A model generated the notes under the pieces. That model was not told the DNA's origin and made no database searches. It worked only from the letters and a program-made list of their open reading frames with translations. Below, piece by piece: positions 1 to 64,000 of a stretch of 64,000 nucleotides of DNA; within the stretch, counting starts at the first letter, position 1, and each line of letters starts with the position of its first letter. Source of the stretch: Bacteroidia bacterium (lineage in GTDB: Bacteria; Bacteroidota; Bacteroidia; Flavobacteriales; Flavobacteriaceae); contig JAUIJA010000009.1 in NCBI GenBank assembly GCA_030431055.1, positions 14,665-78,664 of the forward strand. Direction: 5' to 3'. Made by a program: the position numbers and the translations under genes.

Positions 1-1361
1 CTAAATTGTTCTTTTTGGCGCCAAGCCACGCTTTCTGGTAACATTTCTTCGAAAGCTTTACGCAAAACCCATTTTTCCATTCTTTCACCATTTATCATTT
101 TATCTTGCGGATTAATTCGCATCGCAACATCCATAAACTCTTTATCTAAAAATGGAACACGACCTTCAATTCCCCAAGCCGCTAAACTTTTGTTGGCTCG
201 TAAGCAATCATACATGTGTAATTTACTTAACTTACGAACTGTTTCTTCGTGAAATTCTTTAGCGTTTGGTGCTTTATGAAAATATAAATAACCACCAAAT
301 AACTCATCTGAACCTTCACCAGAAAGCACCATTTTTATCCCCATTGATTTAATAACTCGTGCCATTAAATACATTGGCGTTGAAGCACGAATTGTAGTTA
401 CATCATAAGTTTCAATGTTATAAATTACATCGCGAATGGCATCTAAACCTTCCTGAATTGTAAATTTTATTTCGTGGTGAATCGTTCCGATATGATCTGC
501 TACTTTTTTTGCTGCAGCTAAGTCTGGTGAACCTTCTAATCCAACAGCAAATGAATGTAACTGTGGATACCAAGCTTCTTGTTGGTCTTCCGATTCAATT
601 CTTTTCTGAGCAAACTTTTTAGCAACTGCTGAAGTAATTGATGAATCTAAACCTCCTGACAATAAAACTCCGTAAGGAACATCACTCATCAATTGTCTTT
701 TTACAGCTGCTTCTAAAGCTTCTTTCAATTCTTGAATACTTGTTTCATTTTCTTTTACATCCTCAAATTCTGTCCATTCGCGGTTGTACCATTTTACTAA
801 TTCTCCGTCTTTACTTGACATGTAATGTCCTGGTGGAAACAATTCAATTTTTGTACAATATCCTTCTAATGCTTTTAGTTCTGAAGCAACATAAAAAGTT
901 CCAAATTGATCCCAACCAATGTATAACGGAATAATTCCCATGTGGTCGCGAGCAATAAAATATTCGTCTTTTTCTACATCATAAATGGCAAAACCGAAGA
1001 TTCCGTTTAATTCATCTACAAAACTTGTTCCTTTTGCTTGATATAATGCTAGAATTACCTCACAATCGCTTTCTGTTTGAAATTCGAATTTTCCCTCAAA
1101 TTGTTTGCGTAATTCTCTATGGTTGTATATTTCGCCATTAGCAGCCAAAACCAAACTCTTATCTTTTGTAAATAAAGGTTGTTTCCCAGAAGCCGGATCA
1201 ACAATTGCCAAACGCTCGTGCGCCATAATTGCTTTTTCATTACTAAAAACACCACTCCAATCGGGTCCGCGATGACGGATTTTTTTCGACATTTCTAATA
1301 CTTGAGGTCTTAAGGTTTCTGTTTTTTGCTTTACATCAAAGGCACATACAATTCCACACAT
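1..1361 (-). CDS. asnB: Asparagine synthase B (glutamine-hydrolysing), 3' end runs off window
   Basis: Missing from the ORF track (truncated). Manual translation from ATG 1361: MCGIVCAF...IRHRGPDWSG (Ntn Cys) and PYGVLLSGGLDSS. Confidence 0.96.
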   Translation of the reverse strand, partial: MCGIVCAFDVKQKTETLRPQVLEMSKKIRHRGPDWSGVFSNEKAIMAHERLAIVDPASGKQPLFTKDKSLVLAANGEIYNHRELRKQFEGKFEFQTESDCEVILALYQAKGTSFVDELNGIFGFAIYDVEKDEYFIARDHMGIIPLYIGWDQFGTFYVASELKALEGYCTKIELFPPGHYMSSKDGELVKWYNREWTEFEDVKENETSIQELKEALEAAVKRQLMSDVPYGVLLSGGLDSSITSAVAKKFAQKRIESEDQQEAWYPQLHSFAVGLEGSPDLAAAKKVADHIGTIHHEIKFTIQEGLDAIRDVIYNIETYDVTTIRASTPMYLMARVIKSMGIKMVLSGEGSDELFGGYLYFHKAPNAKEFHEETVRKLSKLHMYDCLRANKSLAAWGIEGRVPFLDKEFMDVAMRINPQDKMINGERMEKWVLRKAFEEMLPESVAWRQKEQF

Positions 1362-1581
1362 ATTTTTTAATTTAGAATTCAGAATATTTTTACTTTTTAT
1401 TATGAAGCAAAGTTGAGTATTTAAGTTTTAATTTTAAATTATAAATTAACTTTTAGTTAAAATTTTTAAACTTTATTCTTAAATTTATTTATAAATGAAA
1501 TTAAAATATGTTTTTTTTGTATAGAAAAGTTAGAGATTGTAATTTTTCTATTCATTTTCTTTGCGAAAAAGAATAAAAAAA

Positions 1582-1688
1582 CGTCAGTTCGAGTATTTTT
1601 GAGTAGTATAACGAAACAAAAATGTATCGAGAATAGTTTTTTATAAGTTCTCGATACAATTTTCTAACGAAAATCACTCGAACTGACG
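1582..1688. repeat. REP-like composite palindrome
   Basis: CGTCAGTTCGAGT...TGTATCGAGAA / TTCTCGATACA...ACTCGAACTGACG nested inverted repeats. Same motifs at 4590, 40855, 41803, 58555. Confidence 0.9.
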
Positions 1689-1693
1689 AAAGT

Positions 1694-2146
1694 TTAATAA
1701 ATCTCTTGAATTATGTAATTGATTCCGTTGAAGGAAAAGGAATCGTTTTTGGTTTTTCCTTTCATGGCTAAGCCAAGTGGTGATTGCAACGATAAGGCAA
1801 TAATTTCTTGATTATCGATGGTTACTTTTGGTAAAGCTGAGGAAATATAAAACGTAAACTTATTAGTAATTACTAAACTTCCTAAAGCGACGATTGTATT
1901 TTGTTTAGAACTATCGATAGATTCTAAAAGTGCTAATTGCTCTAAATTTTCTTTTAGTTTTTTGTTGAGTTTTTCTTGCTCGAGGTGCATCATCGATAAA
2001 GCGGTTTCATGCTTATCACCAGCTGAACCTTTTGCATCGTTTTGAGCATCTTCGGCTAAATCGTTAATTTGAAAACGAAGCGTTTTGATTTTTTCTTCAA
2101 GAAATTGAATGTAATGGGAATTAATCTTTGGCTTAAGATTATTCAT
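1694..2146 (-). CDS. GreA/GreB-like protein (Bacteroidota type)
   Basis: N-terminal coiled coil with AGDKHET tip; C-terminal VALGSLV...SLQSPLGLAMKGK resembles the Gre C-domain. Confidence 0.7.
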   Translation of the reverse strand: MNNLKPKINSHYIQFLEEKIKTLRFQINDLAEDAQNDAKGSAGDKHETALSMMHLEQEKLNKKLKENLEQLALLESIDSSKQNTIVALGSLVITNKFTFYISSALPKVTIDNQEIIALSLQSPLGLAMKGKTKNDSFSFNGINYIIQEIY

Positions 2147-2711
2147 CTAAATGTGGTATTATCAACTTAGGAAAATTTATTCCATTTGGCCCTTTAATTC
2201 CATCTTTATTTAAGTAATATAGTTTCTTTTGTAGTTTTAAATTCAATAGATCCAAATCTTTTTTAAAATCATTATTAAAAAAGGTTTCATCAACTAAATC
2301 TGAATATTTTTTTGGAATTGGATACTTACCCCAATAAGGAACAACTTCACTCAAAAGTTGCATAATTTCATTATCCCGATTAGTAAAATTAATAGATAAA
2401 ATTTTTTGTGACAATTTAATCAAATTATGCCCTGAAGAAATTTCACTTGATATCTTACCATCTGCAATCAAATTAGGTTTTTCAGAAATTAAAATTCCTT
2501 TCAATAAATTCTCGATTGAAAATCCATTTAAAAGAAAAAAAGTTCTTGAATAATTTAATTTAGAAATATTTTTATTCTCAGTTTGAAAAACTATATGAGT
2601 TTTGTTAGACATTTCCCACAAATCATCCGAAGCCTCTTTTAATTCTCTAGCATAATCAAACCATTCCTCTGGTAAGCCTCTTTGTATAAAATCTTCGATT
2701 GTCCTTTTCAA
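2139..2711 (-). CDS. Hypothetical protein with HEPN-like motifs
   Basis: ORF 2139..2765; likely start is TTG 2711 because the ATG overlaps the upstream gene. Motifs GFSIENLLKG, GHNLIKL, WGKYP. Confidence 0.55.
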   Translation of the reverse strand: MKRTIEDFIQRGLPEEWFDYARELKEASDDLWEMSNKTHIVFQTENKNISKLNYSRTFFLLNGFSIENLLKGILISEKPNLIADGKISSEISSGHNLIKLSQKILSINFTNRDNEIMQLLSEVVPYWGKYPIPKKYSDLVDETFFNNDFKKDLDLLNLKLQKKLYYLNKDGIKGPNGINFPKLIIPHLDE

Positions 2712-2721
2712 AAAATAATAA

Positions 2722-4485
2722 CTAAAAATCAAACTTATAATTCGCTCCAAACATTCCTTGTACACCTTGTACTGGGAAGTTAGCCCAGCGATTGTATTGT
2801 TGGTTCGCTAAGTTGTTTCCTTTTAAATAGAACGTTAATCTGTCGTTGTAATTATAACCAATGTGTGCATTTAAATCGAAAAAGCTATCTAAAGTAATTT
2901 CCTTTCTTTTATATGGAACTAACAAATCTGTATCATCAAAATAACTTACTTCATCTTTACGTTCGCCAACAAAGAAAATATTTGCTACAGCATACCATTT
3001 ATCAGTAATATCGAAATCTAAATTAGCTCCAATTTTCAATTGTGGTAAGTTAAACGCTTCGGTAGCATATTCTGTATCGTAATTGTTGTACTGTCCGTTT
3101 AAAGCTAAGCTTACACTTTTTGAAAAATCGGCTTTAATTTCACCAAAAATACTCAACGTTTTTACATTGTCATAAAACACATTAAATGAATTTCCGAAAG
3201 CATAACCTTCGGTATTGGTGTTTTCTAAAATATTGGCATTGCTAACAAACATTGCTTGATTGTCGCTATTAGCATACGAACCACGAACATTGAACGAAAC
3301 CGAATTGGCTAATTTTCCTTTTAAACCAACATAAATATCATATTTAGCATCAGTTGGACCAATAAATAACGTTGGCGAAACAAACGGATTTTTCTCTACA
3401 AAATCGGCATACGAATTTTGATTTAAATCGCCTTCGGCTCCAGCATAACCAATTAGCAAATCGCCTACTAATTTATACGATGCTTTTACATTGGGATACA
3501 CAAAGAATTTATTTTCGCTTTCATTATTGATTTCGCCCATTGAATAAAACAACCCTACTCCTATTTGCACCGACAAATCGTCTTGTTGGTATAAAAAGCT
3601 TGGTTTTGCTCCTACAATAATATTGTTATAATCAATTTTAGTTTCGTCTTGATACATTCTATCGAATGAACCGCCTACATAATCAAGAATAACATCGGCG
3701 TTTATTTTATAATCCATAATATCAAAGTCGAAACTTGGTTTTACCCAAAAACGATTTTCTCCCGAGCCGAAATCATCAGAAAAACGTTTAAATTGCATTG
3801 AAGCATCGCTAAAAAAGCTTTTCTCCATTGCCATTTTTCCACCTAATGCTATAGTATTATAGACTTGTTTTTCTTCTATATTATCGATTGTAGCGTCATC
3901 AAAAAAGATGTTCTCATAAGGTAAACCATACCAATTAGACACTTGGTTTTTAACGCCTAAATCTACATTCCAACTTAAATCACGATTGCGAGAACCATAA
4001 GTTACATCTAAACCTGTAGTTGCAAATTTATCGTCTAATTTAACATCTTGAATTCCGCCTTGAGATGATAAATGACGAATCATTCCACCTACATAACTAT
4101 CACGACCGAAATTGTGCGTTAAAAATAATTCTCCGTTAATAGTTCCATAATTTCCAACGCCCAAAGTTGCATAATTACTAAAAATGCGTTCTTTTTTCTC
4201 TCTATCTACAGCAGCTGCTTGACCTTTTGCCGGTGTAAAAGTTGACGCTACAGGAAACGAAAAAATATTGTATTGTATTTCTTCTTTTTGTGTGTTTTCT
4301 TCGTCGTCAATTACTGGTGTTTCTTTTACTTTAAAAGCATCAGAAATTGTTGGTGTATAAGGTTTTACTACGTTTACTACTTCAGAACCAATATTTTCAT
4401 CTTCTTGTGCTAATGAAAACTGTGTTGCTACTGCTGTTAAAACTATTGGGAAATATATTTTGATGTTTTTCATGTTCATTTTCAA
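2722..4485 (-). CDS. Outer-membrane beta-barrel protein (TonB-dependent receptor-like)
   Basis: Signal peptide, amphipathic beta strands, C-terminal GANYKFDF beta-signal. Confidence 0.8.
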   Translation of the reverse strand: MKMNMKNIKIYFPIVLTAVATQFSLAQEDENIGSEVVNVVKPYTPTISDAFKVKETPVIDDEENTQKEEIQYNIFSFPVASTFTPAKGQAAAVDREKKERIFSNYATLGVGNYGTINGELFLTHNFGRDSYVGGMIRHLSSQGGIQDVKLDDKFATTGLDVTYGSRNRDLSWNVDLGVKNQVSNWYGLPYENIFFDDATIDNIEEKQVYNTIALGGKMAMEKSFFSDASMQFKRFSDDFGSGENRFWVKPSFDFDIMDYKINADVILDYVGGSFDRMYQDETKIDYNNIIVGAKPSFLYQQDDLSVQIGVGLFYSMGEINNESENKFFVYPNVKASYKLVGDLLIGYAGAEGDLNQNSYADFVEKNPFVSPTLFIGPTDAKYDIYVGLKGKLANSVSFNVRGSYANSDNQAMFVSNANILENTNTEGYAFGNSFNVFYDNVKTLSIFGEIKADFSKSVSLALNGQYNNYDTEYATEAFNLPQLKIGANLDFDITDKWYAVANIFFVGERKDEVSYFDDTDLLVPYKRKEITLDSFFDLNAHIGYNYNDRLTFYLKGNNLANQQYNRWANFPVQGVQGMFGANYKFDF

Positions 4486-4528
4486 TTACGAATTACGAAA
4501 TTTCAATTTTGGTAATTTGTTTTTATTT

Positions 4529-4649
4529 AGACACTTCGACAAGCTCAGTGTGACAATTTATAACGTCTGTTCAAGTGTTTTTGTTTCGATTCTCGATACT
4601 TTTCTTTCAGAAAAACTCGAATTGACGAAACAAAAATGTATCGAGAACT
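4529..4649. repeat. REP-like cluster between the TPR and barrel genes
   Basis: AGACACTTCGACAAGCTCAGTGTGACA (4529-4555), then TTCTCGATAC...ACTCGAATTGACG and ACGAAACAAAAATGTATCGAGAA (also at ~1611). Confidence 0.85.
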
Positions 4650-7600
4650 AATTTGTAATAGATGAATTCGTTTTAGCTTCTTCTGTTTTAATTTTTTCTA
4701 ATTCTGCTTTTGCTTCTTCTACAACATCAGGATAATCGGTAAAGTTTTTAATCACACTTTCTAAAATGTAAGTCGCTTGGAAACTATCTTTTAATCCGTA
4801 GAAGTTTTTAGCCATTACTACTAAACCTTTTGCACCATAATATTTGTAACCCGAATAATCTTTGGCTATTTTTTGAACTATTTTATTAGAATCTTCAAAT
4901 TTTCCATCTTTATTTTTGAAATACGCATCGTAGAATAAAGCTTCAGCTGCTAATTCCCCTTTTGCGATTTTTAATAAATCGGCATAAGCTTGACGTGCTT
5001 TTGGTTCGTTACCAGTTTTCATAGCTGAACGTGCTACGATAATTTGAGCATCACTCTTAATTCTGTCGTCTACTTTATCGTTAGCTAAAACTTTATCAGC
5101 ATAAACTACAGCATTTGCATAATCTTCTTTTTCGTAATAGGCTTTCATTAAGTTTGATTGCGCATAGGTTACGTTTTGTGGAAATTCTGCTTCTGTTTCT
5201 AAACGTTTTAAAACAGGAATTGCATTTTGATAGTCTTTTGCTTTTAAATTCACTTGACATAAACGTGCCAATGCTTGTTCGGTAAACTCGTTACGTGCTT
5301 GATTAATTACAAACTCATAATGTTTAACCGAATTACTTTCTAAATCATCAGCAAAATATAATTGTGCCAAGTAGAAATTTGCTTTTAAAGCATGTAAACC
5401 ATTCGGGAATTTCGCCACATAACTACTAAATCCAGAAATCGCTTGTTTTGTATTGTTCATTAAATACTGTTTCTCCGCAGACTCGTAAGTTGTATTATCT
5501 AAATCGGCATTTGAAACCTCAACATAGCTTAATCCTTTTACCCATTCTGTATATTCATCGATACGTCCGTTATCTACATAAATTAAACGCGCCGTTGCAA
5601 CTGCTTGTAAAGCTTCTGGCGAATTTGGAAAATCGGCAGCCACTTTTTTGAATTTCACTAAAGCTGGTTCGCTTTTGTTGTTGTTATAATAAATTAAACC
5701 TTGTTTCAAGATAGATTTCGATTTGTATGAACTACTTGCATAATTTGCTATTAACTTATCGTAAGTAGCAATTGCTTTTTGTTCGTTATTTTCGTTTGTA
5801 TAGGTATTTCCTAATTCATACAAAGCATCATCTGCATATTGAGAATTTGGATACTTTTTTGCGAAAGCTTCTAAATCTTCAATTTTTCTTTCGTTTCTAC
5901 CTACAAATCCGTAGCTAATTCCTTTTTGAAATGCTGCATAATCACTATGAACACCATTCATTTCAATGGCTTTATTATAAGCATCCATTGCTGGCCAATA
6001 TTTAGCTGAAATAAAATTACAATCACCTAAACGTAAATAAGCATCGGTTTTACGCGTATTATCATTTTTAACCGTGCTTAAATAATCGGTAAAATGAGTA
6101 ATTGCATTGTCATACTCTTTTAATTTGAAGTAGGAATACGCAAGATTATAATTCACATTTGCATATTCAGGCGTTGAAGCAGCTTCGTTATACCCCATAA
6201 ATTGCTTGAAGCTTAACATGGCTTCGTTGTATTGATCCAAATTATATTCGGTTTCTGCTTTCCAAAACGTTGCTCGAGCCGTGAATTTTTGGTCTTTATT
6301 TTCTGAAATAGACTTTTTAAATAAATTAAAAGCTCCTTGATAATCACCATCAGTATACAATTCTAAACCTCTATAAAAAGCAACTTTTTGGTAAGCCAAA
6401 CGGTTTTCGGCTGTTTTATTTTTTTCTAATAAAGCTAAAGCTTCCGTATAATTTTTAGATGTGATATACGAACTAATCAATAAATTATTAATTTCTTGTT
6501 TATACGGTGTGTTTGGATATTTATCTAAATACGCATTTAACACTTCAGGAACCGACTGGTATGGATTTCCTAATTCGTAACTCAATTTTGCATAATTTAA
6601 AAACGCATCTTCTTGAATTTTTAAATCAAACTCCATTTCAGAAGCTGTTTTAAACGCATTTAACGCTTCTTGTTTACGATTAGTTTTTAAATAACATTCT
6701 GCCAAATGATAATAGGCATTTTGCGCTACGCTATCTTGTCCGTTAATAATTTTATTAAACTGACTGATTGCATTTTCGTAATCTCCGTTTTTATAATACG
6801 TATAACCTAATTGGTAAAAATCGGTATTATTCCATTTTCCTTTTTTTCCTCTGTAAGCTTGTAAATAAGGAAGCGCTTTGTCGTATTGTTTTAAATTGAA
6901 ATAACTTTCACCAATAATTTTAGACAATTCACTTTTTTCAGCAGCATTCGACTTTGGTAATTGTTCCAAACCTAAATCGATAGCTTTTTGAAAGTTTCCA
7001 AGCTTAAAATTCATATCGGCTTGAAAATAGCCCATTTTCTCTTTGTACTTATCTTGATCTGAAACTTGTTCGAAATATTGATTGGCACTATTATAATCAT
7101 CGGTTTCATACGACATATAACCTAAATAATATTTCGCCTGACTTCCGTATTTTTGAGAATTAACAACTTTGTTCAAGTATTTTTGCGCTTCTTTTTTATT
7201 TTTCAAGGTGAAGTTGGCATAACCCTTTTGAAAATTATATCGTTCTTTTTCGGCAAGTGACATACTAGAAGTATCCGCTTTATCGAACCATTCTAATGCT
7301 CTAGGGTAACTTCCTTCTGCAAAATAATAATGTGCAACTTCAATATAAGCTTGATTTTGTTTAGTACTTGTAGGGTAATCTTCTACAAATTTTTCAACCA
7401 TAGTATCAGCTCCAAATTGATTTAATCGAATAGCACAATTCGCAATATAGTAAGCACAATCCGCTTGCACTTCTTGATTAGTAGTTGAAGCTTTTACTTT
7501 TTCAAATATAATTTGTGCCGATTGATATTGTTTGTCTTTATATAATGCTGTTGCTTTTTCAAATTCTTTTAAATCGTGCGTATAAATTGCCGATTGTTGT

Positions 7601-7662
7601 GCAACTGAAATAACTGGCGTTGCCGAAAGTAAGAATAGTGAAAGTCTAAATACTTTTATCAT
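4648..7662 (-). CDS. Large periplasmic tetratricopeptide-repeat protein
   Basis: Many TPR units and a signal peptide. Start 7662 preferred because a TATCTTTG box (7687-7694, minus) overlaps the longer start. Confidence 0.9.
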   Translation of the reverse strand: MIKVFRLSLFLLSATPVISVAQQSAIYTHDLKEFEKATALYKDKQYQSAQIIFEKVKASTTNQEVQADCAYYIANCAIRLNQFGADTMVEKFVEDYPTSTKQNQAYIEVAHYYFAEGSYPRALEWFDKADTSSMSLAEKERYNFQKGYANFTLKNKKEAQKYLNKVVNSQKYGSQAKYYLGYMSYETDDYNSANQYFEQVSDQDKYKEKMGYFQADMNFKLGNFQKAIDLGLEQLPKSNAAEKSELSKIIGESYFNLKQYDKALPYLQAYRGKKGKWNNTDFYQLGYTYYKNGDYENAISQFNKIINGQDSVAQNAYYHLAECYLKTNRKQEALNAFKTASEMEFDLKIQEDAFLNYAKLSYELGNPYQSVPEVLNAYLDKYPNTPYKQEINNLLISSYITSKNYTEALALLEKNKTAENRLAYQKVAFYRGLELYTDGDYQGAFNLFKKSISENKDQKFTARATFWKAETEYNLDQYNEAMLSFKQFMGYNEAASTPEYANVNYNLAYSYFKLKEYDNAITHFTDYLSTVKNDNTRKTDAYLRLGDCNFISAKYWPAMDAYNKAIEMNGVHSDYAAFQKGISYGFVGRNERKIEDLEAFAKKYPNSQYADDALYELGNTYTNENNEQKAIATYDKLIANYASSSYKSKSILKQGLIYYNNNKSEPALVKFKKVAADFPNSPEALQAVATARLIYVDNGRIDEYTEWVKGLSYVEVSNADLDNTTYESAEKQYLMNNTKQAISGFSSYVAKFPNGLHALKANFYLAQLYFADDLESNSVKHYEFVINQARNEFTEQALARLCQVNLKAKDYQNAIPVLKRLETEAEFPQNVTYAQSNLMKAYYEKEDYANAVVYADKVLANDKVDDRIKSDAQIIVARSAMKTGNEPKARQAYADLLKIAKGELAAEALFYDAYFKNKDGKFEDSNKIVQKIAKDYSGYKYYGAKGLVVMAKNFYGLKDSFQATYILESVIKNFTDYPDVVEEAKAELEKIKTEEAKTNSSITN

Positions 7663-7844
7663 TTTTGTAGATTGCTTTAGTGACATCAAAGATACTATTT
7701 CATTATGGTAATAACGAAAAGAGCATCTATTATATTGTACTTTTTTTAAACAGATTTATTAACGATATTTTTATCTAATGTTCGTTTTTTACTATTTATT
7801 TTCTTTATTCATTCGTTTATATTTTCTTTTTATTTGTATTCATG

Positions 7845-8007
7845 AATGCTTTGCATTTGCTTGTCCAAAGAAAACGAATCAAAAGGAAGGACACTTTTAC
7901 GAGGAATTTTTAATTTTCGATTAAAACCATCTGAAAAACTCTGCGGACTTTGTCCTGAATTTCAGAGCTTTTTCAGATTATTCTGCGTAAAAGAATTGCA
8001 AAGCATT
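7845..8007. repeat. Structured MITE-like or ncRNA-like element
   Basis: 11-bp terminal IR AATGCTTTGCA/TGCAAAGCATT, internal stems CTTTTACG/CGTAAAAG and ATCTGAAAA/TTTTCAGAT, possible pseudoknot TGTCC/GGACA. Confidence 0.65.
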
Positions 8008-8179
8008 GCTTTACTTAATAACTATTTACATTATTCAGAAATACAAAAATCTCATTTAATTTTCATCTTAATTATCGGCACTATCAATATTCTTCACATT
8101 GAAATTAATTTATAAATTAAAATTTTGTAACCGAAAATTTAGTTCTTATTTTTACGAAATATTTCATTTAAGTAAAAGT

Positions 8180-8863
8180 ATGTCAACTACAATATTATCC
8201 TTACAATCGGCGAATATTTATCAAGAAAAAAACCCAATTTTAACCAATGTTTCTTTAGATGTAAATCGTGGAGAATTTATTTATCTAATAGGGAAAACTG
8301 GAGCTGGAAAAAGTAGTTTTTTAAAAACTCTATATGCCGATTTACCTTTAAAAGAAGGAAGCGGAACTATTGTAGATCATGATTTACGAAAACTGAAAGA
8401 AAAAGACATTCCGTATTTACGTAGAAAATTAGGCGTTGTTTTTCAAGACTTCAAATTATTACCAGATAGAAATGTTAAGGAAAATCTTTTATTCGTTTTA
8501 AAAGCTACTGGCTGGACTGTAAAAGAAGAAATGAATCGCAAAATCGATGAAGTTTTGGATAAAGTTGGCATGAAAAACTATCAAAATAAAATGCCGCACC
8601 AACTTTCTGGTGGTGAACAACAGCGAATTGCAATTGCTCGTGCTTTATTAAACGACCCTGATTTAATCTTAGCTGACGAACCAACAGGAAATCTTGATCC
8701 ACAAACTAGTGTGGAAGTAATGGAATTATTGCGCAAGATTAATGAAAACGGAAAAACTATTGTAATGGCAACTCACGATTATGCTTTGTTATTAAAATAT
8801 CCTTCAAAAACCTTGAAATTTGACGAAGGAAAAGTTTTTGAAGTTGTACAAAGAAAGGTTTAA
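8180..8863 (+). CDS. ftsE: Cell-division ABC ATPase FtsE-like
   Basis: GKTGAGKS, LGVVFQDFKLL, LSGGEQQR, LADEPTGNLDP; start MSTTILSL at 8180. Confidence 0.85.
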   Translation: MSTTILSLQSANIYQEKNPILTNVSLDVNRGEFIYLIGKTGAGKSSFLKTLYADLPLKEGSGTIVDHDLRKLKEKDIPYLRRKLGVVFQDFKLLPDRNVKENLLFVLKATGWTVKEEMNRKIDEVLDKVGMKNYQNKMPHQLSGGEQQRIAIARALLNDPDLILADEPTGNLDPQTSVEVMELLRKINENGKTIVMATHDYALLLKYPSKTLKFDEGKVFEVVQRKV

Positions 8864-8864
8864 A

Positions 8865-9743
8865 ATGCTTTCTATATTAATACCTACTTATAATTACAAC
8901 ACACTTCCTTTAGTCAAGGAATTAAAACAACAGTTAGATTTATTGAAAGTAATTTATGAAATTAGAATACAAGATGATGCAGGTCAACTTTTTATAAATG
9001 AAAATTCAAATATAATTGCTTTAGAGCATTGTTATTTTAAAAGAAATAATGAGAATTTAGGAAGAAGCAGAAATATTAACTCGTTAGTAAATCAATCTAA
9101 GTATGATTTTGTTTTAATTTTAGATTGTGATGTTTTCCCTAAAGATGCTGATTTTGTTTCTAAATATATTAATGAAATCTCAGAAAACTTAGAGTTTGTT
9201 TTTGGAGGAATTTGTTATAATGAAAATACAAAACCTAAAAGCAATTCTATTTTAAGATGGAAATATGGACTTAAAAGAGAAGCTATTTCACTTGATAAAA
9301 GAATTCAAAAACCATTTAGGCACTTATTGACTTCAAACATTTTAATCAATAAAAAGAAATTAAGAAACCCTCTATTTAACAACAGTATTACTTTATATGG
9401 TTATGAAGATTTAGAGTTGGCTTTTTGGTTAAAAAACCAAGATAAACATGTTAAGCATATAGACAACTCCGTTTATCATCAAAACTTAGAAACATCTGAA
9501 AAATTTATTGTTAAGACTGAAGAAGCTCTTCAAAATTTAAAACAATTAGAACAAAATAGAATTTTGCCAAAAAATTCAACAATAATTAGCTCTACTTACA
9601 ACAAACTATTTTTTTTAGAATCGATTGTTAATAAGGTTTCTCCTTTTTTATTGAAAAACATCAAACCTAATTTGATTTCTAAAAATCCTAATTTATTTTT
9701 TTTCGATTTGTATAAATTACTTTATTTCTTTTCGGTTAAGTAA
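8865..9743 (+). CDS. Glycosyltransferase family 2
   Basis: MLSILIPTYNY, QDDA, LDCD, GYEDLE. Confidence 0.9.
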   Translation: MLSILIPTYNYNTLPLVKELKQQLDLLKVIYEIRIQDDAGQLFINENSNIIALEHCYFKRNNENLGRSRNINSLVNQSKYDFVLILDCDVFPKDADFVSKYINEISENLEFVFGGICYNENTKPKSNSILRWKYGLKREAISLDKRIQKPFRHLLTSNILINKKKLRNPLFNNSITLYGYEDLELAFWLKNQDKHVKHIDNSVYHQNLETSEKFIVKTEEALQNLKQLEQNRILPKNSTIISSTYNKLFFLESIVNKVSPFLLKNIKPNLISKNPNLFFFDLYKLLYFFSVK

Positions 9744-9758
9744 ATTTAGATAGAAAAC

Positions 9759-10817
9759 TCAAGAATTCTTTTTCAAAAAAAACTTCCACTTTTCCATTAT
9801 TAAATTTATCTCGTATTTAACTGATTCTTTTTTTGCATTTTCACCTAAATTATTTCTCAAGTTTTCATTTTCAATTAATTTGAAAATATTGTTCAAATAT
9901 TCTTCTTCGTTTTCAGAAATTAAACAATATTCTGGATTTACTAAATCAGAATTTAAAGGATAACAAACAATTGGTAAACCAAAATTCATTGCTTCTAAAA
10001 AAACCATAGGAAAGCATTCATCAAAAGATGCATGTAATAAAAAATCGGCGATTTTATAATGTTCCTCAATGTTATTTACAGCCTTATGCACACTAACATT
10101 ACTCTGTATTTCTAAAGACTGAATTATGCTTTCGACATCAAAACTATTATCGGTTGATCCAAAAATATCTAAAACATAGTTGGGATGTTTTGCTATAATT
10201 TCTTTCCACGATTTAAGCATTCTTTCGTAGCCTTTTAAAGTTGTAATTCTTCCAACAGCTATAGCTCTTTGTGTTGGTTCCGATTTTAAAAATCCATTAT
10301 AAACTTCGACTGGATTTGGAATAACGAACTGTTTATTTTCTGGTAAAAAATCTAATTTTTGGCTTTGATTTAGCAATACTATTGCGTCACACTTTTTCAA
10401 AGCCTGCTTTACTATAGATTTATAAAACGGAATATTTTTATATGCTTCCGAATCTAAAAGGTGTTTATTACTAGCGTGAAGTTCGTACACCAATTTTGGT
10501 TTTGAAAACACAAAAGGAATTAGGAAACTTTTAAATCCATTGTCGTTAACAATAACTAAATCAGGTTTTATTTCTTTAACAAGTTTCTTTAATTTTAATT
10601 GAAAAGTAATCAGTTTTAAAAAATTGAGTTTAGAAGTAATAAAATGAAACCTTATTATGTCTGAAAAATCATAAAATGTTTTTTGAGTTGTATCATTTGT
10701 ACTTGCAATATGAACTTCATGATGTAATTCATCAGCAAAATAATTTGCTTTCAAAGATGTAACTTTTGAAACGCCACCAGAATTAGTAATACTTGTTGAA
10801 ATAAATAAAATTCTCAT
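9759..10817 (-). CDS. Glycosyltransferase family 4
   Basis: GGVSKV, AVGRITTLKG, ECFPMVFLEAM. Confidence 0.9.
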   Translation of the reverse strand: MRILFISTSITNSGGVSKVTSLKANYFADELHHEVHIASTNDTTQKTFYDFSDIIRFHFITSKLNFLKLITFQLKLKKLVKEIKPDLVIVNDNGFKSFLIPFVFSKPKLVYELHASNKHLLDSEAYKNIPFYKSIVKQALKKCDAIVLLNQSQKLDFLPENKQFVIPNPVEVYNGFLKSEPTQRAIAVGRITTLKGYERMLKSWKEIIAKHPNYVLDIFGSTDNSFDVESIIQSLEIQSNVSVHKAVNNIEEHYKIADFLLHASFDECFPMVFLEAMNFGLPIVCYPLNSDLVNPEYCLISENEEEYLNNIFKLIENENLRNNLGENAKKESVKYEINLIMEKWKFFLKKNS

Positions 10818-10819
10818 TT

Positions 10820-11908
10820 TTAAACTAACTCTAGTAATTCAACCCATTGCTTGCCAATGTTTTGATAATTAAACTTTTCTAATGAAGTAAAAGCATTTGC
10901 CTTACATTTTTCATACAACTCTTTTTCTAAAACCATTTTTTGAATTCCGTTTGCAAGCTCTTCAATGTTTTGATTTTCTATTAACAATCCATTTTGCTCA
11001 TGTTGAATAATTTCACTTGGACCAGAAACACAATCATACGATACAACTGGTGTTTTACAAGCTAAACTTTCTAAAATAACATTTGGAAAACCTTCTATTT
11101 CACTGCTTAAAACTAAAAATTTCGCTTTGCTCATGTAAGCATAAGGATTATGCTGATAACCTAAAAATTGAATTTTATCATTTAAACCCTTTTCTTTAAC
11201 TAAAGCTTCAAACTTTGGCTGTAAAATTCCTTTTCCAATAATAACAAGTGGTAATTCAATTTTACTTTTACTATATGCTTCAATTAAATGGTCAAATTGC
11301 TTGTAATTATTTTCCATTCCTCCAACAGCAAGAATAAATTCATTTTTAAAATCTATAGGTTCATTAGATAGTTTTTCCAGTTTTTCAAAGTGAACACCAT
11401 TATAAATCGTTTGAACATTCTTAAAATTATATTTTTCATGAACTAAGTTGGTAATATATTCTGAAACACAAACTATCTTAAATGAATTTCCAATTATAGC
11501 TTTTACCCAAAAATTTTGAGTCGGAATATAATGCTGAATTTCCGAACTAGCAATTCTAAAAACAACCTTACTTCCTTTATAAATATACTTTGAAATAATG
11601 TATTCTTGAATATTCTTATCTCTAAACCTAAAATCAATTACATAATCAAATTTTTCCTGTTTAAAGTATCTATTTAAAGCTTTAAAACGATTAAAGCGGC
11701 TTATAAATTTATTTTTAGAATCAAATTGTCGAGTTGAAAACACTTTTCCTTTGTATTCATAACCATATTCATCTAAAACTGTAATTATATGAACATCTAC
11801 TCCTATTTCTGATAAAAAAACAGATAACGAAGCCATAGCCCTATCTGAACCGCCACCTGACAACCTATAACCAACTAACGCAATTTTATACTTATTTTGA
11901 AGTATCAT
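10820..11908 (-). CDS. Glycosyltransferase family 4
   Basis: SGGGSDR, IYNGV, SSEIEGFPNVILESLA. Confidence 0.9.
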   Translation of the reverse strand: MILQNKYKIALVGYRLSGGGSDRAMASLSVFLSEIGVDVHIITVLDEYGYEYKGKVFSTRQFDSKNKFISRFNRFKALNRYFKQEKFDYVIDFRFRDKNIQEYIISKYIYKGSKVVFRIASSEIQHYIPTQNFWVKAIIGNSFKIVCVSEYITNLVHEKYNFKNVQTIYNGVHFEKLEKLSNEPIDFKNEFILAVGGMENNYKQFDHLIEAYSKSKIELPLVIIGKGILQPKFEALVKEKGLNDKIQFLGYQHNPYAYMSKAKFLVLSSEIEGFPNVILESLACKTPVVSYDCVSGPSEIIQHEQNGLLIENQNIEELANGIQKMVLEKELYEKCKANAFTSLEKFNYQNIGKQWVELLELV

Positions 11909-11941
11909 TTTGAATATTTACTTTTGGTAAAAAAATAAAGC

Positions 11942-12835
11942 ATGTTGCAACTTCCTTTGGTTAGTATCATTTGTCATTGTTATAATCATGCTTCGTTTGT
12001 TGAAGAATGTTTAGATAGTGTACTAAACCAAAGTTACAAAAATATAGAATTAATAATTGTAGATGATAATAGCAGTGATAATTCTGTAGCAGTAATTGAA
12101 AGTTTGATTAAAAAAAATCCTAAAATACAGTTTATTAAAAATTCTAAAAACCTAGGAATTACCAAATCATTTAATAAAACTGTTGAGTTAACCAAAGGCG
12201 AGTTCTTAATAGATTTGGCTACTGATGATGTTTTACTTCCCAATTGTATTGAAGAACAAATTTCTGTATTTAATCAAAATCCAAATGCGACTTTAGTATT
12301 TGGAAATGCTGAACTTATCGATGAAAAAGGAACGACTACTGGTTTTCATTTTCCTGTTGACAAAACCTTAAATGTTACGGATAAAAACCTTGTAAACACA
12401 AATTACCAAAGCATTTTAAAAGGTGGAAATTGTATGTGTTCGGTTAGTTCTATGTTTAAAAAAGAAACTTTTATAAATCTTGGAAAATACGATGAAAATT
12501 TGGTTTATGAAGATTTAGACTTTTGGTTACGACTTGCTAAAAAACACAAAATCGTTTTTACTGATAAAATTTTAGTGCAGAAAAGAGAGTTATCAAACTC
12601 GTTAACAAGACAGTTTTTTAAAAAAAGTGATTTTTCAAAAAAAATTAATAAAAGTAATTACAGAATCTTACTAAAAGCTTTTGAGGCAAATACAAATAGA
12701 GCAGAGTTTAAAGCACTTTTAAAGAGAATTCATAACTTAATAATTCGCAATTTAAAATTGAAGAATTTCTATTTGGTATTTTTACTACTTATTTTAAAAG
12801 TAAAAACCGAGTTTAAAATTTTATTTACTTCGTAA
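11942..12835 (+). CDS. Glycosyltransferase family 2
   Basis: VSIICHCYNH, VDDNSSD, ATDD, YEDLDFW. Confidence 0.9.
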   Translation: MLQLPLVSIICHCYNHASFVEECLDSVLNQSYKNIELIIVDDNSSDNSVAVIESLIKKNPKIQFIKNSKNLGITKSFNKTVELTKGEFLIDLATDDVLLPNCIEEQISVFNQNPNATLVFGNAELIDEKGTTTGFHFPVDKTLNVTDKNLVNTNYQSILKGGNCMCSVSSMFKKETFINLGKYDENLVYEDLDFWLRLAKKHKIVFTDKILVQKRELSNSLTRQFFKKSDFSKKINKSNYRILLKAFEANTNRAEFKALLKRIHNLIIRNLKLKNFYLVFLLLILKVKTEFKILFTS

Positions 12836-13219
12836 ATACTCTTTGTATTCTTCAAAATCTCTTATGTAGTCATTTTCATTAAAAACTTCAGAAGCGACGA
12901 CCAAGCAAATAGCACCTGAAGAAAAGTTTTCAAGTTCACGCCAAGTATTATTTTCAATTAATAAACCTTTATCTGGCTTGTTTAAAGTAACAACTTTTGT
13001 TTCTGTTCCATTTTTTAAAACAACGTCAAAACTGCCACTAACGGCTATTAGTAATTGTTTTAAATTCTTGTGAGCATGACCGCCGCGATAAGCATCACTT
13101 GGAACATCATATAAATAATAAACACGTTTAATATCAAAAGGAATTGTGCCATTTTCAATAATAGCCAAGTTTCCTCTTGGCTCTTTTACTTTTGGAAAAT
13201 CTATAATTTTGATATTCAT
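12821..13219 (-). CDS. fdtA: dTDP-6-deoxy-hexose 3,4-ketoisomerase (FdtA/QdtA cupin)
   Basis: EPRGNL, PFDIKRVYYLY, RGGHAHK, YIRDFEEY. Confidence 0.85.
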   Translation of the reverse strand: MNIKIIDFPKVKEPRGNLAIIENGTIPFDIKRVYYLYDVPSDAYRGGHAHKNLKQLLIAVSGSFDVVLKNGTETKVVTLNKPDKGLLIENNTWRELENFSSGAICLVVASEVFNENDYIRDFEEYKEYLRSK

Positions 13220-13246
13220 ATTCAGTTGAGTTATACTACAAATATA

Positions 13247-14701
13247 CTAGCTATTTCTGTAAATTTTCTTTTTTAAATGAATTCCAGAATAAATAACCGA
13301 CACCAACATAGTTATTATTAAAAAAGGATTTTTAATCGAAAAATCATTAAATGAAATACTTAATATTGCCAAAATACCTAAAACTATAGAAACTAAAAGT
13401 ACTTGTTGCGTATCTTTTCGGTATTTAAATTTATACTTAGTATTTACACCATAAAATGTATAAAATCCTGAAATAACAAACATTATAACAAGAGCTATTC
13501 CTAAACCTTTCAAATTAAGATAGTGAAATAATAAAACTGATAAAATTACATTCATAAAATCGCCAATTACATTCTGTTTAAAGTACATTAACTTATCATT
13601 TTTTACCAAAGAAATATATCCAATTGGCCAAATAATAGCTTTTAAGACAACAGAAAACAAACCAATGTGAAGTATTTTTAAAACTAATATAAATTCTGCT
13701 GTGTAAAGTATAGGAATGATATAAGGTATAACTAAATACAATATCAGAATTGACGGAACTACAAGCAATAAAGCCAATTCGGTTTGATCATTGATTAAAT
13801 TGTTGAATTTTTCTTCGTTTTTTTCATAATTACAAAGTCTTGGGTAATAATCATTTGCCATTGCAGCAAAAATAAGTCCTAAATAACTTACCAAAAAAGT
13901 ATTACTAACTTGATAAATACCCAAAACATCTATTGAATCGCTTTCTTTTAAAAACCAACGAATTATATAGAAACATATTTGCCCAAAAACAACATTAATA
14001 GATAATAACATTCCTAATTTAAAAACAGGTAAAAGTTCATTTAAAAACTCTGAAAATGTAAGCTTAGAATTAGACACTTTAATCCTTCGAGTAAAGAATA
14101 AACTCAACAAGAAATTAGCAAAAGATGTTGCAACAAAAACAGGAATAATTCCTCTAATTCCAAAATAATAATAAAAAGGAATTGCGATAAAAGTTGAGAT
14201 TACAACTAGTATTATTTGATGTAAAACTATAGTTGTTACTTTTTTCTTTCCTCTCAACACAGATAATCGAATAGAAGCTACCGAAGAAAACAAAAAATAA
14301 AGACTTAAAAAGATTATTTCAATTCTAAAATTATCGTTTTCAAAAACTGAAACACTTATTTTCTTAGAAAATAGTAACGTAATTAAAACGCCAATAATCC
14401 CCGAAATCCATGACCATTTATAAAGTATTTGCAATAGTCTTTTCTCTTTTTCATCTTCTTCATTTTTAGTTGAGATTATAGCAACTTCTCTAACACTACT
14501 CGATGGAATACCTAAATCGGTTATACCTTTTATTAAATTTAAAATATTTTCAATTAAACCAATTAAACCAATACCCGCAGCTCCAATAAAAATTGCTGCA
14601 ACTTTGTTGGTTATTAATCGCATAACAATTCTCAACACTTGCGAAAAACCAAAAAGTCCCGTGTTTTTAAATATGGTTCTATGAAAACTTTGTTGACTCA
14701 T
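13247..14701 (-). CDS. wzx: Polysaccharide/O-antigen flippase
   Basis: Multi-TM protein; KVAAIFIGAAGIGLIG, DYYPRL; lies in a sugar-synthesis cluster. Confidence 0.8.
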   Translation of the reverse strand: MSQQSFHRTIFKNTGLFGFSQVLRIVMRLITNKVAAIFIGAAGIGLIGLIENILNLIKGITDLGIPSSSVREVAIISTKNEEDEKEKRLLQILYKWSWISGIIGVLITLLFSKKISVSVFENDNFRIEIIFLSLYFLFSSVASIRLSVLRGKKKVTTIVLHQIILVVISTFIAIPFYYYFGIRGIIPVFVATSFANFLLSLFFTRRIKVSNSKLTFSEFLNELLPVFKLGMLLSINVVFGQICFYIIRWFLKESDSIDVLGIYQVSNTFLVSYLGLIFAAMANDYYPRLCNYEKNEEKFNNLINDQTELALLLVVPSILILYLVIPYIIPILYTAEFILVLKILHIGLFSVVLKAIIWPIGYISLVKNDKLMYFKQNVIGDFMNVILSVLLFHYLNLKGLGIALVIMFVISGFYTFYGVNTKYKFKYRKDTQQVLLVSIVLGILAILSISFNDFSIKNPFLIITMLVSVIYSGIHLKKKIYRNS

Positions 14702-15702
14702 ACTATTTTACAACCAAATCTTTTATATTGATTTTTGAAATTAATATGCCATTTTTTCCATTCAGAAGTTAGATTTCCTGTTTTGTCAGCGTTATTTAAT
14801 ATTTGTACAATTTCAGTTTCTAAAATGTCTTTTGGTAAACTGGAAGTAACATCAAATTTATTATTAAACCAAGCCTCATTTAAAAACTTGTTGGCTTCAA
14901 ATATATCAAGATTTACATTTTTATATTTCTTATCAGAAATTGTGGCTGACGTTGAAAAACCGGTTTGAAAATACTCTTTTTTTGAATGTGCTATTTTACT
15001 ATTCAAATTAGTTTTTAAATATTCTAACGCATTTTGAATTTGTAAACCTTCATCTACTTTCCCCGTGTTGTTTTTCCAAAGCGACACAAAATAATCTTTT
15101 TTAAAAACAGAACCAGCAACCGAATAAATGTGGTAATAGGCTAAATTTCTTTCCGTTTTATATAAACCTAAAAACTTCATTAAATCGTTAAATCGGAAAC
15201 CATAAGTTTTAAAAATCTTTTTGTACAAAAACGAATTTCGCGTCAATAATTTAGGCTTTATGATATTGTAAATAGATTTACTTTCAATAACGTTTTTAGA
15301 AGTCAATTTAGGATTTCCCAACCAAAAAAGTTTCAAGAAAACTAAATTATCTTTAAATATTTCTTTATCTAATTCAACCAAATCTAAATCTTCAGTAAAC
15401 CAAAAATCGTCTTCCAACAATAAAAAATAATCACTTGAATTTTTTGCCGATTCAACCCAAAAACTAATTGGAATTTCGCCTTTAAAATCTTCAGTTAAAT
15501 TGGAACTTTTCTTATTGTATAAATCTGATTTAGTAACTACTACTTGCGGATATTTTTCTTGAATTTTATCTAAATATTGTTGTGGCGTTCCATCATCTAA
15601 AACAACAATTCTTTCAAATGATTTTTTAGCATGTTTTTCAATACTAAACAAACATCTATCGAGATAATATGGACGATTAAACGATTTAATTAAGATGTCC
15701 AT
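14698..15702 (-). CDS. Glycosyltransferase family 2-like
   Basis: [23 protein letters not shown]. Confidence 0.75.
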
Positions 15703-16787
15703 TCGTTCAAAACTTTAATAATTTTTGAAACCTCATCATCAGTTAAAACTCCATTCAATGGCAAACTCAATACTTCGTTGTGAATTTTCTCTGTAATAGG
15801 AAATGACAAATTATTCCATCCCGAAACTTCGGGATTCATTGCTTTTTGTTTATGAGGCGGAATTGGATAATGAATAATGGTTTCAATTCCGTTTTCCTTT
15901 AAATAATTTTGTAATTCGTTTCGTTTTTCTGTTCGAATTACGAATAAATGAAAAACATGATTTTCACTTTCATTCCAATATGGCAAAATAATTTTATCGT
16001 TTTTAACTTCAGACAAATAACGCTTTGCAATAACTCTACGTTTTTCATTTTCACTATTCAAATGCGGTAATTTCACATTTAAAAAAGCCGCTTGAATTTC
16101 GTCTAATCTAGAATTTACACCAATAAATTTGTTCTCGTATTTAACTTTCGAACCATAATTGCGAAGCATTTTGATAGTTTCAGCTAACTTTTCGTCATTC
16201 GCCACGACTGCTCCGCCATCACCTAAACAACCTAAATTTTTCCCTGGATAAAAACTGAAAGCTCTTGCATGACTTTCTTTAAAATTTAATCCGTGTGCTT
16301 GAGCCGCATCTTCAACAATTAATAGATTATGTTTTTCGGCAATTGCAGAAATTTTCTCCATTTCGCACAATTGTCCGTATAAGTGAACTGGTAAAATGGC
16401 TTTAGTTTTTGGAGAAACCTTCTCTTCTATTAAATCAGGATTGATATTATAGGTTTCCAAAATTGGTTCGACCAAAACCGGAACTAAATCGGCTTGTAAA
16501 ACGGCTAATATTGAAGCTATGTATGTATTTGCTGGAACTATAACTTCATCGCCTTTTTGAAGCTTTCCTAAATCGATATACGCTTTAAAAATAAGCACTA
16601 AAGCATCTAAACCATTTCCAACACCAATGCAATATTTTGAACCACAATATTTTGCAAAATTCTTTTCAAATTGGCTTACTTCGCTTCCAAGAACATACCA
16701 ACCATTATCTAAAAAAGATTGGAACTTTTCTTTGAATTCAACTTCAAAAGGTTGGTTTAACTTATGTAAATCGAGAAATTTTATCAC
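15690..16787 (-). CDS. DegT/DnrJ/EryC1/StrS aminotransferase (FdtB-like)
   Basis: [43 protein letters not shown]. Confidence 0.92.
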
Positions 16788-17764
16788 AACAAAACTGAAT
16801 TTAATTTCTCATAATTTTTCGTCTCAAATCGGTAAAAACTTTGTGTAATTGTTCTTGCGCCAAAACTTTCCTTCCAAAATAATAATCCGCTATTGATATT
16901 TTGACCTTGATTTTCATTTGAAATTCCAAAATCAAAATATTTTTTATTCTGAAAAACATCAGTTAGTAAATGGTGGTGTAAAAAATCTAAACTTAAATTG
17001 GTTTCTGCATTTGCTTTTCCTGAAATATATTGCGAATGAGCAACTGTTTCTGATTCAAAAATTGTAGTTCCAGCCACAATTTTATCGCCTAAATAAACAT
17101 TAAACTGACGAATGTTTTTTGGGAATTTTTCTTTTAAAAAAGTAATTTCAGCAAGAGAATGAACTGGTTTTGCTTGATGTTTTTCATTCAAATTTGGAAT
17201 TAAAATTTCATTCCAAAAAGCATCGAAACTGTTTTCTTCTTTCACTTCAAAACCTAAAGTCTTTGCTTTTGCAATTTCTTGCTTTCTTCCGTGTGAATAT
17301 TTAAAATTAGAAGCTAAATCAATAGTCGATAAAGTATCTCTTCTGATTAAATCTGCATTACATAAAAACGCTACATATTCTAATTCATCTGAAGGAAAAT
17401 CAGCATAAATTGACGGCAAAACTTTAACTTCAAAATTCTTTATTTCATTCTCATTTAAAAACTTCAAAACTTCTTGAAAAAGGATAATAAAATCAGACAA
17501 TTTAGTTTTACGATTAATTACAAGTCCGCCATAAGTCAAACCTTGATGCGAAAAAACAACATCATCTACTCTATTTGCTGGTAAAATTGCTTTTAAATTG
17601 TCTTTTTCATCTAAAACCAATAACGAAAAATCTTGAAGCCTATCTTGATGATATTCCATGAAATCGCGATGAAATAAAAAAGTTGCGTTTTTTGCATTGG
17701 CAACAAATTCGTTCCATTTATGATAATCATCTTTGGTATAAAGTCTTACAGAAAATTTCTTCAA
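16784..17764 (-). CDS. GNAT/FemAB-like acyltransferase
   Basis: [39 protein letters not shown]; probable TTG start at 17764. Confidence 0.75.
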
Positions 17765-17867
17765 GTAGTCTATTTTGCTTGTGAAAATACTAATTTTTGA
17801 CCGACTACTAAAACGAAACAATTAAATTATTATTTTATTTAGTATATTCGAGGAAATTATTGCGTTA

Positions 17868-19649
17868 ATGCTCAAAAAACCATACCTACTTTTTTTAATT
17901 TTTATTTTTTTATCAGGTCAAAATTCTTTTGGGCAAGACATTTCGCTTTTTTCTCAAATAAACGGTCGTTACGACTTTACTTTTGTTGGAAACACGCTAA
18001 ACACAAATGAAAATTCGTTTATGGCAACTCCAACAATTTTAACTTCTTCATCAGCTGATTTAAATCTTGCTCCAGATGATGTTATTGAAAGAGCATATTT
18101 ATATTGGGCAGGTTGTGGAACTGGAGATTTTGACGTAATGTTAAACGGAACACCAATTACCGCCGAAAGAACTTTTTCAATCGTACAAGCTAGTAGTGGT
18201 TGGCCACATTTTAGTGCTTTTGCAGATATTACAGCTCAAGTTCAAGCAACAGGTAATGGAACTTATACTTTAAGTGATTTAGATGTTACAAGTTTTATAG
18301 GACAATACTTTCAAAACAGAACAAATTTTGCTGGCTGGGCGATTTTAGTAGTTTATGAAAACAGTAGTTTACCACTAAACCAACTCAACATTTATGATGG
18401 TTTACAAGCAGTTCCTTCGTCTATTGATATAACTCTTGATAGTTTAAATGTAATTGATGATGTAGGAGCAAAAATTGGTTTTATCGCTTGGGAAGGTGAT
18501 GTTGGAATAGCGAATGGTGAAACTTTAGAGATTAATGGTTCAACTCTAAGTAATCCACCACTTAACCCTTCTAACAATGCATTTAACAGTACGAATAGTG
18601 TAACAGGATCATCTGTTTTATACAATATGGATTTGGATATTTATAATATTCAAGATAATATAGATGTTGGCGATAGTGAAGCTCAAATTTCTTTAAGCTC
18701 TAATCAAGATTACGTAATGATTAATGCAATTATTACAAAACTAAATAGTCAACTTCCAGATGCAACAATTGAAATCGATAATTATTACACAAGTTGTAAT
18801 GAAGGAGCAGTTACTGTAGATTATACGGTTTATAATGTTAATAGTACTGAAGTTTTATTTGCAAATACTTCTATTGGTTTTTTCATAGACTCTGATTTAA
18901 TTGGAACTTCTGCAACAGTAAATGATATCGCAATTGGAGATAGCGAATCTGGAACTATTACGTTAACTTTACCTACCGACACTCCTGAAACTTTTACCTT
19001 AACAGCAATGGTTGATTATGATTTTCAAGTGACTGAATTGGTAGAATATAATAATACTTTCGAATTTGAAGTAACGCAGTGGTTATCGCCTGAATTCAAT
19101 GATTTAGAAGATTTGGTTAGTTGTAATTTAGGTTTAACTCGTGGGATTTTTGATTTTTCTGAATATGAATTTATAGTAACTGACAACCTAGATTTAGATG
19201 TTTCGTTTTATGAAACGTATGATGATGCTGAAAATGAATTAAATGAAATTTTCAATACTTCAAATTATGAAGCAGTTACAACTCCAGAAGAAATTTTTAT
19301 CCGATTAGAAAATGATTTGGGTTGCTATTCTATAACTTCATTTAATTTACTTACCGAAAATTGCCCGCCTACGATTTATAATGCAGTTTCTGCAAATAAC
19401 GATGGTATGAATGACGATTTCTTTATTGATGGCTTACGTGATATTTTTGTGAACTTTAAGTTAGAAATTTATAATCGTTGGGGAAAATTACTTTGGGTTG
19501 GTGATAATTCTAAACCTAATTGGACAGGTTATGTAGAAGAAGGAATTGGTAGTAAACAAGCTCCTGAAGGAACTTATTTTTACATTTTATATTTAAATGA
19601 CCCTGATTATCCTGATGCTTTAACCGGTTATCTTTACTTGAAACATTAA
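17868..19649 (+). CDS. T9SS cargo protein with type-B (gliding-motility/CHU_C) CTD
   Basis: Signal peptide; C-terminal YNAVSANNDGMNDDF...IYNRWG...W.G...PEGTYFYIL; acidic Ig-like middle. Confidence 0.85.
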   Translation: MLKKPYLLFLIFIFLSGQNSFGQDISLFSQINGRYDFTFVGNTLNTNENSFMATPTILTSSSADLNLAPDDVIERAYLYWAGCGTGDFDVMLNGTPITAERTFSIVQASSGWPHFSAFADITAQVQATGNGTYTLSDLDVTSFIGQYFQNRTNFAGWAILVVYENSSLPLNQLNIYDGLQAVPSSIDITLDSLNVIDDVGAKIGFIAWEGDVGIANGETLEINGSTLSNPPLNPSNNAFNSTNSVTGSSVLYNMDLDIYNIQDNIDVGDSEAQISLSSNQDYVMINAIITKLNSQLPDATIEIDNYYTSCNEGAVTVDYTVYNVNSTEVLFANTSIGFFIDSDLIGTSATVNDIAIGDSESGTITLTLPTDTPETFTLTAMVDYDFQVTELVEYNNTFEFEVTQWLSPEFNDLEDLVSCNLGLTRGIFDFSEYEFIVTDNLDLDVSFYETYDDAENELNEIFNTSNYEAVTTPEEIFIRLENDLGCYSITSFNLLTENCPPTIYNAVSANNDGMNDDFFIDGLRDIFVNFKLEIYNRWGKLLWVGDNSKPNWTGYVEEGIGSKQAPEGTYFYILYLNDPDYPDALTGYLYLKH

Positions 19650-20387
19650 TTACATATTTTGCGTGTAAAAGTTGTAATCTTTCAAAAGGGTTTTAATAAA
19701 ATCTTGATCGTTTCCTGAAATATTTTTTATTCCGGTTACTGCAATAATTTTTTCGCGAAGTTTTATCAATGTTCCATAATCGCGAGAAGCAATTGCAGTT
19801 TCAAATGTTTCTTTAACAATTCTCACATCATTATCTGATAATTTTATAACTAATGGGTATGTTGGCACGTAATCGTCATTAACTTCTTGAAGAATTGTAT
19901 GATTAATATTTACCTTATTTTTTAACGAAATAACCGAAGTTCCTGCAGCCATATCGCCTAGTCTTTGGTTTTTACTGTTTGCAATTATAGCTATTAAAGC
20001 GATAATTCCATTTCCTATAGAAATTTCAACAATTCTAAATAACCAACGAATTAAATAATCTCCAAAACTAGCTTGATAACCATCTAACTTTATTACCCTC
20101 ATTTTCATTAGCTTTTTCCCAATTGTTTTTCCTTCCCATAAACTTTCTTGAACTAGTGAATAGAACATAATTGGCATACCTAAAACACTATAAATAGCTA
20201 TTATAGACCAAGTATCTAATCCAACAAAAATATTTGTCAAATCAAAAATTTCAAACATAAAAACCATAAAAAACACATACGCAGCTTTTACTAACAAATC
20301 GATTATTTGAGCTAGTAACCTATCGCCTACTGAAGCAGCTGAAAAATTTATAACAACATTTTGCGTTGTGTTGATTGCTAATTGCAT
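19650..20387 (-). CDS. RDD family membrane protein
   Basis: RLLAQIID, GKTIGKKLMKMRV, QRLGDMAAGT. Confidence 0.9.
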   Translation of the reverse strand: MQLAINTTQNVVINFSAASVGDRLLAQIIDLLVKAAYVFFMVFMFEIFDLTNIFVGLDTWSIIAIYSVLGMPIMFYSLVQESLWEGKTIGKKLMKMRVIKLDGYQASFGDYLIRWLFRIVEISIGNGIIALIAIIANSKNQRLGDMAAGTSVISLKNKVNINHTILQEVNDDYVPTYPLVIKLSDNDVRIVKETFETAIASRDYGTLIKLREKIIAVTGIKNISGNDQDFIKTLLKDYNFYTQNM

Positions 20388-20411
20388 CTTAATTTATATT
20401 TTAGCAACTCG

Positions 20412-21389
20412 ATGAGAGAAGTTGCTTTTATTAAACAAAATAAAGAAAAATGGCTAAATTTTGAAGAAGCCATTTTTGGTAAAACCAAAAAAAATCCAGA
20501 CGAATTGGCAAGTTTATACATTCATTTAATGAATGACTTATCGTATGCCCAAACGTACTATCCTAAAAGCAAAACAACGGTTTACTTAAATCATTTGGCT
20601 TCGCAAACCTATCAAAAAATTTACAAAACTAAAAGGACTGAAACCAACAGAATAAAACATTTTTTTAAAACTGAAGTTCCGCTTTTGGTCTACGAATATA
20701 AACGATATATTTTATATGCTTTTATAACTTTTGCATTATTAACTTTTATTGGTGCTGTTTCAGCTCATAATGACGAAAGTTTTGTGCGTTTAATTTTAGG
20801 CGATTCTTATGTTAATATGACCTTAGAAAACATAAAAGAAGGTGATCCGGTTGCGGTTTATAAAGGCGGAAGTAACTGGGGAAGTTTTATCGGCATTACA
20901 TTAAATAACCTTCGAGTTGGTGCATTGTCTTATTTCTTTGGAATTTTTCTTGGTATTGGCACTTTTTACATTTTGCTGCAAAATTGTATTATGCTTGGCT
21001 CATTTCAATATTTCTTTTATCAAGAAGGTGTTTTCTGGGAAAGTGTTCGCGGTATTTGGATTCACGGTTCTATGGAAATTTTTGCTATGATAATTGAAGC
21101 TGGCGCTGGTTTTATTTTAGGCGCAAGTATTTTATTTCCTCGTACGTTTTCTAGAATGAATTCTTTTAAACTAGGTTTTAAAAATAGTTTTAAAATATTC
21201 ATTAGTACAATGCCATTTACATTTGCCGCTGGATTTTTAGAAGGCTATATAACACGTTATTCTAATACAATGCCAACATTTTTGAGTGTTGGAATTATTT
21301 TAGCAACATTATCAGCAATAAGTTACTATTATTTAGTTTATCCATTTATTGTGCATAAAAAAATAAAACAGAATGTTCCAACTATATAA
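20412..21389 (+). CDS. Stage II sporulation protein M (SpoIIM/DUF95) family membrane protein
   Basis: MREVAFIKQN, NNLRV, IWIHGSMEI, AGFLEGYITR. Confidence 0.85.
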   Translation: MREVAFIKQNKEKWLNFEEAIFGKTKKNPDELASLYIHLMNDLSYAQTYYPKSKTTVYLNHLASQTYQKIYKTKRTETNRIKHFFKTEVPLLVYEYKRYILYAFITFALLTFIGAVSAHNDESFVRLILGDSYVNMTLENIKEGDPVAVYKGGSNWGSFIGITLNNLRVGALSYFFGIFLGIGTFYILLQNCIMLGSFQYFFYQEGVFWESVRGIWIHGSMEIFAMIIEAGAGFILGASILFPRTFSRMNSFKLGFKNSFKIFISTMPFTFAAGFLEGYITRYSNTMPTFLSVGIILATLSAISYYYLVYPFIVHKKIKQNVPTI

Positions 21390-22311
21390 AAAAAGAGATT
21401 TTAGTCAGTTAGTAGGTGATACTTTTACTTTCTTTAAAATGGAAGGAAAAAAGTATTTCAGAAACTATTTCATCATAAATGGCGGATTAATTTTAATATT
21501 GATTGTTGCCTTGTACTTGTTAATGAGTTTTTTCTTTGAAGGTACTTTTGCTGCAGCTCAAAATGGAAATTCAACTTTTCTAGAAGATTCCCTTTACTCA
21601 AATATGGGTATTTTCTTAACAGTTGGCGCACTACTTTCACTCTTAGTAATCATAGTAAGTATAGTTAATTACACATTTCCTGTTAGTTATTTATCTCTTT
21701 TAGCTAATAATAAAGAGATTAATACTTCATCATTATTTGAAAACTTAAAACAGAAAATTGGTCGTTCTTTATTATTTTTCCTTTTTTCATTGTTTATTTT
21801 AATCCCAATCATGTGCATTATAATGGGAATTACTTTCCTTTTAGTAATGATTATTATAGGAATTCCGTTGTTATTGATAATTATGCCAGCTGTAATGAGT
21901 TGGATATCGTTAAGCTACTATCACTATATTTCAACAAATTCGGGTTATACAGAAGCATTAGGTAAAGGTTATGAAATGTTGAGACGTAATTTCTGGACAA
22001 TCATCGGTTCTACTGTGGTAATGTATTTAATCGTTCAAGTTGTTGTAAGTGTAGTAACTTTTATCCCTTACTTTTTCGGAATGGCAAGCTTTTTTGTAAA
22101 TCCAGATGGAATGCAAGAAGAACCAGAAAGCATGGTTTCATTCATAACCATTTTAGCTTCAGCTGTAATGATTATTTCTTTGGTTTTTAATTATATGATG
22201 CAAAATTTAATCTTAGTAAATCAAGGTTTAATTTATTATAGTGCTACAGAAGTTGAAGAAAACATTAGCGTCAACAAAGAAATTGATTCAATAGGACAAA
22301 ATGAAGAGTAA
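21373..22311 (+). CDS. Conserved membrane protein of the MoxR operon
   Basis: Several TM segments; overlaps both neighbours. Confidence 0.75.
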   Translation: MFQLYKKRDFSQLVGDTFTFFKMEGKKYFRNYFIINGGLILILIVALYLLMSFFFEGTFAAAQNGNSTFLEDSLYSNMGIFLTVGALLSLLVIIVSIVNYTFPVSYLSLLANNKEINTSSLFENLKQKIGRSLLFFLFSLFILIPIMCIIMGITFLLVMIIIGIPLLLIIMPAVMSWISLSYYHYISTNSGYTEALGKGYEMLRRNFWTIIGSTVVMYLIVQVVVSVVTFIPYFFGMASFFVNPDGMQEEPESMVSFITILASAVMIISLVFNYMMQNLILVNQGLIYYSATEVEENISVNKEIDSIGQNEE

Positions 22312-23005
22312 ACTCTTATCCATATCACTTTTCATTCAAACTACCGTTTTTTCAGCAATTGAAAAAGCAAAAGATTCTATTGGTTATAACCAACGAAATT
22401 TTGACAGTTCTTTTCAAGACAATTATAAAGGAGACGATTTTAACTATGAACCTTTAACAAAAGTTAATGATCTTTCTGCTTGGGATAGATTTTGGAACGC
22501 TGTTGGAAGATTTTTACAAGATTTATTCGATTTCGGTGGAATAGGAAACTCTATGAATGGTTTACAAATTCTCTTTAAAATAATCGCTATTCTAGTCATC
22601 ATTTTTGTGGTTTATTTAATTGTAAAAGTGATTATCAATAAAGAAGGCGGATGGATTTTCAGTAAATCGGCTAAGAAAATTAATGTAGTTGAAAATGTAG
22701 AAGAAAACATTCATTCTATCGATTTCAAAAAGATTGTTAACCAAGCTGTTTCTGATAAAAATTATCGCGTGGCTGTTCGGTATTATTATTTATGGTTGTT
22801 AAAATCACTTTCCGATAAAGATGTTATCGAATGGGATATCGAAAAAACAAATCGCGATTATTATAACGAAATTTCAAATACTGATACTAAAAAAAGTTTT
22901 CAGTTTCTTTCTTATATCTACGAATACAGTTGGTACGGAGAATTTGAATTAACACAAGAAGATTTTCAAAAAGCCGAACAAACTTTTATAAAAAACATTA
23001 AATAA
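22301..23005 (+). CDS. DUF4129-like membrane protein
   Basis: AVRYYYLWLLK, KTNRDY, YEYSWYGEF. Confidence 0.75.
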   Translation: MKSKLLSISLFIQTTVFSAIEKAKDSIGYNQRNFDSSFQDNYKGDDFNYEPLTKVNDLSAWDRFWNAVGRFLQDLFDFGGIGNSMNGLQILFKIIAILVIIFVVYLIVKVIINKEGGWIFSKSAKKINVVENVEENIHSIDFKKIVNQAVSDKNYRVAVRYYYLWLLKSLSDKDVIEWDIEKTNRDYYNEISNTDTKKSFQFLSYIYEYSWYGEFELTQEDFQKAEQTFIKNIK

Positions 23006-23008
23006 CCA

Positions 23009-24196
23009 ATGCCGAAAAGTTTAAAAATATACATCGGAATTTTACTCCTAATTTTAATTGGGATTGTGGTTATTGATGCAAACAGACCAAAACCTATCGA
23101 TTGGCGTCATACATATTCTTTGAACGACAAAATTCCGTTTGGTTTATACGTTTTTGACAATGAGTATGAAGAATTTTTCAAACCGCAAAAAGTAGAGCAA
23201 TTTGGAAAAACACCTTATGAATTTTTCGACTCAAAATTTAATTATAACGATACAACATATAGTAAAGGAACCTTTCTTTATATTGATAATGAATTTAATT
23301 TAGATGAAGAATCAGTTGAAGAGTTATTGTATTTCGCTAGTCATGGAAATGATATCTTTTTAAGCGCAACGAGTTTTCCTAATAAATTAAAAGATTCTTT
23401 AAATTTTAAACTCGAATTTGACAATAATTACAACGATTCTATTGAAATGTCAACTACAAAAACAAAAGTTAAATCGGATAGTTATTTCAATAAAGGAATT
23501 AACAATCGCTATTTTACAGAACTCGATTCTTCAGCTATTGTTTTAGGTCAGCAAAAAAGAAGTTCGGGTAAATTGCAAACCAACTTTATAAAAATTCCTT
23601 ATGGAAACGGAAACTTCTTCTTACACACGCAACCTATTGCGTTTACCAATTATTATTTATTAAAAGACAATTATTCATATACAGAAGACATTCTAAGTTA
23701 TTTACCAAAAACAAATAACATCTACTGGAAAGTCCGCAAGTTTGAAAGCAATAATCTTAACCAATCTCCATTAGGATTTGTTTTTAGTCAGCCAGCTTTA
23801 AAATGGGCTTGGTTATTTGCTATCTACGGAATGATTGTTTTTATGTTTTTTAATGCAAAAAGACGTCAGCGCGTTATTCCTATTATCAATCCGTTGCGAA
23901 ATACAACCGTAGATTTCACTAAAACTATTGGAAATTTATACTATCAAGAAAAAGATTACATGAACATAATCGATAAAAAGATTATCTTTTTCCTAGAAAA
24001 AATTAGAAACGATTATTATTTAGATACTTTTAATTTAGACGATACATTTATCAACCGATTGCATCAAAAATCTGGTAAATCTAAAGATGAAGTTAATAAA
24101 TTAATACAACTTATAAACACATTGCGAAACAAATCAGTAGCAACTGAAAATGATGTTATTACATTAAACGAACAGATAGAAAAATTTTATTCATAA
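23009..24196 (+). CDS. DUF4350-like protein
   Basis: N-terminal TM, DKIPFG, AFTNYYLL, C-terminal TM then KRRQRVIP and FTKTIGNLYY. Confidence 0.75.
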   Translation: MPKSLKIYIGILLLILIGIVVIDANRPKPIDWRHTYSLNDKIPFGLYVFDNEYEEFFKPQKVEQFGKTPYEFFDSKFNYNDTTYSKGTFLYIDNEFNLDEESVEELLYFASHGNDIFLSATSFPNKLKDSLNFKLEFDNNYNDSIEMSTTKTKVKSDSYFNKGINNRYFTELDSSAIVLGQQKRSSGKLQTNFIKIPYGNGNFFLHTQPIAFTNYYLLKDNYSYTEDILSYLPKTNNIYWKVRKFESNNLNQSPLGFVFSQPALKWAWLFAIYGMIVFMFFNAKRRQRVIPIINPLRNTTVDFTKTIGNLYYQEKDYMNIIDKKIIFFLEKIRNDYYLDTFNLDDTFINRLHQKSGKSKDEVNKLIQLINTLRNKSVATENDVITLNEQIEKFYS

Positions 24197-25221
24197 TGGA
24201 AAATACATTTGAACAAAACGAGCAAAATGCTGAAAATACACAGAATGAAAATGTAAATTTTCAATCGCGTATCGATTTACAACCTTTACAAGAAAGTATT
24301 GACCAAGTAAAATCGGAAATTGCCCAAGTAATTGTTGGACAAAACAAAATGATCGACCAACTTTTAGTTGCCGTTTTAGCAAATGGTCACGTTTTACTAG
24401 AAGGTGTTCCTGGCGTTGCGAAAACTATAACAGCAAAACTTTTAGCTAAAACCTTGAGTTTAGATTTTAGCCGAATTCAATTCACACCCGATTTAATGCC
24501 GTCAGATATAATTGGAACTTCAGTTTTCGATTTATCTCAATCGAAATTCGAATTCAAAAAAGGACCAATTTTCTCAAACTTCATTTTAATTGATGAGATT
24601 AACCGTGCTCCAGCAAAAACACAAGCAGCTTTGTTTGAAGTTATGGAAGAACGTCAAATTACTGCTGATGGTCATACATACAAATTAGACCAACCTTTCC
24701 TAGTTATTGCTACGCAAAACCCTATTGAACAAGAAGGAACATATCGTTTACCAGAAGCACAATTAGACCGATTTTTATTCAAAATAAACATCGATTATCC
24801 TAATCTTCAAGAAGAAATCGCAATTATCAATAAAGAAAACGAATTAAAGAGCAAAAACAAGTTAGAAGATATTGCTACGATAATTTCAAACAGTAATATT
24901 TTAGGTTTTCAAAGCTTAATTAAAGAAGTTTTAGTCGAACCTCATTTAATGGAATACATTGCAAAAATTGTTTTAAACACTCGTGAAAATGCCTTTTTAT
25001 ACTTAGGAGCTTCACCACGCGCATCTATTGCAATTTTAAATGCAGCAAAAGGTTTTGCAGCGCTAAACGGACGTGATTTTGTAACTCCAGATGATATTAA
25101 AGAAGCGGCAATTCCTGTTTTACAACATCGTGTTGTGGTTACTCCAGAACGTGAAATGGAAGGAATTAGCAGTACTGAAATTATCAAACAAATCATCGAT
25201 ATGGTTGAAATTCCTAGATAA
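24196..25221 (+). CDS. moxR: MoxR family AAA+ ATPase
   Basis: HVLLEGVPGVAKT, RIQFTPDLMPSD, DEINRAPAKTQAAL, LPEAQLDRF. Confidence 0.95.
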   Translation: MENTFEQNEQNAENTQNENVNFQSRIDLQPLQESIDQVKSEIAQVIVGQNKMIDQLLVAVLANGHVLLEGVPGVAKTITAKLLAKTLSLDFSRIQFTPDLMPSDIIGTSVFDLSQSKFEFKKGPIFSNFILIDEINRAPAKTQAALFEVMEERQITADGHTYKLDQPFLVIATQNPIEQEGTYRLPEAQLDRFLFKINIDYPNLQEEIAIINKENELKSKNKLEDIATIISNSNILGFQSLIKEVLVEPHLMEYIAKIVLNTRENAFLYLGASPRASIAILNAAKGFAALNGRDFVTPDDIKEAAIPVLQHRVVVTPEREMEGISSTEIIKQIIDMVEIPR

Positions 25222-25223
25222 TA

Positions 25224-26558
25224 ATGCTGAAGTTTTACAAACAATTATATCTCAATAATTTCTTCTTTTATTGCCTAATGGGAATAATTGCGCTATTTCT
25301 TTTGGCGTTCTTTTTTCCTATGTTTTACAATGCAGCTTGGTATTTGTTCTACATTTTGGTAACCTTTACTATTATTGATGTTTTATTATTGTTTGCTTCA
25401 GGAAAAACTGTAATTGGTAACAGAAACGCTCCTGAAAAACTATCAAATGGAGATGAAAATGAAATTGTTGTTTATCTTCAAAATAAGTACACTTTTCCAA
25501 TTTGGACAAAAGTTATAGACGAAATACCTTTTCAATTTCAAAAACGTGACTTTGAAGTAAAACGAAAAATTTCTGCTCAAGGAAAAGATTCTTTTAAATA
25601 TTTTCTGCGTCCAACAGAACGTGGCGAATATCTTTTTGGAAAATTGAATATTTATGCCGCTTCTCCATTACGTTTGGTTAGTCGCCGATTTATTTATGGA
25701 GAAAACGAAATGGTGCCAACTTATCCTTCTTATATTCAATTACGCAAGTATGATTTAATGGCTTTTTCTAATAATTTGTATCAATACGGATTGAAAAAAA
25801 TTAGAAGAATTGGTCATACAATGGAATTTGAGCAAATTAAAGAATATGTTCAAGGTGATGATATTCGCACGATAAATTGGAAAGCTACTGCAAAGCGAAA
25901 TGAATTGATGGTGAATCAGTTTCAAGATGAGAAATCGCAAAATGTGTATATGGTTATCGATAAAGGTCGTGTAATGAAAATGCCTTTTAGCGGATTAAGT
26001 TTACTCGATTATGCGATAAATGCGACTTTGGTTTTGTCAAATGTTATTCTGAAAAAAGGCGACAAAGCCGGAATGTTTACGTTTTCTAAAAAGGTTGAAA
26101 ATAGAATTGTTGCCGAAAAGCGTTTAAGCCAAATGCAACAAATCATGGAAAACTTATACAACATTAAAACCGATTATTTTGAAAGTGATTTCAGCCGATT
26201 ATATGTTGATGTAAAAAAACATATCAATCAGCGAAGTTTGATTTTGTTGTATACTAATTTTGAAACTTTAGATGGTTTACATCGCCAATTACCTTATTTA
26301 AAAGGAATTGCAAAAAATCATTTACTTGTTGTGGTTTTCTTTAACAATACTGAATTGAACGAATTAATCGATAAAAAAGCAACGAATATTCAAGAAATTT
26401 ACGACAAAGTTATTGCCGAAAAATTTGCTTTCGAAAAACGCTTAATCGTAAATGAATTAAAGAAATACGGAATCTATTCAGTATTAACACAACCCGAAAA
26501 TCTAACTCTAGATACAATTAATAAATACTTAGAAATTAAAGCTCGAGGAATTTTATAA
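25224..26558 (+). CDS. DUF58 / vWA-like protein
   Basis: EFEQIKEYVQGDDIRTINWKATA, IDKGRVM. Confidence 0.9.
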   Translation: MLKFYKQLYLNNFFFYCLMGIIALFLLAFFFPMFYNAAWYLFYILVTFTIIDVLLLFASGKTVIGNRNAPEKLSNGDENEIVVYLQNKYTFPIWTKVIDEIPFQFQKRDFEVKRKISAQGKDSFKYFLRPTERGEYLFGKLNIYAASPLRLVSRRFIYGENEMVPTYPSYIQLRKYDLMAFSNNLYQYGLKKIRRIGHTMEFEQIKEYVQGDDIRTINWKATAKRNELMVNQFQDEKSQNVYMVIDKGRVMKMPFSGLSLLDYAINATLVLSNVILKKGDKAGMFTFSKKVENRIVAEKRLSQMQQIMENLYNIKTDYFESDFSRLYVDVKKHINQRSLILLYTNFETLDGLHRQLPYLKGIAKNHLLVVVFFNNTELNELIDKKATNIQEIYDKVIAEKFAFEKRLIVNELKKYGIYSVLTQPENLTLDTINKYLEIKARGIL

Positions 26559-26567
26559 TTTTGACAA

Positions 26568-27380
26568 ATGAAAAAAATAGAATCAATTCAAAATCCTTTT
26601 ATAAAATCACTTGTTCAATTACAAGAAAAAGCAAAAGCAAGAAAGCAAACTGGAACTTTTTTAATTGAAGGTCAACGCGAAATTGAATTAGCTTTAAAAG
26701 GTGAATATGAAATTGAATCTATCTTATTTTTACCAGAAATTATTTTAGAAAATCGACTAAATGAAATCACTTCCTCTATATTGACACAACGAGCGGAGTC
26801 GAGATGCGAACTAATAGAAATTTCAAAAGAAGTATATCAAAAATTAGCCTATCGCGATTCAACTGAAGGAATTTTAGCTGTCGCCAAAACAAAATCGCTT
26901 TCACTTCATGATTTAAAACTTTCAAAAAATCCGTTAATTTTAATTGCAGAAAGTTTAGAAAAACCCGGAAACTTAGGAGCAATTTTACGCACAGCTGATG
27001 CAGCTAATATTGATGCTGTCATTATTGCTAATCCGCGAACCGATTTATACAATCCAAATATCGTTCGTTCAAGCGTTGGTTGTTTATTTACACGTCAAAT
27101 TGCCATTGGAACATCAGAAGAAGTTATCGCGTTTTTAAAGCAGAATAACATTAATTTTTATTCGGCTACTTTACAAAACAGTACAGAATATCACACGCAA
27201 GATTACACAAAACCAACAGCGCTCGTTGTTGGAACTGAAGCAACCGGTTTAACTGAAATTTGGAGAAAAGAAAGTACTTCTAATATTATTATTCCTATGC
27301 AAGGCGAAATTGATTCTATGAATGTTTCTGTTGCTGCAGCAATTTTACTTTTTGAAGCAAAAAGACAACGCGGATTTTAA
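26568..27380 (+). CDS. TrmH/SpoU family RNA methyltransferase
   Basis: EKPGNLGAILRTADA, VVGTEATGL, IPMQGEIDSMNVSVAAA. Confidence 0.93.
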   Translation: MKKIESIQNPFIKSLVQLQEKAKARKQTGTFLIEGQREIELALKGEYEIESILFLPEIILENRLNEITSSILTQRAESRCELIEISKEVYQKLAYRDSTEGILAVAKTKSLSLHDLKLSKNPLILIAESLEKPGNLGAILRTADAANIDAVIIANPRTDLYNPNIVRSSVGCLFTRQIAIGTSEEVIAFLKQNNINFYSATLQNSTEYHTQDYTKPTALVVGTEATGLTEIWRKESTSNIIIPMQGEIDSMNVSVAAAILLFEAKRQRGF

Positions 27381-27413
27381 TTTTAATCCCAAATAATTTC
27401 CTTGCACATTTGC

Positions 27414-27421
27414 TAACTTTG
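27414..27421 (+). promoter_or_regulatory. Bacteroidota sigma70 -7 box upstream of rel
   Basis: TAACTTTG matches TAnnTTTG, 30 bp before the ATG. Confidence 0.65.
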
Positions 27422-27450
27422 TTTTAACTTTAAAGTTTATACTTTAGCCT

Positions 27451-29664
27451 ATGCCTGTTATTGATATCGAAGCAGAAAATAAAGCGATTGCAAAAGAATA
27501 CAAAGAGCTTCTTCGTATAAGCTATCAAACACTTTCTAGTGATGATAAAAAATTAATCCGAAAAGCTTTTGACGTAGCTGTTGATGCACACAAAGATCAA
27601 AGACGAAAATCGGGTGAAGCGTATATTTTTCATCCTATTGCTGTTGCTAAAATTGTCGCTTCCGAAATTGGTTTAGGTGCAACTTCTATTGCTGCAGCGT
27701 TAATGCATGATGTTGTTGAAGATACTGATATTTCGGTTGAAGATATTGAAAAAATGTTCAATCCGAAAATTGCTAAAATTGTTGAAGGTTTAACTAAAAT
27801 TGCTAAAGTAAAAACTGAGCAAGATATTTCACTACAAGCGGAAAATTTCCGTAAAATGCTATTGACATTACATGAAGATGTTCGCGTAATCTTAATTAAA
27901 ATTGCTGATAGATTACACAATATGCAAACCATGGAAAGCATGGTTGATTATAAGCAAGCCAAAATTGCATCGGAAACACTTTATATTTATGCACCTTTAG
28001 CACATAGGTTAGGTTTATACAACATCAAAACACAACTAGAAGATTTAGGTTTAAAATATACGGAACCAGATGTTTTTAACGACATTGTTAGTAAAATTAA
28101 AGAAACTAAAGTTGAACAAGATATTTACATCAAATCAATTTCTGATATTTTAAGTAAATCGTTAAATGACGAAAATGTTGAATTTGTTATAAAAGGAAGA
28201 CCAAAATCGATTTATTCTATTCGTAGAAAAATGCGCGTTCAAAATGTAACTTTTGAAGAAGTTTACGATAAGTTTGCACTTCGTATTATTTATAAATCGG
28301 ATAATTTACATGACGAAAAGTTTCTTGCTTGGAAAATTTATTCAGTTGTAACTGATCATTATCGTCCAAGTCCAAGCCGACTTCGTGACTGGATTTCTTC
28401 ACCAAAATCTACTGGTTATGAAGCATTACACATTACCGTAATGGGGCCAAAAGGTCGTTGGGTTGAAATTCAAATTAGAAGTGAACGAATGGACGAAATA
28501 GCCGAAAAAGGTTATGCGGCACATTATAAATATAAAAATGCTGATTCTGAAGAACATGGATTGGAGATTTGGTTAAACCAATTGAAAGAAGCTTTAGAAA
28601 ATCAAACGTCAAATGCTGTTGATTTTGTTGAAGATTTTAAATTAAATCTATACGCTAAAGAAATTTATGTATTTACTCCAAAAGGTGATATTAAATCTTT
28701 ACCAAAAGGCGCTACTGCATTAGATTTCGCTTTCAGCATTCACACTGATATTGGACTACACACAAGAGGAACAAAAGTAAACGGAAAATTAGTTCCGTTA
28801 AATCACACTTTAAATAGTGGCGATCAAGTTGAAGTTATTACTTCGATTAATCAAAAGCCAACATCTCAATGGCTTGAGTTTGTTTCGACATCGCGAGCGC
28901 GAACAAAAATTAAAAATGTTCTAAACGAAAATGCTCGAAGAATTGCCGAAGATGGAAAAGAAATTCTTACTCGCAAACTCCGTCATTTAAAAATTACGCT
29001 AAATGAATCGGTTGTAAATGAGCTGGTTAGTTACTTCAAACTTCAAACTAGTCAAGATTTATTTTACCGTTTCGGAATTGGCGCTATCGAAAATCAACAA
29101 TTAAAAGATTTTGTAGCTCAAAAAAGTAATTCGTTTGTTAATTTCTTTAAGAAAACAATCAAAAGAACTCCAAGTCAGCCAGAAAATTTTGTAAAAAAAG
29201 ATGTAAATCAAAAATATGATTTATTAGTCTTTGGTAAAAATCAGGAAAAACTTGATTATAAATTAGCTAGTTGTTGTAACCCAATTCCAGGTGATGATGT
29301 TTTTGGTTTTCTAACCATTAATGAAGGAATAAAAGTCCACCGAAAAGATTGTCCGAATGCTATTAGCATGCAATCAAACTATGCTTATCGAATAATGCAA
29401 GCACAATGGATTGATTCTAGCAAGGAAGAGTTTAAAGTTGGACTAGAAATTACGGGATTAGACAGCTTCGGACTAGCAAACGAACTTACAAAGGTTATTT
29501 CAAACCAAATGCACGTAAATATACAAAGTTTGTCGCTAAACGGAGATGCTGGAGTATTCACTGGAAATATAACTGTTATCGTTCAAAACAACAGTGTTTT
29601 AAAGAAATTAATAGATAGTATTAAAAAAGTTGATGGAGTAGACAAAATTAAGCGTATTAATTAA
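27451..29664 (+). CDS. rel: Bifunctional (p)ppGpp synthetase/hydrolase
   Basis: RRKSGEAYIFHP, MHDVVEDT, RPKSIYS, EIQIRS, TGS and ACT domains. Confidence 0.95.
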   Translation: MPVIDIEAENKAIAKEYKELLRISYQTLSSDDKKLIRKAFDVAVDAHKDQRRKSGEAYIFHPIAVAKIVASEIGLGATSIAAALMHDVVEDTDISVEDIEKMFNPKIAKIVEGLTKIAKVKTEQDISLQAENFRKMLLTLHEDVRVILIKIADRLHNMQTMESMVDYKQAKIASETLYIYAPLAHRLGLYNIKTQLEDLGLKYTEPDVFNDIVSKIKETKVEQDIYIKSISDILSKSLNDENVEFVIKGRPKSIYSIRRKMRVQNVTFEEVYDKFALRIIYKSDNLHDEKFLAWKIYSVVTDHYRPSPSRLRDWISSPKSTGYEALHITVMGPKGRWVEIQIRSERMDEIAEKGYAAHYKYKNADSEEHGLEIWLNQLKEALENQTSNAVDFVEDFKLNLYAKEIYVFTPKGDIKSLPKGATALDFAFSIHTDIGLHTRGTKVNGKLVPLNHTLNSGDQVEVITSINQKPTSQWLEFVSTSRARTKIKNVLNENARRIAEDGKEILTRKLRHLKITLNESVVNELVSYFKLQTSQDLFYRFGIGAIENQQLKDFVAQKSNSFVNFFKKTIKRTPSQPENFVKKDVNQKYDLLVFGKNQEKLDYKLASCCNPIPGDDVFGFLTINEGIKVHRKDCPNAISMQSNYAYRIMQAQWIDSSKEEFKVGLEITGLDSFGLANELTKVISNQMHVNIQSLSLNGDAGVFTGNITVIVQNNSVLKKLIDSIKKVDGVDKIKRIN

Positions 29665-29742
29665 AATCACGCTAAATATAAGTTAGTAGCTGTTTATTGA
29701 AAAACTTCTGAATTCTAATTTCTAAAATCTAAATTTAAAAAG

Positions 29743-29750
29743 TATCTTTG
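29743..29750 (+). promoter_or_regulatory. -7 box upstream of fur-purA
   Basis: TATCTTTG 23 bp before the fur ATG. Confidence 0.7.
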
Positions 29751-29772
29751 CCGTGACTTCATTCAAAAGCTA

Positions 29773-30210
29773 ATGGAAAATCAAAACAACCAAGAAATTG
29801 TAAAAGATGTTTTTACTCAATATTTAGAGAGTAAATCACACCGTAAAACCCCAGAGCGTTACGCGATTTTGCAAGAAATTTATGAATCAAACGAACATTT
29901 TGATATTGAGTCCCTTTATATTAAAATGAAAAATAAAAACTATCGAGTAAGTAGAGCAACTCTTTACAACACCATTGAGCTTTTAATGGATTGTGGTCTT
30001 GTTCGCAGGCATCAATTCGGTCAAAATCAAGCGCATTATGAAAAATCGTATTTCGATAAACAACACGATCATATTATCTTAACAGATGGTGAAGTTATCG
30101 AATTTTGCGACCCTCGAATTCAATCGATAAAACAAACAATGGAAGATATGTTTGGAATTGAAATTCATTCTCATTCGCTTTACTTCTACGGAACAAAAAA
30201 AGACAAATAA
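29773..30210 (+). CDS. fur: Fur family transcriptional regulator
   Basis: [26 protein letters not shown]. Confidence 0.85.
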
Positions 30211-30245
30211 AACTAACACTAAACAACAAAACAACTCACAACACA

Positions 30246-31517
30246 ATGACAGTAGATTTACTTTTAGGTCTTCAATGGGGAGATGAAGGAAAAGGAAAAA
30301 TCGTTGATGTATTAACTTCAAAATACGATATTATTGCTAGGTTTCAAGGTGGACCAAATGCTGGACATACATTAGAATTTGACGGAATAAAACATGTTTT
30401 AAGAACAATTCCTTCTGGAATTTTTCACAAAAACGCAGCCAATATCATTGGAAATGGAGTTGTAATCGACCCAGTAGTTTTCCAAAAAGAAATAGAAGGC
30501 TTAGCTAAGTTTGACATGGATATAACATCTAAATTATTCATTTCGAGAAAAGCACACTTAATTCTTCCCACGCATCGTTTGCTTGATGCTGCTTCTGAAG
30601 CTTCAAAAGGAAAAGCTAAAATTGGTTCTACTTTAAAAGGAATTGGGCCAACTTATATGGATAAAACAGGTAGAAATGGTTTACGTGTTGGCGATATTGA
30701 ATTGTCAGACTTTGAAGAACGTTATAGAACTCTAGCTGATAAACATGAAGCGATGATAGACTTCTACGATGTTGACTTACAATACAATTTACCAGAAATG
30801 GAAGAAGAATTCTTTACAGCTGTTAAAGCCTTAAAGAAACTTACATTTATTGATAGTGAAGAATATTTAAACAAAGCGTTAAAAGAAGGTAAATCAATAT
30901 TAGCCGAAGGCGCACAAGGTTCTCTTTTAGATGTAGATTTTGGAACGTATCCATTTGTAACTTCTTCAAACACTACTGCTGCTGGAGCTTGTACTGGTTT
31001 AGGAATTGCTCCAAATAAAGTAAAAGACGTTTTCGGAATTTTCAAAGCTTATACAACTCGTGTAGGTTCTGGACCATTTCCTACAGAACTTTTCGACGAA
31101 ATAGGAACAACAATGGCAAAAGTTGGTAACGAATTTGGTTCTGTTACTGGTCGTGCTCGTCGTTGTGGTTGGTTAGATTTAGTTGCGCTTAAATATGCAA
31201 TTCAAGTTAATGGAGTAACGCAGTTATACATGATGAAAGGCGATGTACTTTCTGGATTTGACACTTTAAAAGTTTGTACTTCTTACAAATATAAAGGAGA
31301 AGTTATTAATCACTTACCTTTTAATATCGAACCAGAAAATATCGAACCTATTTATACTGAAATGAAAGGTTGGAAAGCTGATTTAACAGAAATGACTACT
31401 TTCGAAGAACTTCCTGAAGCATTCAAAGACTACATTTCATTTATTGAAAAAGAGCTCGAAGTTCCTATTAAAGTAATTTCAGTTGGCCCTGACAGAACAC
31501 AAACAATTGTAAAATAA
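30246..31517 (+). CDS. purA: Adenylosuccinate synthetase
   Basis: GLQWGDEGKGK, QGGPNAGHT, EGAQG, GRARRCGW. Confidence 0.98.
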   Translation: MTVDLLLGLQWGDEGKGKIVDVLTSKYDIIARFQGGPNAGHTLEFDGIKHVLRTIPSGIFHKNAANIIGNGVVIDPVVFQKEIEGLAKFDMDITSKLFISRKAHLILPTHRLLDAASEASKGKAKIGSTLKGIGPTYMDKTGRNGLRVGDIELSDFEERYRTLADKHEAMIDFYDVDLQYNLPEMEEEFFTAVKALKKLTFIDSEEYLNKALKEGKSILAEGAQGSLLDVDFGTYPFVTSSNTTAAGACTGLGIAPNKVKDVFGIFKAYTTRVGSGPFPTELFDEIGTTMAKVGNEFGSVTGRARRCGWLDLVALKYAIQVNGVTQLYMMKGDVLSGFDTLKVCTSYKYKGEVINHLPFNIEPENIEPIYTEMKGWKADLTEMTTFEELPEAFKDYISFIEKELEVPIKVISVGPDRTQTIVK

Positions 31518-31522
31518 ATCTT

Positions 31523-31552
31523 AAAAACGCTTTCAATCGAAAGCGTTTTTTT
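31523..31552 (+). terminator. Intrinsic terminator after purA
   Basis: AAAAACGCTTTC-AATC-GAAAGCGTTTTTTT. Confidence 0.85.
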
Positions 31553-31619
31553 ATAAAATATTCTTAATAATAAATGCTATCTCTAGTTTTTACTTATTTT
31601 TGAATCAAAATAGATAAGG

Positions 31620-33290
31620 TTGAAAAAGTATTTAGCATTCATATTTACCGTTTTCTTTATTATTAATAGTGTTACTGCACAAGAAGGACAAGAAAACGAT
31701 AAGATAAAAATTGAAAATTCAGATTTCGTAGATAGAAATCAAAATGAAATTCCAGGTGCGACAATTTTTACAGGAAACGTAAATGTTGTACATAAAGGCG
31801 TTAACATAAAATGTAATAAAGCATATTATTTTGACGAGGAAGATTATATAAAAGCTTTTGGAAATGTTCGTATTAATCAAGGCGATTCTTTACAAATGAA
31901 TAGTCGCTATGCTGAATATGACGGAACTAAAGAATTAGCATTTGCCACTGGAGATGTTTTTTTACGTTCGCCCGAATCTACTTTAACAACCGATACTATT
32001 TATTTCGACAAGAAAAACCAAATGGCTTTTTACAATAGCTACGGAACCATTGTAAATAAAGAAAACACACTTAAAAGTAAATCGGGTCGCTATTTTGTAC
32101 AATCTAAAAAATATCAATTTAACACTAAGGTTGTTGTAACCAATCCGAAAGCAAAAATTGAAACCAATCATCTTGATTATTATGAAAATTCGGGACATGC
32201 TTATGTTTTCGGACCTTCAACCATAACCAATCAAGGAAATGTAATTTACACCGAAAACGGATTTTACGACACTAAAAATAATACAGGAAAATTGCTTAAA
32301 AATTCAAAAATCACTTACGATAATAAAATTATTGAAGGTGACGATTTGTATTACGACCAATCGAGAAACTTTTCACGAGCAATTAATAATGTAAAAATTA
32401 CCGATACCATAAATAATATGGTGGCAAAAGGACATTATGCAGAAATGTGGCGCGATACACAAACTAGAAAAGATTCTATTATTTTGACTAAAAGAGCTGT
32501 TGTTATTACAAAAGTTGAAAACGATTCGCTTTACATGCACGGAAAGAAAATTTTAGTTACTGGTCCGCCAGAAGATAGAACTATTCGCGCTTTTAACAAC
32601 GTACGTTTCTTTAAAACTGATATGAGTGGAAAATGCGATTCTATTCATTCGAATAACAAAACTGCTTTAACACAACTAATTGGAAAACCTGTTATTTGGA
32701 ATGGCGAAAATCAAATGACTGGAGATGTAATGCATTTAATTGGCAACAACACAAGCGAACAACTTGATTCTTTAAAAGTTTTGAACAATGCTTTTCTGGT
32801 TCAAAAAGACACTATTAGTAAAAATGGTTACAACCAAATTAAAGGTCAAAATTTATATGGAAAATTCAAAAACAACGAATTAAGCGAAGTTGACATTGTA
32901 AAAAATACTGAAGTTATTTATTATATGAGAAACGATGACAATGAACTTATTGGCATTGACAAAAAAGTATGCAGCAAAATTAATTTAGGAATTTCTGATA
33001 ATCAAATCGATTCAGTTACTGCTTTTAATAATGTTGAAAGCAATTTATATCCAGAAGATGAATTTCCCGAAAACGCTCGGAAATTGAGAGGATTTATTTG
33101 GCGTGGAGACGAACGGATAAAATCGAAAGAAGATATTTTTCCAGAAGAAGAAAATATACTACACGAAAAAATCATAATCGAAAGTAAAAAGAAAGCGGAA
33201 GAAGAAGATGTTCCTATGGAAATTTTACCTGAAACTTTAGATTATGATAAAAATAATCCAAAACCTAAAGCTGTTTTAAAAGTTGAATAA
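31620..33290 (+). CDS. OstA/LptA-like beta-jellyroll periplasmic protein
   Basis: TTG start, signal peptide, repeated beta-rich units (FTGNVNV, AFGNVRI, AINNVKI, AFNNVRF); TATTTTTG box at 31595. Confidence 0.75.
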   Translation: MKKYLAFIFTVFFIINSVTAQEGQENDKIKIENSDFVDRNQNEIPGATIFTGNVNVVHKGVNIKCNKAYYFDEEDYIKAFGNVRINQGDSLQMNSRYAEYDGTKELAFATGDVFLRSPESTLTTDTIYFDKKNQMAFYNSYGTIVNKENTLKSKSGRYFVQSKKYQFNTKVVVTNPKAKIETNHLDYYENSGHAYVFGPSTITNQGNVIYTENGFYDTKNNTGKLLKNSKITYDNKIIEGDDLYYDQSRNFSRAINNVKITDTINNMVAKGHYAEMWRDTQTRKDSIILTKRAVVITKVENDSLYMHGKKILVTGPPEDRTIRAFNNVRFFKTDMSGKCDSIHSNNKTALTQLIGKPVIWNGENQMTGDVMHLIGNNTSEQLDSLKVLNNAFLVQKDTISKNGYNQIKGQNLYGKFKNNELSEVDIVKNTEVIYYMRNDDNELIGIDKKVCSKINLGISDNQIDSVTAFNNVESNLYPEDEFPENARKLRGFIWRGDERIKSKEDIFPEEENILHEKIIIESKKKAEEEDVPMEILPETLDYDKNNPKPKAVLKVE

Positions 33291-33300
33291 TTTTTGATTA

Positions 33301-34479
33301 ATGCTAAACGATTTTTTTAAATACCAAGCACAAACTTCTCCTCATCCATTAGCAATGGAAATTTCAAGAGCTGAAGGAAGCTACATTTACGACACTGAAG
33401 GAAATGCTTATTTAGATTTTGTTGCGGGAGTTTCTGCCAATACATTAGGTCATCAACCAAAAAGAGTAAACGACGCTATAAAAGAGCAACTTGATAAGTA
33501 TTCGCACGTAATGGTTTATGGCGAATATGCCCAACATCCAGCAACGGAGTTTTGTAAATTATTAGCTTCTCACCTACCTGAACCATTAAACAAAACGTAT
33601 TTGGTTAATTCAGGAACAGAAGCTATTGAAGGTGCGTTAAAATTAGCACGAAGAGTTACAGGAAGGAGTCAATTAATTTCTTGTTTTAATGCTTATCATG
33701 GAAATACTATGGGAAGCATGAGTGTTATGGGTTTTGAAGAACGCAAACAAATATTTCGTCCATTAATTCCAGATGTAGATTTTATTACTTTCAACAACGA
33801 AGCCGATTTAGAAAAAATCACAACAAAAACAGCTGGTGTCATCTTAGAAACTATTCAAGGTGGCGCTGGATTTATCGAACCAGAAAACGATTTCTTGAAG
33901 AAAGTTCGCCAACGCTGTACTGAAGTTGGCGCGGTAATGATTTTAGATGAAATCCAACCAGGTTTTGGTCGCACAGGAAAATTATTCGGGTTTCAAAATT
34001 ACGACATTGTTCCCGATGTTGTAGTTATGGGAAAAGGAATGGCTAGCGGAATGCCTGTTGGTGCTTTTACCGCTTCAGCAGAAATGATGGATTTATTAAG
34101 TCACGATCCAAAATTAGGACATATTACGACTTTTGGTGGGCATCCAGTAATTGCAGCTGCATCTTTGGCAACGCTTCAAGAAGTTACGGAAAATAACTTG
34201 ATGCAAGAAGCTTTAGAAAAAGAACAATTATTTAGAGAACTACTAGTTCATCCACTTATAATTGAAGTTAGAGGAAAAGGCTTAATGCTAGCTGCCATGA
34301 CAGAAAGTCCGGATATAACCAATCAAGTTATTCTAGAATGTCATAAACGAGGTGTTATTTTATTCTGGTTACTATTCGAAAGTAAGGCAATTCGTATAAC
34401 TCCTCCATTAACTGTATCAAAAGAAGAAATACGAAAAGGTTGTGGCATTATTATTGACGTATTGAATAGTATAGGTTAA
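33301..34479 (+). CDS. Class-III PLP aminotransferase (ArgD/OAT-like)
   Basis: NSGTEAIEGA, ETIQGGAG, DEIQPGFGRTG, MGKG. Confidence 0.9.
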   Translation: MLNDFFKYQAQTSPHPLAMEISRAEGSYIYDTEGNAYLDFVAGVSANTLGHQPKRVNDAIKEQLDKYSHVMVYGEYAQHPATEFCKLLASHLPEPLNKTYLVNSGTEAIEGALKLARRVTGRSQLISCFNAYHGNTMGSMSVMGFEERKQIFRPLIPDVDFITFNNEADLEKITTKTAGVILETIQGGAGFIEPENDFLKKVRQRCTEVGAVMILDEIQPGFGRTGKLFGFQNYDIVPDVVVMGKGMASGMPVGAFTASAEMMDLLSHDPKLGHITTFGGHPVIAAASLATLQEVTENNLMQEALEKEQLFRELLVHPLIIEVRGKGLMLAAMTESPDITNQVILECHKRGVILFWLLFESKAIRITPPLTVSKEEIRKGCGIIIDVLNSIG

Positions 34480-34650
34480 TGGTGTAAGGTAAATGGTAAA
34501 AGGAAAAAATTAGACAAAACCTTTTACCTATCACCTTTTACCCAATGCAAAATTGTTAATTAAATTGTTTAAAACAATTTGTTATTAAAACCAAATGCCC
34601 TGTTTTAATCCTTAATTTAGTTAAGGACAAAACCATAAACTGAGAAAGAT

Positions 34651-36048
34651 ATGAGATTGAGTCACGATGATGAAGAAAACAACCTTTCGTTATCCAAGTT
34701 CGAATCGATGTTGAAAACCAATAAAGTTTTCTTTTTTGATTCTGAAGAGTTTGAGGATATTATCCTGCATTATATGGATACGGGCAGAATTAATTTGGCT
34801 AAAAGAGCTTTAAAATTAGGACTTGACCAACACCCATCTTCAACAGGATTGAAGTTAGTTCAAGTTGAAATGTTAGTCTATGAAGACAAACTAGATTTAG
34901 CTGAACGATTACTTACTGAATTATATGCAATTGAGCCTACAAATGAAGAAATTTTCATTCAACAGGCTAATATTTACTCTAAACGAGATGAACACGAAAA
35001 AGCAATTGCATCACTTAATAAAGCTTTAAAATATACTAGTGATTTAGCAGATGTATATTCTATGATTGGTATGGAATATCTATTTATTGATGATCTTGAA
35101 AAAGCTAAAGATTACTTTATTCTTTGTCTTGAAGAAGATGAATTAGATTATTCAGCCTTATACAATGTTGTGTATTGTTTCGATTTTCTGGGCCAAAATG
35201 AAAAAGCCGTTACTTACTTAGAGCGTTTTATCGACAAAAATCCTTATAGTGAAGTAGCTTGGCATCAATTGGGCCGACAATTTTATGCGTTAAAGAATTA
35301 CGAAAAAGCAGTTTGGGCGTTTGATTATGCAACTTTAATCGATGAACGTTTTCTTGGCGCTTATATGGAGAAAGCCAAATCTTACGAAAAGCTTAAACAG
35401 TTTGAAAATGCAATTGCTAGCTATAAAATCACGTTAGAATTAGATGATCCAACTTCATTTGCATTACTACGAATTGGTAAATGTTTTGAAAAACTTGGCA
35501 ATATTGAAAAAGCTTTAAAATACTATCATAAAACAGTTCACGAGGATCCACTTTTAGATAAAGGTTGGATTGCTATTACTGATTTTTATTTGCGTCAACA
35601 TAACTTCCAAAAGGCGTTATACTATGTAAATAAAGCTATTGGAATTGATGCAGAAAACAGTTCATATTGGAAACGATATGCGGCCATTAATCAAGCTTTG
35701 CAATTTTATGAAGAAGCAGAAGCTGGTTATCGAAGAGCTTTTGAAAGTGGCGATTTAAACCTCGATACATTTATTCTTTGGGTAAATATGTTACAACTTT
35801 TAGGCGAATTTGAAACTGCTATCGATATTTTATTACAAGCTTCTGATGTTTTTCCTAGCGAATTTGAAATCGAATATCGCTTAGCTGGATTATATTATTT
35901 ACTTGGTGAAAACGATAAAGGAAAATTTCACCTTACAAATGGTTTACAATTAGGCTACGAGCATCATTCTATAATAGAAGAATATTTTCCGGCAACTTGG
36001 GAAATGAATGAAGTACGACAACAAATTGAAAATTTTAGATTAAAATAA
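34651..36048 (+). CDS. Conserved cytoplasmic TPR protein
   Basis: SLSKFESMLKTN N-terminus followed by multiple TPRs. Confidence 0.85.
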   Translation: MRLSHDDEENNLSLSKFESMLKTNKVFFFDSEEFEDIILHYMDTGRINLAKRALKLGLDQHPSSTGLKLVQVEMLVYEDKLDLAERLLTELYAIEPTNEEIFIQQANIYSKRDEHEKAIASLNKALKYTSDLADVYSMIGMEYLFIDDLEKAKDYFILCLEEDELDYSALYNVVYCFDFLGQNEKAVTYLERFIDKNPYSEVAWHQLGRQFYALKNYEKAVWAFDYATLIDERFLGAYMEKAKSYEKLKQFENAIASYKITLELDDPTSFALLRIGKCFEKLGNIEKALKYYHKTVHEDPLLDKGWIAITDFYLRQHNFQKALYYVNKAIGIDAENSSYWKRYAAINQALQFYEEAEAGYRRAFESGDLNLDTFILWVNMLQLLGEFETAIDILLQASDVFPSEFEIEYRLAGLYYLLGENDKGKFHLTNGLQLGYEHHSIIEEYFPATWEMNEVRQQIENFRLK

Positions 36049-36117
36049 CCTACAAAATCTAACTATTAAGTCATTCTTTAACTATTTTTGTTTCAGAATG
36101 ACTTTTTTTATAAACCA

Positions 36118-37086
36118 ATGAGAAAACTATTTCCCGATTATATTTTAATTTTTCTAAAAGGAATTGCAATGGGCGCAGCCGATGTTGTTCCTGGAGTTTC
36201 TGGCGGAACTATCGCTTTTATTTCTGGAATTTACCAAGAATTAATTAATAGTATTAATAGAATCAATTTAGATGTATTTAAAAATCTGAAAAAAAACGAA
36301 TTAAAAGCTACTTGGGCATCTATTAATGGAAACTTTCTTTTAGCTTTAGTTTGTGGAATTGGCGTAAGTGTTTTAACTTTTTCAAAAATAATTATGCACT
36401 TATTAGAAACCCAACCTATTTTAGTTTGGTCATTCTTTTTCGGATTAGTTTTAGCTAGTATTGTATTTATTTGGAAGGAAATCACGCATTGGACACCAAA
36501 AAGTATCATTTCTTTACTAATTGGAATACTTCTTTCCTATTACATTACAATTGCAGAACCTGCACATTCGCCTGATAGTTATTGGTTTTTATTTTTATCT
36601 GGATTCATTGCTATTATTGCTATGATTTTACCCGGAGTTTCTGGCGCTTTTATTTTGTTATTAATGGGTTCGTACCAAACTGTAATTGGAACAATCAATC
36701 AATTGCGTGAAGGAATTACTCAAATGAATTTTGAAATTCTAGGTGATGCATTATTAAAATTAGGAACAATTGCTTTAGGCGCATTATTAGGTTTAAAGTT
36801 ATTTTCCAGACTGTTAACGTGGATGTTTACGCATCATAAAAACACTACTTTAGCTTTGTTAATCGGATTTATGATTGGTTCGCTAAATAAAATTTGGCCT
36901 TGGAAAGAAATCTTAAAAACAAGAGTAAATAGTCACGGTGAAACAGTTCCTTTTCTTGAAAAAAGTATTTTACCAACAGATTTCAGCGGAGAACCAAAAA
37001 TATTTTTAGCAGTTATTATGTTACTAATTGGTTTCTTTTTAATTTTCGGTTTAGAAAAATTTGCAACTAGATTAGGTAAAAACTAA
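36118..37086 (+). CDS. DUF368 membrane protein
   Basis: KGIAMGAADVVPGVSGGTIA, AMILPGVSGAFILL, KIWPWK. Confidence 0.88.
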   Translation: MRKLFPDYILIFLKGIAMGAADVVPGVSGGTIAFISGIYQELINSINRINLDVFKNLKKNELKATWASINGNFLLALVCGIGVSVLTFSKIIMHLLETQPILVWSFFFGLVLASIVFIWKEITHWTPKSIISLLIGILLSYYITIAEPAHSPDSYWFLFLSGFIAIIAMILPGVSGAFILLLMGSYQTVIGTINQLREGITQMNFEILGDALLKLGTIALGALLGLKLFSRLLTWMFTHHKNTTLALLIGFMIGSLNKIWPWKEILKTRVNSHGETVPFLEKSILPTDFSGEPKIFLAVIMLLIGFFLIFGLEKFATRLGKN

Positions 37087-37091
37087 ACGAA

Positions 37092-37850
37092 ATGGCTCAA
37101 AAAAAAGTAAAAAAGCAATTCAAATTTGGGTTAATAGGCCGAAATATTGAATATTCTTTTTCGAGAAAATATTTCAACAAAAAGTTTAAAAATCTGCATT
37201 TTGATAATTGTGAATATTTGAATTTCGATATCCAATCGATAAAAGAGTTTCCAAAAGTTTTTGCAGAAACAAAAAGTTTAAAAGGTTTAAATGTAACCAT
37301 TCCGTATAAAGAAGATATTATTCCGTATTTAGATAGTGTTTCAAATACTGCTAGAAAAATTGGTGCGGTAAATACGATTTCCATTTCCAAAAACAAAAAA
37401 TTAAAAGGTCATAATACTGATCATTACGGATTTAAGAAATCACTACAACCACTATTAAAAAAACATCATAAAAAAGCCCTTATTTTAGGAACTGGTGGCG
37501 CTAGTAAAGCTATTGCTTTTGCTTTACGAAAACTTGGAATAGAATACGATTTTGTTTCTCGAAATCCTTCGGAATATGAAATTTCATATAGCGAAATAAA
37601 CGAAGAAATCTTCAACGAATACCAAATTGTTATCAATACAACTCCACTAGGAACACATCCGAATATTGAAGAATGTCCGCCATTACCTTACGAGTTTTTC
37701 ACTTCAAAACATATTGCGTTTGATTTGGTTTACAATCCTGAAAAAACTACGTTTTTAAAAAAAGCAAAAAAACAAGGCGCGACTATTCAAAATGGTTATG
37801 AAATGCTCGTTTTTCAGGCTGAAAAAGCTTGGCGAATTTGGAACAAATAA
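37092..37850 (+). CDS. aroE: Shikimate dehydrogenase
   Basis: GLNVTIPYKE, GAVNT, NTD, GTGGA, DLVYNP. Confidence 0.93.
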   Translation: MAQKKVKKQFKFGLIGRNIEYSFSRKYFNKKFKNLHFDNCEYLNFDIQSIKEFPKVFAETKSLKGLNVTIPYKEDIIPYLDSVSNTARKIGAVNTISISKNKKLKGHNTDHYGFKKSLQPLLKKHHKKALILGTGGASKAIAFALRKLGIEYDFVSRNPSEYEISYSEINEEIFNEYQIVINTTPLGTHPNIEECPPLPYEFFTSKHIAFDLVYNPEKTTFLKKAKKQGATIQNGYEMLVFQAEKAWRIWNK

Positions 37851-37972
37851 CCAAACAATATCATTCTAGTTTTCGTTACTCGTAAAAAAACATACATTTA
37901 ACGAATTTCCTTTGAATTTTTCCCACTGCTTTAGTATCTTCGGACACGATTACTAACCTTAAGCATTACAAA

Positions 37973-39862
37973 ATGTTAGAAGAAAAGAATGATAACCTGC
38001 ACGAAGCAGATGGACAAGAAAATTTAGAACCGCAAAACGAGGTTGAAACACAACCACAGTCTCTTCAAGATGAAATAGATAACTCAAATGCAGAAGAAAG
38101 CGAAGACGATTCTATAAAAGACAAACACGATATTCCGTTAGAAGATTACGAGTCAATGTCTATGGATGAATTGGTTGCCGAACTAGAAAAACTGGTTCAA
38201 AACCATAAGGTAATGGCAATTAAAGATCATGCGGAAGAAATTCGTAAAGCATTTGCTAATCATTATCATCATTTTATTGATGAAAAAAGAGATGAGTTTA
38301 ATGCTGAAAACACCGATGAAAATGCAGAATTTGAATATCATTTTCCGCTAAAAAATAAATTCGACGCCGTTTATGACGATTATAAACATAAGCGAAACGA
38401 ACACTACAAGCAACTTCAAAAGAACTTAAAAAGCAATTTAGACAAGCGTCATGAGTTAATTGAAGAACTTAAAAACTTAGTTGATCATCCAGATGAATCA
38501 GAATCTATTGCAGATATGTTCAAAAAGATGAACAACATTCGCGAACAATGGAAAACAGCTGGTTCAATTCCACGTGATAAATACAACATCGTTTGGAACA
38601 ACTATCATTTTCACGTTGAGCGTTTTTACGATTTAATTCATTTAGACAAAGAAGCTCGCGATCAAGACTTTAAGCACAACTTAGAAGAAAAGCAAGAAAT
38701 TATTGCAAGAGCAAAAGAGTTACTAAACGAAGAAGATGTAATGAAAGCTTTCCGCGAATTGCAATTATTACACCGCGTTTGGAAAGAAGAAATTGGTCCG
38801 GTTGCGAGAGAAGAACGCGAAGCTATTTGGAATGAATTTAGCGATGTTACAAAACAGATGCACGAAAAACGCGAAGCGTATTTCGGTCAGGCAAAAGAAC
38901 GTGAAAACGAAAACTTAGCACGCAAAAAAGAAATTATTGCAAATATTGAAGCTTTAGAAAAAGAAAACATCAATTCGCATAACGGTTGGCAAAACCGAAT
39001 TAAAAAAATGGAAGATTTACGCCAGCAATTCTTTAAAGCTGGTCGCGTTCCAAATGAAGTCAACGAAGCTACTTGGGCAGCATTTAAAACCGCTGTTCGT
39101 TCTTTTAACGCTAAAAAGAATGCATTCTATAAAGCCTTAAAACACGACCAACAAGACAACTTGAATAAAAAGTTAGCTTTAGTAGAAAAAGCCGAAGAAT
39201 TAAAAGACAGCGAAGATTTCAAATCGGTTACACCTATAATGAAGCAAATTCAGGAAGATTGGAAGAAAATTGGACATGTTCCTAGAAAGTATTCTGATAA
39301 AATTTGGGCTGATTTTAAAAATGCATGTAACCATTATTTTGATCGTTTACACAAAGTAAGAAATCAAGAAAACAAAGTTGAAATTGAAGCTTTTGATAAG
39401 AAAAAAGCCTTTTTAGAAGATTTAAAATCTTTCGAATTAACAGGCGATCACAAAACCGATTTAGATGCGATAAAAGCACAAATTGAATCTTGGAAAGCAA
39501 TTGGTCGTGTACCATACAATCGTCGTCATATCGAAGGAAAATTCAATAAAGTTTTAGATGCTTTGTTTGAAAAACTAAGCTTATCTAAAAAAGATACCGA
39601 AATGATGAAGTTTGATGCCAAATTAGAACAAATGGTAGAAAACGAAGACGATAGAGGTTTAGAAAAAGAGCAATATTTCATTCGTAAGAAAATTGACGAA
39701 GTTCAAAATGAAATTTTCCAATTAGAAAACAATATTCAGTTTATAAGTTCGAGTTCTAAAGGTGAAAATCCTTTTATAAAAGAAGTTAAAAAGAATATTG
39801 AACGCCACAAAGACGATTTAAAATTGTGGAAAGAAAAACTTAGCAAATTAAGAGAAATTTAA
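37973..39862 (+). CDS. DUF349 repeat protein
   Basis: Repeated helical units ending WK.IG.VP...IW..F. Confidence 0.85.
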   Translation: MLEEKNDNLHEADGQENLEPQNEVETQPQSLQDEIDNSNAEESEDDSIKDKHDIPLEDYESMSMDELVAELEKLVQNHKVMAIKDHAEEIRKAFANHYHHFIDEKRDEFNAENTDENAEFEYHFPLKNKFDAVYDDYKHKRNEHYKQLQKNLKSNLDKRHELIEELKNLVDHPDESESIADMFKKMNNIREQWKTAGSIPRDKYNIVWNNYHFHVERFYDLIHLDKEARDQDFKHNLEEKQEIIARAKELLNEEDVMKAFRELQLLHRVWKEEIGPVAREEREAIWNEFSDVTKQMHEKREAYFGQAKERENENLARKKEIIANIEALEKENINSHNGWQNRIKKMEDLRQQFFKAGRVPNEVNEATWAAFKTAVRSFNAKKNAFYKALKHDQQDNLNKKLALVEKAEELKDSEDFKSVTPIMKQIQEDWKKIGHVPRKYSDKIWADFKNACNHYFDRLHKVRNQENKVEIEAFDKKKAFLEDLKSFELTGDHKTDLDAIKAQIESWKAIGRVPYNRRHIEGKFNKVLDALFEKLSLSKKDTEMMKFDAKLEQMVENEDDRGLEKEQYFIRKKIDEVQNEIFQLENNIQFISSSSKGENPFIKEVKKNIERHKDDLKLWKEKLSKLREI

Positions 39863-39867
39863 TACCA

Positions 39868-39891
39868 AACCCCGAGTGAAAGCTTGGGGTT
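39868..39891 (+). terminator. GC-rich hairpin after DUF349 (possible terminator)
   Basis: AACCCCGAG-TGAAAG-CTTGGGGTT; U-tract is weak. Confidence 0.5.
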
Positions 39892-39906
39892 AATAATTCC
39901 ATTTAT

Positions 39907-40530
39907 ATGAACAATTATTACAAGCTCTTTTTATTAATTTTTTTATCATTTAATTCAAATTATGGACAAAATAAAACAATTTATGTAAATGAAAAACTAG
40001 AATTAATATCAGAAAAGGAATTCTACGAAAAAGACAATAACATTGAATTCTTATACTCCCAATATTCAAATGATACATTAATAATAAAAACTAAAGCTAA
40101 AAGAGAAAACAAAGGTATTTTAAATGAATCTATAAGAATTAGAATTAAAGATTATATTAATAATATAGAAAAAAATGAAAATAAAATTACTGATAAAGAT
40201 ATCATAGTTATAAATTATTATCCTGGACTTGATAATTGTAATAAAGGAGCTGGAAATGATTTTTTAATTAATAAGTATGCTTCTTACACTAGAAAAATAA
40301 AAAAAATAAAAAATGTAAAACAATTCTATTTTTATAAAGATATTGGAAACACAAAAAAATATGGGAAAAAACTAATTTGGTTTAAGGATTCCTACAATCT
40401 ATTTGAAAAACTATTTTTTAAAATTCATTATCCATGTGGAAGCTATGTGATAATTTTTCCTGACAACACATTTATATCTTACTTTGGTGAATATAATATT
40501 GATGTTATTTTAGAAAGATTAAAAAATTAA
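39907..40530 (+). CDS. Secreted hypothetical protein
   Basis: 207-aa ORF with signal peptide; YYPGLDNCN and HYPCGS motifs; very AT-rich. Confidence 0.7.
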   Translation: MNNYYKLFLLIFLSFNSNYGQNKTIYVNEKLELISEKEFYEKDNNIEFLYSQYSNDTLIIKTKAKRENKGILNESIRIRIKDYINNIEKNENKITDKDIIVINYYPGLDNCNKGAGNDFLINKYASYTRKIKKIKNVKQFYFYKDIGNTKKYGKKLIWFKDSYNLFEKLFFKIHYPCGSYVIIFPDNTFISYFGEYNIDVILERLKN

Positions 40531-40539
40531 TTAAAAAAA

Positions 40540-40826
40540 CTAAAACTCATATTCTCTTTCAACCTTAGCAATTCTAACTTTATAGTTTTTATACCAAGTG
40601 GTTTTTCCTTTTTCTTGCGCAAAAAGATGTTCGGTGTTTTCTTCCATGCTTTGATAGCTTCTAAACTTTCCCAATAGGAAACTGTAATCCCAATTTCACT
40701 TCGTGCACTTTCTAAACCTATAAAACCAGGTTGATGTTTGGCTAATTCTACCATTTTAATAGCCATTTCAGCATAGCCTTCCTCTACTTCTGTTCGTGTT
40801 GATGTGAAAATTACAGCGTAGTACAT
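40540..40826 (-). pseudogene. Antibiotic-biosynthesis-monooxygenase (ABM) family gene with a 1-nt frameshift
   Basis: YYAVIFTS...PGFIGLESAR...ITVSYWESLEAIKAWK; the expected tail TEHLFAQEKGKTTWYKNYKVRIAKVEREYEF* is in the adjacent frame (TAG 40540-40542). Confidence 0.8.
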
Positions 40827-40854
40827 TTTAATTATGAATTATGAGTTATGAATA

Positions 40855-40897
40855 GTTCTCGATACATTCCGATTTCATCGGAACACTCGAACTGACG
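40855..40897. repeat. REP-like half element
   Basis: GTTCTCGATACA-TTCCGATTTCATCGGAA-CACTCGAACTGACG. Confidence 0.9.
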
Positions 40898-40976
40898 ACT
40901 TCGACTGAAAACAGATTACTAAAGTCGCTTCGCTTCTTCCCTTTTAGAATTTGAAAATCAAAGATTTTCGAATTAC

Positions 40977-41756
40977 TTATTTTGGTAATCGCTTCGCTTC
41001 TTCCCAAAAAACATCCATTTCAGCTAAAGACATGTTGGCTAAAGGTTTCCCTAATTCAGCTGCTTTACTTTCTAAATACATAAAGCGTTTCATGAATTTC
41101 TTGTTGGTGCGTTCTAAAGCGTCTTCTGGATTTACTTTTAAAAATCGCGCGTAATTTATCATCGAAAACAAAACATCTCCAAATTCAGCTTCTATTTTAT
41201 CTTGATTAGCAGATTTTACTTCTTCCTGTAATTCTTGTAATTCTTCTTGAACTTTATCCCAAACTTGGTGTGGTTCTTCCCAGTCGAACCCTACTCCTTT
41301 TACTTTATCTTGAATGCGACTTGCTTTTACTAATGCTGGTAAACTTTTTGGAACGCCTTCTAAAACCGATTTTTTGCCTTCTTTCAGTTTTAATTTTTCC
41401 CAATTTTGTTTTACTTCTTCTTCATTTTCTACCACAACATCTCCATAAATATGTGGATGTCTATCGATTAATTTATCACAAATGGAATTGGCAACATCGG
41501 CTATATCAAAATCATTGGTTTCACTACCAATTTTTGAATAGAAAACAATATGCAATAACAAATCGCCTAATTCTTTTTTGATTTCTTGTAAATCGTTATC
41601 GAGAATTGCATCGCCTAGTTCATAGGTTTCTTCAATGGTTAAATGACGAAGACTTTCTAGCGTTTGCTTTTTATCCCAAGGACATTTTTCGCGTAAATCG
41701 TCCATGATATCTAATAATCTATTAAAAGCGTCGAGTTGTTGTTGGCGAGAATTCAT
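40977..41756 (-). CDS. mazG: Nucleoside triphosphate pyrophosphohydrolase MazG
   Basis: CPWDKKQT, EETYEL, KELGDLL, EAEFGDVLFS. Confidence 0.95.
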   Translation of the reverse strand: MNSRQQQLDAFNRLLDIMDDLREKCPWDKKQTLESLRHLTIEETYELGDAILDNDLQEIKKELGDLLLHIVFYSKIGSETNDFDIADVANSICDKLIDRHPHIYGDVVVENEEEVKQNWEKLKLKEGKKSVLEGVPKSLPALVKASRIQDKVKGVGFDWEEPHQVWDKVQEELQELQEEVKSANQDKIEAEFGDVLFSMINYARFLKVNPEDALERTNKKFMKRFMYLESKAAELGKPLANMSLAEMDVFWEEAKRLPK

Positions 41757-41791
41757 AATTTATTGGTTCAAGGTAGTTGGTAAAAGGCTAA

Positions 41792-41856
41792 AGACACTTC
41801 GCTTCTCGATACATCCGATTTTATCGGAACACTCGAAGTGACGGCTCAGTGTGATA
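41792..41856. repeat. Nested REP-like elements
   Basis: AGACACTTCG[CTTCTCGATACA...CACTCGAAGTGACG]GCTCAGTGTGATA. Confidence 0.85.
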
Positions 41857-41871
41857 ATTAGTTATAAAAAT

Positions 41872-41901
41872 AAAAAATCCTACGCTTTTCAGGTAGGATT
41901 T
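41872..41901 (-). terminator. Intrinsic terminator after the DUF5606 gene
   Basis: 9-bp stem AAATCCTAC/GTAGGATTT with a T-run on the minus strand. Confidence 0.75.
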
Positions 41902-41922
41902 CAATTTTATATTATTAACAAC

Positions 41923-42348
41923 TTATTCAGCTGCTTGTTCTTTTGAATCTTCTTCAGTTAAAGCTTCAACCGTAACCATTCCTTTCGGTTGTAAAAGATT
42001 ATACCAGTTTAAGATTTTCTTAATGTCTGAAGTATATACTCTATCTTCATCAAATTCTGGTAAAACTTCACGGAAATATTCTCTTATTTTAGCATCGTCT
42101 TCTTTGTGTGACAATGCTAAACCGTCATTTTCTTTTGTTGCAATTGCTTTGAAAACTTCGCTTAAACGAACTTCTTCAGAATATGTATAAATTGCAATTT
42201 CCGATAATAAACTTACGTTACTACGCATACCAACAGTGATTTTCTTTCCATCTAATAAAGACTCAGCTACAAATCCTGTACGCGTTTGAATTTTTAATTC
42301 GTATAATCCTGGTTTACCTGAAATAGATAATATTTTTTGAATGCTCAT
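41923..42348 (-). CDS. Conserved Flavobacteriia protein (DUF5606-like)
   Basis: ILSISGKPGLY, DEDRVYTSDIKKILNWYN; TATATTTG box at 42369-42376. Confidence 0.8.
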   Translation of the reverse strand: MSIQKILSISGKPGLYELKIQTRTGFVAESLLDGKKITVGMRSNVSLLSEIAIYTYSEEVRLSEVFKAIATKENDGLALSHKEDDAKIREYFREVLPEFDEDRVYTSDIKKILNWYNLLQPKGMVTVEALTEEDSKEQAAE

Positions 42349-42445
42349 TTTCTTTTTATTTTGGGTGGCAAATATATATTTTTAAGTGGAAAGTCGAAAG
42401 GTAAAAGTTATAAATTATGCCTTATTTAAGTACTTTTAACTAAAA

Positions 42446-43033
42446 TTAACGACCTTTTTTATTAGCAAATTTCATTTTGTAATCTGGTCGCGCTTTTCCT
42501 TCCATAATATTCATTAATTTTTTACCAATTAACTTCTTTTTTAAAGTAGAAAGATGATCGGTAAATAAAATTCCATCGATGTGATCGTATTCATGTTGAA
42601 TAACACGCGCCATTAATCCGTCGTATTCTTCTACTCTCTTGTTGAAGTTTTCGTCGAAATATTCAATAGTGATTTTTTCATTTCTGAAAACATCTTCACG
42701 AACATCTGGAATACTCAAACAACCTTCATTAAATCCCCAAACATCACCTTCCTCTTTAGTGATTTTAGCATTTATAAAGGTTCTTTTAAACCCTGCTAAT
42801 TCTGCCGCTTCTTCTTTTGAAACATCATCGCTGTCAGCAAAAGGTTCTGTATCAACAATAAAAAGTCGAATTCCTAATCCTATTTGCGGCGCTGCTAAAC
42901 CTACACCATGTGCATTGTACATTGTTTCGTACATATTAGCAATCAACTCTTTTAAATTTGGATAATCTTTAGATATTTCTTCTCCCATTTTTCTTAAAAC
43001 AGGTTCTCCATATCCATATATTGGTAAAATCAT
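42446..43033 (-). CDS. def: Peptide deformylase
   Basis: GVGLAAPQIG, EGCLSIP, QHEYDH. Confidence 0.98.
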   Translation of the reverse strand: MILPIYGYGEPVLRKMGEEISKDYPNLKELIANMYETMYNAHGVGLAAPQIGLGIRLFIVDTEPFADSDDVSKEEAAELAGFKRTFINAKITKEEGDVWGFNEGCLSIPDVREDVFRNEKITIEYFDENFNKRVEEYDGLMARVIQHEYDHIDGILFTDHLSTLKKKLIGKKLMNIMEGKARPDYKMKFANKKGR

Positions 43034-43068
43034 AGTGTAATTTTTCTAAATTTTAAAGCGCAAAAGTA

Positions 43069-43482
43069 CTATTTTTTATAATTTAAATAGTCTTGTAAAA
43101 TAATTGTTGCAGCAATTTCATCAATTAAACCTTTATTTTGGCGTTTTTTCTTTTTCAAGCCACTATCAATCATAGTCTGAACTGCCATTTTAGAAGTGTA
43201 TCGCTCATCAACTCTATCTAAAGGAATTTCAGGGAAAACTTCAGTAAATTTTGTCAAAAATTTATTAATCATTTCTGAACTTTCTGAAGCAGAACCATCC
43301 ATTTGCAATGGTTCGCCTACAATGACTTTTTCAACCTTGTTTTTCGAAAAATAATCTTTTAAAAAAGAAATTAATTTTTCGGTTTCAACAGTAGTTAAGC
43401 CTGATGCAATTATTTGCAAATCGTCTGTTACTGCAATTCCCGTTCGTCGTTTTCCGTAATCTAAAGCTAAAAGTTGTGGCAT
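43069..43482 (-). CDS. ruvX: Holliday junction resolvase-like / pre-16S rRNA nuclease YqgF
   Basis: ALDYGKRRTGIA, VGEP, DERYTS, DEIAA. Confidence 0.95.
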   Translation of the reverse strand: MPQLLALDYGKRRTGIAVTDDLQIIASGLTTVETEKLISFLKDYFSKNKVEKVIVGEPLQMDGSASESSEMINKFLTKFTEVFPEIPLDRVDERYTSKMAVQTMIDSGLKKKKRQNKGLIDEIAATIILQDYLNYKK

Positions 43483-43483
43483 A

Positions 43484-43963
43484 TTACATTTTTTCAAAAA
43501 CAGCTAACGGCGCCATTCTTGCTTTATTTAATGTTAATTTATTTTTGGCAATTGTATAGTTATCGGCTTTTTCAACAATAGAATTAAATTCGCTTTCAAT
43601 TTCCATATTTACACAAGCCATTTGCGTGCTAATGACTTTAGAAAATAAAATTCTATTTCCTTTCTGTAACTCGTAGTTTCCACTTATTCCATTACAACCC
43701 ATAAAAGCAGAAAAACGATTATTTTCTTCAAAAAATATAGACAATTCTTTATTGGAAGTTTGTTCTATTTTTTTCCCTTTGATTTGAACTAATTTCCATT
43801 TAGTTCCCTCTAATTTCATTTCTTTATCATACGATTCTACTGCAGAAATAACAGAATCAGTAAATACTTCACTGGTAATTTGGTTAGAATTCGTTTCCTT
43901 GCTGCCTTTACAAGCAATTAAGTTCAGGGAAACAATTACAAAAAGAAAACTAAAATACTTCAT
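43484..43963 (-). CDS. META (HslJ) domain lipoprotein
   Basis: Lipobox LIAC, LEGTKWKL, GCN...G.Y, STQMAC. Confidence 0.88.
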   Translation of the reverse strand: MKYFSFLFVIVSLNLIACKGSKETNSNQITSEVFTDSVISAVESYDKEMKLEGTKWKLVQIKGKKIEQTSNKELSIFFEENNRFSAFMGCNGISGNYELQKGNRILFSKVISTQMACVNMEIESEFNSIVEKADNYTIAKNKLTLNKARMAPLAVFEKM

Positions 43964-44037
43964 CTTAAAACTTTTTACAAATTTACAAAATCATAAGTTG
44001 TTTCTTGCAAATTACATACCAATATAATTGAAAAGCG

Positions 44038-44045
44038 TATATTTG
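44038..44045 (+). promoter_or_regulatory. -7 box upstream of dapD
   Basis: TATATTTG 18 bp before the ATG. Confidence 0.7.
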
Positions 44046-44062
44046 CATAACAATTTTTTAGC

Positions 44063-44902
44063 ATGGAAAACTTACAATCGACAATAGAACAAGCTTGGGA
44101 AAACAGAGCTTTATTACAAGAAGAAAATACGCAAAAAGCAATACGCGACGTAATTGAATTATTAGACAATGGAAAATTACGCGTTGCTGAACCAACATCA
44201 AACACTTCGACTTCGCTCAGTACTGGCTCTTGGCAAGTTAACGAATGGATTAAGAAAGCTGTTGTTATGTACTTCCCAATTCAAAAAATGGAAACTTGGG
44301 AAGCTGGTATTTTTGAATATCACGATAAAATGGAATTGAAGCGTAATTATGCTGAAAAAGGTGTGCGTGTTGTTCCACCAGCAACCGCTCGATATGGCTC
44401 TTATGTTTCAAAAGGTGTAATTATGATGCCTAGTTATGTAAACATTGGCGCTTATGTAGATGAAGGAACAATGGTTGATACTTGGGCAACAGTAGGAAGC
44501 TGTGCACAAATAGGTAAAGATGTTCACTTAAGTGGTGGTGTTGGAATCGGCGGTGTTTTAGAGCCTTTACAAGCTGCACCAGTAATTATCGAAGATGGAG
44601 CTTTCATTGGTTCGCGTTGTATAGTTGTAGAGGGTGTTCGTATTGAAAAAGAAGCGGTCTTAGGTGCTAATGTTGTATTGACTGGTTCGACTAAAATTAT
44701 TGATGTTACTGGAGATGAGCCAAAAGAACACAAAGGTTTTGTTCCTGCTCGTTCAGTTGTCATTCCTGGAAGTTACACTAAGAAATTCCCCGCTGGCGAG
44801 TATCAAGTTCCTTGTGCGTTAATTATAGGAAAACGTAAAGAAAGTACTGATAAGAAAACTTCACTTAACGACGCGTTGAGAGAATATAATGTAGCTGTTT
44901 AA
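44063..44902 (+). CDS. dapD: Tetrahydrodipicolinate N-succinyltransferase
   Basis: WQVNEWIKKAV, RVVPPA, MPSYVNIGAYV, DTWATVGSCAQIG, GGVLEPLQA. Confidence 0.97.
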   Translation: MENLQSTIEQAWENRALLQEENTQKAIRDVIELLDNGKLRVAEPTSNTSTSLSTGSWQVNEWIKKAVVMYFPIQKMETWEAGIFEYHDKMELKRNYAEKGVRVVPPATARYGSYVSKGVIMMPSYVNIGAYVDEGTMVDTWATVGSCAQIGKDVHLSGGVGIGGVLEPLQAAPVIIEDGAFIGSRCIVVEGVRIEKEAVLGANVVLTGSTKIIDVTGDEPKEHKGFVPARSVVIPGSYTKKFPAGEYQVPCALIIGKRKESTDKKTSLNDALREYNVAV

Positions 44903-44906
44903 AACA

Positions 44907-46772
44907 ATGAAAAACTATTTTCAGCATCTAAAGCTTTTTGTAAAGCGTTTTTTCTTAGTTGTTTTTGTATATCAAGTTTGTAGAGGTCTTTTCTTTTTTT
45001 TTAATAGAAATTCCTTTGATAAAATAAACTTTAAAAGCTTTCTTGGCGGACTACATTTTGATTTATCTGCGATTGCTTATATCAATATTTTATTTGCAAT
45101 TTTACATTTGATTCCTGGGAATTTTAAGAACAAACCAAACTTTCAAAAGTGGTTGAAAATTAGTTTTTTCACCGTTAATTTAGTTTTTATATTAACCAAT
45201 TTTGTAGATTTTGAATACTACAAATTTACTGGAAGACGCAGTACATTTGGAATGATTACTGCTAGCGGAATGGAAAATGAAATAGGCGGACTTATCTTTT
45301 CTTTTCTAGCTGAATTTTGGTATTTACCGCTTATCGCAATATTATTAGGTTTTATTTTTTGGAAAAGTATTCCTAATTTGGATACTGTTGGAGATTCAAG
45401 TGCTACAAAACTTCAATTATTAAAACAAAGCGGAATCTTTATTCTTTCCTTAGGAATTATACTATTGCTAGGGCGAGGCGGTTTTCAAAAAAAACCATTA
45501 CGAATTGTTGATGCTGTAAATTATGGCTCAATAAGTCAGTCTGCAATAGTGTTAAACACACCTTTTTGTATCTTAAAAACAATAGGAAAAAAAGAAAGCT
45601 TAGAAGCAAAAGATTTTTACACTAAAGAAGAATTAACAACAATCTTCAACCCAATATTAGAGTTAAATCCAAATAAAAAACCTTTAAACAAGAATGTTGT
45701 AATTATTATTTTAGAAAGTTTTGGTAGAGAAAATTTACAAATAGGACAAACACCATTTTTAGATTCTCTTATTACAAAATCTTTATTTTTTGAAAATGGT
45801 TTTGCTAACGGAAAGTTATCAATAGATGCTGTTCCCTCTACGCTTTCGAGTATTCCAAGTTTAATGAATAATTCTTTGATAACTTCGAGTTATTCTATTA
45901 ACGAAATTTATGGTTTACCAAAAATTCTAAAAGAAAACGGATATTACACTGCTTTTTTTCATGGTGCTTTTAATGGAAGTCAAAATTTTGACCAATACTG
46001 TAAAGTTGCTGGTTTTGACAATTATTTTGGAAAAGACGAATATATTGGTCCAGAATCTTTTGACGGAAAATGGGGAGTTTTTGATGAAGATTTTTTTCAA
46101 TTTTATTGTCAGAAAATGAATACTTTTAAACAGCCATTTTTTACTTCAATTTTTAGTATTTCTTCTCACAATCCATATACAATTCCTGAAAAGTATAAAG
46201 GAAAATTCCCAAAAGGAACAACTAAAATTCATGAAAGTATTGCGTATTCAGATTTTGCCTTGCAACAATTTTTTAAATCGGCAAAAAAACAAGATTGGTA
46301 CAATAACACATTATTCGTTATTACAGCTGATCATACTTCGTCTGAGCCAACATCTGAAAAGTTTAAAACTAATGTTGGTAAATTTAGAGTGCCAATTATG
46401 TTCTACAATCCGTCTGATTCAACTTTCATTGGAAAAGAAAATAAAAACTTACAGCAAATTGATATTATGCCATCGGTTTTAAAATACTTAAACATTAAAA
46501 CAAATATGGTGACTTTTGGTAAACCTTATCAGTCTGATGAAGATTTTGTGGTTTATTATTTAGACAATATTTACCATTATATAGAAGGTGATTTTTACAT
46601 GGCATTTGATGGCAATAAAGCAATTGGTCTTTACAATTTCAAAAAAGACGAATTACTTAAAAATAATCTACTTAAAAAGAATACTGAAGTAAAAAATAAA
46701 ATGGAAGGTTTTATTAAAGCTTATATTCAAACTTTTAATCAAAGAATGATTGATAATAAATTAATTAATTAA
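44907..46772 (+). CDS. LTA-synthase/sulfatase family membrane transferase
   Basis: N-terminal TMs; IILESF, SHNPY, TADH. Confidence 0.85.
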   Translation: MKNYFQHLKLFVKRFFLVVFVYQVCRGLFFFFNRNSFDKINFKSFLGGLHFDLSAIAYINILFAILHLIPGNFKNKPNFQKWLKISFFTVNLVFILTNFVDFEYYKFTGRRSTFGMITASGMENEIGGLIFSFLAEFWYLPLIAILLGFIFWKSIPNLDTVGDSSATKLQLLKQSGIFILSLGIILLLGRGGFQKKPLRIVDAVNYGSISQSAIVLNTPFCILKTIGKKESLEAKDFYTKEELTTIFNPILELNPNKKPLNKNVVIIILESFGRENLQIGQTPFLDSLITKSLFFENGFANGKLSIDAVPSTLSSIPSLMNNSLITSSYSINEIYGLPKILKENGYYTAFFHGAFNGSQNFDQYCKVAGFDNYFGKDEYIGPESFDGKWGVFDEDFFQFYCQKMNTFKQPFFTSIFSISSHNPYTIPEKYKGKFPKGTTKIHESIAYSDFALQQFFKSAKKQDWYNNTLFVITADHTSSEPTSEKFKTNVGKFRVPIMFYNPSDSTFIGKENKNLQQIDIMPSVLKYLNIKTNMVTFGKPYQSDEDFVVYYLDNIYHYIEGDFYMAFDGNKAIGLYNFKKDELLKNNLLKKNTEVKNKMEGFIKAYIQTFNQRMIDNKLIN

Positions 46773-47520
46773 GCTTTTCCTCTCTTTGTAGTTTTAAAAG
46801 TTTAGCATATTTCATGTAAGAAAAAAATGCTTGTATCATTGCTATTGTTAAACCATCTAATCCGTTAAAAATTCCTTTTTTAAAGAAATAACAACGAATA
46901 AAAGCTACTGCACCATTTAAAACTGGCTTAAAGCTATTAATTCTTTTTCCTTGGTCGAAAAGTTGTTTTGCGTGCCAAGTAGAATATTGATTTTTCTTTG
47001 CTAAAATTTGGTCAAAAGAACTCCAACCATAATGTAAAATATGAACTGAAACTTTCTTTTCGTTTGTAGTGAGAATGTGCTGATGCACTTTTGCATCTGA
47101 AGGTCTTGCTGTTTTCTTATTAAAGAAACGAACTTTACTATCTGGATACCATCCTGAGAAATCTATTAACTCATCTGCTAAAAAATTTTTTACTCTAAAA
47201 GCAAAAGCATCAAAATTTCCTTCTAAATACTTTTTGTTTTTAATAAATTCCTTAGCATCTGCATCTAAAAATTCATCGGCATCAAGATTTAAAATCCAAT
47301 CGTTTTTACAAAAAGGTAATCCGTGACTTCGTTGCGGACCATCGCCTAAAAACTTTTGCAAGACTACTTTAGCTCCTTTTTCTTCGGCAATTTTTACAGT
47401 ATTATCAAAACTTAATGAATCTACAATTATAACTTCATCGCACACCTCAAAAAGTGCATCTATACATTTACCAATATTTTTTTCTTCATTAAAAGTTATA
47501 ACTAATCCGCTAATTGCCAT
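46765..47520 (-). CDS. Glycosyltransferase family 2 (WaaE/KdtX-like)
   Basis: ISGLVITFNEE, VDSLS, LDADE, WYPD. Confidence 0.85.
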   Translation of the reverse strand: MAISGLVITFNEEKNIGKCIDALFEVCDEVIIVDSLSFDNTVKIAEEKGAKVVLQKFLGDGPQRSHGLPFCKNDWILNLDADEFLDADAKEFIKNKKYLEGNFDAFAFRVKNFLADELIDFSGWYPDSKVRFFNKKTARPSDAKVHQHILTTNEKKVSVHILHYGWSSFDQILAKKNQYSTWHAKQLFDQGKRINSFKPVLNGAVAFIRCYFFKKGIFNGLDGLTIAMIQAFFSYMKYAKLLKLQREEKLN

Positions 47521-47611
47521 AAAAAATACTTTTTGCAAAAGTAACCAAATAATTTATTTGTCATAAAGGCATATTGCATTGAGTTATGTATTTTAGCAAA
47601 AAAATATAATT

Positions 47612-48682
47612 ATGAAGTTTTTGGTTATTCAACAAAAAAGAATTGGTGATGTTTTAACTTCAACAATTCTTACTAATAATTTAAAAAAGTCATACCCAAA
47701 TGCTCAAGTAGATTATATGTGCTATGCTAATTGTGTTGATGTACTTAAAAATAATCCGAATATTGATAACATTATTGTTTTAGAAGAAAAAACAAGAAAA
47801 AATTACTTTTCGTTGTTTCAGTTTATCTTTCAAATTCGTGCAAAAAAATACGATGCAGTTATTGATGCTTACAGTAAACTTGAAACCAATTTAATTACAT
47901 TTTTTTCTGGAGCAAAATATAAAATATCGTACAAAAAAGGTTATTCTAGCTTATTTTATAATCATAATATTGAGCGTTTAGAAAATGGTACACAATCAAA
48001 AATAGGTTTGGCGATTATTAATCGATTAAAGCTTTTAAAACCGTTAATTAAAGAAGAAATTACCGATTATAAACCAAAAGTATTTTTAACCGAAACTGAA
48101 ATTAGAGAAGCCAAAACTCTAATTGATAAATTTCCCTTACATAACGATGTACCTACGTTTATGATTGGAATTTTAGGAAGCGAATGGTACAAAACCTATC
48201 CGTTTGAAAAAATGGCAGAATTATTAGATTACACGATAGCGACGACTAATGCAAATCTATTATTCAATTATATTCCGAAACAAAAAGAAGACGCTCAAAA
48301 AATATTCGATTTATGTAAACCCGAAACTCAAAAACATATTTTCTTTGACTTATATGCAAATGATTTACGTTCGTTTCTAGGTTTACTTTCACAATGCGAT
48401 GCACTTATAGGTAATGAAGGTGGTGCGGTTAATATGGCTAAAGCACTTTTCATTCCTACATTTTCTTTATTTTCACCAAGTGTTGATAAAGAAACTTGGC
48501 AAATTTTTGAAGATAAAAAAAACATTTCAATTCACCTAAAAGATTTAAAACCAGAAATTTATCAACAACACGACGAAAAATATATAAAAGAACATACTTT
48601 TAAATATTTTGATGAATATCCTATTGAATTAATTAAAGAAAAGCTAAACAGCTTTTTTAAAGAGGTTAAATGTATTGATTAA
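47612..48682 (+). CDS. Glycosyltransferase family 9
   Basis: KRIGDVL, IGNEGGAVNMAKAL. Confidence 0.85.
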   Translation: MKFLVIQQKRIGDVLTSTILTNNLKKSYPNAQVDYMCYANCVDVLKNNPNIDNIIVLEEKTRKNYFSLFQFIFQIRAKKYDAVIDAYSKLETNLITFFSGAKYKISYKKGYSSLFYNHNIERLENGTQSKIGLAIINRLKLLKPLIKEEITDYKPKVFLTETEIREAKTLIDKFPLHNDVPTFMIGILGSEWYKTYPFEKMAELLDYTIATTNANLLFNYIPKQKEDAQKIFDLCKPETQKHIFFDLYANDLRSFLGLLSQCDALIGNEGGAVNMAKALFIPTFSLFSPSVDKETWQIFEDKKNISIHLKDLKPEIYQQHDEKYIKEHTFKYFDEYPIELIKEKLNSFFKEVKCID

Positions 48683-49481
48683 TTCCTTTTGAAATTTTAA
48701 TTACATTATGCTTTTTGTTGTAATTTCTAATGGCATTATTTTTCTCCCAAATTTCTGCTGAAGCATAACTTCTTTTATGATCTAAATGTAAACAAATTGC
48801 ACTATATCGTATTTGTTTTCCTAAAATTCCGTAATTAAACAATCGCTCACCTACTTCTCTATCTAAACCGCCATATTGCATTTCTTCATTAAACCCATTT
48901 ATGGCTAATAAATCTGCTTTAAAACAAGAAGCGTTATGTCCGTTAAAAGTCTTTTTTGTAGTTGTAACCCAATTCATAAAACCAGCAATCCAATTATTTT
49001 TAGTAAGTTTACTTAACTTAAAAGTTTTTTTAACGCCATTATTAATCAGCCATTTAATAGAAAAAGCTTTTTGATTAATAATTTCTGTTGGAGATATTTC
49101 ATTTGAAGTTTCCATTGGTAATTTAAAATATCCACCCGATAAAAAATAACCTTTTTCTTTATGTTTTAAATGCTTAGCAATAAAATCATTTCTAGGAACA
49201 CAATCGCCATCAGTAAATAGCAAATAATCTGAATTTGTTTTAAGAATAGCTTTATTTAATATTTTACACTTTTGAAAACCTTCATCGGCTTGCCAAACGT
49301 GAATAATTGGAAACTTGAATTTAGATTGAAAACTTTCAATTACAGTTTTAGTTTCATTTGTAGAACCATCATCTGCAATTACAACTTCAAAATCTTGTTC
49401 GGTTTGAATGCTATAACCAAAGAGCACTTTGCGCAGCCATTCTTCCGAATTGTAAGTTGTAATAATTACAGATATTTTCAT
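48666..49481 (-). CDS. Glycosyltransferase family 2
   Basis: ISVIITTYN, IADDGS, TDGDC, NGFNE. Confidence 0.9.
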   Translation of the reverse strand: MKISVIITTYNSEEWLRKVLFGYSIQTEQDFEVVIADDGSTNETKTVIESFQSKFKFPIIHVWQADEGFQKCKILNKAILKTNSDYLLFTDGDCVPRNDFIAKHLKHKEKGYFLSGGYFKLPMETSNEISPTEIINQKAFSIKWLINNGVKKTFKLSKLTKNNWIAGFMNWVTTTKKTFNGHNASCFKADLLAINGFNEEMQYGGLDREVGERLFNYGILGKQIRYSAICLHLDHKRSYASAEIWEKNNAIRNYNKKHNVIKISKGINQYI

Positions 49482-49506
49482 GAAACATTTGTGAGAAGTG
49501 AAAATA

Positions 49507-50271
49507 CTATTTTTTCCAGAATTTTAATTTCTTTTTCAGCCTTTTTTTACGGTAAAAACGATATTGAAAATCGGAAGTTAGTTTCCACATTAATTCAAAA
49601 ACTTCATTTTCAGATTTTTCGGCATATAATTTTGCATACTCATTACTCATGACAGCAATCATTTCTCTATGAGGTGTAATCTTTGATAAGTTTTTCATTC
49701 TTGCATAAAAATCTAAAGGCTTATCGTGAAATTTCATTCGGTTTAAATCCACTAAGTAAAAAGAGTATTTACCACCACCTTCATTAATTATAAGAGTATT
49801 TCCTGGAGAATGATCTAAAAACTCAATACCTTTTTCGTGCATATCGAAGGTAAATTGAGTGAATTGTCGTAAAATATTCTCAGCATCAGGATAATCAGTT
49901 TCTACCAATTCTCTATATGTTAAATCGCATTCTAGATGTTCACAAGCATAAAAGCTTTCTTTTAAACCAATAAAATCAAAATTTTCATAATAAGCAATTG
50001 GTTTTGGTGTTCCTATTCCTTTTTCGGCTAAAATTGAAGCAAATTCAAACGAGCGTTTTGCTTTTGATTTTCGGAAATATTTATAAGCGATTTTGTTGAT
50101 TAAACTTGGCTTTTTAAACGATTTTATATTTATAATTTCATCGTCAAGTTCAAATAGTTTTATGGTGTTTCTATTTCCTTCAATAAAAACTTTTCCTTGA
50201 TTTTGAAAATTATCAATACAATTTTGAATTTCCCTTTGTTTAGTTAAATATTGAGAAGCAACCTTTATCAA
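49507..50271 (-). CDS. LPS/Kdo kinase family protein
   Basis: IKSFK, SKAKRSF, FLDHSPGNTLI, LVDLNR. TTG 50271 preferred because a TACTTTTG box (50286-50293, minus) lies inside the longer ORF. Confidence 0.8.
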   Translation of the reverse strand: MIKVASQYLTKQREIQNCIDNFQNQGKVFIEGNRNTIKLFELDDEIINIKSFKKPSLINKIAYKYFRKSKAKRSFEFASILAEKGIGTPKPIAYYENFDFIGLKESFYACEHLECDLTYRELVETDYPDAENILRQFTQFTFDMHEKGIEFLDHSPGNTLIINEGGGKYSFYLVDLNRMKFHDKPLDFYARMKNLSKITPHREMIAVMSNEYAKLYAEKSENEVFELMWKLTSDFQYRFYRKKRLKKKLKFWKK

Positions 50272-50346
50272 TCTTATTTTTTTATCAAAAGTAGATATTG
50301 TGTTTATTAATTCCAATTTATTCGATATTTTTACGAAAAAATTGGC

Positions 50347-51144
50347 ATGAAAACTCTTCCTAAATGTTCACTAGTAACTCCAACGTACAATTGGCCAGAA
50401 GCTTTAGAACTTTTACTTTTAAGTGTTAAAAACCAAACTATATTACCAAACGAAGTAATTATTGCCGATGATGGTTCAAAAGAAGAAACTTCGCAGTTAA
50501 TTAAAAAATTTCAGAAAGATTTTCCTGTTCCGCTAATACATATTTGGCATAAAGACGAAGGCAATCAGAAGCCAGCTATAATGAATAAAGCAATTGCAAA
50601 AGCAAAATATGCCTACATTATAGAAATTGATGGAGATATTATACTACATAAAAACTTTATTGAAGATCATTTACGTTTTGCTAAAAAGGGACAATATCTT
50701 TTTGGTTCTAGAGTGAATATTCAAAAAGTTATTTTAAATGATATTTTCAAAAATAAGACAATTCACTTTAATTTATTTTCAAAAGGCATTAAAAAAAGAA
50801 TGAGAACTTTAAGGTTACCCATTTTTATGAATTTTGAAAAAGAACATCATCAAATTTCAAAAAAATTGAGAGGTTGTAATATGTCTTTTTGGAAAGAAGA
50901 TTTTATTACAATTAATGGATTTAACGAAGCGCTTGTTGGTTGGGGAGTTGATGATTCTGAAATGATTCAACGTTTACATAATATTGGAATTGTAGGGAAA
51001 CGATTAAAACATACAGGGATTGCCTTTCATATATATCATAAAGAACAAGATAAAAGTCACATTTCGATAAATAATGCTATTGAAGATGAAGTAAGAGAGA
51101 AAAAAATAAAATTTATAGAAAAAGGAATTAATCAATATTTATAA
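50347..51144 (+). CDS. Glycosyltransferase family 2
   Basis: TPTYNW, IADDGS, IDGD, GWGVDD. Confidence 0.9.
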   Translation: MKTLPKCSLVTPTYNWPEALELLLLSVKNQTILPNEVIIADDGSKEETSQLIKKFQKDFPVPLIHIWHKDEGNQKPAIMNKAIAKAKYAYIIEIDGDIILHKNFIEDHLRFAKKGQYLFGSRVNIQKVILNDIFKNKTIHFNLFSKGIKKRMRTLRLPIFMNFEKEHHQISKKLRGCNMSFWKEDFITINGFNEALVGWGVDDSEMIQRLHNIGIVGKRLKHTGIAFHIYHKEQDKSHISINNAIEDEVREKKIKFIEKGINQYL

Positions 51145-51145
51145 A

Positions 51146-52069
51146 ATGCATAAAATTGCCGTTATTATAATTAATTATAATTCTAGCGAATTAACTATCA
51201 ATTGTATCAATAGTATTGTTGAAAAAACTTCAACTACATTAGATTATGAAATTACGGTAATCGATAATGCTTCTGAGTTTTCAGACTATTCTAACCTTAA
51301 AGAAAAAATAAAGTCTATTAACTTTACTAACCTAAAACTGATTAGAAGTAAAATAAATACTGGTTTTGGTGGTGGAAATATGCTAGGCGTTAATAATTCA
51401 AATGCAGAATATTATGCCTTTATAAACAATGATTCATTATTAGAAAATGATTGCTTAAATATTATGCTAAAAGAAATGGAAAACAATTCTAGAATAGGGA
51501 TTAGTGGACCATTATGTCATACAGAAAAAGGTGATTTATTGCCAACTTTAGATTATTTTGCCTCTCCTTTAAAAGAGTTTTTTGGTCGTAAAATTTTACA
51601 TTCTTTATTTCCTAAAAAATATACAGACCGAATTAAAATTCAGAGTTCACTCAAAGAAGGACAATTAGTAGCTGGAAGTTTTATGCTAATTAAAAGTTCT
51701 GACTTTCATAAAGCTGGCGGATTTGACACTAATATTTTCTTGTATTATGAAGAAACTGATTTATGCTTAAGATTAAACAAACTAAATAAGTTTGCTTATT
51801 TAATTCCGAATGCAAAATTTATTCATTTTCATGGTGCAAGTACACCTAAATCTGAGAAAATTAAAATAGAATTAAAAATTTCACTACTATACGTAATTAG
51901 AAAACATTACGGCTATTTTAGTTATAAATTGTTGCTTACATATTTACAAGTTAAATATTTCTTTAGTAGTTTAATTAAACCCAAGCATCGAAAATTATTT
52001 TTAACACTCTTAAAAGGAGCTCCGCTTTCTAAATCGTTAAAGCAAGAGCAAGTTATACTTGAAAAATAA
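51146..52069 (+). CDS. Glycosyltransferase family 2 (WbbL-like)
   Basis: IIINYN, IDNAS, NTGFGGGN, FLYYEETD. Confidence 0.88.
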   Translation: MHKIAVIIINYNSSELTINCINSIVEKTSTTLDYEITVIDNASEFSDYSNLKEKIKSINFTNLKLIRSKINTGFGGGNMLGVNNSNAEYYAFINNDSLLENDCLNIMLKEMENNSRIGISGPLCHTEKGDLLPTLDYFASPLKEFFGRKILHSLFPKKYTDRIKIQSSLKEGQLVAGSFMLIKSSDFHKAGGFDTNIFLYYEETDLCLRLNKLNKFAYLIPNAKFIHFHGASTPKSEKIKIELKISLLYVIRKHYGYFSYKLLLTYLQVKYFFSSLIKPKHRKLFLTLLKGAPLSKSLKQEQVILEK

Positions 52070-52102
52070 TTTTTAAAAATTAATAAAATAAAAATAGTCT
52101 AA

Positions 52103-53302
52103 ATGAGTATCTCAAAAAAAATAAAAAATTATTTTAAAAGAAAAGAAATTTTAAAGCAGCAACCTAATGCTAAAATCCCTAATCTTCATTATTTTGACAA
52201 TAATAAGAGAACAATAGTTTTTATAACTGAATTAATTCCAACCTTTGATAAAGACTCAGGATCAAATAGACTCAAAGAAATATTATTAACCTATAAAAGT
52301 CTTAACTATAATTGTGTTTTGTTAATTGAAAACTGTTTATTATACAATAAGTATATTCATTTTTTTGCTGAAAACAATATCATAACTTATACAGAAACAA
52401 ATTCTTTTAGATCTTATATTGCTTTTCTTAAATCATTAAATAAAGTTGACTATTTCTGGTATTACGGACCAAATTCTTTTAAAAATTATTTTCCTACTAT
52501 TTCTAAAAAGTTTAAGCAATCAAAAACTATTTATGATATGATTGACATTCATTTTTTGAGATATAAAAGAGCTATTGAATTAAATCCTACTAAATTATCA
52601 CTAAAAAAAAGGTATAATAAATATTTTAAGATTGAAACTGAACTGGTAAAAAAAGCAGATATAGTTGTCGCTATTTCCGACAAAGAAAAGGAAGTTATGA
52701 CAAAATATATCGATTCAAAAAAATTGATAACTGTATCAAACATTCATTATCCAAAAATTGATAAAAACGAAGTTGAACCTTTTAAAAATAGAAAAGACAT
52801 TATTTTTATAGGTTCGACTCATTCACCTAATATTGATGCTGTATATTACTTATACCAAGAAATCATGCCAAAAGTTTGGAGCTCAAATCCAGAAATCAAA
52901 CTAAATATCATTGGAAATATTAAAGACGTTATAACCGATGTTAGCCATCCAAACATTAACTTTTTAGGTTATGTCGAAAATATAGAATCTGTTTTCTTAA
53001 AAAGTAAAATGATGGTTGCTCCATTACGTTATGGTGCGGGAGTAAAAGGTAAAATAGGTCAAGCTTTTGAATATTACTTACCTGTTGTTACAACAAGTAT
53101 AGGCGCAGAAGGTATGTTTTTAGAAAATAATACAAACGCTTACATCACAGATGACACCAATACATTTGTAAATTATATATTAGAACTAAACGATAATGAA
53201 GAAAAATGGAACCTACTTTCGAGAAATTCAGAAAATAGTCTTTATCCCTTTTCTACAGTAAAACTAAAAGAAACTTTAACTGAAATCGAAACTAAATTTT
53301 AG
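52103..53302 (+). CDS. Glycosyltransferase family 4-like
   Basis: DKDSGSNR, HSPNIDAV, APLRYGAGVKGKI. Confidence 0.85.
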   Translation: MSISKKIKNYFKRKEILKQQPNAKIPNLHYFDNNKRTIVFITELIPTFDKDSGSNRLKEILLTYKSLNYNCVLLIENCLLYNKYIHFFAENNIITYTETNSFRSYIAFLKSLNKVDYFWYYGPNSFKNYFPTISKKFKQSKTIYDMIDIHFLRYKRAIELNPTKLSLKKRYNKYFKIETELVKKADIVVAISDKEKEVMTKYIDSKKLITVSNIHYPKIDKNEVEPFKNRKDIIFIGSTHSPNIDAVYYLYQEIMPKVWSSNPEIKLNIIGNIKDVITDVSHPNINFLGYVENIESVFLKSKMMVAPLRYGAGVKGKIGQAFEYYLPVVTTSIGAEGMFLENNTNAYITDDTNTFVNYILELNDNEEKWNLLSRNSENSLYPFSTVKLKETLTEIETKF

Positions 53303-53312
53303 TTTAAGAAAA

Positions 53313-54536
53313 TTACTTAATCTCCTCGAAATTTTTTTGAGAAAGCGCAATTACCTTTGGTAAATTTTCTTTTGTATTAATTGAAAACTCAGATAAGTTA
53401 TTTATAAATCTTTCTAATGTTAGGTAAAAATCTTCCATTTTAGTATAACTAATCAAACTATTTTCAGCAGAAACTCCAAATAATTTCTGTAACCCAGAAA
53501 ACTTTCCTTCGTATGAAATACCAAACATTGGTTTTGCTAATGAATATCCTGAAATACCAAAGTGCATTCTCCCTGTAATTGTAAAGTCTACTAACTCAAG
53601 ATACGATTTCAATACAACTCCATTAGTGATATTATCTTTAAAATAAATGTCTAAATTTTTCTCCTTTAACTTCAAGTAAATTTTCTCAGCCAAATCACGA
53701 TCGTTCATTTTACCTCTTATATCGTGGTATAAGAAAACAAAAACAACATTTTTTTTATTTTGAATTTCTTCTAAAGTAGTTGTAAATTGATTTACATATT
53801 CTTCAATACCTACTTTGTGTGCTTGTATAGAATTTGGACAAATTGCAGCAATTATTTTTGATTCTGCTTTTTTAACAGAAACCCAACTTAAAAAATCTTC
53901 ATCAGAATTTTTATTATACGGGCATAAAAATGCTAAATCTGAAACTTGCTGAATATTTTCTATTGGTAAAAAGGTTTTGGCAACCTCAAAAGAATCTGGT
54001 TCACGAAGTTTAAAATGTGTATTCGGGATTAATTCTAGAAAATCTTTTTCCAATTCAGAGTTTATTATTCCTTTATTTAAACTAAACCCTAAAATACCAG
54101 TAGGAATATCATATTTATTTGCAAATTTTAAAACTCTACACTTAAAGGAAGGAAAAGAAATTCCGTATGAAGGTGTCATATTATCAGCCCCTAAAATATA
54201 AACTCCTCCTTTAAGTTTATGAAACTTAGGTGCGTATTTATACTTTAAATATGAAACATTATGCATAGTTCCGAACAAATCAACGCGTTCTAAAAATTTA
54301 CTTTCATAAATTGTAATTTTCTTATTTTCATCAAATTGATTAATAAATGTAACTGTCATTAATTCATCACCAAAAGAACCATCAAGATGAGTCGGCGGTA
54401 TTAAAAGTATTCCATCTTCTTCTTTCTCAAAAAAACTTAAAATTTGATTAAAGACATGATGAATATTCCACCTTAATTTTAAAAAAAAATAATGCTTTTT
54501 TGTTCTAAAACTATCGGTATTTTTGTTTTTTCCCAT
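53313..54536 (-). CDS. Polysaccharide pyruvyl transferase family protein
   Basis: GSFGDE, LREPDS, SDLAF, TGRMH. Confidence 0.75.
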   Translation of the reverse strand: MGKNKNTDSFRTKKHYFFLKLRWNIHHVFNQILSFFEKEEDGILLIPPTHLDGSFGDELMTVTFINQFDENKKITIYESKFLERVDLFGTMHNVSYLKYKYAPKFHKLKGGVYILGADNMTPSYGISFPSFKCRVLKFANKYDIPTGILGFSLNKGIINSELEKDFLELIPNTHFKLREPDSFEVAKTFLPIENIQQVSDLAFLCPYNKNSDEDFLSWVSVKKAESKIIAAICPNSIQAHKVGIEEYVNQFTTTLEEIQNKKNVVFVFLYHDIRGKMNDRDLAEKIYLKLKEKNLDIYFKDNITNGVVLKSYLELVDFTITGRMHFGISGYSLAKPMFGISYEGKFSGLQKLFGVSAENSLISYTKMEDFYLTLERFINNLSEFSINTKENLPKVIALSQKNFEEIK

Positions 54537-54583
54537 TCTTACCTTTTAATAATAAAATTAACTGCACTTTTACTAATTTACAT

Positions 54584-54591
54584 TAACTTTG
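54584..54591 (+). promoter_or_regulatory. -7 box upstream of tsaC
   Basis: TAACTTTG 23 bp before the ATG. Confidence 0.7.
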
Positions 54592-54613
54592 TGCATGGCA
54601 AAAATAACTAAAA

Positions 54614-55174
54614 ATGCATAACGAAATCCAAAAAGCCTTAGAAGTTATTCAAAACGGAGGTATTATCCTTTATCCAACGGACACCGTTTGGGGAATTGGT
54701 TGCGATGCTACAAATGAAGAAGCGGTGAAAAAAATCTATAAGCTAAAACAAAGAGCTGAAAGTAAAAGCATGATTGTTTTAATAAACGGAGATCGTATGT
54801 TATACCAAGTTTTTAATGAATTACCAGAAGTAATTTGGGATATTTGGGATAATACTTCTAAACCAACAACGCTAATTCTAGATAAACCTAAAAATGTTGC
54901 TAAAAACATCATAGCTGAAGATAATACGTTAGGCGTTCGCATGGTGAAAGAACCTTTTTGCTATAAACTTATGGAGCGAATGAAACGACCGCTTGTTTCA
55001 ACTTCCGCTAATATTTCTGGTGAGCCAACACCAAAATCTTTTAAAGAAATTTCTCCCGAAATTATAAAAGGTGTGGACTATGTTGTAAATTTGCAGCACG
55101 ATAAAATTGGCAACAAACCTTCGACGATTATTAAGTTATCACTTGATAGTCAGGTTAAGGTTATTAGAAAGTAA
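54614..55174 (+). CDS. tsaC: L-threonylcarbamoyladenylate synthase (Sua5/TsaC)
   Basis: YPTDTVWGIG, KLKQR, LVSTSAN. Confidence 0.93.
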   Translation: MHNEIQKALEVIQNGGIILYPTDTVWGIGCDATNEEAVKKIYKLKQRAESKSMIVLINGDRMLYQVFNELPEVIWDIWDNTSKPTTLILDKPKNVAKNIIAEDNTLGVRMVKEPFCYKLMERMKRPLVSTSANISGEPTPKSFKEISPEIIKGVDYVVNLQHDKIGNKPSTIIKLSLDSQVKVIRK

Positions 55175-55181
55175 AAGTTCG

Positions 55182-55251
55182 TTTGTCATTCTGAATGAAG
55201 TGAAGAATCTCATAATTTATGTGACTTCTCGACTTCGCTCGAAGTGACAAA
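55182..55251. repeat. REP doublet with TTTGTCA...TGACAAA ends
   Basis: TGTCATTCTGAATGAAGTGAAGAATCT plus TTCTCGACTTCGCTCGAAGTGACA. Confidence 0.85.
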
Positions 55252-55265
55252 AAGAATTACAAAAT

Positions 55266-56684
55266 ATGAATTACAAAGAACATTTAGATACTCCTATATT
55301 TAAAATAATTGCTCAAGCTGCTAGCGAACTCAAATTAGAGTCTTATGTTATTGGCGGATTTGTGCGCGATATTTTACTTAAAAGAAATCACAAAAAAGAT
55401 ATTGATATTGTAGCTGTTGGTAGCGGAATAGAATTAGCCTTAAAAGTTGCCGACTTAATTCCCAACAAACCAAAAGTTCAAGTTTTTAAAAACTACGGAA
55501 CTGCGATGCTTCGCTATCAAGATATTGATGTAGAATTTGTAGGAGCTCGTAAAGAAAGTTATAATTTCGATAGTCGAAATCCTGTTGTTGAAAACGGAAC
55601 GCTAAAAGACGACCAAGAACGTCGCGATTTTACTATAAACGCATTAGCTTTTTCACTTAACGAAAATAATTTTGGTGATTTAGTTGATCCTTTTAATGGA
55701 GTTACAGATTTAGAAAACAAAATTATTCGTACCCCTTTAAATCCAGATATTACTTATTCTGATGATCCGTTACGAATGATGCGTGCTATCCGTTTTGCTA
55801 CGCAGTTAAATTTTGAAATCGAAACTGAATCTTTAGAAGCTATTTCAAGAAATGCCGAACGCATTAAAATTATTTCTAGCGAACGAATTGTTGATGAATT
55901 AAATAAAATTTTAGCCACGCCAAAACCCTCAATCGGATTTTTATTGTTACACAAAACTGGTTTATTACACTTGATTCTACCTGAATTAACCGCATTAAAC
56001 AATGTTGAAGAAGTTGAAGGTCATACGCACAAAAACAACTTTTACCATACACTAGAAGTAGTTGATAATATTTGTCCGAATACAGATGATTTATGGTTAC
56101 GTTGGTCGGCGTTATTACATGATATTGGTAAAGCGCCAACGAAGAAGTTTCATAAAAAACAAGGTTGGACATTTCACGGACATGAGTTTTTAGGCGGAAA
56201 AATGGTTAAAAAACTATTTCAGCGTTTACACATGCCATTAAATCATAAAATGAAATTTGTGCAAAAAATGGTCATGATGAGTTCGCGACCAATAGTTTTA
56301 GCACAAGAAGAAGTTACCGATTCAGCTGTTCGTCGCTTGGTTTTTGATGCTGGAGATGATGTTGAAAACTTAATGATACTTTGCGAAGCAGATATTACCA
56401 CAAAAAACCCGAAAAAATTTAAACGCTATCACAATAACTTCAAGATTGTTCGTGAGAAAATTGTAGAAGTGGAAGAAAAAGATAGAGTTCGTAATTTCCA
56501 ACCGCCAATTGATGGTGAAGAAATTATGCAGTTGTTCAATTTGAAACCAGGACGAGAAATTGGTATTTTAAAAGAAGCGGTTAAAGAAGCTATTTTAGAA
56601 GGTGAAATTCCAAATGAATATGATGCTGCTTTTCAATTTGTTCTAGCTAGAGCTGAGAAAATGGGACTGAAGTCAATTCGTTGA
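55266..56684 (+). CDS. cca: CCA tRNA nucleotidyltransferase with HD domain
   Basis: GGFVRD, DIDI, RRDFTINAL, DDPLRMMRA, LLHDIGK. Confidence 0.9.
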   Translation: MNYKEHLDTPIFKIIAQAASELKLESYVIGGFVRDILLKRNHKKDIDIVAVGSGIELALKVADLIPNKPKVQVFKNYGTAMLRYQDIDVEFVGARKESYNFDSRNPVVENGTLKDDQERRDFTINALAFSLNENNFGDLVDPFNGVTDLENKIIRTPLNPDITYSDDPLRMMRAIRFATQLNFEIETESLEAISRNAERIKIISSERIVDELNKILATPKPSIGFLLLHKTGLLHLILPELTALNNVEEVEGHTHKNNFYHTLEVVDNICPNTDDLWLRWSALLHDIGKAPTKKFHKKQGWTFHGHEFLGGKMVKKLFQRLHMPLNHKMKFVQKMVMMSSRPIVLAQEEVTDSAVRRLVFDAGDDVENLMILCEADITTKNPKKFKRYHNNFKIVREKIVEVEEKDRVRNFQPPIDGEEIMQLFNLKPGREIGILKEAVKEAILEGEIPNEYDAAFQFVLARAEKMGLKSIR

Positions 56685-56721
56685 TTTGAAAATGTATCAA
56701 TTTGAAAATTAATAATAAATA

Positions 56722-57750
56722 ATGAAATCAAACAAACCAGTCATCATTTGGCTACTTTCAGGTTGTGTGTTACTTTTTATTATGGTAATGGTTGGAGGAA
56801 TTACACGTTTAACCAATTCTGGTTTATCAATGACCGATTGGCATTTAATTACAGATACTTTTCCACCAACATCGGAAGAAAAATGGAATGAAGCTTTTGA
56901 AGATTACAAAACCTTTCCAGAATACCAAAAAATTAACCAATACAAAACTGGCGGATTTAATCTAGAAGATTATAAATTCATCTATTTCTGGGAATGGTTT
57001 CATCGTTTTATCGGACGAATCATTGGAATCGTTTTCATCATTCCTTTTATCTACTTTTTAGTGAAAAAGAAATTAGACAAAGAAACCATCAAAAAGTGTA
57101 TTGTTCTTTTAGCAATGGGTGGTTTTCAGGGATTCTTAGGTTGGTTCATGGTAAAAAGCGGACTAATTGACAATCCTGATGTGAGTCATTTTCGTTTAGC
57201 TTTACACTTAACTTTTGCTTTTATTACGTTTGCATATACACTTTGGGTGGCTTTGGATTTAATTTATCCTAAAAAAACCGAAACACTTTATCCACAATTA
57301 AAGAAAATTGCTCAAATTGCTTTAGTTGTGTTGATTATCCAAATCATTTGGGGTGGATTTGTTGCTGGTTTAAACGCAGGTTTGGTTCACAATCATTGGC
57401 CATTAATGAGTGACGGACAATTTTTTCACGAAAGTATTTTATTAGAACAATCTAATATTCTAAAAGCAATTGTAGAAGGAAAAAGCGGCGTTCAATTTTT
57501 CCATAGAACGTTTGCTTATGTTGTCGTATTCTTAATGGTTTTATTATATTTCAAAAGCAAAAAATATTCTTTAAACGTACAACAACAAAAAGGAATTATC
57601 CTATTACAAATAGTTGTTTTATTACAATTCACATTGGGAGTTTTTACGTTGTTATTCCACGTGCCACTTTGGTTAGGGTTAGCGCATCAATTGGTTGCTT
57701 TTGGTTTACTAACTACGATGGTTTATACTTTGCATAGATTGAGTAAATAA
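56722..57750 (+). CDS. ctaA: Heme A synthase (COX15/CtaA)
   Basis: GGITRLTNSGLS, WEWFHR, VSHFRLALH, HQLVA. Confidence 0.93.
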   Translation: MKSNKPVIIWLLSGCVLLFIMVMVGGITRLTNSGLSMTDWHLITDTFPPTSEEKWNEAFEDYKTFPEYQKINQYKTGGFNLEDYKFIYFWEWFHRFIGRIIGIVFIIPFIYFLVKKKLDKETIKKCIVLLAMGGFQGFLGWFMVKSGLIDNPDVSHFRLALHLTFAFITFAYTLWVALDLIYPKKTETLYPQLKKIAQIALVVLIIQIIWGGFVAGLNAGLVHNHWPLMSDGQFFHESILLEQSNILKAIVEGKSGVQFFHRTFAYVVVFLMVLLYFKSKKYSLNVQQQKGIILLQIVVLLQFTLGVFTLLFHVPLWLGLAHQLVAFGLLTTMVYTLHRLSK

Positions 57751-57751
57751 T

Positions 57752-58522
57752 TTACCCAATCCAATCTTTAAAATCATTCACACGCTCGCGAGCAACAATA
57801 ACTTCATCAGTTTTGTATGTTGGAAGAATGAGTTTCAAACGAGAATTGGTATGCATTTGAATTTCTTCAATAGTTTTTAGCGGAATAATGTATTTTCGGT
57901 TAATTCTGAAGAAATCTTTCGGGTTTAACTCGCTTTCCACCACTTCTAAAGAAGCATCGACCAAATAATCACGATTGTCTAAAGTATGTAAATAAGTCCC
58001 TTTATTTTCGCTGTAAAAACATTCAACCTCATCAACTGAAATGATTTTTATTTGGTTTCCAACTTTTACCGAAAATCGCGATTTGTATTCTTTTTCAACT
58101 GGATTGACTAACATTCGTTTTATCGCTTCAAAATCTAAAGAATTAACAGAATTCTGCTGAAACTGATTTTTGAATTTTGTAATAGCAGTTTCAAGTTCGT
58201 CTTCATCAATTGGTTTCAATAAATAATCGATACTATTCAGTTTAAACGCACGCAAAGCATATTCATCATAAGCCGTCGTGAAAATTACAGCGCTTTTAAT
58301 CGGTTGGTTTTCCTTATCAAAATGTTCGAAAATCTCAAAAGATAATCCATCAGACAATTGAATATCGAGAAAAATTAAATCGGGTTGCTGATTAGTGTTT
58401 AACCAATTAATCGCTTCCTCAACCGAATGCAACATTTGGTTTACAACATAACCGAGTTTCTCCACTTTTCTGGTTAATAATCGTGCTGCTGGCTTTTCGT
58501 CTTCTATAATTATGATGTTCAT
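57752..58522 (-). CDS. LytR/AlgR family response regulator
   Basis: IEDE, FLDIQLSDG, TTAYDEYA, DYLLKP, FFRINRK. Confidence 0.95.
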   Translation of the reverse strand: MNIIIIEDEKPAARLLTRKVEKLGYVVNQMLHSVEEAINWLNTNQQPDLIFLDIQLSDGLSFEIFEHFDKENQPIKSAVIFTTAYDEYALRAFKLNSIDYLLKPIDEDELETAITKFKNQFQQNSVNSLDFEAIKRMLVNPVEKEYKSRFSVKVGNQIKIISVDEVECFYSENKGTYLHTLDNRDYLVDASLEVVESELNPKDFFRINRKYIIPLKTIEEIQMHTNSRLKLILPTYKTDEVIVARERVNDFKDWIG

Positions 58523-58554
58523 TTTTTGTTCTCAGTTTTCGGTTTTTTTTATTT

Positions 58555-58650
58555 CGTCACTTCGAGTAGATTTTGAAAAAATCGTATCGAGAAGTTAAAA
58601 TCCCGAGTTCTCGATACATTCCGATTAAAATAGGAACACTCGAACTGACA
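58555..58650. repeat. REP-like composite palindrome
   Basis: CGTCACTTCGAGT...GTATCGAGAA / TTCTCGATAC...ACTCGAACTGACA. Confidence 0.9.
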
Positions 58651-58671
58651 GTTTCAAATTCGCAAATCTGC

Positions 58672-58974
58672 TTATTGTCGCATTGATTTTTCTTTATCCA
58701 TAAGCTCTTTTATCTTGCGTTCTTCCCAGTTTTTACTAAATATTAAATTTGGTAAAAATGCTGAAAGTCCGTGTGCTAACAAACCTATTCCCCAAAAAAA
58801 TGGTGTCATTAATGTTCGCCATTGTATTAAACTTTCTCCATCTGGAATTTCTCTTGCATTCACATAAAAAACAACAATATTAATTGCTATATAAATAATG
58901 GCATGTCGGTAAAAACCTTTTATTTTTTTAACTCTCTTTTGAGCTTCTTTATATTGTATTTCTTGAGTGTTCAT
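58672..58974 (-). CDS. 2TM domain protein
   Basis: KRVKKIKGFYRH, WGIGLLAH, WEERKI. Confidence 0.88.
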   Translation of the reverse strand: MNTQEIQYKEAQKRVKKIKGFYRHAIIYIAINIVVFYVNAREIPDGESLIQWRTLMTPFFWGIGLLAHGLSAFLPNLIFSKNWEERKIKELMDKEKSMRQ

Positions 58975-58985
58975 ATTTTTCTGTT

Positions 58986-59288
58986 TTATTCCCATTTTTT
59001 AGTTTCTTTTTCTTTCTCTAAAATCTCATCGATTTTTTTCTGTTCCCAATCTTTTCCTAGAAAAGGAAAAATATCGAAAACTCCAAATGCGTGAAATAAC
59101 AACCCTATTCCCCAGCCCATCATTGGCCAAAAAAACCATAAATGTTTAGGTGAAAAATACAAGTTTATAAATAGTAAAAATCCATTTACAACTATGTAAC
59201 TAAATAAATGTCCGTAAAAACCTTTTATTTCTTTTACTCGTTCTTTTGCTTCTTGATACTTTTCGTAATCTGTTTTATATTGTTCCAT
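58986..59288 (-). CDS. 2TM domain protein
   Basis: ERVKEIKGFYGH, GWGIGLLFH, WEQKKI. Confidence 0.88.
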   Translation of the reverse strand: MEQYKTDYEKYQEAKERVKEIKGFYGHLFSYIVVNGFLLFINLYFSPKHLWFFWPMMGWGIGLLFHAFGVFDIFPFLGKDWEQKKIDEILEKEKETKKWE

Positions 59289-59337
59289 TGTTTTATTTTT
59301 TTTACTTTTGACTTTCAACTTTTGACTTTCGACTAAA

Positions 59338-60672
59338 CTATTGATAACGCTTATTTTCTTTGTCCTTATTTATTATTTCATTGATTTTTCTTTCTTCCCA
59401 ATCTTTTCCAAAACCGAAAACTTCAAATCCGTGAAAAGCAATTCCTATTCCCCAACCTACCATTGGGAACCAGAACCAATAAAAACTATTTGATGTATTT
59501 AAATTGATAAAAATTAACACAGGAATTACAATGCAATACGACAATACATTTCCATAAAATTCTTTTAACTTCTTTACTCTTTCTGCGGCTTTTACATAAG
59601 CCATATCTTCATTATATTTTATTGGTGTTTCCATAATATTTATTTGTTTTGTTAAAATAGGTAGTTTTACTACAAAAGCCTCATCTGTATCTTCTACTCG
59701 TACATTTCTATTGGTTAAAATCGCATATCGGTTAACGATATTTTGTAAACCAACTCCTTTTCTATCGCGTAAAACTTCCTTTTTTTGTTTGTTGTTTTTT
59801 ACTATTAATTCGTTATTTTCTATTGCAATTGTTATATGCAATGGTTTTTGTTCGCTTACAACATTGTGTTTTATACAGTTTTCTAAAAGTAACTGCAACG
59901 ATAACGGAACTACTTTTGCTTCTGTGTTTTCAAAATCTTCAGGCAATTCAAAAGACAGACTGTTTTCGAAACGCATTTTTAGTAAATTCATATACGTTTT
60001 TGCAAATCGCAATTCTTCATTAACTGAAACCAATTCCTTATCGCGTTGTTCCAAAACATATCGGTAAATTTTTGAAAGCGAAGTTGTAAACTTTTGAGCA
60101 TTTTCCGGATTTTCCTCAATTAATGAACTCAACACATTTAAACTGTTGAATAAAAAATGAGGATCGAGCTGACTTTTTAAACTTTCAAATTGCGCCGATG
60201 CTGTTCCGGCAATAATCTTCTCTTGTTTTACTCTGTTTTCTTGGTACGTTTTATAAAAATACACCAAGTGAATAACCAACGAAACAATTACTGTTATTAC
60301 TAAAGCTACTACGTAATTTGATGCTGTTTCTTCTTGAAAAAAATGTTCTAAACTTACATTTTCAAACCAAACTTCTTCTACAATTCGCAAAGCGAAAATA
60401 GCCAATCCTGAAATTAAAAATGAAGCTAAAAAACCTATTACTAAACGCTTTAAATGAAATCTATTTTTAGCAAAGAACTTATCTAGTTGAATAAATACAA
60501 GCGCATTAGCAAAATATAAAACCACACTGTATAAAATCGTAAATAGAAAATTCCATTTTAAGATTGTTATACTTGGCAATTGCTTATTGTATAAGTAATT
60601 TATCACTTGTAAAACAATGAAGATAAATCCTCCTATACTTAATGCTTTTATAAATTCTCTTTTAATATTCAT
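59338..60672 (-). CDS. LytS/YehU-type histidine kinase with C-terminal 2TM domain
   Basis: QLDPHFLFNSLN, ENCIKHN, GVGLQNI; C-terminal ERVKKLKEFY...WGIGIAFH. Confidence 0.9.
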   Translation of the reverse strand: MNIKREFIKALSIGGFIFIVLQVINYLYNKQLPSITILKWNFLFTILYSVVLYFANALVFIQLDKFFAKNRFHLKRLVIGFLASFLISGLAIFALRIVEEVWFENVSLEHFFQEETASNYVVALVITVIVSLVIHLVYFYKTYQENRVKQEKIIAGTASAQFESLKSQLDPHFLFNSLNVLSSLIEENPENAQKFTTSLSKIYRYVLEQRDKELVSVNEELRFAKTYMNLLKMRFENSLSFELPEDFENTEAKVVPLSLQLLLENCIKHNVVSEQKPLHITIAIENNELIVKNNKQKKEVLRDRKGVGLQNIVNRYAILTNRNVRVEDTDEAFVVKLPILTKQINIMETPIKYNEDMAYVKAAERVKKLKEFYGNVLSYCIVIPVLIFINLNTSNSFYWFWFPMVGWGIGIAFHGFEVFGFGKDWEERKINEIINKDKENKRYQ

Positions 60673-61295
60673 TATCGATTACATTCGTTAATTCTACTTT
60701 CAGCAATAGCTAAACCCCAACTTGGATGCCATTTACTTTCAGGTTTAAAGGTAGCAAAAAGTTCGATGGCGTTTTGTAATTCGTTACAATAAGGCGAAAC
60801 ATCTTGACCAAAATATTGCGCTTTTCCTAAATCGTATAAAGCTTTTTGTAATACAACTCTTGGGTTATTAGGAGCTATTTCTTTTGCTTTTTGAAATAAA
60901 AATTCAATATCAACAGAAAGACGTTGACCATTTATAAGCGGGTTATGTACTATCCAACCTGTATGAATTAATGCTTGTGTTATTAAAACTTCTGCATTAT
61001 TAGGTTGCAAAGTATTAACTTTATCTTGATAAGTCTGTGCTGTTTCAAGCAATTCCTTCATTTTCTCTAAATCATTTCTGTTTTCTAAAGCTTCACTTGC
61101 ATTTAGCAACGAAAGATAATAATAAGGTAACCAATTGTCTGTTTCTTGTGCTACTTCATTTTGAAATAAAACCTTAGCCTGTGCATTGTCACTTTGGTTA
61201 AATAAAGTTACGGCTTCTTCAAAATTACTTAATTTGTTTTGCGCCGAAAGTAATCCTACAATCATAAGCGCAATAAATGTGATAATTCGTGTCAT
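60672..61295 (-). CDS. Exported TPR-like helical protein
   Basis: Signal peptide; NWLPYYY, APNNPR, HPSWG. Confidence 0.75.
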   Translation of the reverse strand: MTRIITFIALMIVGLLSAQNKLSNFEEAVTLFNQSDNAQAKVLFQNEVAQETDNWLPYYYLSLLNASEALENRNDLEKMKELLETAQTYQDKVNTLQPNNAEVLITQALIHTGWIVHNPLINGQRLSVDIEFLFQKAKEIAPNNPRVVLQKALYDLGKAQYFGQDVSPYCNELQNAIELFATFKPESKWHPSWGLAIAESRINECNR

Positions 61296-61366
61296 ACTAT
61301 TTAGTTTTTTCTGATTTACAAGGCAAAATTGCGCAGAATCAGTCGTTTCAGAAAAAGTTCCTTACC

Positions 61367-61396
61367 GAATTGTAGAATTTTATGGATGAATTGTAG
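61367..61396 (-). promoter_or_regulatory. Probable LytTR binding site
   Basis: Perfect 9-bp direct repeat CTACAATTC-N12-CTACAATTC upstream of the operon encoding the LytTR regulator. Confidence 0.7.
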
Positions 61397-61431
61397 CGAA
61401 TCATTACATTTGAACTTTGAAACAGATTAAA

Positions 61432-62346
61432 ATGAATTACCAACTACTTTTAGAAAATATCTATAACGAAGTTAAATCTTTGGAAAGCAAAGGTGAAATT
61501 GCCGATTACATTTCTGAATTAGCAAAAATTAATCCAGATAAATTTGGTGTTTCTCTAGTTGATTCTGCTGGAAATATTTTTGAAGTTGGCGATACTAAAG
61601 AAACATTTTCTATTCAAAGTATTTCAAAAGTATTAACAACTGCTATTATTTTTGCTAAAAAAGGAAATAAATTATGGAAACGTGTAGGCTTTGAGCCTTC
61701 TGGTGATCCATTTAATTCGCTTATTCAATTAGAATATGAAAACGGAATTCCAAGAAATCCTTTTATAAATGCTGGTGCGCTTGTAATTGCCGACTTAATG
61801 CTTGACTATTTTGATAACCCGAAAGAGTATTTTTTAGATTTTGTTAGAGTTTTAGCTGATAATCCTACAATTCAAGTAAACGAGAAAATCGCACAGTCTG
61901 AAGCAGAACATGGATTTAGAAATGCTGCATTAGTCAATTTTATAAAGTCTTACGGAAACATCAATAATAATCCAGAAGATGTTTTAGATTTCTATTATTT
62001 TCAATGTGCAATTGAAATGACCACAACCGATTTATCGAAGTGTTTTAGAGTTTTTGCGAATCAAGGCGTAATTCCGAATACAAACGAGTTATTCTTAAGT
62101 AAAAGTCAGTGTAAAAAAATGAATGCTTTAATGCAAATGTGCGGATTTTACGATCAAGCTGGCGAATTTACCTTTAAAGTTGGTTTACCCGGAAAAAGTG
62201 GTGTTGGCGGTGGCGTAGTAGCACTTTTACCTAATCAATACACGGTAACTGTTTGGAGTCCAAAACTAAACAAAAAAGGAAATTCTTATTACGCATTAGA
62301 AGTATTAGAGCGACTTACTACGGAAACCGGAACATCAATATTTTAA
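61432..62346 (+). CDS. glsA: Glutaminase
   Basis: FSIQSISK, NPFINAGA, PGKSGVGGG; TACATTTG box at 61405. Confidence 0.95.
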   Translation: MNYQLLLENIYNEVKSLESKGEIADYISELAKINPDKFGVSLVDSAGNIFEVGDTKETFSIQSISKVLTTAIIFAKKGNKLWKRVGFEPSGDPFNSLIQLEYENGIPRNPFINAGALVIADLMLDYFDNPKEYFLDFVRVLADNPTIQVNEKIAQSEAEHGFRNAALVNFIKSYGNINNNPEDVLDFYYFQCAIEMTTTDLSKCFRVFANQGVIPNTNELFLSKSQCKKMNALMQMCGFYDQAGEFTFKVGLPGKSGVGGGVVALLPNQYTVTVWSPKLNKKGNSYYALEVLERLTTETGTSIF

Positions 62347-62410
62347 AAAACATTGTGTCTGTAAACTCATAAATAATACTTAATTTTGCTAATCCTAAAA
62401 TAAAACGATT

Positions 62411-62929
62411 ATGATTTATAAATTCCGTGTTATACTAGATGCCGAAGAGGATATTTTTAGAGATATTGCAATTGAAAAGGAAGCTAATTTAGAGGATTTT
62501 CACAACGCTATTGTAAACGCTTTTGGTTTCGACGGAAGCGAAATGGCAGCTTTTTATACTTGTGACGATGACTGGACGCAAGACGAAGAAATTCCGCTTT
62601 TTGATACAGGAGATGTTCCAGGAGAAATGAGCATTATGAATAATTTCACGCTTGAAGATGTTTTACACCAAGAGCAAACTAAAATTATTTATGTTTATGA
62701 TTTCTTTAATATGTGGACATTCTTAGTTGAACTTGCTGCAATTGAGGAAAAAGAAGAAGGCGAAAGTTATCCTATTCTTTTATTTTCACACGGACAATTA
62801 CCAACAGAAGCACCAGATATGAATTTTGAAGCTGAAAATCAACCTTCAGGTTTTTCAGAAGATGATTTTGATGTTTTTGATGGCGATGATAGCTTTGAAG
62901 ATTTCGGATTTGATGAAAATTGGAATTAG
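62411..62929 (+). CDS. pRiA4b ORF-3-like conserved acidic protein
   Basis: FRDIAI, LEDFHNAI, YVYDFFNMWTF; TAATTTTG box at 62381. Confidence 0.75.
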   Translation: MIYKFRVILDAEEDIFRDIAIEKEANLEDFHNAIVNAFGFDGSEMAAFYTCDDDWTQDEEIPLFDTGDVPGEMSIMNNFTLEDVLHQEQTKIIYVYDFFNMWTFLVELAAIEEKEEGESYPILLFSHGQLPTEAPDMNFEAENQPSGFSEDDFDVFDGDDSFEDFGFDENWN

Positions 62930-63012
62930 TTTAATTCATCAATACAACAATTTAATTAATGTATCAATTTTAATTGCTACATTTTTACATTAAACCATTT
63001 TTACATTAGAAA

Positions 63013-64000
63013 ATGATCAATCTATATAACACACACATCGAAAGTTTATCCATTCACCGAGTGGGAAATAAAAGTAAGAACGAAGGTGTTTTTCTTTCTA
63101 ATAAACCTTACGAATTAAACGATGAAATTACACCTTTATTAAAAGAGTTTTTCTTTAAACCTTTTCGCGATAAAGAAGAAAACTACTATCAGTTTGCGCA
63201 CGATGTAGATTTAGAATACAACGAAATGTACAATTTTGCTTCGGAAGCCTTTAACAATCCGAGTGATATTCACAACATTTCAAAAAAAATAAGTCAGCAT
63301 TTATTTGAGCAATCAAATCATCCGCATATTAAAAACGGAGAAGTTTATGTTGCGTATTTGTCACACGTAGGAATCGACAATCAAACGGTGGAAGCTATTG
63401 GTGTTTTCAAAAGTGAAATTAAAACCGATTTCTTACAATTTGAAGAAAACGAAAGCAATTTAGATATCGTTTTACAACAAGGAATCAACTTAAACAAGTT
63501 AGATAAAGGTTGTATTATTTTCAATTACAAAAAAGAAGAAGGTTACAAAATTTTAACCGTAGATAGCAATCGTTACGACGCGCGTTATTGGTTAGAAAAT
63601 TTCCTTTCGGTAGATGTTTTTCAAGATGAAAACTTCATGACAAAAAAATATCTTCAATTCTGTAAAGACTTTGCAAAAGATGTGGTTTTACCAGCCGAAG
63701 ACAAACAACAAGAAGTAATGTTTATGAATCGTGCAATAAATCACTTTGCTAAAAACGACGATTTTGAAGAAACCAACTTCTTAAATGAAGTAATGGAAAA
63801 TCCTGAGTTTATTCCTGAGTTTAAAAACTATAAAGTTGACAAAGGAGCAAAATATAGCATCGAAGATGTTTCCAACTTCCCTATTTCGAATCCTGCAGTA
63901 AGCGATGCGAGAAAGAAAATTAAAAATACCATTCAACTTGATACAAACATTCAAATTAAACTGGACTTTATAAACCCAGAAAGCGCCGAAAAATTTGTAG
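63013..64000 (+). CDS. Nucleoid-associated protein (NdpA/YejK-like), runs off window
   Basis: Missing from the ORF track. Manual translation: MINLYNTHIESLSIHRVGNK...IKNGEVYVAY...DKGCIIF...YWLENFL. Confidence 0.85.
   Translation, partial: MINLYNTHIESLSIHRVGNKSKNEGVFLSNKPYELNDEITPLLKEFFFKPFRDKEENYYQFAHDVDLEYNEMYNFASEAFNNPSDIHNISKKISQHLFEQSNHPHIKNGEVYVAYLSHVGIDNQTVEAIGVFKSEIKTDFLQFEENESNLDIVLQQGINLNKLDKGCIIFNYKKEEGYKILTVDSNRYDARYWLENFLSVDVFQDENFMTKKYLQFCKDFAKDVVLPAEDKQQEVMFMNRAINHFAKNDDFEETNFLNEVMENPEFIPEFKNYKVDKGAKYSIEDVSNFPISNPAVSDARKKIKNTIQLDTNIQIKLDFINPESAEKFV

Follow-up and report, generated by a model that had tools for sequence, protein, structure and literature searches.

In a Flavobacterium genome, the spacer between a TPR-protein gene and ftsE contains an element that is likely to be one copy of a multi-copy, ORF-less and highly structured repeat family, read as an RNA from the minus strand, ending in a predicted 3' triple-helix pseudoknot and related to TwoAYGGAY RNA. 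The DNA analysed was a stretch of 64,000 nt (hereafter the window), to which all positions refer. An initial annotation of this DNA had proposed a MITE-like repeat or a structured ncRNA, and both terms were borne out: the element is multi-copy, patchily distributed and ORF-less, and its fold covaries strongly. The family, a large structured non-coding one of Bacteroidota with relatives in Desulfobacterota and Fusobacteriota, goes undetected by Rfam, and such elements are readily mis-called as small ORFs.

Extent, strand and distribution of the copies

The 163-bp extent first assigned to the element marked a real feature but stopped short of its ends: the minus-strand copy is longer (~221 nt, Table 1) and adds a 5' hairpin (P0) and a distal tail. 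Genome-wide blastn, a check suggested in the initial annotation, returned four copies with 88-100 % identity, and the element is thus not single copy. A covariance model (R1) added two diverged copies to these four, i.e. at least six copies in the host genome, and at least 13 are held by a congener (G032). Against the window, R1 matched positions 7847-7993 on the minus strand (121.1 bits, E = 1.7e-33). When an alignment of 92 sequences was read on this strand, G·U and U·G pairs numbered 271 against 51 A·C and C·A pairs, and a conserved G·U pair of stem S2 would read A·C on the opposite strand. Folding of positions 7840-8012 gave -48.3 kcal/mol on the plus strand (z = -4.28, 0/200 shuffles as good) and -45.9 kcal/mol on the minus strand (z = -3.51).

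The window copy and one other copy of the same genome (C35:69393) carry a 49-nt insertion that is missing from the other genome copies and lies in the last stem (S2), within its 3' arm. The terminal inverted repeat pointed out in the initial annotation is present (14 nt, 7845-7858 / 7994-8007, 93 % complementary) because this insertion supplies its left arm; it is not a family feature, being found only here and imperfectly in one other copy, and as a copy-specific trait it does not define a MITE-type end. The distal tail can still close S2 (inverted repeat I3, 7794-7806 / 7867-7879, 85 % complementary), and the sister copy C35:69393 retains UAAAGAAAAUGAA in its place. In addition, loop L1 of the window copy shows one U-to-C change relative to the family. 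With the insertion in S2 and one changed L1 base, the window copy is somewhat degenerate, and because of these two alterations it may be non-functional. The practical message for this locus is modest: an inserted copy that shows some decay, with no indication that it regulates ftsE.

The element is missing in most congeners. The TPR-ftsE spacer measures 518 bp in the host and ~160-310 bp in nine syntenic congeners, i.e. an excess of 200-350 bp, and a metagenome contig with ~98 % identical flanks lacks positions 7770-8118. Further metagenome searches for clean empty sites were noisy. Tandem arrays with copies ~500 bp apart occur in a congener, copies with internal deletions exist, and a phage collection contained no match to the element. 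A covariance model of the 3' module (R2) detected it in 27/301 Bacteroidota genomes and 24/143 genera, with 1-16 copies each. Strains of Tenacibaculum, Dokdonia, Leeuwenhoekiella and Maribacter are among the carriers of near-identical copies.

Fold, covariation and predicted triple helix

Covariation shows a fold that, as predicted from the aligned copies, comprises P0 as an optional hairpin at the 5' end, a basal stem formed by P1 and P1b, and a three-way junction from which a long (P2) and a short (P3) hairpin emerge; directly 3' of P1 follows an H-type pseudoknot with the order S1(5')-L1-S2(5')-S1(3')-S2(3') (Table 1).

Table 1. Parts of the element copy, with positions in the window and the evidence on which each was delimited
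Feature	Position	Strand	Basis
Whole element copy	7795-8015	minus	homology among genome copies; R1 match; tail located separately
P0, 5' hairpin GUAAAGC-AAU-GCUUUGC, then U-rich stretch; terminator-like	7998-8014	minus	covariation, four close copies
P1 5' strand (7986-7993, pairs with 7894-7901) and P1b 5' strand (7980-7983, inside conserved CAGAAUA, pairs with 7904-7907)	7980-7993	minus	covariation
P1b 3' strand (7904-7907) and P1 3' strand (7894-7901)	7894-7907	minus	inverted repeat; covariation
P2, long hairpin, 7963-7978 with 7929-7943; conserved 5' internal loop GAAAUUCA	7929-7978	minus	folding; covariation
P2b, apical hairpin in P2, GGAC / GUCC	7952-7955 / 7945-7948	minus	folding
P3, hairpin UUUUAAU-CGAAA-AUUAAAA, between conserved GG and AAAAAUUCC	7908-7926	minus	covariation
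S1 5' arm, UGUCC (plus strand GGACA), pairs with 7862-7866	7889-7893	minus	covariation
L1, predicted third (Hoogsteen) strand, UUCCUUUU here, family consensus UUUCUUUU	7881-7888	minus	mirrors S2 purine strand
S2 5' arm, UUCGUUUUCUUUG	7866-7878	minus	inverted repeat; covariation
S1 3' arm, GGACA (plus strand TGTCC), within S2 loop	7862-7866	minus	covariation
49-nt subfamily-specific insertion in S2 3' arm	7807-7855	minus	copy comparison
Distal tail UAAAGAAAAUAAA, displaced S2 3' arm (purine strand)	7795-7807	minus	inverted repeat I3

Across 92 Bacteroidota copies, 93.9 % of the alignment cells were paired, compared with 73.0 % after shuffling; compensatory changes were found at 49 of 52 pairs, including those of S1 (TGTCC/GGACA). 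Slid controls reached at most 61 % pairing and 0/500 shuffles attained the observed values. A set of 14 hand-picked copies gave 94.2 % of paired cells (81.1 % when shuffled) and 22 pairs with compensatory changes, and RNAalifold, run on a MAFFT alignment, independently recovered P1, P1b, P3 and S2. In the 92 sequences, such changes affected all pairs of P1 (8/8) and P1b (4/4) as well as the outer (10/10) and inner (5/5) pairs of P2, whose apical hairpin varies between copies yet remains paired; P3 showed them at 6/7 pairs. The four close copies have P0 variants GCAAAGC/GCTTTAC, ACAATGC/GCATTGT, CAAAGC/GCTTTG and GCAAGGC/GCCTTGC. According to a fold-energy cut-off, a hairpin lies within 40 nt upstream in 30/83 Bacteroidota copies, versus 20/83 within 40 nt downstream.

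The pairings listed in the initial annotation were recovered at positions that agreed with those given there exactly or to a few bases. They include CTTTTACGAGGAAT with ATTCTGCGTAAAAG (7894-7907 / 7980-7993, 86 % complementary) and ATCTGAAAAA with TTTTTCAGAT (7929-7938 / 7969-7978, 100 %), the latter enclosing GGAC-TTT-GTCC. The suspected pseudoknot pairing of TGTCC (7862-7866) with GGACA (7889-7893) corresponds to stem S1, and the covariation check proposed for it was positive: compensatory changes were seen at 4/4 counted pairs in the 92 copies and at 3/4 in the 14-sequence set, with the variants GUCC/GGAC, GCCC/GGGC, CGUC/GACG, AUCC/GGAU and CUC/GAG. The 92 sequences had been aligned by fitting to the model, and since they were fetched by an exact S2 pattern, the invariance of S2 in this set is by construction. 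S2 variation was taken from the separate search with R2, in which distal pairs covaried across phyla (UUCG/UGAA, UUAC/GUAA, UGAC/GUCA, CCCA/UGGG and CAAC/GUUG); distal and top pairs covaried among phyla and in diverged copies. Both stems of the S1-L1-S2-S1'-S2' arrangement thus covary, as in an H-type pseudoknot.

The ~48-nt pseudoknot probably forms a triple helix. From three-way covariation, we infer that L1 would lie in the major groove of S2, with about eight U·A-U triples in succession and a single C+·G-C triple. L1, a pyrimidine loop, mirrors the S2 purine strand in parallel in more than 12 sequence variants, the purine/L1 combinations being A3GA4/U3CU4, A4GA3/U4CU3, A5GA4/U5CU4-5, A5GA2/U4CU2, A2GA4/U2CU3, A2GAGA3/U3CUCU3 and all-A/all-U. 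Asymmetric cases fitted the parallel expectation in 22/27 instances and the antiparallel one in 1/27; where the tract was without the A-G-A pattern, L1 was without C in 8/10. A full switch from C·G-C to U·A-U was found in a diverged copy of the same genome (C35:392439). In these variants the predicted third strand runs in the direction of the purine strand, U facing A-U and C facing G-C. The far end of the 13-bp S2 is connected to L1 by only 2 nt, so that a complete S2 and a complete triplex may not coexist. This three-way covariation amounts to a sharp prediction, i.e. that a bacterial RNA forms a long triple helix of the U·A-U / C+·G-C type.

The topology resembles that of SAM-II and SAM-V riboswitches, preQ1-II and the telomerase RNA pseudoknot, in which L1 lies in the S2 major groove (PMC13541005, PMC7583470) and the same pyrimidine-motif triples are formed, with the third strand parallel to the purine strand. 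Compared with these RNAs, the module would be much longer, with ~8-10 consecutive triples on a 13-bp stem. Unlike the riboswitches, it has no consistent downstream gene, implies no ligand and occurs many times per genome, at the 3' end of the unit. According to a 2026 review, bacterial triple helices are mostly short and located in riboswitches, plus a group II intron (PMC13541005).

A 3' module common to several phyla and its relation to TwoAYGGAY

The ~48-nt module recurs nearly unchanged in Desulfobacterota, Proteobacteria, Fusobacteriota and Nitrospirota. An exact 28-base pattern of it matched more than 120 loci, distributed over Bacteroidota, Desulfobacterota, Gammaproteobacteria and Nitrospirota, and matches on plasmids or chromids came from Pseudoalteromonas, Burkholderia, Pasteurella, Aeromonas, Ilyobacter and others. 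At the level of sequence, this shows a cassette common to several phyla, near verbatim, placed behind differing 'bodies'. In some Gammaproteobacteria the body is TwoAYGGAY RNA (Rfam RF01731): a match abuts the module on its 5' side at one locus (L150, 56.7 bits) and lies ~40 nt upstream of it at another (L060, 44 bits), the gathering score being 43 bits; both loci served as positive controls. Because the module is shared behind different bodies, we place the window element in a Bacteroidota branch of a TwoAYGGAY-related superfamily.

The window copy was rejected as a member of RF01731 itself, no model match being obtained at E <= 10. Rfam cmscan of positions 7600-8250 at this threshold returned no hit of TwoAYGGAY, of Flavo-1, which had been suggested for testing, or of any other family, and seven other Bacteroidota/Desulfobacterota loci had no Rfam hit at E <= 1. 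The terminal loops of the window copy, AAA in P2b and CGAAA in P3, contain no AYGGAY, i.e. the two AYGGAY hairpins of that family are missing; many Bacteroidota relatives carry one conserved GAAGCCUUGGA loop in place of the AYGGAY loops.

TwoAYGGAY (Weinberg et al. 2010, PMC2864571) is likewise multi-copy, intergenic and without gene association, and shares with the window element a mobile-element-like expansion and, in its extended form, a basal stem with hairpins and a 3' pseudoknot behind it. It differs from it in its body, that of the window element being a three-way junction, and the host phylum of the latter is without CsrA. A 2026 preprint describes an extended TwoAYGGAY architecture, mainly in Pseudomonadota and with no mention of a triple helix, in which a 3' pseudoknot comes after the basal stem and the copies are numerous, clustered and mobile-like (10.64898/2026.09.22.753630). 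In the window element the pseudoknot directly adjoins the basal stem, and by description it may correspond to the 3' pseudoknot of that preprint. The function of TwoAYGGAY has been unsolved since 2010, and the Bacteroidota elements are now tied to it via the shared 3' module.

Gene context, alternative readings and proposed mechanism

All-against-all clustering of the ORFs within 3 kb of ~120 loci revealed no recurrent protein family, the only groups being housekeeping coincidences (purD four times, ribF three times, histidine kinases five times), and no transposase adjoined any of these loci. Protein coding was rejected for the plus-strand ORFs, which differ in frame between copies, and for the minus-strand ORF after a conserved AUG, which is unconserved and has 2-30 codons. 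An 89-codon ORF crosses the element in the window. The Bacteroidota -7 motif TAnnTTTG was found upstream of 9/83 copies, equal to controls, and an own promoter was not found; depth over the element was uniform and DNA-like in assembled Logan metatranscriptome contigs. Nothing contradicted the earlier view that an invertible segment is less likely.

The initial annotation had placed the element upstream of ftsE, but a relation to this gene was not supported. A cis-regulatory leader (riboswitch or attenuator) of ftsE on the plus strand or of the TPR-protein gene on the minus strand, with alternative pairings near an AUG as expression platform, would agree with the orientation of all four close copies, each of which faces the gene that follows it (the TPR gene, pyrG, a serine hydrolase gene and mutS), with S2 covering an AUG preceded by an A-rich tract, and with the pseudoknot-triplex fold of SAM-II-type riboswitches (PMC13541005). 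We dropped it because orientation over 98 loci showed no bias (downstream neighbours 44 co-oriented and 54 opposite; upstream neighbours 38 and 37). The model moreover matches the minus strand, downstream genes are unrelated, the short ORF after the AUG is not conserved, no Rfam riboswitch was hit, and four of four in one orientation is expected by chance about once in eight; this reading is largely refuted and retains almost no probability. A CsrA/Rsm-type sponge sRNA whose GGA loops sequester the global regulator, as proposed for TwoAYGGAY, would account for the 3' module shared with that RNA and for the GAAGCCUUGGA loop conserved in many Bacteroidota copies, and Csr/Rsm binding is discussed in the same preprint (10.64898/2026.09.22.753630). 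It is very unlikely here: CsrA (PF02599) was absent from the host and five other carrier genomes while control genomes were detected, and the window subtype conserves the internal loop GAAAUUCA rather than GGA in its loops, on which grounds a CsrB/Rsm-type sponge was rejected. A superfamily branch in a phylum without CsrA also argues against a purely Csr-sponge explanation. A conserved 3' tail behind variable bodies is the SINE/LINE pattern, and with a reverse transcriptase (RT) gene in the host genome it would suit a template or scaffold RNA for an RT, i.e. a UG27 ncRNA array, a retron or a SINE-like unit whose 3' tail is the RT entry site. UG27 ncRNA units measure 149 or 167 nt, contain a pseudoknot and form arrays beside RT and accessory genes, with AUCN7UANAG and UUYA bracketing a central hairpin; the ~150-165-nt unit with its pseudoknot and the tandem arrays of the congener resemble them. 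However, no RT adjoins any copy, and RT is absent from two multi-copy carriers (16 and 12 copies) and does not track the element. In the window copy UUCA is present and AUCN7UANAG was not found by eye; a UG27 unit was rejected, and we regard an RT template in general as highly improbable.

A DNA-level mobile element without RNA role, in which hairpins or triplex would serve a single-stranded or supercoiled DNA intermediate for a transposase or recombinase (REP/RAYT, IS200/IS605, IS110 or H-DNA), is unlikely, although several features accord with it. These are the multi-copy, patchy occurrence with tandem arrays, the internally deleted copies, the failure to find an own promoter in 83 copies, and a pyrimidine mirror repeat, TTTCTTTT...TTTTCTTT, made up of L1 and the 5' arm of S2. 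Such a mirror repeat is a classic motif for H-DNA formation in duplex DNA. Both the covariation and the G·U bias would also fit a single-stranded DNA intermediate, and a precedent exists in Pseudomonas putida, where an IS110 transposase mobilises an sRNA-bearing MITE (PMC12288879). Against this reading, S1 and the cis purine arm of S2 both covary, although H-DNA would require neither, and the conserved G·U together with the excess of G·U over A·C favours one-strand RNA-type pairing. Y1/RAYT (PF01797) was absent from the host (G000) and from G032 with control genomes detected, which led us to reject REP/REPIN with RAYT, and an IS110 transposase was present in only 2/8 carrier genomes and does not track the element. 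Terminal inverted repeats are not common to the family, nor was a target duplication seen; a classical MITE was rejected as the 11-14-bp terminal repeat is peculiar to the window copy, with no duplication at four junctions and no adjacent transposase. Integron attC, TnpB/IscB omega-RNA and IS110 bridge RNA were discarded for want of an adjacent partner gene, a defining motif or an Rfam hit, and Ssr9/MITEPpu9 (PMC12288879) is an analogy only, being a different RNA. MITEs, REP/REPIN-RAYT and MITEPpu9 with ssr9 (PMC12288879) are also short, ORF-less, intergenic, patchy and variable in copy number, with tandem or nested copies; the element differs from such bacterial repeats by lacking family-wide terminal inverted repeats, target duplications and a RAYT gene, and by a far more elaborate and conserved fold with a core common to several phyla.

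For the structured minus-strand RNA that we prefer, function and mobility mechanism can be inferred as follows. Transcription would yield either a small RNA of ~170-220 nt or longer read-through transcripts that contain the element, and the predicted minus-sense RNA would end at or near ...AAAGAAAAUGAA. The 3' triple-helix pseudoknot could provide a compact end resisting 3'-to-5' exonucleases, by analogy with eukaryotic ENE/MALAT1, and the variable hairpins may present protein- or RNA-binding loops. The family would spread in the manner of a non-autonomous mobile element, by means of a putative function supplied in trans. We put forward tentatively, as somewhat short of probable, that the ~48-nt module is an undescribed ancient RNA device exchanged between phyla, which with 8-10 triples would cap the 3' end of a mobile sRNA superfamily with interchangeable bodies and shield it from 3' exonucleases or mark it for a conserved partner. 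If true, the module would be a bacterial counterpart of the ENE/MALAT1 triple helix, with TwoAYGGAY as body in Proteobacteria and three-way junctions in Bacteroidota. It would be suited to structural work and could be a portable RNA-stability element.

ENE/MALAT1/PAN, the model for the proposed exonuclease-blocking role, resemble the predicted fold of the module in the U-rich clamp on an A-rich 3' tract, in the one C+·G-C interruption and in the 3'-end position. In an ENE, a downstream A-tract is bound by the U-rich internal loop of a stem-loop, whereas the module would be a classical H-type pseudoknot in a bacterial host. The ENE-like elements of plant and fungal transposon RNAs are likewise tied to repeated or mobile sequences.

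Copies, sense strand and fold of the element

The element occupies a divergent spacer of 490 bp between a gene for a TPR protein and ftsE. The pairings proposed in the initial annotation (7845-7858 with 7994-8007; 7894-7907 with 7980-7993; 7929-7938 with 7969-7978, enclosing GGAC/GTCC; TGTCC at 7862-7866 with GGACA at 7889-7893) were all present in the sequence, and the stretch folded much better than its dinucleotide shuffles on both strands (z = -4.28 plus, -3.51 minus). The suggested check of Rfam motifs returned no family matching the stretch, even at E <= 10. An 89-codon ORF crosses the element at 7846-8115 (+); it was considered spurious because its counterparts in other copies lie in other frames or are truncated, and elements of this family are likely mis-called as small proteins.

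The suspected repeat was confirmed by genome-wide blastn, with four copies at 88-100 % identity, and a covariance model added two further diverged copies. When these were aligned, the conserved unit did not coincide with the limits first drawn: the terminal inverted repeat does pair, but its left arm is part of a 46-49-nt insertion found only in the window copy and in the copy at C35:69393, and the copies show covariation in the small hairpin at 7998-8014. The 43 nt with the highest conservation were found in other Flavobacteriales as well, and one congener carries 13 or more copies of this part, partly in tandem arrays.

The minus strand was taken as the sense strand because the 13-bp S2 hairpin (UUCGUUUUCUUUG/CAAAGAAAAUGAA) includes a G·U pair whose plus-strand equivalent is an A·C mismatch, because the 121-bit match of the element model to the window falls on the minus strand and because 92 aligned copies hold 271 G·U + U·G against 51 A·C + C·A. 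The H-type pseudoknot proposed at the outset was right in its fold, with TGTCC/GGACA as its covarying stem S1, but it forms on the minus strand and not on the plus strand.

From the basal stem to the end, the copies in Bacteroidota are about 150-165 nt long. Of the two body types distinguished, type A has the apical loop GAAGCCUUGGA; type B, to which the window copy belongs, combines a variable apical hairpin with the internal loop GAAAUUCA.

Flanking genes and parts of the fold, in 5' to 3' order on the minus strand for the latter, with positions in the window copy
Feature	Position	Strand	Description
TPR-protein gene	ending near 7662-7689	minus	
ftsE	ATG at 8180	plus	
P0	7998-8014	minus	small hairpin then U-rich sequence; in some subfamilies only
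P1	7986-7993 with 7894-7901	minus	basal stem, 8 bp; 3' strand after P3 and AAAAAUNCC
P1b	7980-7983 with 7904-7907	minus	GNAU of conserved CAGNAUA pairs with ANUC in AAAUNCCU
P2	7963-7978 with 7929-7943	minus	long hairpin, after CAGNAUA
P3	7908-7926	minus	hairpin between GG and AAAAAUNCC
Module			S1(5') - L1 - S2(5') - S1(3') - AG - S2(3'), directly 3' of the P1 3' strand
S1	7889-7893 with 7862-7866	minus	
L1	7881-7888	minus	
S2 5' arm	7866-7878	minus	

Given an ordinary MAFFT alignment of 27 diverse copies, RNAalifold recovered P1, P1b, P3 and S2, with 19 of 38 pairs compensated. On our structure, 94.2 % of the cells of 14 type-B copies pair, compared with 81.1 % in shuffles and at most 56 % in slid controls, and 22 pairs show double changes, including 3/4 in S1. 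Among 92 copies in an alignment fitted to R1, the covariance model of the element, 93.9 % pair (73.0 % when shuffled), 49/52 pairs and 941 cells are compensated, and 0/500 shuffles reach any of five measures; these members were fetched by an exact S2 pattern, so that S2 invariance there is uninformative. The arms of S1, for which a covariation check had been advised, change in concert (GCCC/GGGC, CGUC/GACG, AUCC/GGAU, CUC/GAG, GGCCC/GGGCC). Comparison of the copies thus revealed a strand-biased, covarying predicted secondary structure that includes the pseudoknot.

The 3' arm of S2 is broken in the window copy after GCAAA by 49 nt (7807-7855); in our reading, the purine tail UAAAGAAAAUAAA, displaced to 7795-7807, is still able to close S2 with 12/13 pairs. 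As L1 also carries one U-to-C change, this copy is either somewhat decayed or a member of a variant with a long third loop.

Loop L1 and the purine strand of S2

L1 (UUUCUUUU) is complementary to nothing nearby and mirrors the S2 5' arm (UUUUCUUU); with U replaced by A and C by G, it becomes the S2 purine strand (AAAGAAAA) in parallel sense. In an H-type pseudoknot, L1 is the loop crossing the major groove of S2, and in pyrimidine-motif major-groove triples (U·A-U and C+·G-C) the third strand runs parallel to the purine strand.

Many module sequence variants were retrieved with R2, a module-only model, and L1 was compared with the purine tract in each. The tract A3GA4 is accompanied by U3CU4, A4GA3 by U4CU3 (six independent sequences), A4GA4 by U4CU4, A5GA4 by U5CU4-5, A5GA2 by U4CU2, A2GA4 by U2CU3, A3GA5 by U6CU5, A2GAGA3 by U3CUCU3, and pure A6-8 by pure U6-8. 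The number of U after the C of L1 equals that of A after the G of the tract in 30/35 distinct sequences; asymmetric tracts (n = 27) follow the parallel expectation in 22 cases and the antiparallel one in a single case, and where the tract lacks the A-G-A pattern, L1 lacks the C in 8/10. These counts revealed, at the sequence level, a parallel co-variation of L1 with the purine strand. As we know of no ordinary mutational process that makes mirror repeats, selection for a triplex offers the simplest explanation, which is still a prediction, and we infer that the predicted triplex forms. Because L1 is linked to the far end of the 13-bp S2 by only two nucleotides, the full triplex and pairing in the distal part of S2 may be alternatives. 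The element would act as RNA, whose 3' end the triplex would protect. A 2026 review (PMC13541005) places bacterial triple helices mainly in riboswitches and also in a group II intron; no module-like structure is described in it.

Two diverged copies of the window's genome bear changes within the module that are fully compensated in both. At L158 (C35:200708-200863) the top S2 pair passes from G-C to A-U and the distal pairs from UUCG/UGAA to CAAC/GUUG; at L159 (C35:392439-392606) the C·G-C triple has become U·A-U, all three positions having switched.

Distribution and relation to TwoAYGGAY RNAs

Module matches were found in 27/301 sampled Bacteroidota genomes and 24/143 genera (1-16 copies each), a lower bound given the strict filters; something similar was detected by blastn in 10/61 close relatives. 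The canonical module also occurs in Desulfobacterota, Nitrospirota and Gammaproteobacteria (Rhodanobacteraceae, Chromatiales, Rodentibacter), as well as on chromid or plasmid records of Pseudoalteromonas, Aeromonas, Burkholderia, Ralstonia, Pasteurella, Ilyobacter and Haliovirga. In Pseudoalteromonas NC201, the Rfam TwoAYGGAY RNA (56.7 bits) lies directly 5' of the module, which starts at the end of the Rfam model; at a second gammaproteobacterial locus, TwoAYGGAY (44 bits) is followed by about 40 nt and then the module. The module is thus common to several phyla and linked to TwoAYGGAY.

A September 2026 preprint (10.64898/2026.09.22.753630), which does not mention triplexes, describes an extension of TwoAYGGAY RNAs, mainly in Pseudomonadota, in which the basal stem is elongated and further hairpins and 'a 3' pseudoknot' are present; it reports extreme copy-number variation, doublets and flanking repeats, and suggests mobile-element-like spread and Csr/Rsm binding. 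The best description of the window element is thus a Bacteroidota relative with the 3' module and the general plan in common; it lies outside RF01731 as that family is defined. The Csr-sponge idea cannot hold in Bacteroidota, as CsrA is absent from 6/6 carrier genomes tested.

On a plasmid of Burkholderia cepacia, the interval between lpdA and aceF contains a module in whose S2 3' arm the Rfam sRNA Bp1_Cand684 (L151, 1534-1645; 118.8 bits) starts; this annotated Burkholderia sRNA candidate therefore overlaps the module.

Gene neighbourhood, gain and loss

Each of the four close copies of the window's genome faces a gene downstream of it (the TPR gene, pyrG, a serine-hydrolase gene and mutS), which at first suggested a 5' leader with a sequestered AUG at its end. 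A wider sample (exact 28-base pattern, more than 120 loci) ruled this out: neither downstream (44 co-oriented vs 54 opposite) nor upstream neighbours (38 vs 37) show an orientation bias, and the genes less than 3 kb from the loci include no recurrent protein family. A coding gene after the AUG was likewise ruled out, as sequence conservation ends directly past ...AAAGAAAAUGAA, behind which the ORF has 2-30 unconserved codons. The Bacteroidota -7 promoter box was seen upstream of 9/83 copies, as often as in controls. In four unrelated lineages (L036, L066, L085 and L086; Saprospiraceae, Robertkochia, Rodentibacter and a gammaproteobacterial MAG), the gene purD is found within 3 kb of the element, which may reflect chance or a favoured neighbourhood for insertion.

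The order TPR gene-ftsE is kept in nine congeners, with a spacer of about 160-310 bp vs 518 bp in the window's genome. A contig from a marine metagenome, whose flanks are about 98 % identical (11 differences in 470 nt), lacks 7770-8118 (349 bp) and has 12 other bases (CTTTTATGGTGG) in place; the strain-variable segment therefore extends beyond the element, about 25 nt past one end and 100 nt past the other. Elsewhere, some copies are internally deleted and others stand in tandem.

No Y1/RAYT gene was found in the window's genome or in G032, the congener with 13 or more copies; an RT gene is missing from the genomes with 16 and 12 element copies, the IS110 transposase occurs in only 2/8 carrier genomes, and the phage collection gave no element match. 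The element thus forms a repeat family without gene association, and the tested partner genes are absent. The family would move by means of a trans-supplied factor. The window's genome holds one reverse transcriptase (C48:3725-4246; RVT_1, 52.9 bits, 312-codon frame) and one IS110-family transposase (C44:1330-1758; 51.7 bits), neither of them close to an element copy.

On contig C20 of G032 (about 12.4-13.6 kb; L016, L019, L020), elements form tandem arrays with spacings of 184-590 bp and 3' flanks conserved among units; some units carry an insertion of about 90 nt in P2, and a second element type has only the S2 hairpin end in common (continuing ...CCTGTAGGGGCGACC...). Within the window, 1551-1683 (-) gives a weak element-model match (18.9 bits, E = 7e-4). 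Its basal stem has 8 bp, it also contains a U7 tract and a short hairpin that ends in GAAAAUGAA, and it may be a relic of a related element.

Follow-up and report, generated by a model that had tools for sequence, protein, structure and literature searches.

The window, by which we mean the whole 64,000-nucleotide stretch of DNA that was analysed, carries at 24196-29664 a conserved neighbourhood of genes for a MoxR-type AAA ATPase, a DUF58 protein, a methyltransferase and a RelA/SpoT homologue, in that order. A RelA/SpoT gene also lies downstream of the methyltransferase in three other loci (L001, L003 and L004). Two features of this region are considered here:

26568..27380, + strand: gene for a SpoU/TrmH-family (SPOUT) rRNA 2'-O-methyltransferase of 270 amino acids, assigned from the open reading frame, Pfam, PDB matches and an AlphaFold (AF2) model
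26781..26807, + strand: in-frame REP unit, TTGACACAACGAGCGGAGTCGAGATGC, assigned from the repeat match, orthologue alignments and sister strains

The methyltransferase comprises an L30e/MRM3-like N-terminal domain (approximately residues 1-108) and a SPOUT catalytic domain (approximately residues 120-268). Pfam placed the MRM3-like substrate-binding domain (PF22435) at residues 9-104 with a value of 1.5e-21, and SpoU_methylase (PF00588) at residues 123-262 with a value of 2e-35 and over its full length. The nearest solved structures by sequence were Thermus RrmA (1IPA, E 1e-51) and then RlmR 9H1K and 4X3L. RlmR is the 23S Um2552 methyltransferase, and its complex with RNA has been described (PMC12123411). 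Identity to RlmR was 37-38%, with RrmA scoring better by sequence, and the AF2 model (pLDDT 79.6) matched RlmR in Foldseek with a TM of 0.79-0.82. One orthologue carries the source name U2479 methyltransferase. Both the domains and the fold are those of the SPOUT methyltransferases with an L30e-like N-terminus (the RrmA, RlmR, RlmB and AviRb group), and the host protein is predicted to be an RrmA/RlmR-like rRNA 2'-O-methyltransferase, not the tRNA-Gm18 enzyme TrmH proper. The preliminary description of this DNA, which had spoken of a TrmH methyltransferase with an intact frame, was thus correct at the level of the SpoU/TrmH family but not for the individual enzyme, to which RrmA and RlmR are closest; the intactness of the gene is borne out by the open 270-residue frame and the full-length SpoU_methylase match.

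Within this open reading frame, TGACACAACGAGCGGAGTCGAGATG (26782-26806, + strand) is read in frame as LTQRAESRC. Segment 26781-26807 has a G+C content of 56%, whereas the gene as a whole has 32% and the window 30%. Its core, CGAGCGRAGTCGAGA, occurs in the window only at 26790-26804 (+) and 55227-55241 (-), with an expectation of 0 from 100 shuffles. Compared with the consensus TTGTCACTTCGAGCGNAGTCGAGAAGC the insert had 4 mismatches over 26 specified bases, while the best match among 300 first-order random windows had 6. The fit to a commoner subfamily of the repeat, TGTCACATCGAGCGNAGTCGAGATGC (C..G type), was better, with 2 mismatches over 25 specified bases, and this subfamily is closer to the insert than the copy at 55226 in the same window, which by hand count matched at 19 of 24 bases. 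A repeat-like sequence translated in frame within AT-rich surroundings had been proposed at this position, and this holds. So does its assignment to a REP family, given the near match to a subfamily found throughout Bacteroidota and an exact copy in sister strains described below. The suggested likeness to the 55226 element is real, no shuffle having reproduced the shared core, but that copy is a member of a sister subfamily and the insert has closer relatives.

The in-gene copy is a single unit (one arm) and not a doublet. Two of its positions, 26784 and 26789, are T>A relative to the repeat consensus; the change at 26789 breaks a stem pair, and the in-gene copy together with its mRNA surroundings has no significant fold. 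Neither a target-site duplication nor a clean boundary is visible at the insert ends. Four loop residues beside the insert are also unlike those of the nearest orthologues; what happened here may thus have been more than a simple 24-nt insertion, either in size or in complexity. The predicted tryptic peptides of the insert-bearing protein are LNEITSSILTQR and CELIEISK.

All close homologues were from Flavobacterium. The window protein has 270 residues versus 262 in its nearest orthologues (88-91% identical overall), and alignment places the whole of this difference between NEITS and LIEISK. At the codon level the net gain of 8 residues corresponds to L72-R79 (26781-26804, 24 nt, LTQRAESR). Nearly all of the approximately 190 Flavobacterium orthologues examined were 8 residues shorter exactly at this loop. 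The spacing between two fixed anchors could be measured in 112 orthologues and was 40-44 residues in 109 of them and 47 in one, compared with 51 in the window protein and 53 in a homologue designated P0075. Of about 100 distinct Flavobacterium genome loci obtained from two scans, none was longer than 263-264 codons. When the loop was masked, the window protein was 96.6% identical to the insert-free orthologue P0002. Another orthologue, P0083, has a loop longer by 4 residues that bears no likeness to the repeat. The preliminary description had anticipated a gain of about eight residues over orthologues, and the gain is exactly that, all of it within the loop; orthologues without the motif might instead have been of equal length, and they are 8 residues shorter there.

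In the AF2 model residues 61-74 form a helix, 75-80 a loop and 81-85 a strand, which puts the insert at the end of the helix and in the loop. Block 71-80 has a confidence of 62, the second lowest in the model. RlmR has no counterparts of window residues 65-71 and 73-76, indicating that the length of this loop region is not constant in the wider family. The L30-like domain of RlmR touches RNA through residues 18-21 and 78-84, including R83 (PMC12123411). In a HMMER alignment, RlmR residues 78-84 correspond to window residues 91-97, an invariant YRD motif that is intact in the window protein. Alignment and model together place L72-R79 in the L30e-like domain, away from both the SPOUT domain and the YRD RNA-contact motif.

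The 64-kb window holds two canonical copies of the repeat, that is, one besides the gene insert. This second copy is one arm of an intergenic doublet, and three further intergenic elements resemble the family:

55183..55209, + strand: left arm of the intergenic doublet, of a diverged subfamily, TTGTCATTCTGAATGAAGTGAAGAATC, assigned by sequence likeness
55224..55250, - strand: right arm of the doublet, a canonical REP unit, TTGTCACTTCGAGCGAAGTCGAGAAGT, with 1 mismatch to the family consensus
40868-40911, 41814-41857 and 58621-58664: composite reverse-strand-like units (TTCTCGA ... CTCGAA[CG]TGAC), intergenic, assigned from sequence

The doublet starts 9 nt after the stop codon of ORF 54614-55174, and 57 nt separate its left arm from ORF 55266. 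Segment 55180-55255, which contains both arms, folds into one long hairpin (-24.9 kcal/mol, z -3.9), and none of 200 shuffles folded as well. The arms belong to different subfamilies (CATTCTGAATGAAGTGAAGAATC and CACTTCGAGCGAAGTCGAGAAG) and still pair as RNA through G-U pairs. A position 9 nt past a stop codon is where a terminator or an mRNA-stabilising hairpin would be expected; a scan of 54500-55500 for terminator-like structures reported no site inside the doublet. Across the whole window no Rfam match reached the gathering threshold, and the sole hit to the doublet was a meaningless miRNA match (E 0.87). In the three composite elements the loop is exchanged for a second small hairpin, ATTCCGATTTCATCGGAA, and they appear to be a composite variant of the family.

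The repeat is widespread in Bacteroidota. When one genome per species was scanned, the exact pattern CACTTCGAGCGNAGTCGAGAAG was found in at least 119 genome stretches, from Flavobacterium, Kordia, Flagellimonas/Muricauda, Polaribacter, Mesonia, Chryseobacterium and Myroides as well as Chitinophaga, Cytophagia, Sphingobacteriaceae and others. A second exact pattern, TCANATCGAGCGNAGTCGAGAT, was again matched in at least 119 stretches across the phylum, and exact 22-mers of the repeat were common to its different classes. Oriented copies gave the consensus tTGTCACTTCGAGCG-N-AGTCGAGAAG, often with an inverted partner, TCTCGACT-N-CGCTCGA..TGACA, 3-30 nt downstream; unit and partner are predicted to form a REPIN-like hairpin doublet. 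At least about three quarters of the sampled copies lay outside long ORFs. The family therefore shows the short imperfect palindrome, the dispersed and mostly intergenic placement and the inverted doublets of REP and REPIN elements. Exact units were also present on contigs labelled Christensenella, Sphingomonas, Sphingopyxis, Hyphomicrobiales, Latescibacterota and Cloacimonadota (L133, L145, L150, L154, L334, L343 and L344), which could be due to binning contamination, a wider distribution or horizontal transfer.

In the 136 copies of the second scan, the base after TCA could form a Watson-Crick pair with the base after GAGAT in 127 cases, as C..G in 84, A..T in 24, T..A in 14 and G..C in 5. 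The CTTC..GAAG and CATC..GATG subfamilies supply a second compensatory pair. This compensatory covariation indicates that each unit is a stem-loop under structural constraint. In our reading of the sequences, the stem of the unit would have about 6 bp, interrupted by a 2-nt bulge, and GCGNAG would be its loop. As judged from the consensus, five of its six reading frames have no stop codon. The unit, TTGTCA[N]WTCGAGCGNAGTCGAGAW[N], ends in neither a GTAG nor a CGTC tag, and GTAG occurs only inside the loop when N is T. A crude motif for RAYT-like proteins (HUH ... Y..NP) had no match in the fetched loci, and no transposase lay within the arrays of repeat units in two of them (L031 and L089), where the ORFs encode unrelated membrane or hypothetical proteins.

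The insert was next compared among related strains. The identical insert-bearing gene and protein occur on two more independent metagenome contigs, and the insert is ungapped in related strains from at least four further runs, demonstrating that it is not an assembly artefact. Contigs from three public metagenome runs (X3, X8 and X10) are about 96% identical to the window and ungapped through the insert, and all three have T at both 26784 and 26789. This yields the exact unit TGTCACATCGAGCGGAGTCGAGATGC, a 26-mer with 12 exact occurrences among the 136 sampled copies in other genomes. The inserted peptide is LSHRAESR in these sister strains and LTQRAESR in the window. We conclude that the insert was once a perfect copy and that the window strain has since acquired two substitutions. 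A third haplotype, from run X13, has the window-type insert. Contigs of other species cease to align at 26760-26812 and continue with ordinary short loops. An apparent 7-nt deletion allele in run X8 was discarded, as it is really a contig of a different orthologue (KSSGVE type) that aligned via its own repeat unit.

A metatranscriptome contig of 279 nt, identical to 26568-26846, spans the insert, which suggests that it is transcribed, with DNA carry-over in the library as a possible source. Relative to the X10 haplotype, 17 of the 23 listed base differences were synonymous, and two of the five amino-acid changes fell within the eight inserted codons. This distribution of changes indicates purifying selection on the gene and weaker constraint on the insert.

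Units of the same family were found in the same methyltransferase loop of other Flavobacterium lineages. Flavobacterium sp. LMO8 and F. proteolyticum (L007:10200-10226 and L008:10200-10226; L207 and L208) carry TTGTCAAATCGAGCGAAGTCGAGATT, which is read in a different frame (KSSEVE), adds a net one residue and has A..T as its stem pair, where the window lineage has C..G. Decayed forms (KSSSVE, KSGEVE, KSGEIE and KSNSVE) occur in relatives of these strains (L209, L210, L211 and L215), and L212, which shares 98.7% identity beyond the loop, has a loop of the ordinary type. P0075 (L001:947-1870) carries TTATCATTTCGAGCGCATTCAGAGGAG in the window's frame (LSFRAHSEE), with a gain of 10 residues; its closest relatives, 92% identical outside the loop, are without the element. 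The differences in subfamily, frame and length, combined with the empty sites in the nearest relatives, argue for three separate events and not one old one. Common descent of the window and L207 units had been considered on account of two shared non-consensus bases and was rejected: these bases define a common subfamily and a covarying pair, and the subtypes differ (C..G versus A..T). The methyltransferase loop may be a recurrent target, an observation that was made post hoc for this gene.

Many other proteins contain units in frame. By our own count, about 30 of the 129 exact copies in the first scan were in frame within long ORFs, and 11 of the 136 copies in the second scan passed a stricter in-frame filter. 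Most in-frame readings were VTSS[AG]VEK, others SLRAQSRS or, from the opposite strand, FSTxLEVT or LLDSARSD. Hosts named from their translations include HisA, ArgRS, GluRS, LeuRS, ValRS, MetH, PurL, DNA polymerase I and an E2 acyltransferase linker; Pfam was run on four of these hosts only (two HisA, as His_biosynth, ArgRS and GluRS) and confirmed all four. The loci concerned are L098 (ArgRS), L156 (ValRS), L164 (LeuRS), L193 (MetH), L194/L204 (PurL), L127 (DNA polymerase I) and L189 (the E2 linker). The HisA loop between DLYKKI and KLIASGGIS holds a unit in at least six genomes (L102, L139, L169, L203, L352 and L362), where frames and lengths differ (VTSSGVEK, SLRAQSRS, KSSAVE and HIERSRD), which points to either a recurrent target or a very tolerant loop. 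GluRS carries the unit in four genomes (L159/L171/L298/L395) in a reverse-strand frame as FSTPLEVT or ISTALDLT. The methyltransferase insert is not an isolated case, with units in the same loop of other Flavobacterium lineages and in frame in many housekeeping genes.

Complete inverted doublets are translated in frame at L095, L349 and L383; examples are HFERSREVLSLDSARPD and VTSSAVEMQKVDKDKIALDCARD, the former in a protein with a glycosyltransferase-like motif and the latter in one that exceeds 1100 residues. In these cases both arms are coding, as in some Rickettsia palindromic elements (RPEs).

The repeat identity of the segment, its position in frame, the gain relative to orthologues, its presence in several strains and the RNA-run contig that crosses it are all observed. 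Very probably they arose because a loop that tolerates extra residues recently received one repeat unit, which was kept as harmless and is now decaying. The source would be a unit, that is one arm, of the dispersed REP/REPIN-like hairpin family. In the recent ancestry of this Flavobacterium species, such a unit would have landed in the loop between helix 61-74 and strand 81-85, or alternatively have replaced about one codon of the loop, in a stop-free frame that supplied eight extra residues. The insert would persist because the loop is variable in length and removed from both the YRD motif and the catalytic SPOUT domain. It would now evolve like ordinary, weakly constrained coding sequence, the stem of the free copies having been broken by substitution. 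We infer that the peptide is translated and tolerated, and most likely it is a neutral passenger. By analogy with known systems, a REP-associated tyrosine transposase may have mobilised hairpin DNA, or the unit may have arrived through illegitimate recombination or template switching at a hairpin. Weighing against recent insertion are the presence of only one other canonical copy in the window, the lack of a transposase linked to the family in the fetched loci, the missing target-site duplication and clean boundary, and the deviating loop residues beside the insert.

Alternatively, the insert could have been selected, either as a peptide whose two arginines, in an RNA-binding domain, tune substrate binding, or as an intragenic DNA or RNA site, such as one for protein binding, pausing or recombination. 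This would account for the repeated targeting of one loop of an RNA-binding domain, for the retention of the insert in several strains of different habitats and for the repeated hits at one loop of other proteins, such as HisA with six. We regard it as improbable. Read in different frames, the units yield peptides that are unrelated to each other (LTQRAESR versus KSSEVE), which leaves no room for a common peptide function, and the inserted peptide is evolving more quickly than the remainder of the protein. Free copies conserve the stem, whereas in the window copy it is broken and the region has no significant fold. Together, the unrelated peptides, the fast evolution of the inserted one and the lost stem disfavour an adaptive role. 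In addition, the motif decays inside the KSSEVE clade, and the insert lies away from the positions equivalent to the RNA-contacting residues of RlmR (PMC12123411).

A single ancient insertion in the Flavobacterium ancestor, lost or decayed in most descendants and left in the window lineage, P0075 and the KSSEVE clade, is less probable still and in our view very unlikely. Such an origin would fit the presence of family units in one loop of three lineages and the graded decay in the L207 clade (KSSEVE, KSSSVE, KSGEVE and KSNSVE), and the S-x-E/x-V/T-E found in many orthologue loops could be what is left of a faded unit. However, the three units differ in frame (CGA GCG versus TCG AGC), in net gain (+8, +10 and +1 residues) and in subfamily, down to the covarying pair (the window lineage has C..G and L207 has A..T), and the nearest relatives, at 96.6, 92 and 98.7% identity outside the loop, are without the element. 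Moreover, the perfect 26-mer of the sister strains could not have outlasted a genus-level divergence with saturated synonymous sites.

Chance resemblance of an ordinary indel to the repeat is excluded: no part of the protein varies more than this loop, which differs by a few residues among orthologues and is lengthened in P0083 without any repeat likeness, but no shuffle or random window came near the observed match, the G+C-rich segment stands out from its AT-rich gene, and the exact 26-mer in sister strains already refutes it. An assembly chimera or sequencing artefact, conceivable since assemblers can be misled by repeats, has a negligible probability, being refuted by the identical gene on contigs from two other samples and further opposed by strain-level variation of the insert in at least four more runs and by the preserved reading frame.

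A broader proposal is that a phylum-wide, structurally constrained repeat inserts into genes far more than classical REPs do, repeatedly into the same housekeeping loops, through targeted or structure-guided insertion or patch conversion. We offer this tentatively and lean somewhat against it. The recurrent loops are those of the RrmA/RlmR-like methyltransferase, hit three times in one genus, and of HisA, hit at least six times, with GluRS and PurL also hit repeatedly. If recurrence in the same loop did reflect targeting, it would imply an uncharacterised insertion mechanism; targeting or patch conversion would also mean an ongoing supply of in-frame peptide variation and an undescribed counterpart of RPEs in free-living bacteria.

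The translation of repeats as part of intact housekeeping proteins is known best from Rickettsia, whose genomes are reduced, and from scattered cases in other organisms. RPEs are specific to Rickettsia and approximately 100-150 bp long, or short in the case of RPE-4 and RPE-6, and the same families also occur between genes. Reportedly, it was Ogata and colleagues who, in 2000 and 2002, described them in frame inside functional housekeeping proteins, in work that PMC3733652 cites. Like an RPE, the present element is a dispersed palindromic repeat that adds a peptide at tolerated surface positions of housekeeping proteins, in frame and within intact ORFs. Unlike RPEs, the Bacteroidota unit is 24-27 nt long, usually a single arm, unrelated in sequence and spread over a whole free-living phylum; it belongs to none of the Rickettsia RPE sequence families. 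With a Flavobacterium host and a 27-nt unit that has its own consensus, it is an analogue of RPEs and not a member, and the parallel drawn in the preliminary description is apt in that sense only.

GTAG- and CGTC-tagged REPs have been described inside ORFs for repair proteins, tRNA synthetases and TruB in several phyla, as single units or dimers, and interpreted as neutral inserts in loops and linkers (Di Nocera et al. 2013, PMC3733652). That report lists Bacteroidetes only among the hosts of CGTC repeats, and its passages on intragenic REPs that were drawn on here name no Bacteroidetes species. The Bacteroidota units resemble these REPs, being short stem-loops, single or dimeric, that lie wholly inside ORFs of known proteins, and they differ from them in having no terminal GTAG or CGTC tag.

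REPINs, doublets of REPs that RAYTs mobilise, are well studied (Bertels and Rainey 2011, PMC3116915), and a RAYT subclass centred on Bacteroidetes (TnpAREP subclass 2.6) is reported to have atypical flanking structures (PMC6006769). As in REPINs, an imperfect palindrome of 20-30 nt forms inverted doublets with a long hairpin that are dispersed, mostly intergenic and often just past genes. REPINs are normally lineage-specific and tied to one flanked RAYT gene, whereas the Bacteroidota 22-mers cross classes, the DNA fetched held no RAYT and the in-gene copy is a single arm.

The kind of event is thus already known from Rickettsia RPEs and intragenic REPs, while the repeat family and its host phylum appear undescribed for it. 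A literature search found no description of the repeat's DNA or peptide strings, or of such REPs in Flavobacteriaceae/Bacteroidetes; its coverage was incomplete and an earlier description is possible. The same phenomenon is now seen in free-living Bacteroidota, with exact 22-mers shared across classes. The methyltransferase case is well resolved, with a perfect unit in sister strains, the first steps of decay in the window strain and an empty site in species-level relatives, so that the conversion of mobile non-coding DNA into protein sequence can be dated and followed step by step.

Such units also matter in practice. They cause false local similarity between unrelated proteins, can break metagenome assemblies, and inflate or confuse gene calls with short ORFs such as SLRAQSRS or VTSSAVEK. 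Both of these spurious ORFs occur in a syntenic region of Flavobacterium sp. NRK F7 (L031:2697-4510) and F. profundi (L089:4389-7132), where each genome has an array of eight directly oriented units that, along part of its length, recur about every 45 nt.

What the first reader, a model, noticed from the sequence alone, without database searches (positions are those of the whole stretch)
44202..44226. REP unit translated in-frame inside dapD
ACACTTCGACTTCGCTCAGT shares ACACTTCGAC and GCTCAGT with the REP at 4531 and CGACTTCGCTC with 55230. It encodes NTSTSLSTG between the conserved LRVAEP and WQVNEW blocks: 12 residues here, where I recall about four in homologues (unverified). With trmH and the DegT gene, that would be up to three coding insertions in 64 kb, suggesting RPE-like peptide insertion by REPs in this lineage.
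Basis: partly seen in the sequence, partly recalled or inferred. Interest (0 to 1): 0.75.

Follow-up and report, generated by a model that had tools for sequence, protein, structure and literature searches.

The report
Hairpin repeat translated inside dapD
A 24-base copy of a small hairpin repeat that normally lies between genes sits in frame inside the lysine-pathway gene dapD, adds eight amino acids to an outer loop, and is shared in a strangely patchy way by many Flavobacterium species.

Summary
dapD (44063-44902, +) has a 13-residue loop (PTSNTSTSLSTGS) where solved DapD structures, 79 of the 80 other Flavobacteriales loci (one gave no match) and 55 of the 120 closest protein clusters have five. 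The gain is 24 nt (44204-44227).

It matches a hairpin repeat family, [variable stem]-TCGACNNNGCTC-[stem']-tail, whose other copies are intergenic. Free copies match it 24/27 and, for one dapD variant, 27/27, tail included.

It is not private to this lineage. Sixty-four of the 120 clusters, all named ones Flavobacterium, carry it at the same codon, in the same frame, with the same trailing Ser codon, so it arose once.

On dapD's own tree it is scattered: at least 9 state changes in 36 genes, and mixed clades with 99-100% bootstrap support. A deletion cannot turn one allele into the other. I infer allele exchange by short-patch recombination.

Its synonymous sites are almost frozen (third-position diversity 0.10 against 0.51 gene-wide). 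The rare codons TCG and CTC in the repeat core never vary.

A second 24-nt repeat-bearing insert lies in a trmH-family gene (26775-26798). The DegT claim is not supported.

This is a small relative of Rickettsia RPEs and of REPs found inside ORFs.

The parts
44063..44902 (+). dapD, 2,3,4,5-tetrahydropyridine-2,6-dicarboxylate N-succinyltransferase, 279 aa, intact
   Evidence: ORF. Pfam PF14805/PF14602/PF00132 and source names. PDB homologues at E 1e-64 to 1e-74.
44204..44227 (+). 24-nt in-frame insert (codons 48-55, TSTSLSTG) at the tip of the N-terminal-domain beta-hairpin
   Evidence: Codon alignments with insert-less orthologues. 8-residue gap against PDB sequences. Structure model: strands 42-44 and 57-59 flank a low-confidence loop 46-57.
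44207..44218 (+). Repeat core TCGACTTCGCTC, flanked by the short stem ACT/AGT; its codons TCG and CTC are invariant in all insert-bearing genes
44228..44230 (+). Ser codon TCT that always follows the insert (TCN in every bearer; GGN in most insert-less genes). It also follows the unit in a free copy of the repeat.
   Evidence: Locus L109 reads ...AGTGCAGGCTCTT.
4530..4554 (+). Intergenic copy of the repeat: GACACT TCGACAAGCTC AGTGTGAC
   Evidence: 5-bp stem.
55221..55248 (+). Intergenic copy: GTGACTTC TCGACTTCGCTC GAAGTGAC
55185..55211 (-). Degenerate copy in the opposite orientation (reverse complement GAGATTCT TCACTTCATTC AGAATGAC). With 55221-55248 it forms an inverted pair.
   Evidence: The orientation is read from the sequence.
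41794..41856 (+). Intergenic copy ACACT TCG...GCTC AGTGT whose loop is interrupted by about 40 nt of further hairpin sequence. The orthologous site in L086 holds an uninterrupted copy.
26775..26798 (+). Second coding insert: 24 nt (8 aa, placement approximate) in a trmH-family RNA methyltransferase gene (26568-27380). It holds the repeat core on the minus strand at 26791-26802.

Best explanation
One copy of a 24-nt REP-like hairpin unit landed in frame in dapD of an ancestral Flavobacterium. It sits at the tip of a beta-hairpin in the N-terminal domain, a domain that takes no direct part in the active site. It has been translated since as TS(T/S)(S/L)L(S/G)T(G/S), followed by Ser.

Shown:
- The gain, its position and its frame.
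- Its match to the repeat family.
- Its presence in many Flavobacterium lineages and absence from other Flavobacteriales.
- Its scattered distribution on the dapD tree.
- The near-absence of synonymous change inside it.

Inferred:
- A single origin, from the shared site, frame, stem, tail and trailing TCN codon.
- Later spread or replacement of the insert-bearing and insert-less alleles between related lineages by short-patch homologous recombination across the highly conserved flanks.
- Tolerance by the enzyme.
- Either nucleotide-level constraint on the repeat core, or a younger age of the insert haplotype than of the gene backbones.
For: Gain and distribution:
- 64 of 120 closest DapD clusters have a 13-aa loop and 55 have a 5-aa loop.
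- 79 of the 80 Flavobacteriales genome loci have 5 aa; L002 gave no match to the loop pattern.
- PDB homologues lack the 8 aa.

Match to the repeat:
- The family is [stem] TCGACNNNGCTC [stem'] tail, with 11 non-dapD copies in 1.59 Mb of related loci. Four were checked against ORFs and all are intergenic; in a longest-ORF screen most of the others lie under no long ORF.
- L021:18571 matches the dapD insert of the PKGD clade (L085) at 24 of 27 positions, tail included.
- Seven viral contigs match the L102/L099 dapD variant at 27 of 27; L110 has the tail AGTACAGGCT.

Single origin:
- Every bearer has the same site, frame, ACT/AGY stem, ACA RGY tail and TCN codon.

Patchiness:
- Mixed clades have 99-100% bootstrap support, insert monophyly appears in 0 of 300 replicates, and Fitch parsimony needs at least 9 changes in 36 genes (trees).
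- Flanks stay native. The insert-less loop of L015/L009 is identical in sequence to that of L016/L017.

Frozen sites:
- Only 4 of 123 amino-acid-invariant 4/6-fold codons are invariant as codons, and 2 of them are TCG and CTC in the insert.
- Third-position diversity is 0.10 in the insert and 0.51 gene-wide. None of 100,000 random codon sets is as low.
- CTC is 1.7% of Leu codons here.

Reality of the sequence and location:
- Independent contigs, including one from RNA, carry it.
Against: - A clean 24-nt indel explains only the rare insert-less genes with Ser TCN (L038, L106). Against the common GGN allele the change is 27 nt for 3.
- For transfer between clades, the upstream crossover would have to fall within a few bases of the insert, because the three variable loop codons just upstream stay clade-specific.
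- No flanking site travels with the insert, and the 5' and 3' halves of the gene give no conflicting trees. So no recombination tract has actually been seen.
- The dapD copy does not fold as a hairpin (MFE 0).
- In one large clade a core base is changed (TCGTC).
- The structure model is poor (pLDDT 47).
Confidence: 0.7

Rival explanations
1. The 24-nt unit is an active small mobile element that repeatedly inserts into and excises from this exact dapD site in different lineages, through a hairpin-specific enzyme of the HUH/RAYT kind.
For: - At least 9 state changes with native flanks.
- Three separate 24-nt presence/absence differences: dapD, trmH, and phage locus L109 against L107/L112.
- L102 and L038 differ by a clean 24-nt indel.
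- The core is conserved as if something recognises it.
- The 18-mer occurs in contigs of GC 0.32-0.73.
Against: - All dapD copies share the same stem, the same tail and near-identical variable core bases, whereas free copies vary widely.
- The common GGN allele cannot be reached by clean excision.
- Insert variants follow clades, which indicates vertical descent.
- No transposase was looked for or found.
- The L109 difference could be simple tandem slippage.
Confidence: 0.15
2. The insert is old and ancestral to a large Flavobacterium clade, and the insert-less genes inside that clade lost it many times by deletion.
For: - Bearers occur in all major subclades, and insert variants are clade-specific.
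- Ser TCN insert-less genes (L038, L106) look like clean deletions.
Against: - No deletion of the insert regenerates GGN.
- L015/L009 have the same loop sequence as their insert-less neighbours L016/L017.
- The only 24-nt-spaced microhomology (CTT) would leave Thr ACT, which is never seen (read from the sequence).
- About 13 losses would be needed (read from the tree).
- Ser in P0004 and P0087 is AGT, an ordinary point change.
Confidence: 0.1
3. The insert is not repeat-derived. It arose by local slippage (ACTTCG ACTTCG) and resembles the repeat by chance.
For: - The first 12 nt are a tandem hexamer.
- The copy has only a 3-4 bp stem and no predicted fold.
- A relaxed repeat look-alike in the glycosyltransferase at 52814 proved to be a native conserved motif.
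Against: - The strict 9-base core pattern is expected about 0.06 times in the window (my estimate from base composition), yet it coincides exactly with two lineage-variable 8-aa inserts.
- Matches of 24/27 and 27/27 to free copies include the tail.
Confidence: 0.05

Closest known systems
Rickettsia palindromic elements (RPE), as cited in PMC3733652 and recalled from Ogata et al. 2000
   Same: A palindromic repeat family with copies inserted in frame in conserved, apparently functional genes. The added peptide falls in a tolerated part of the protein.
   Different: RPEs are roughly 100-150 bp and add tens of residues (from memory); this unit is 24 nt and adds 8 aa. There is no sequence relation. 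Only two coding copies are seen here. The dapD copy is a shared allele across species with a patchy distribution.
GTAG- and CGTC-tagged REPs located inside ORFs (Di Nocera et al. 2013, PMC3733652)
   Same: Short hairpin repeats, mostly extragenic and downstream of genes, with a minority lying wholly inside ORFs and translated.
   Different: No GTAG or CGTC tag is present. Here the 12-nt loop is the conserved part and the stems vary, and the same loop occurs in contigs of GC 0.32-0.73. Association with a RAYT transposase was not examined.
REPIN/RAYT systems (PMC3116915, PMC3337134)
   Same: One inverted pair of units (55185-55248) has the layout of a REPIN doublet. Hairpin repeats persist within a lineage.
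   Different: The coding copies are single units. Copy number in the sampled DNA is low. No RAYT gene was identified.

Membership tests
DapD (tetrahydrodipicolinate N-succinyltransferase) | THDPS_N_2 N-terminal domain plus a left-handed beta-helix of hexapeptide repeats; full-length similarity to solved DapD structures | tested here: met
   PF14805, PF14602 and PF00132. E = 1.8e-74 over residues 3-272 to 9o8n, and comparable matches to 1kgq, 3bxy and 3gos.
REP (classical repetitive extragenic palindrome) | Short (20-40 nt) imperfect palindrome able to form a stem-loop | tested here: inconclusive
   Free copies have 4-7 bp complementary, co-varying stems around an 11-12 nt loop. Their predicted stability is no better than shuffled sequence, and the dapD copy has MFE 0.
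REP (classical repetitive extragenic palindrome) | Many copies per genome, mainly extragenic | tested here: inconclusive
   Four strict copies in 64 kb, two intergenic and two coding, plus one interrupted copy. Eleven non-dapD copies in 1.59 Mb of related loci, the four checked ones intergenic. No whole genome was available for a count.
REP (classical repetitive extragenic palindrome) | Conserved GTAG or CGTC tetranucleotide at one end (PMC3733652) | tested here: not met
   Ends read ...AGTGTGACA or GAAGTGACA. Neither tag appears in any copy listed.
REP (classical repetitive extragenic palindrome) | Associated RAYT (Y1 transposase) gene | not tested
   Window ORFs were not screened for PF01797. 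Whole genomes could not be reached.
RPE-type coding insertion | Repeat copy inserted in frame in a conserved gene whose reading frame stays intact, absent from orthologues | tested here: met
   dapD. trmH family.
RPE-type coding insertion | Element of about 100-150 bp belonging to the Rickettsia RPE sequence families | tested here: not met
   The unit is 24 nt. Sequence comparison with RPE families was not run.
RPE-type coding insertion | Inserted peptide lies on the protein surface, away from functional sites | tested here: inconclusive
   The insert falls in a gap at a hairpin turn in alignments to PDB sequences, and in a loop between strands 42-44 and 57-59 of a low-confidence model. [quoted passage not shown]
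MITE | Terminal inverted repeats, a target-site duplication, and a length of 70-300 bp | tested here: not met
   The unit is 24 nt, and there is no duplication at either junction (codon alignments).

The most novel reading that the evidence does not exclude
The 24-nt unit may be a living element rather than a fossil. In this reading, a hairpin with a loop conserved across phyla (TCGACNNNGCTC) is recognised by a conserved factor, can be added or removed precisely at one codon of an essential gene, and is kept at the nucleotide level inside the coding sequence because the DNA or mRNA motif itself does something.
Probability: 0.15. Interest if true: 0.8.

Novelty: new variant of a known kind. Interest (0 to 1): 0.5.

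Why it matters
In-frame repeat insertions are best known from Rickettsia. This case shows the same thing in free-living Flavobacterium with a much smaller unit.

Two features are not part of the known picture:
- One insertion allele of an essential gene is scattered across the gene's own tree.
- Synonymous sites inside a translated repeat are kept almost unchanged.

If the constraint is real, a repeat motif has a sequence-level role inside a coding region. If it is not, the locus is a clean marker of very short-tract gene exchange between Flavobacterium species.

Tried and rejected
- **Genome scan.** Insert-bearing DNA came instead from exact-protein look-ups and from a metagenome scan anchored on the flanks and blind to the insert sequence.
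- **Structure.** The second gave a poor model (pLDDT 47), so no fold search was run.
- **RNA families.** Rfam gave nothing at gathering score in the window, nothing meaningful around the insert, and nothing in a phage contig with four copies.
- **Literature.** A search for the core sequence found only unrelated primers.
- **Recombination tract.** No site is associated with the insert after allowing for multiple testing. The 5' and 3' halves show no supported tree conflict.
- **Clean excision.** The Ser in P0004 and P0087 is AGT, a point change from GGT. Only L038, L106 and L032 have TCN.
- **Third coding copy.** The relaxed hit at 52814 lies in the native motif FIGS.H.PNID, conserved in all homologues. 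DegT has no core.
- **Cluster look-up.** It added no taxonomy.
- **Read-level polymorphism.** This could not be tested because all runs are held as contigs.

Full report
**What is at the coordinates.** The ORF 44063-44902 (+) encodes a 279-aa DapD. It carries PF14805 plus hexapeptide repeats and matches solved DapD structures at E = 1e-64 to 1e-74. In frame it reads N-T-S-T-S-L-S. The leading AC belongs to the native Asn47 codon.

**The gain is real.** Among the 120 closest protein clusters, 64 have a 13-residue loop between GKLRVAE and WQVNEW and 55 have a 5-residue loop. The protein lengths are 279 and 271 aa. Of 80 genome loci from Flavobacterium, Chryseobacterium, Tenacibaculum, Winogradskyella, Kordia and others, 79 have five residues and one gave no match. 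So do the solved structures. Codon alignment places the gain at 44204-44227, ACT TCG ACT TCG CTC AGT ACT GGC, followed by TCT where most insert-less genes have GGN.

It is not an assembly artefact. Contigs of public runs X1/X2 match the window with 0 differences (the two look like the same data). A metatranscriptome contig from X4, 31 differences away, also carries the insert. Other species in the same samples show PTENG and PTANG loops.

**It is a copy of a repeat.** The motif TCGA[CG]N2-4GCTC[AG] occurs four times in the window. From the base composition I expect about 0.06 chance matches to the strict 9-base core. Two copies are intergenic hairpins, at 4530-4554 and 55221-55248. The other two lie in dapD and in a trmH-family gene.

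In 1.59 Mb of related loci there are 11 further non-dapD copies of the strict core. They have the form [4-7 bp variable stem]-TCGACNNNGCTC-[complementary stem]-(T)GACA. The four I checked against ORFs are intergenic, and in a longest-ORF screen most of the others lie under no long ORF.

The tail of the dapD insert, which at first looked foreign to the repeat, is also found in free copies:
- L021:18571 reads ACACT TCGACTCCGCTC AGTGCAGGCT, which matches the PKGD-clade insert (L085) at 24 of 27 positions.
- L110 ends in AGTACAGGCT.
- Seven viral contigs read ATACTTCGACTTCGCTCAGTACAAGTT, identical over 27 nt to the L102/L099 dapD variant.
- L109 reads ...GCAGGCTCTT, which covers the trailing TCT as well.

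The 18-mer ACTTCGACTTCGCTCAGT occurs in 41 viral-contig stretches whose GC runs from 0.32 to 0.73, with different stems. In one phage contig the copies sit between co-directional genes. The predicted hairpins are weak, and the dapD copy does not fold at all. No Rfam family matches.

**It is not private to this lineage, and it arose once.** Eighteen insert-bearing dapD sequences were collected: the window, five from exact-protein look-ups, and twelve from a metagenome scan whose pattern constrained only the flanks. All read ACT TCG (ACT/ACA/TCT) T(C/T)G CTC AG(T/C) AC(A/T) (G/A)G(C/T) TC(T/A/C), apart from one with GCT as the first codon. They share the site, the frame, the stem and the tail, and the preceding base is T in all but the window. 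Free copies of the repeat differ widely in stem and in the three variable core bases. Independent insertions would therefore not look this alike.

Named bearers are all Flavobacterium: F. sasangense, F. faecale, F. flavipallidum, and strains NG2 and UMI-01. The same scan also found two unrelated 8-aa inserts at this loop (L094, L095), so the position tolerates extra length.

**The distribution is patchy on the gene's own tree.** With the loop masked, the insert falls in at least seven separate places. These mixed clades have 99-100% bootstrap support:
- L013 + L081 + L100
- WIN + L086 + L087
- L083 + L003
- L102 + L038 + L049
- L015 + L009 + L101 + L082
- L004 + the L085 group

Insert monophyly appears in 0 of 300 replicates, and Fitch parsimony needs at least 9 changes in 36 genes. 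The window's gene is 86-88% identical in DNA to insert-less L086 and L087, but only about 80% identical to other bearers.

Flanks stay native, including the three variable loop codons just upstream. No deletion of the insert regenerates GGN. The insert-less loop of L015/L009 is identical in sequence to that of its neighbours L016/L017, so it was not re-evolved. Only L038 (TCT), L106 (TCA) and L032 (TCG) look like clean empty sites. The Ser in P0004 and P0087 is AGT.

No flanking site travels with the insert, and the 5' and 3' halves of the gene give no conflicting supported splits.

I therefore infer exchange of the two allele types between related lineages across the very conserved flanks, or a long-lived shared polymorphism. 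I do not infer repeated de novo events. No tract has been seen directly, so this step is the weakest.

**The insert hardly changes at synonymous sites.** I compared 12 non-redundant bearers (76-95% DNA identity):
- Only 4 of 123 amino-acid-invariant 4/6-fold codons are invariant as codons, and two of them are TCG (Ser49) and CTC (Leu52) in the repeat core.
- Between clades, four-fold divergence is 0.53 gene-wide, 0.31 at non-core insert codons and 0.00 at core codons.
- Mean third-position diversity is 0.10 in the insert against 0.51 elsewhere, and none of 100,000 random codon sets is as low.

CTC is the joint-rarest Leu codon here (1.7%, equal with CTG) in a window of 30% GC. Insert variants follow clades, so the insert is at least as old as those clades. 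Recent spread alone therefore does not easily explain the freeze, and nucleotide-level constraint on the core is the more likely reading. One large clade has changed a core base (TCGTC), which cautions against a simple binding-site story.

**Effect on the protein.** The insert lies between strands 42-44 and 57-59 in a low-confidence loop. The model as a whole is poor (pLDDT 47). In P. aeruginosa DapD the active site is built from the central and C-terminal domains, and N-terminal domains vary widely between DapD enzymes (PMC3281039). The gene is intact in 64 clusters. A tolerated loop extension is the most likely effect. This is inferred, not tested.

**The other claimed coding insertions.** The trmH-family gene (26568-27380) is 270 aa, whereas nearly all of the other 119 listed homologues are 259-264 aa (most 262) and none shares the extra segment. 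That segment, about 26775-26798, holds the core on the minus strand: GCATC TCGACTCCGCTC GTTGTGTCAA. This insert is private to the window's lineage. The DegT gene (15693-16808, -) has no core. A relaxed hit at 52814 lies in a native conserved motif of a glycosyltransferase.

**Comparison with what is known.** REPs inside ORFs and Rickettsia RPEs are established (PMC3733652). This case shares in-frame, tolerated insertion of a hairpin repeat. It differs in four ways: the unit is only 24 nt; it lacks the GTAG or CGTC tag; the loop is conserved and the stems vary; and the dapD copy is a trans-lineage allele with frozen synonymous sites.

Noticed in passing
window 26568-27380, insert about 26775-26798: A trmH-family RNA methyltransferase carries a lineage-private 8-aa insert holding the repeat core on the minus strand. 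Nearly all of the other 119 listed homologues are 259-264 aa (most 262), against 270 here, and none shares the segment.
   Followed up: yes
window 41794-41856; L086:7750-7785: An intergenic repeat between mazG and a DUF5606 gene is shared with L086. In the window its loop is interrupted by about 40 nt that themselves contain hairpins, so repeats are nested inside a repeat. L087 lacks the whole segment.
   Followed up: partly
L109 against L107 and L112 (viral contigs): At the same phage locus, L109 has one extra tandem 24-nt unit (TCTTCGACTACGCTCAGTGCAGGC) inside a terminator-like hairpin. This is the same unit length as the dapD and trmH inserts.
   Followed up: partly
L113-L153 (viral contigs): The exact 18-mer ACTTCGACTTCGCTCAGT occurs in contigs of GC 0.32-0.73 with different stems. 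Several copies lie inside long ORFs in the TSTSLS frame (for example L121, L127, L128, L131). Whether those are insertions was not checked.
   Followed up: no
L094:1309-1371 and L095:10412-10474: Two other dapD genes have unrelated 8-aa inserts (TGLDGGGQ, GAPPNTNK) at the same loop.
   Followed up: no
trmH homologue listed: One homologue has a different insert (KSSNLSFRAH) at the same variable loop. Its peptide resembles translations of the other half-repeat type seen at 55185.
   Followed up: no
window 52806-52832: A hairpin-like look-alike (AGGT TCGACTCATTC ACCT) in a glycosyltransferase gene encodes the native conserved motif FIGS.H.PNID. It is a useful false positive.
   Followed up: yes
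window 44907 onward; L081-L087 downstream of dapD: Gene content just downstream of dapD differs between close relatives: a sulfatase-family gene here and in L087, various glycosyltransferases elsewhere. dapD therefore borders a variable surface-polysaccharide region.
   Followed up: no
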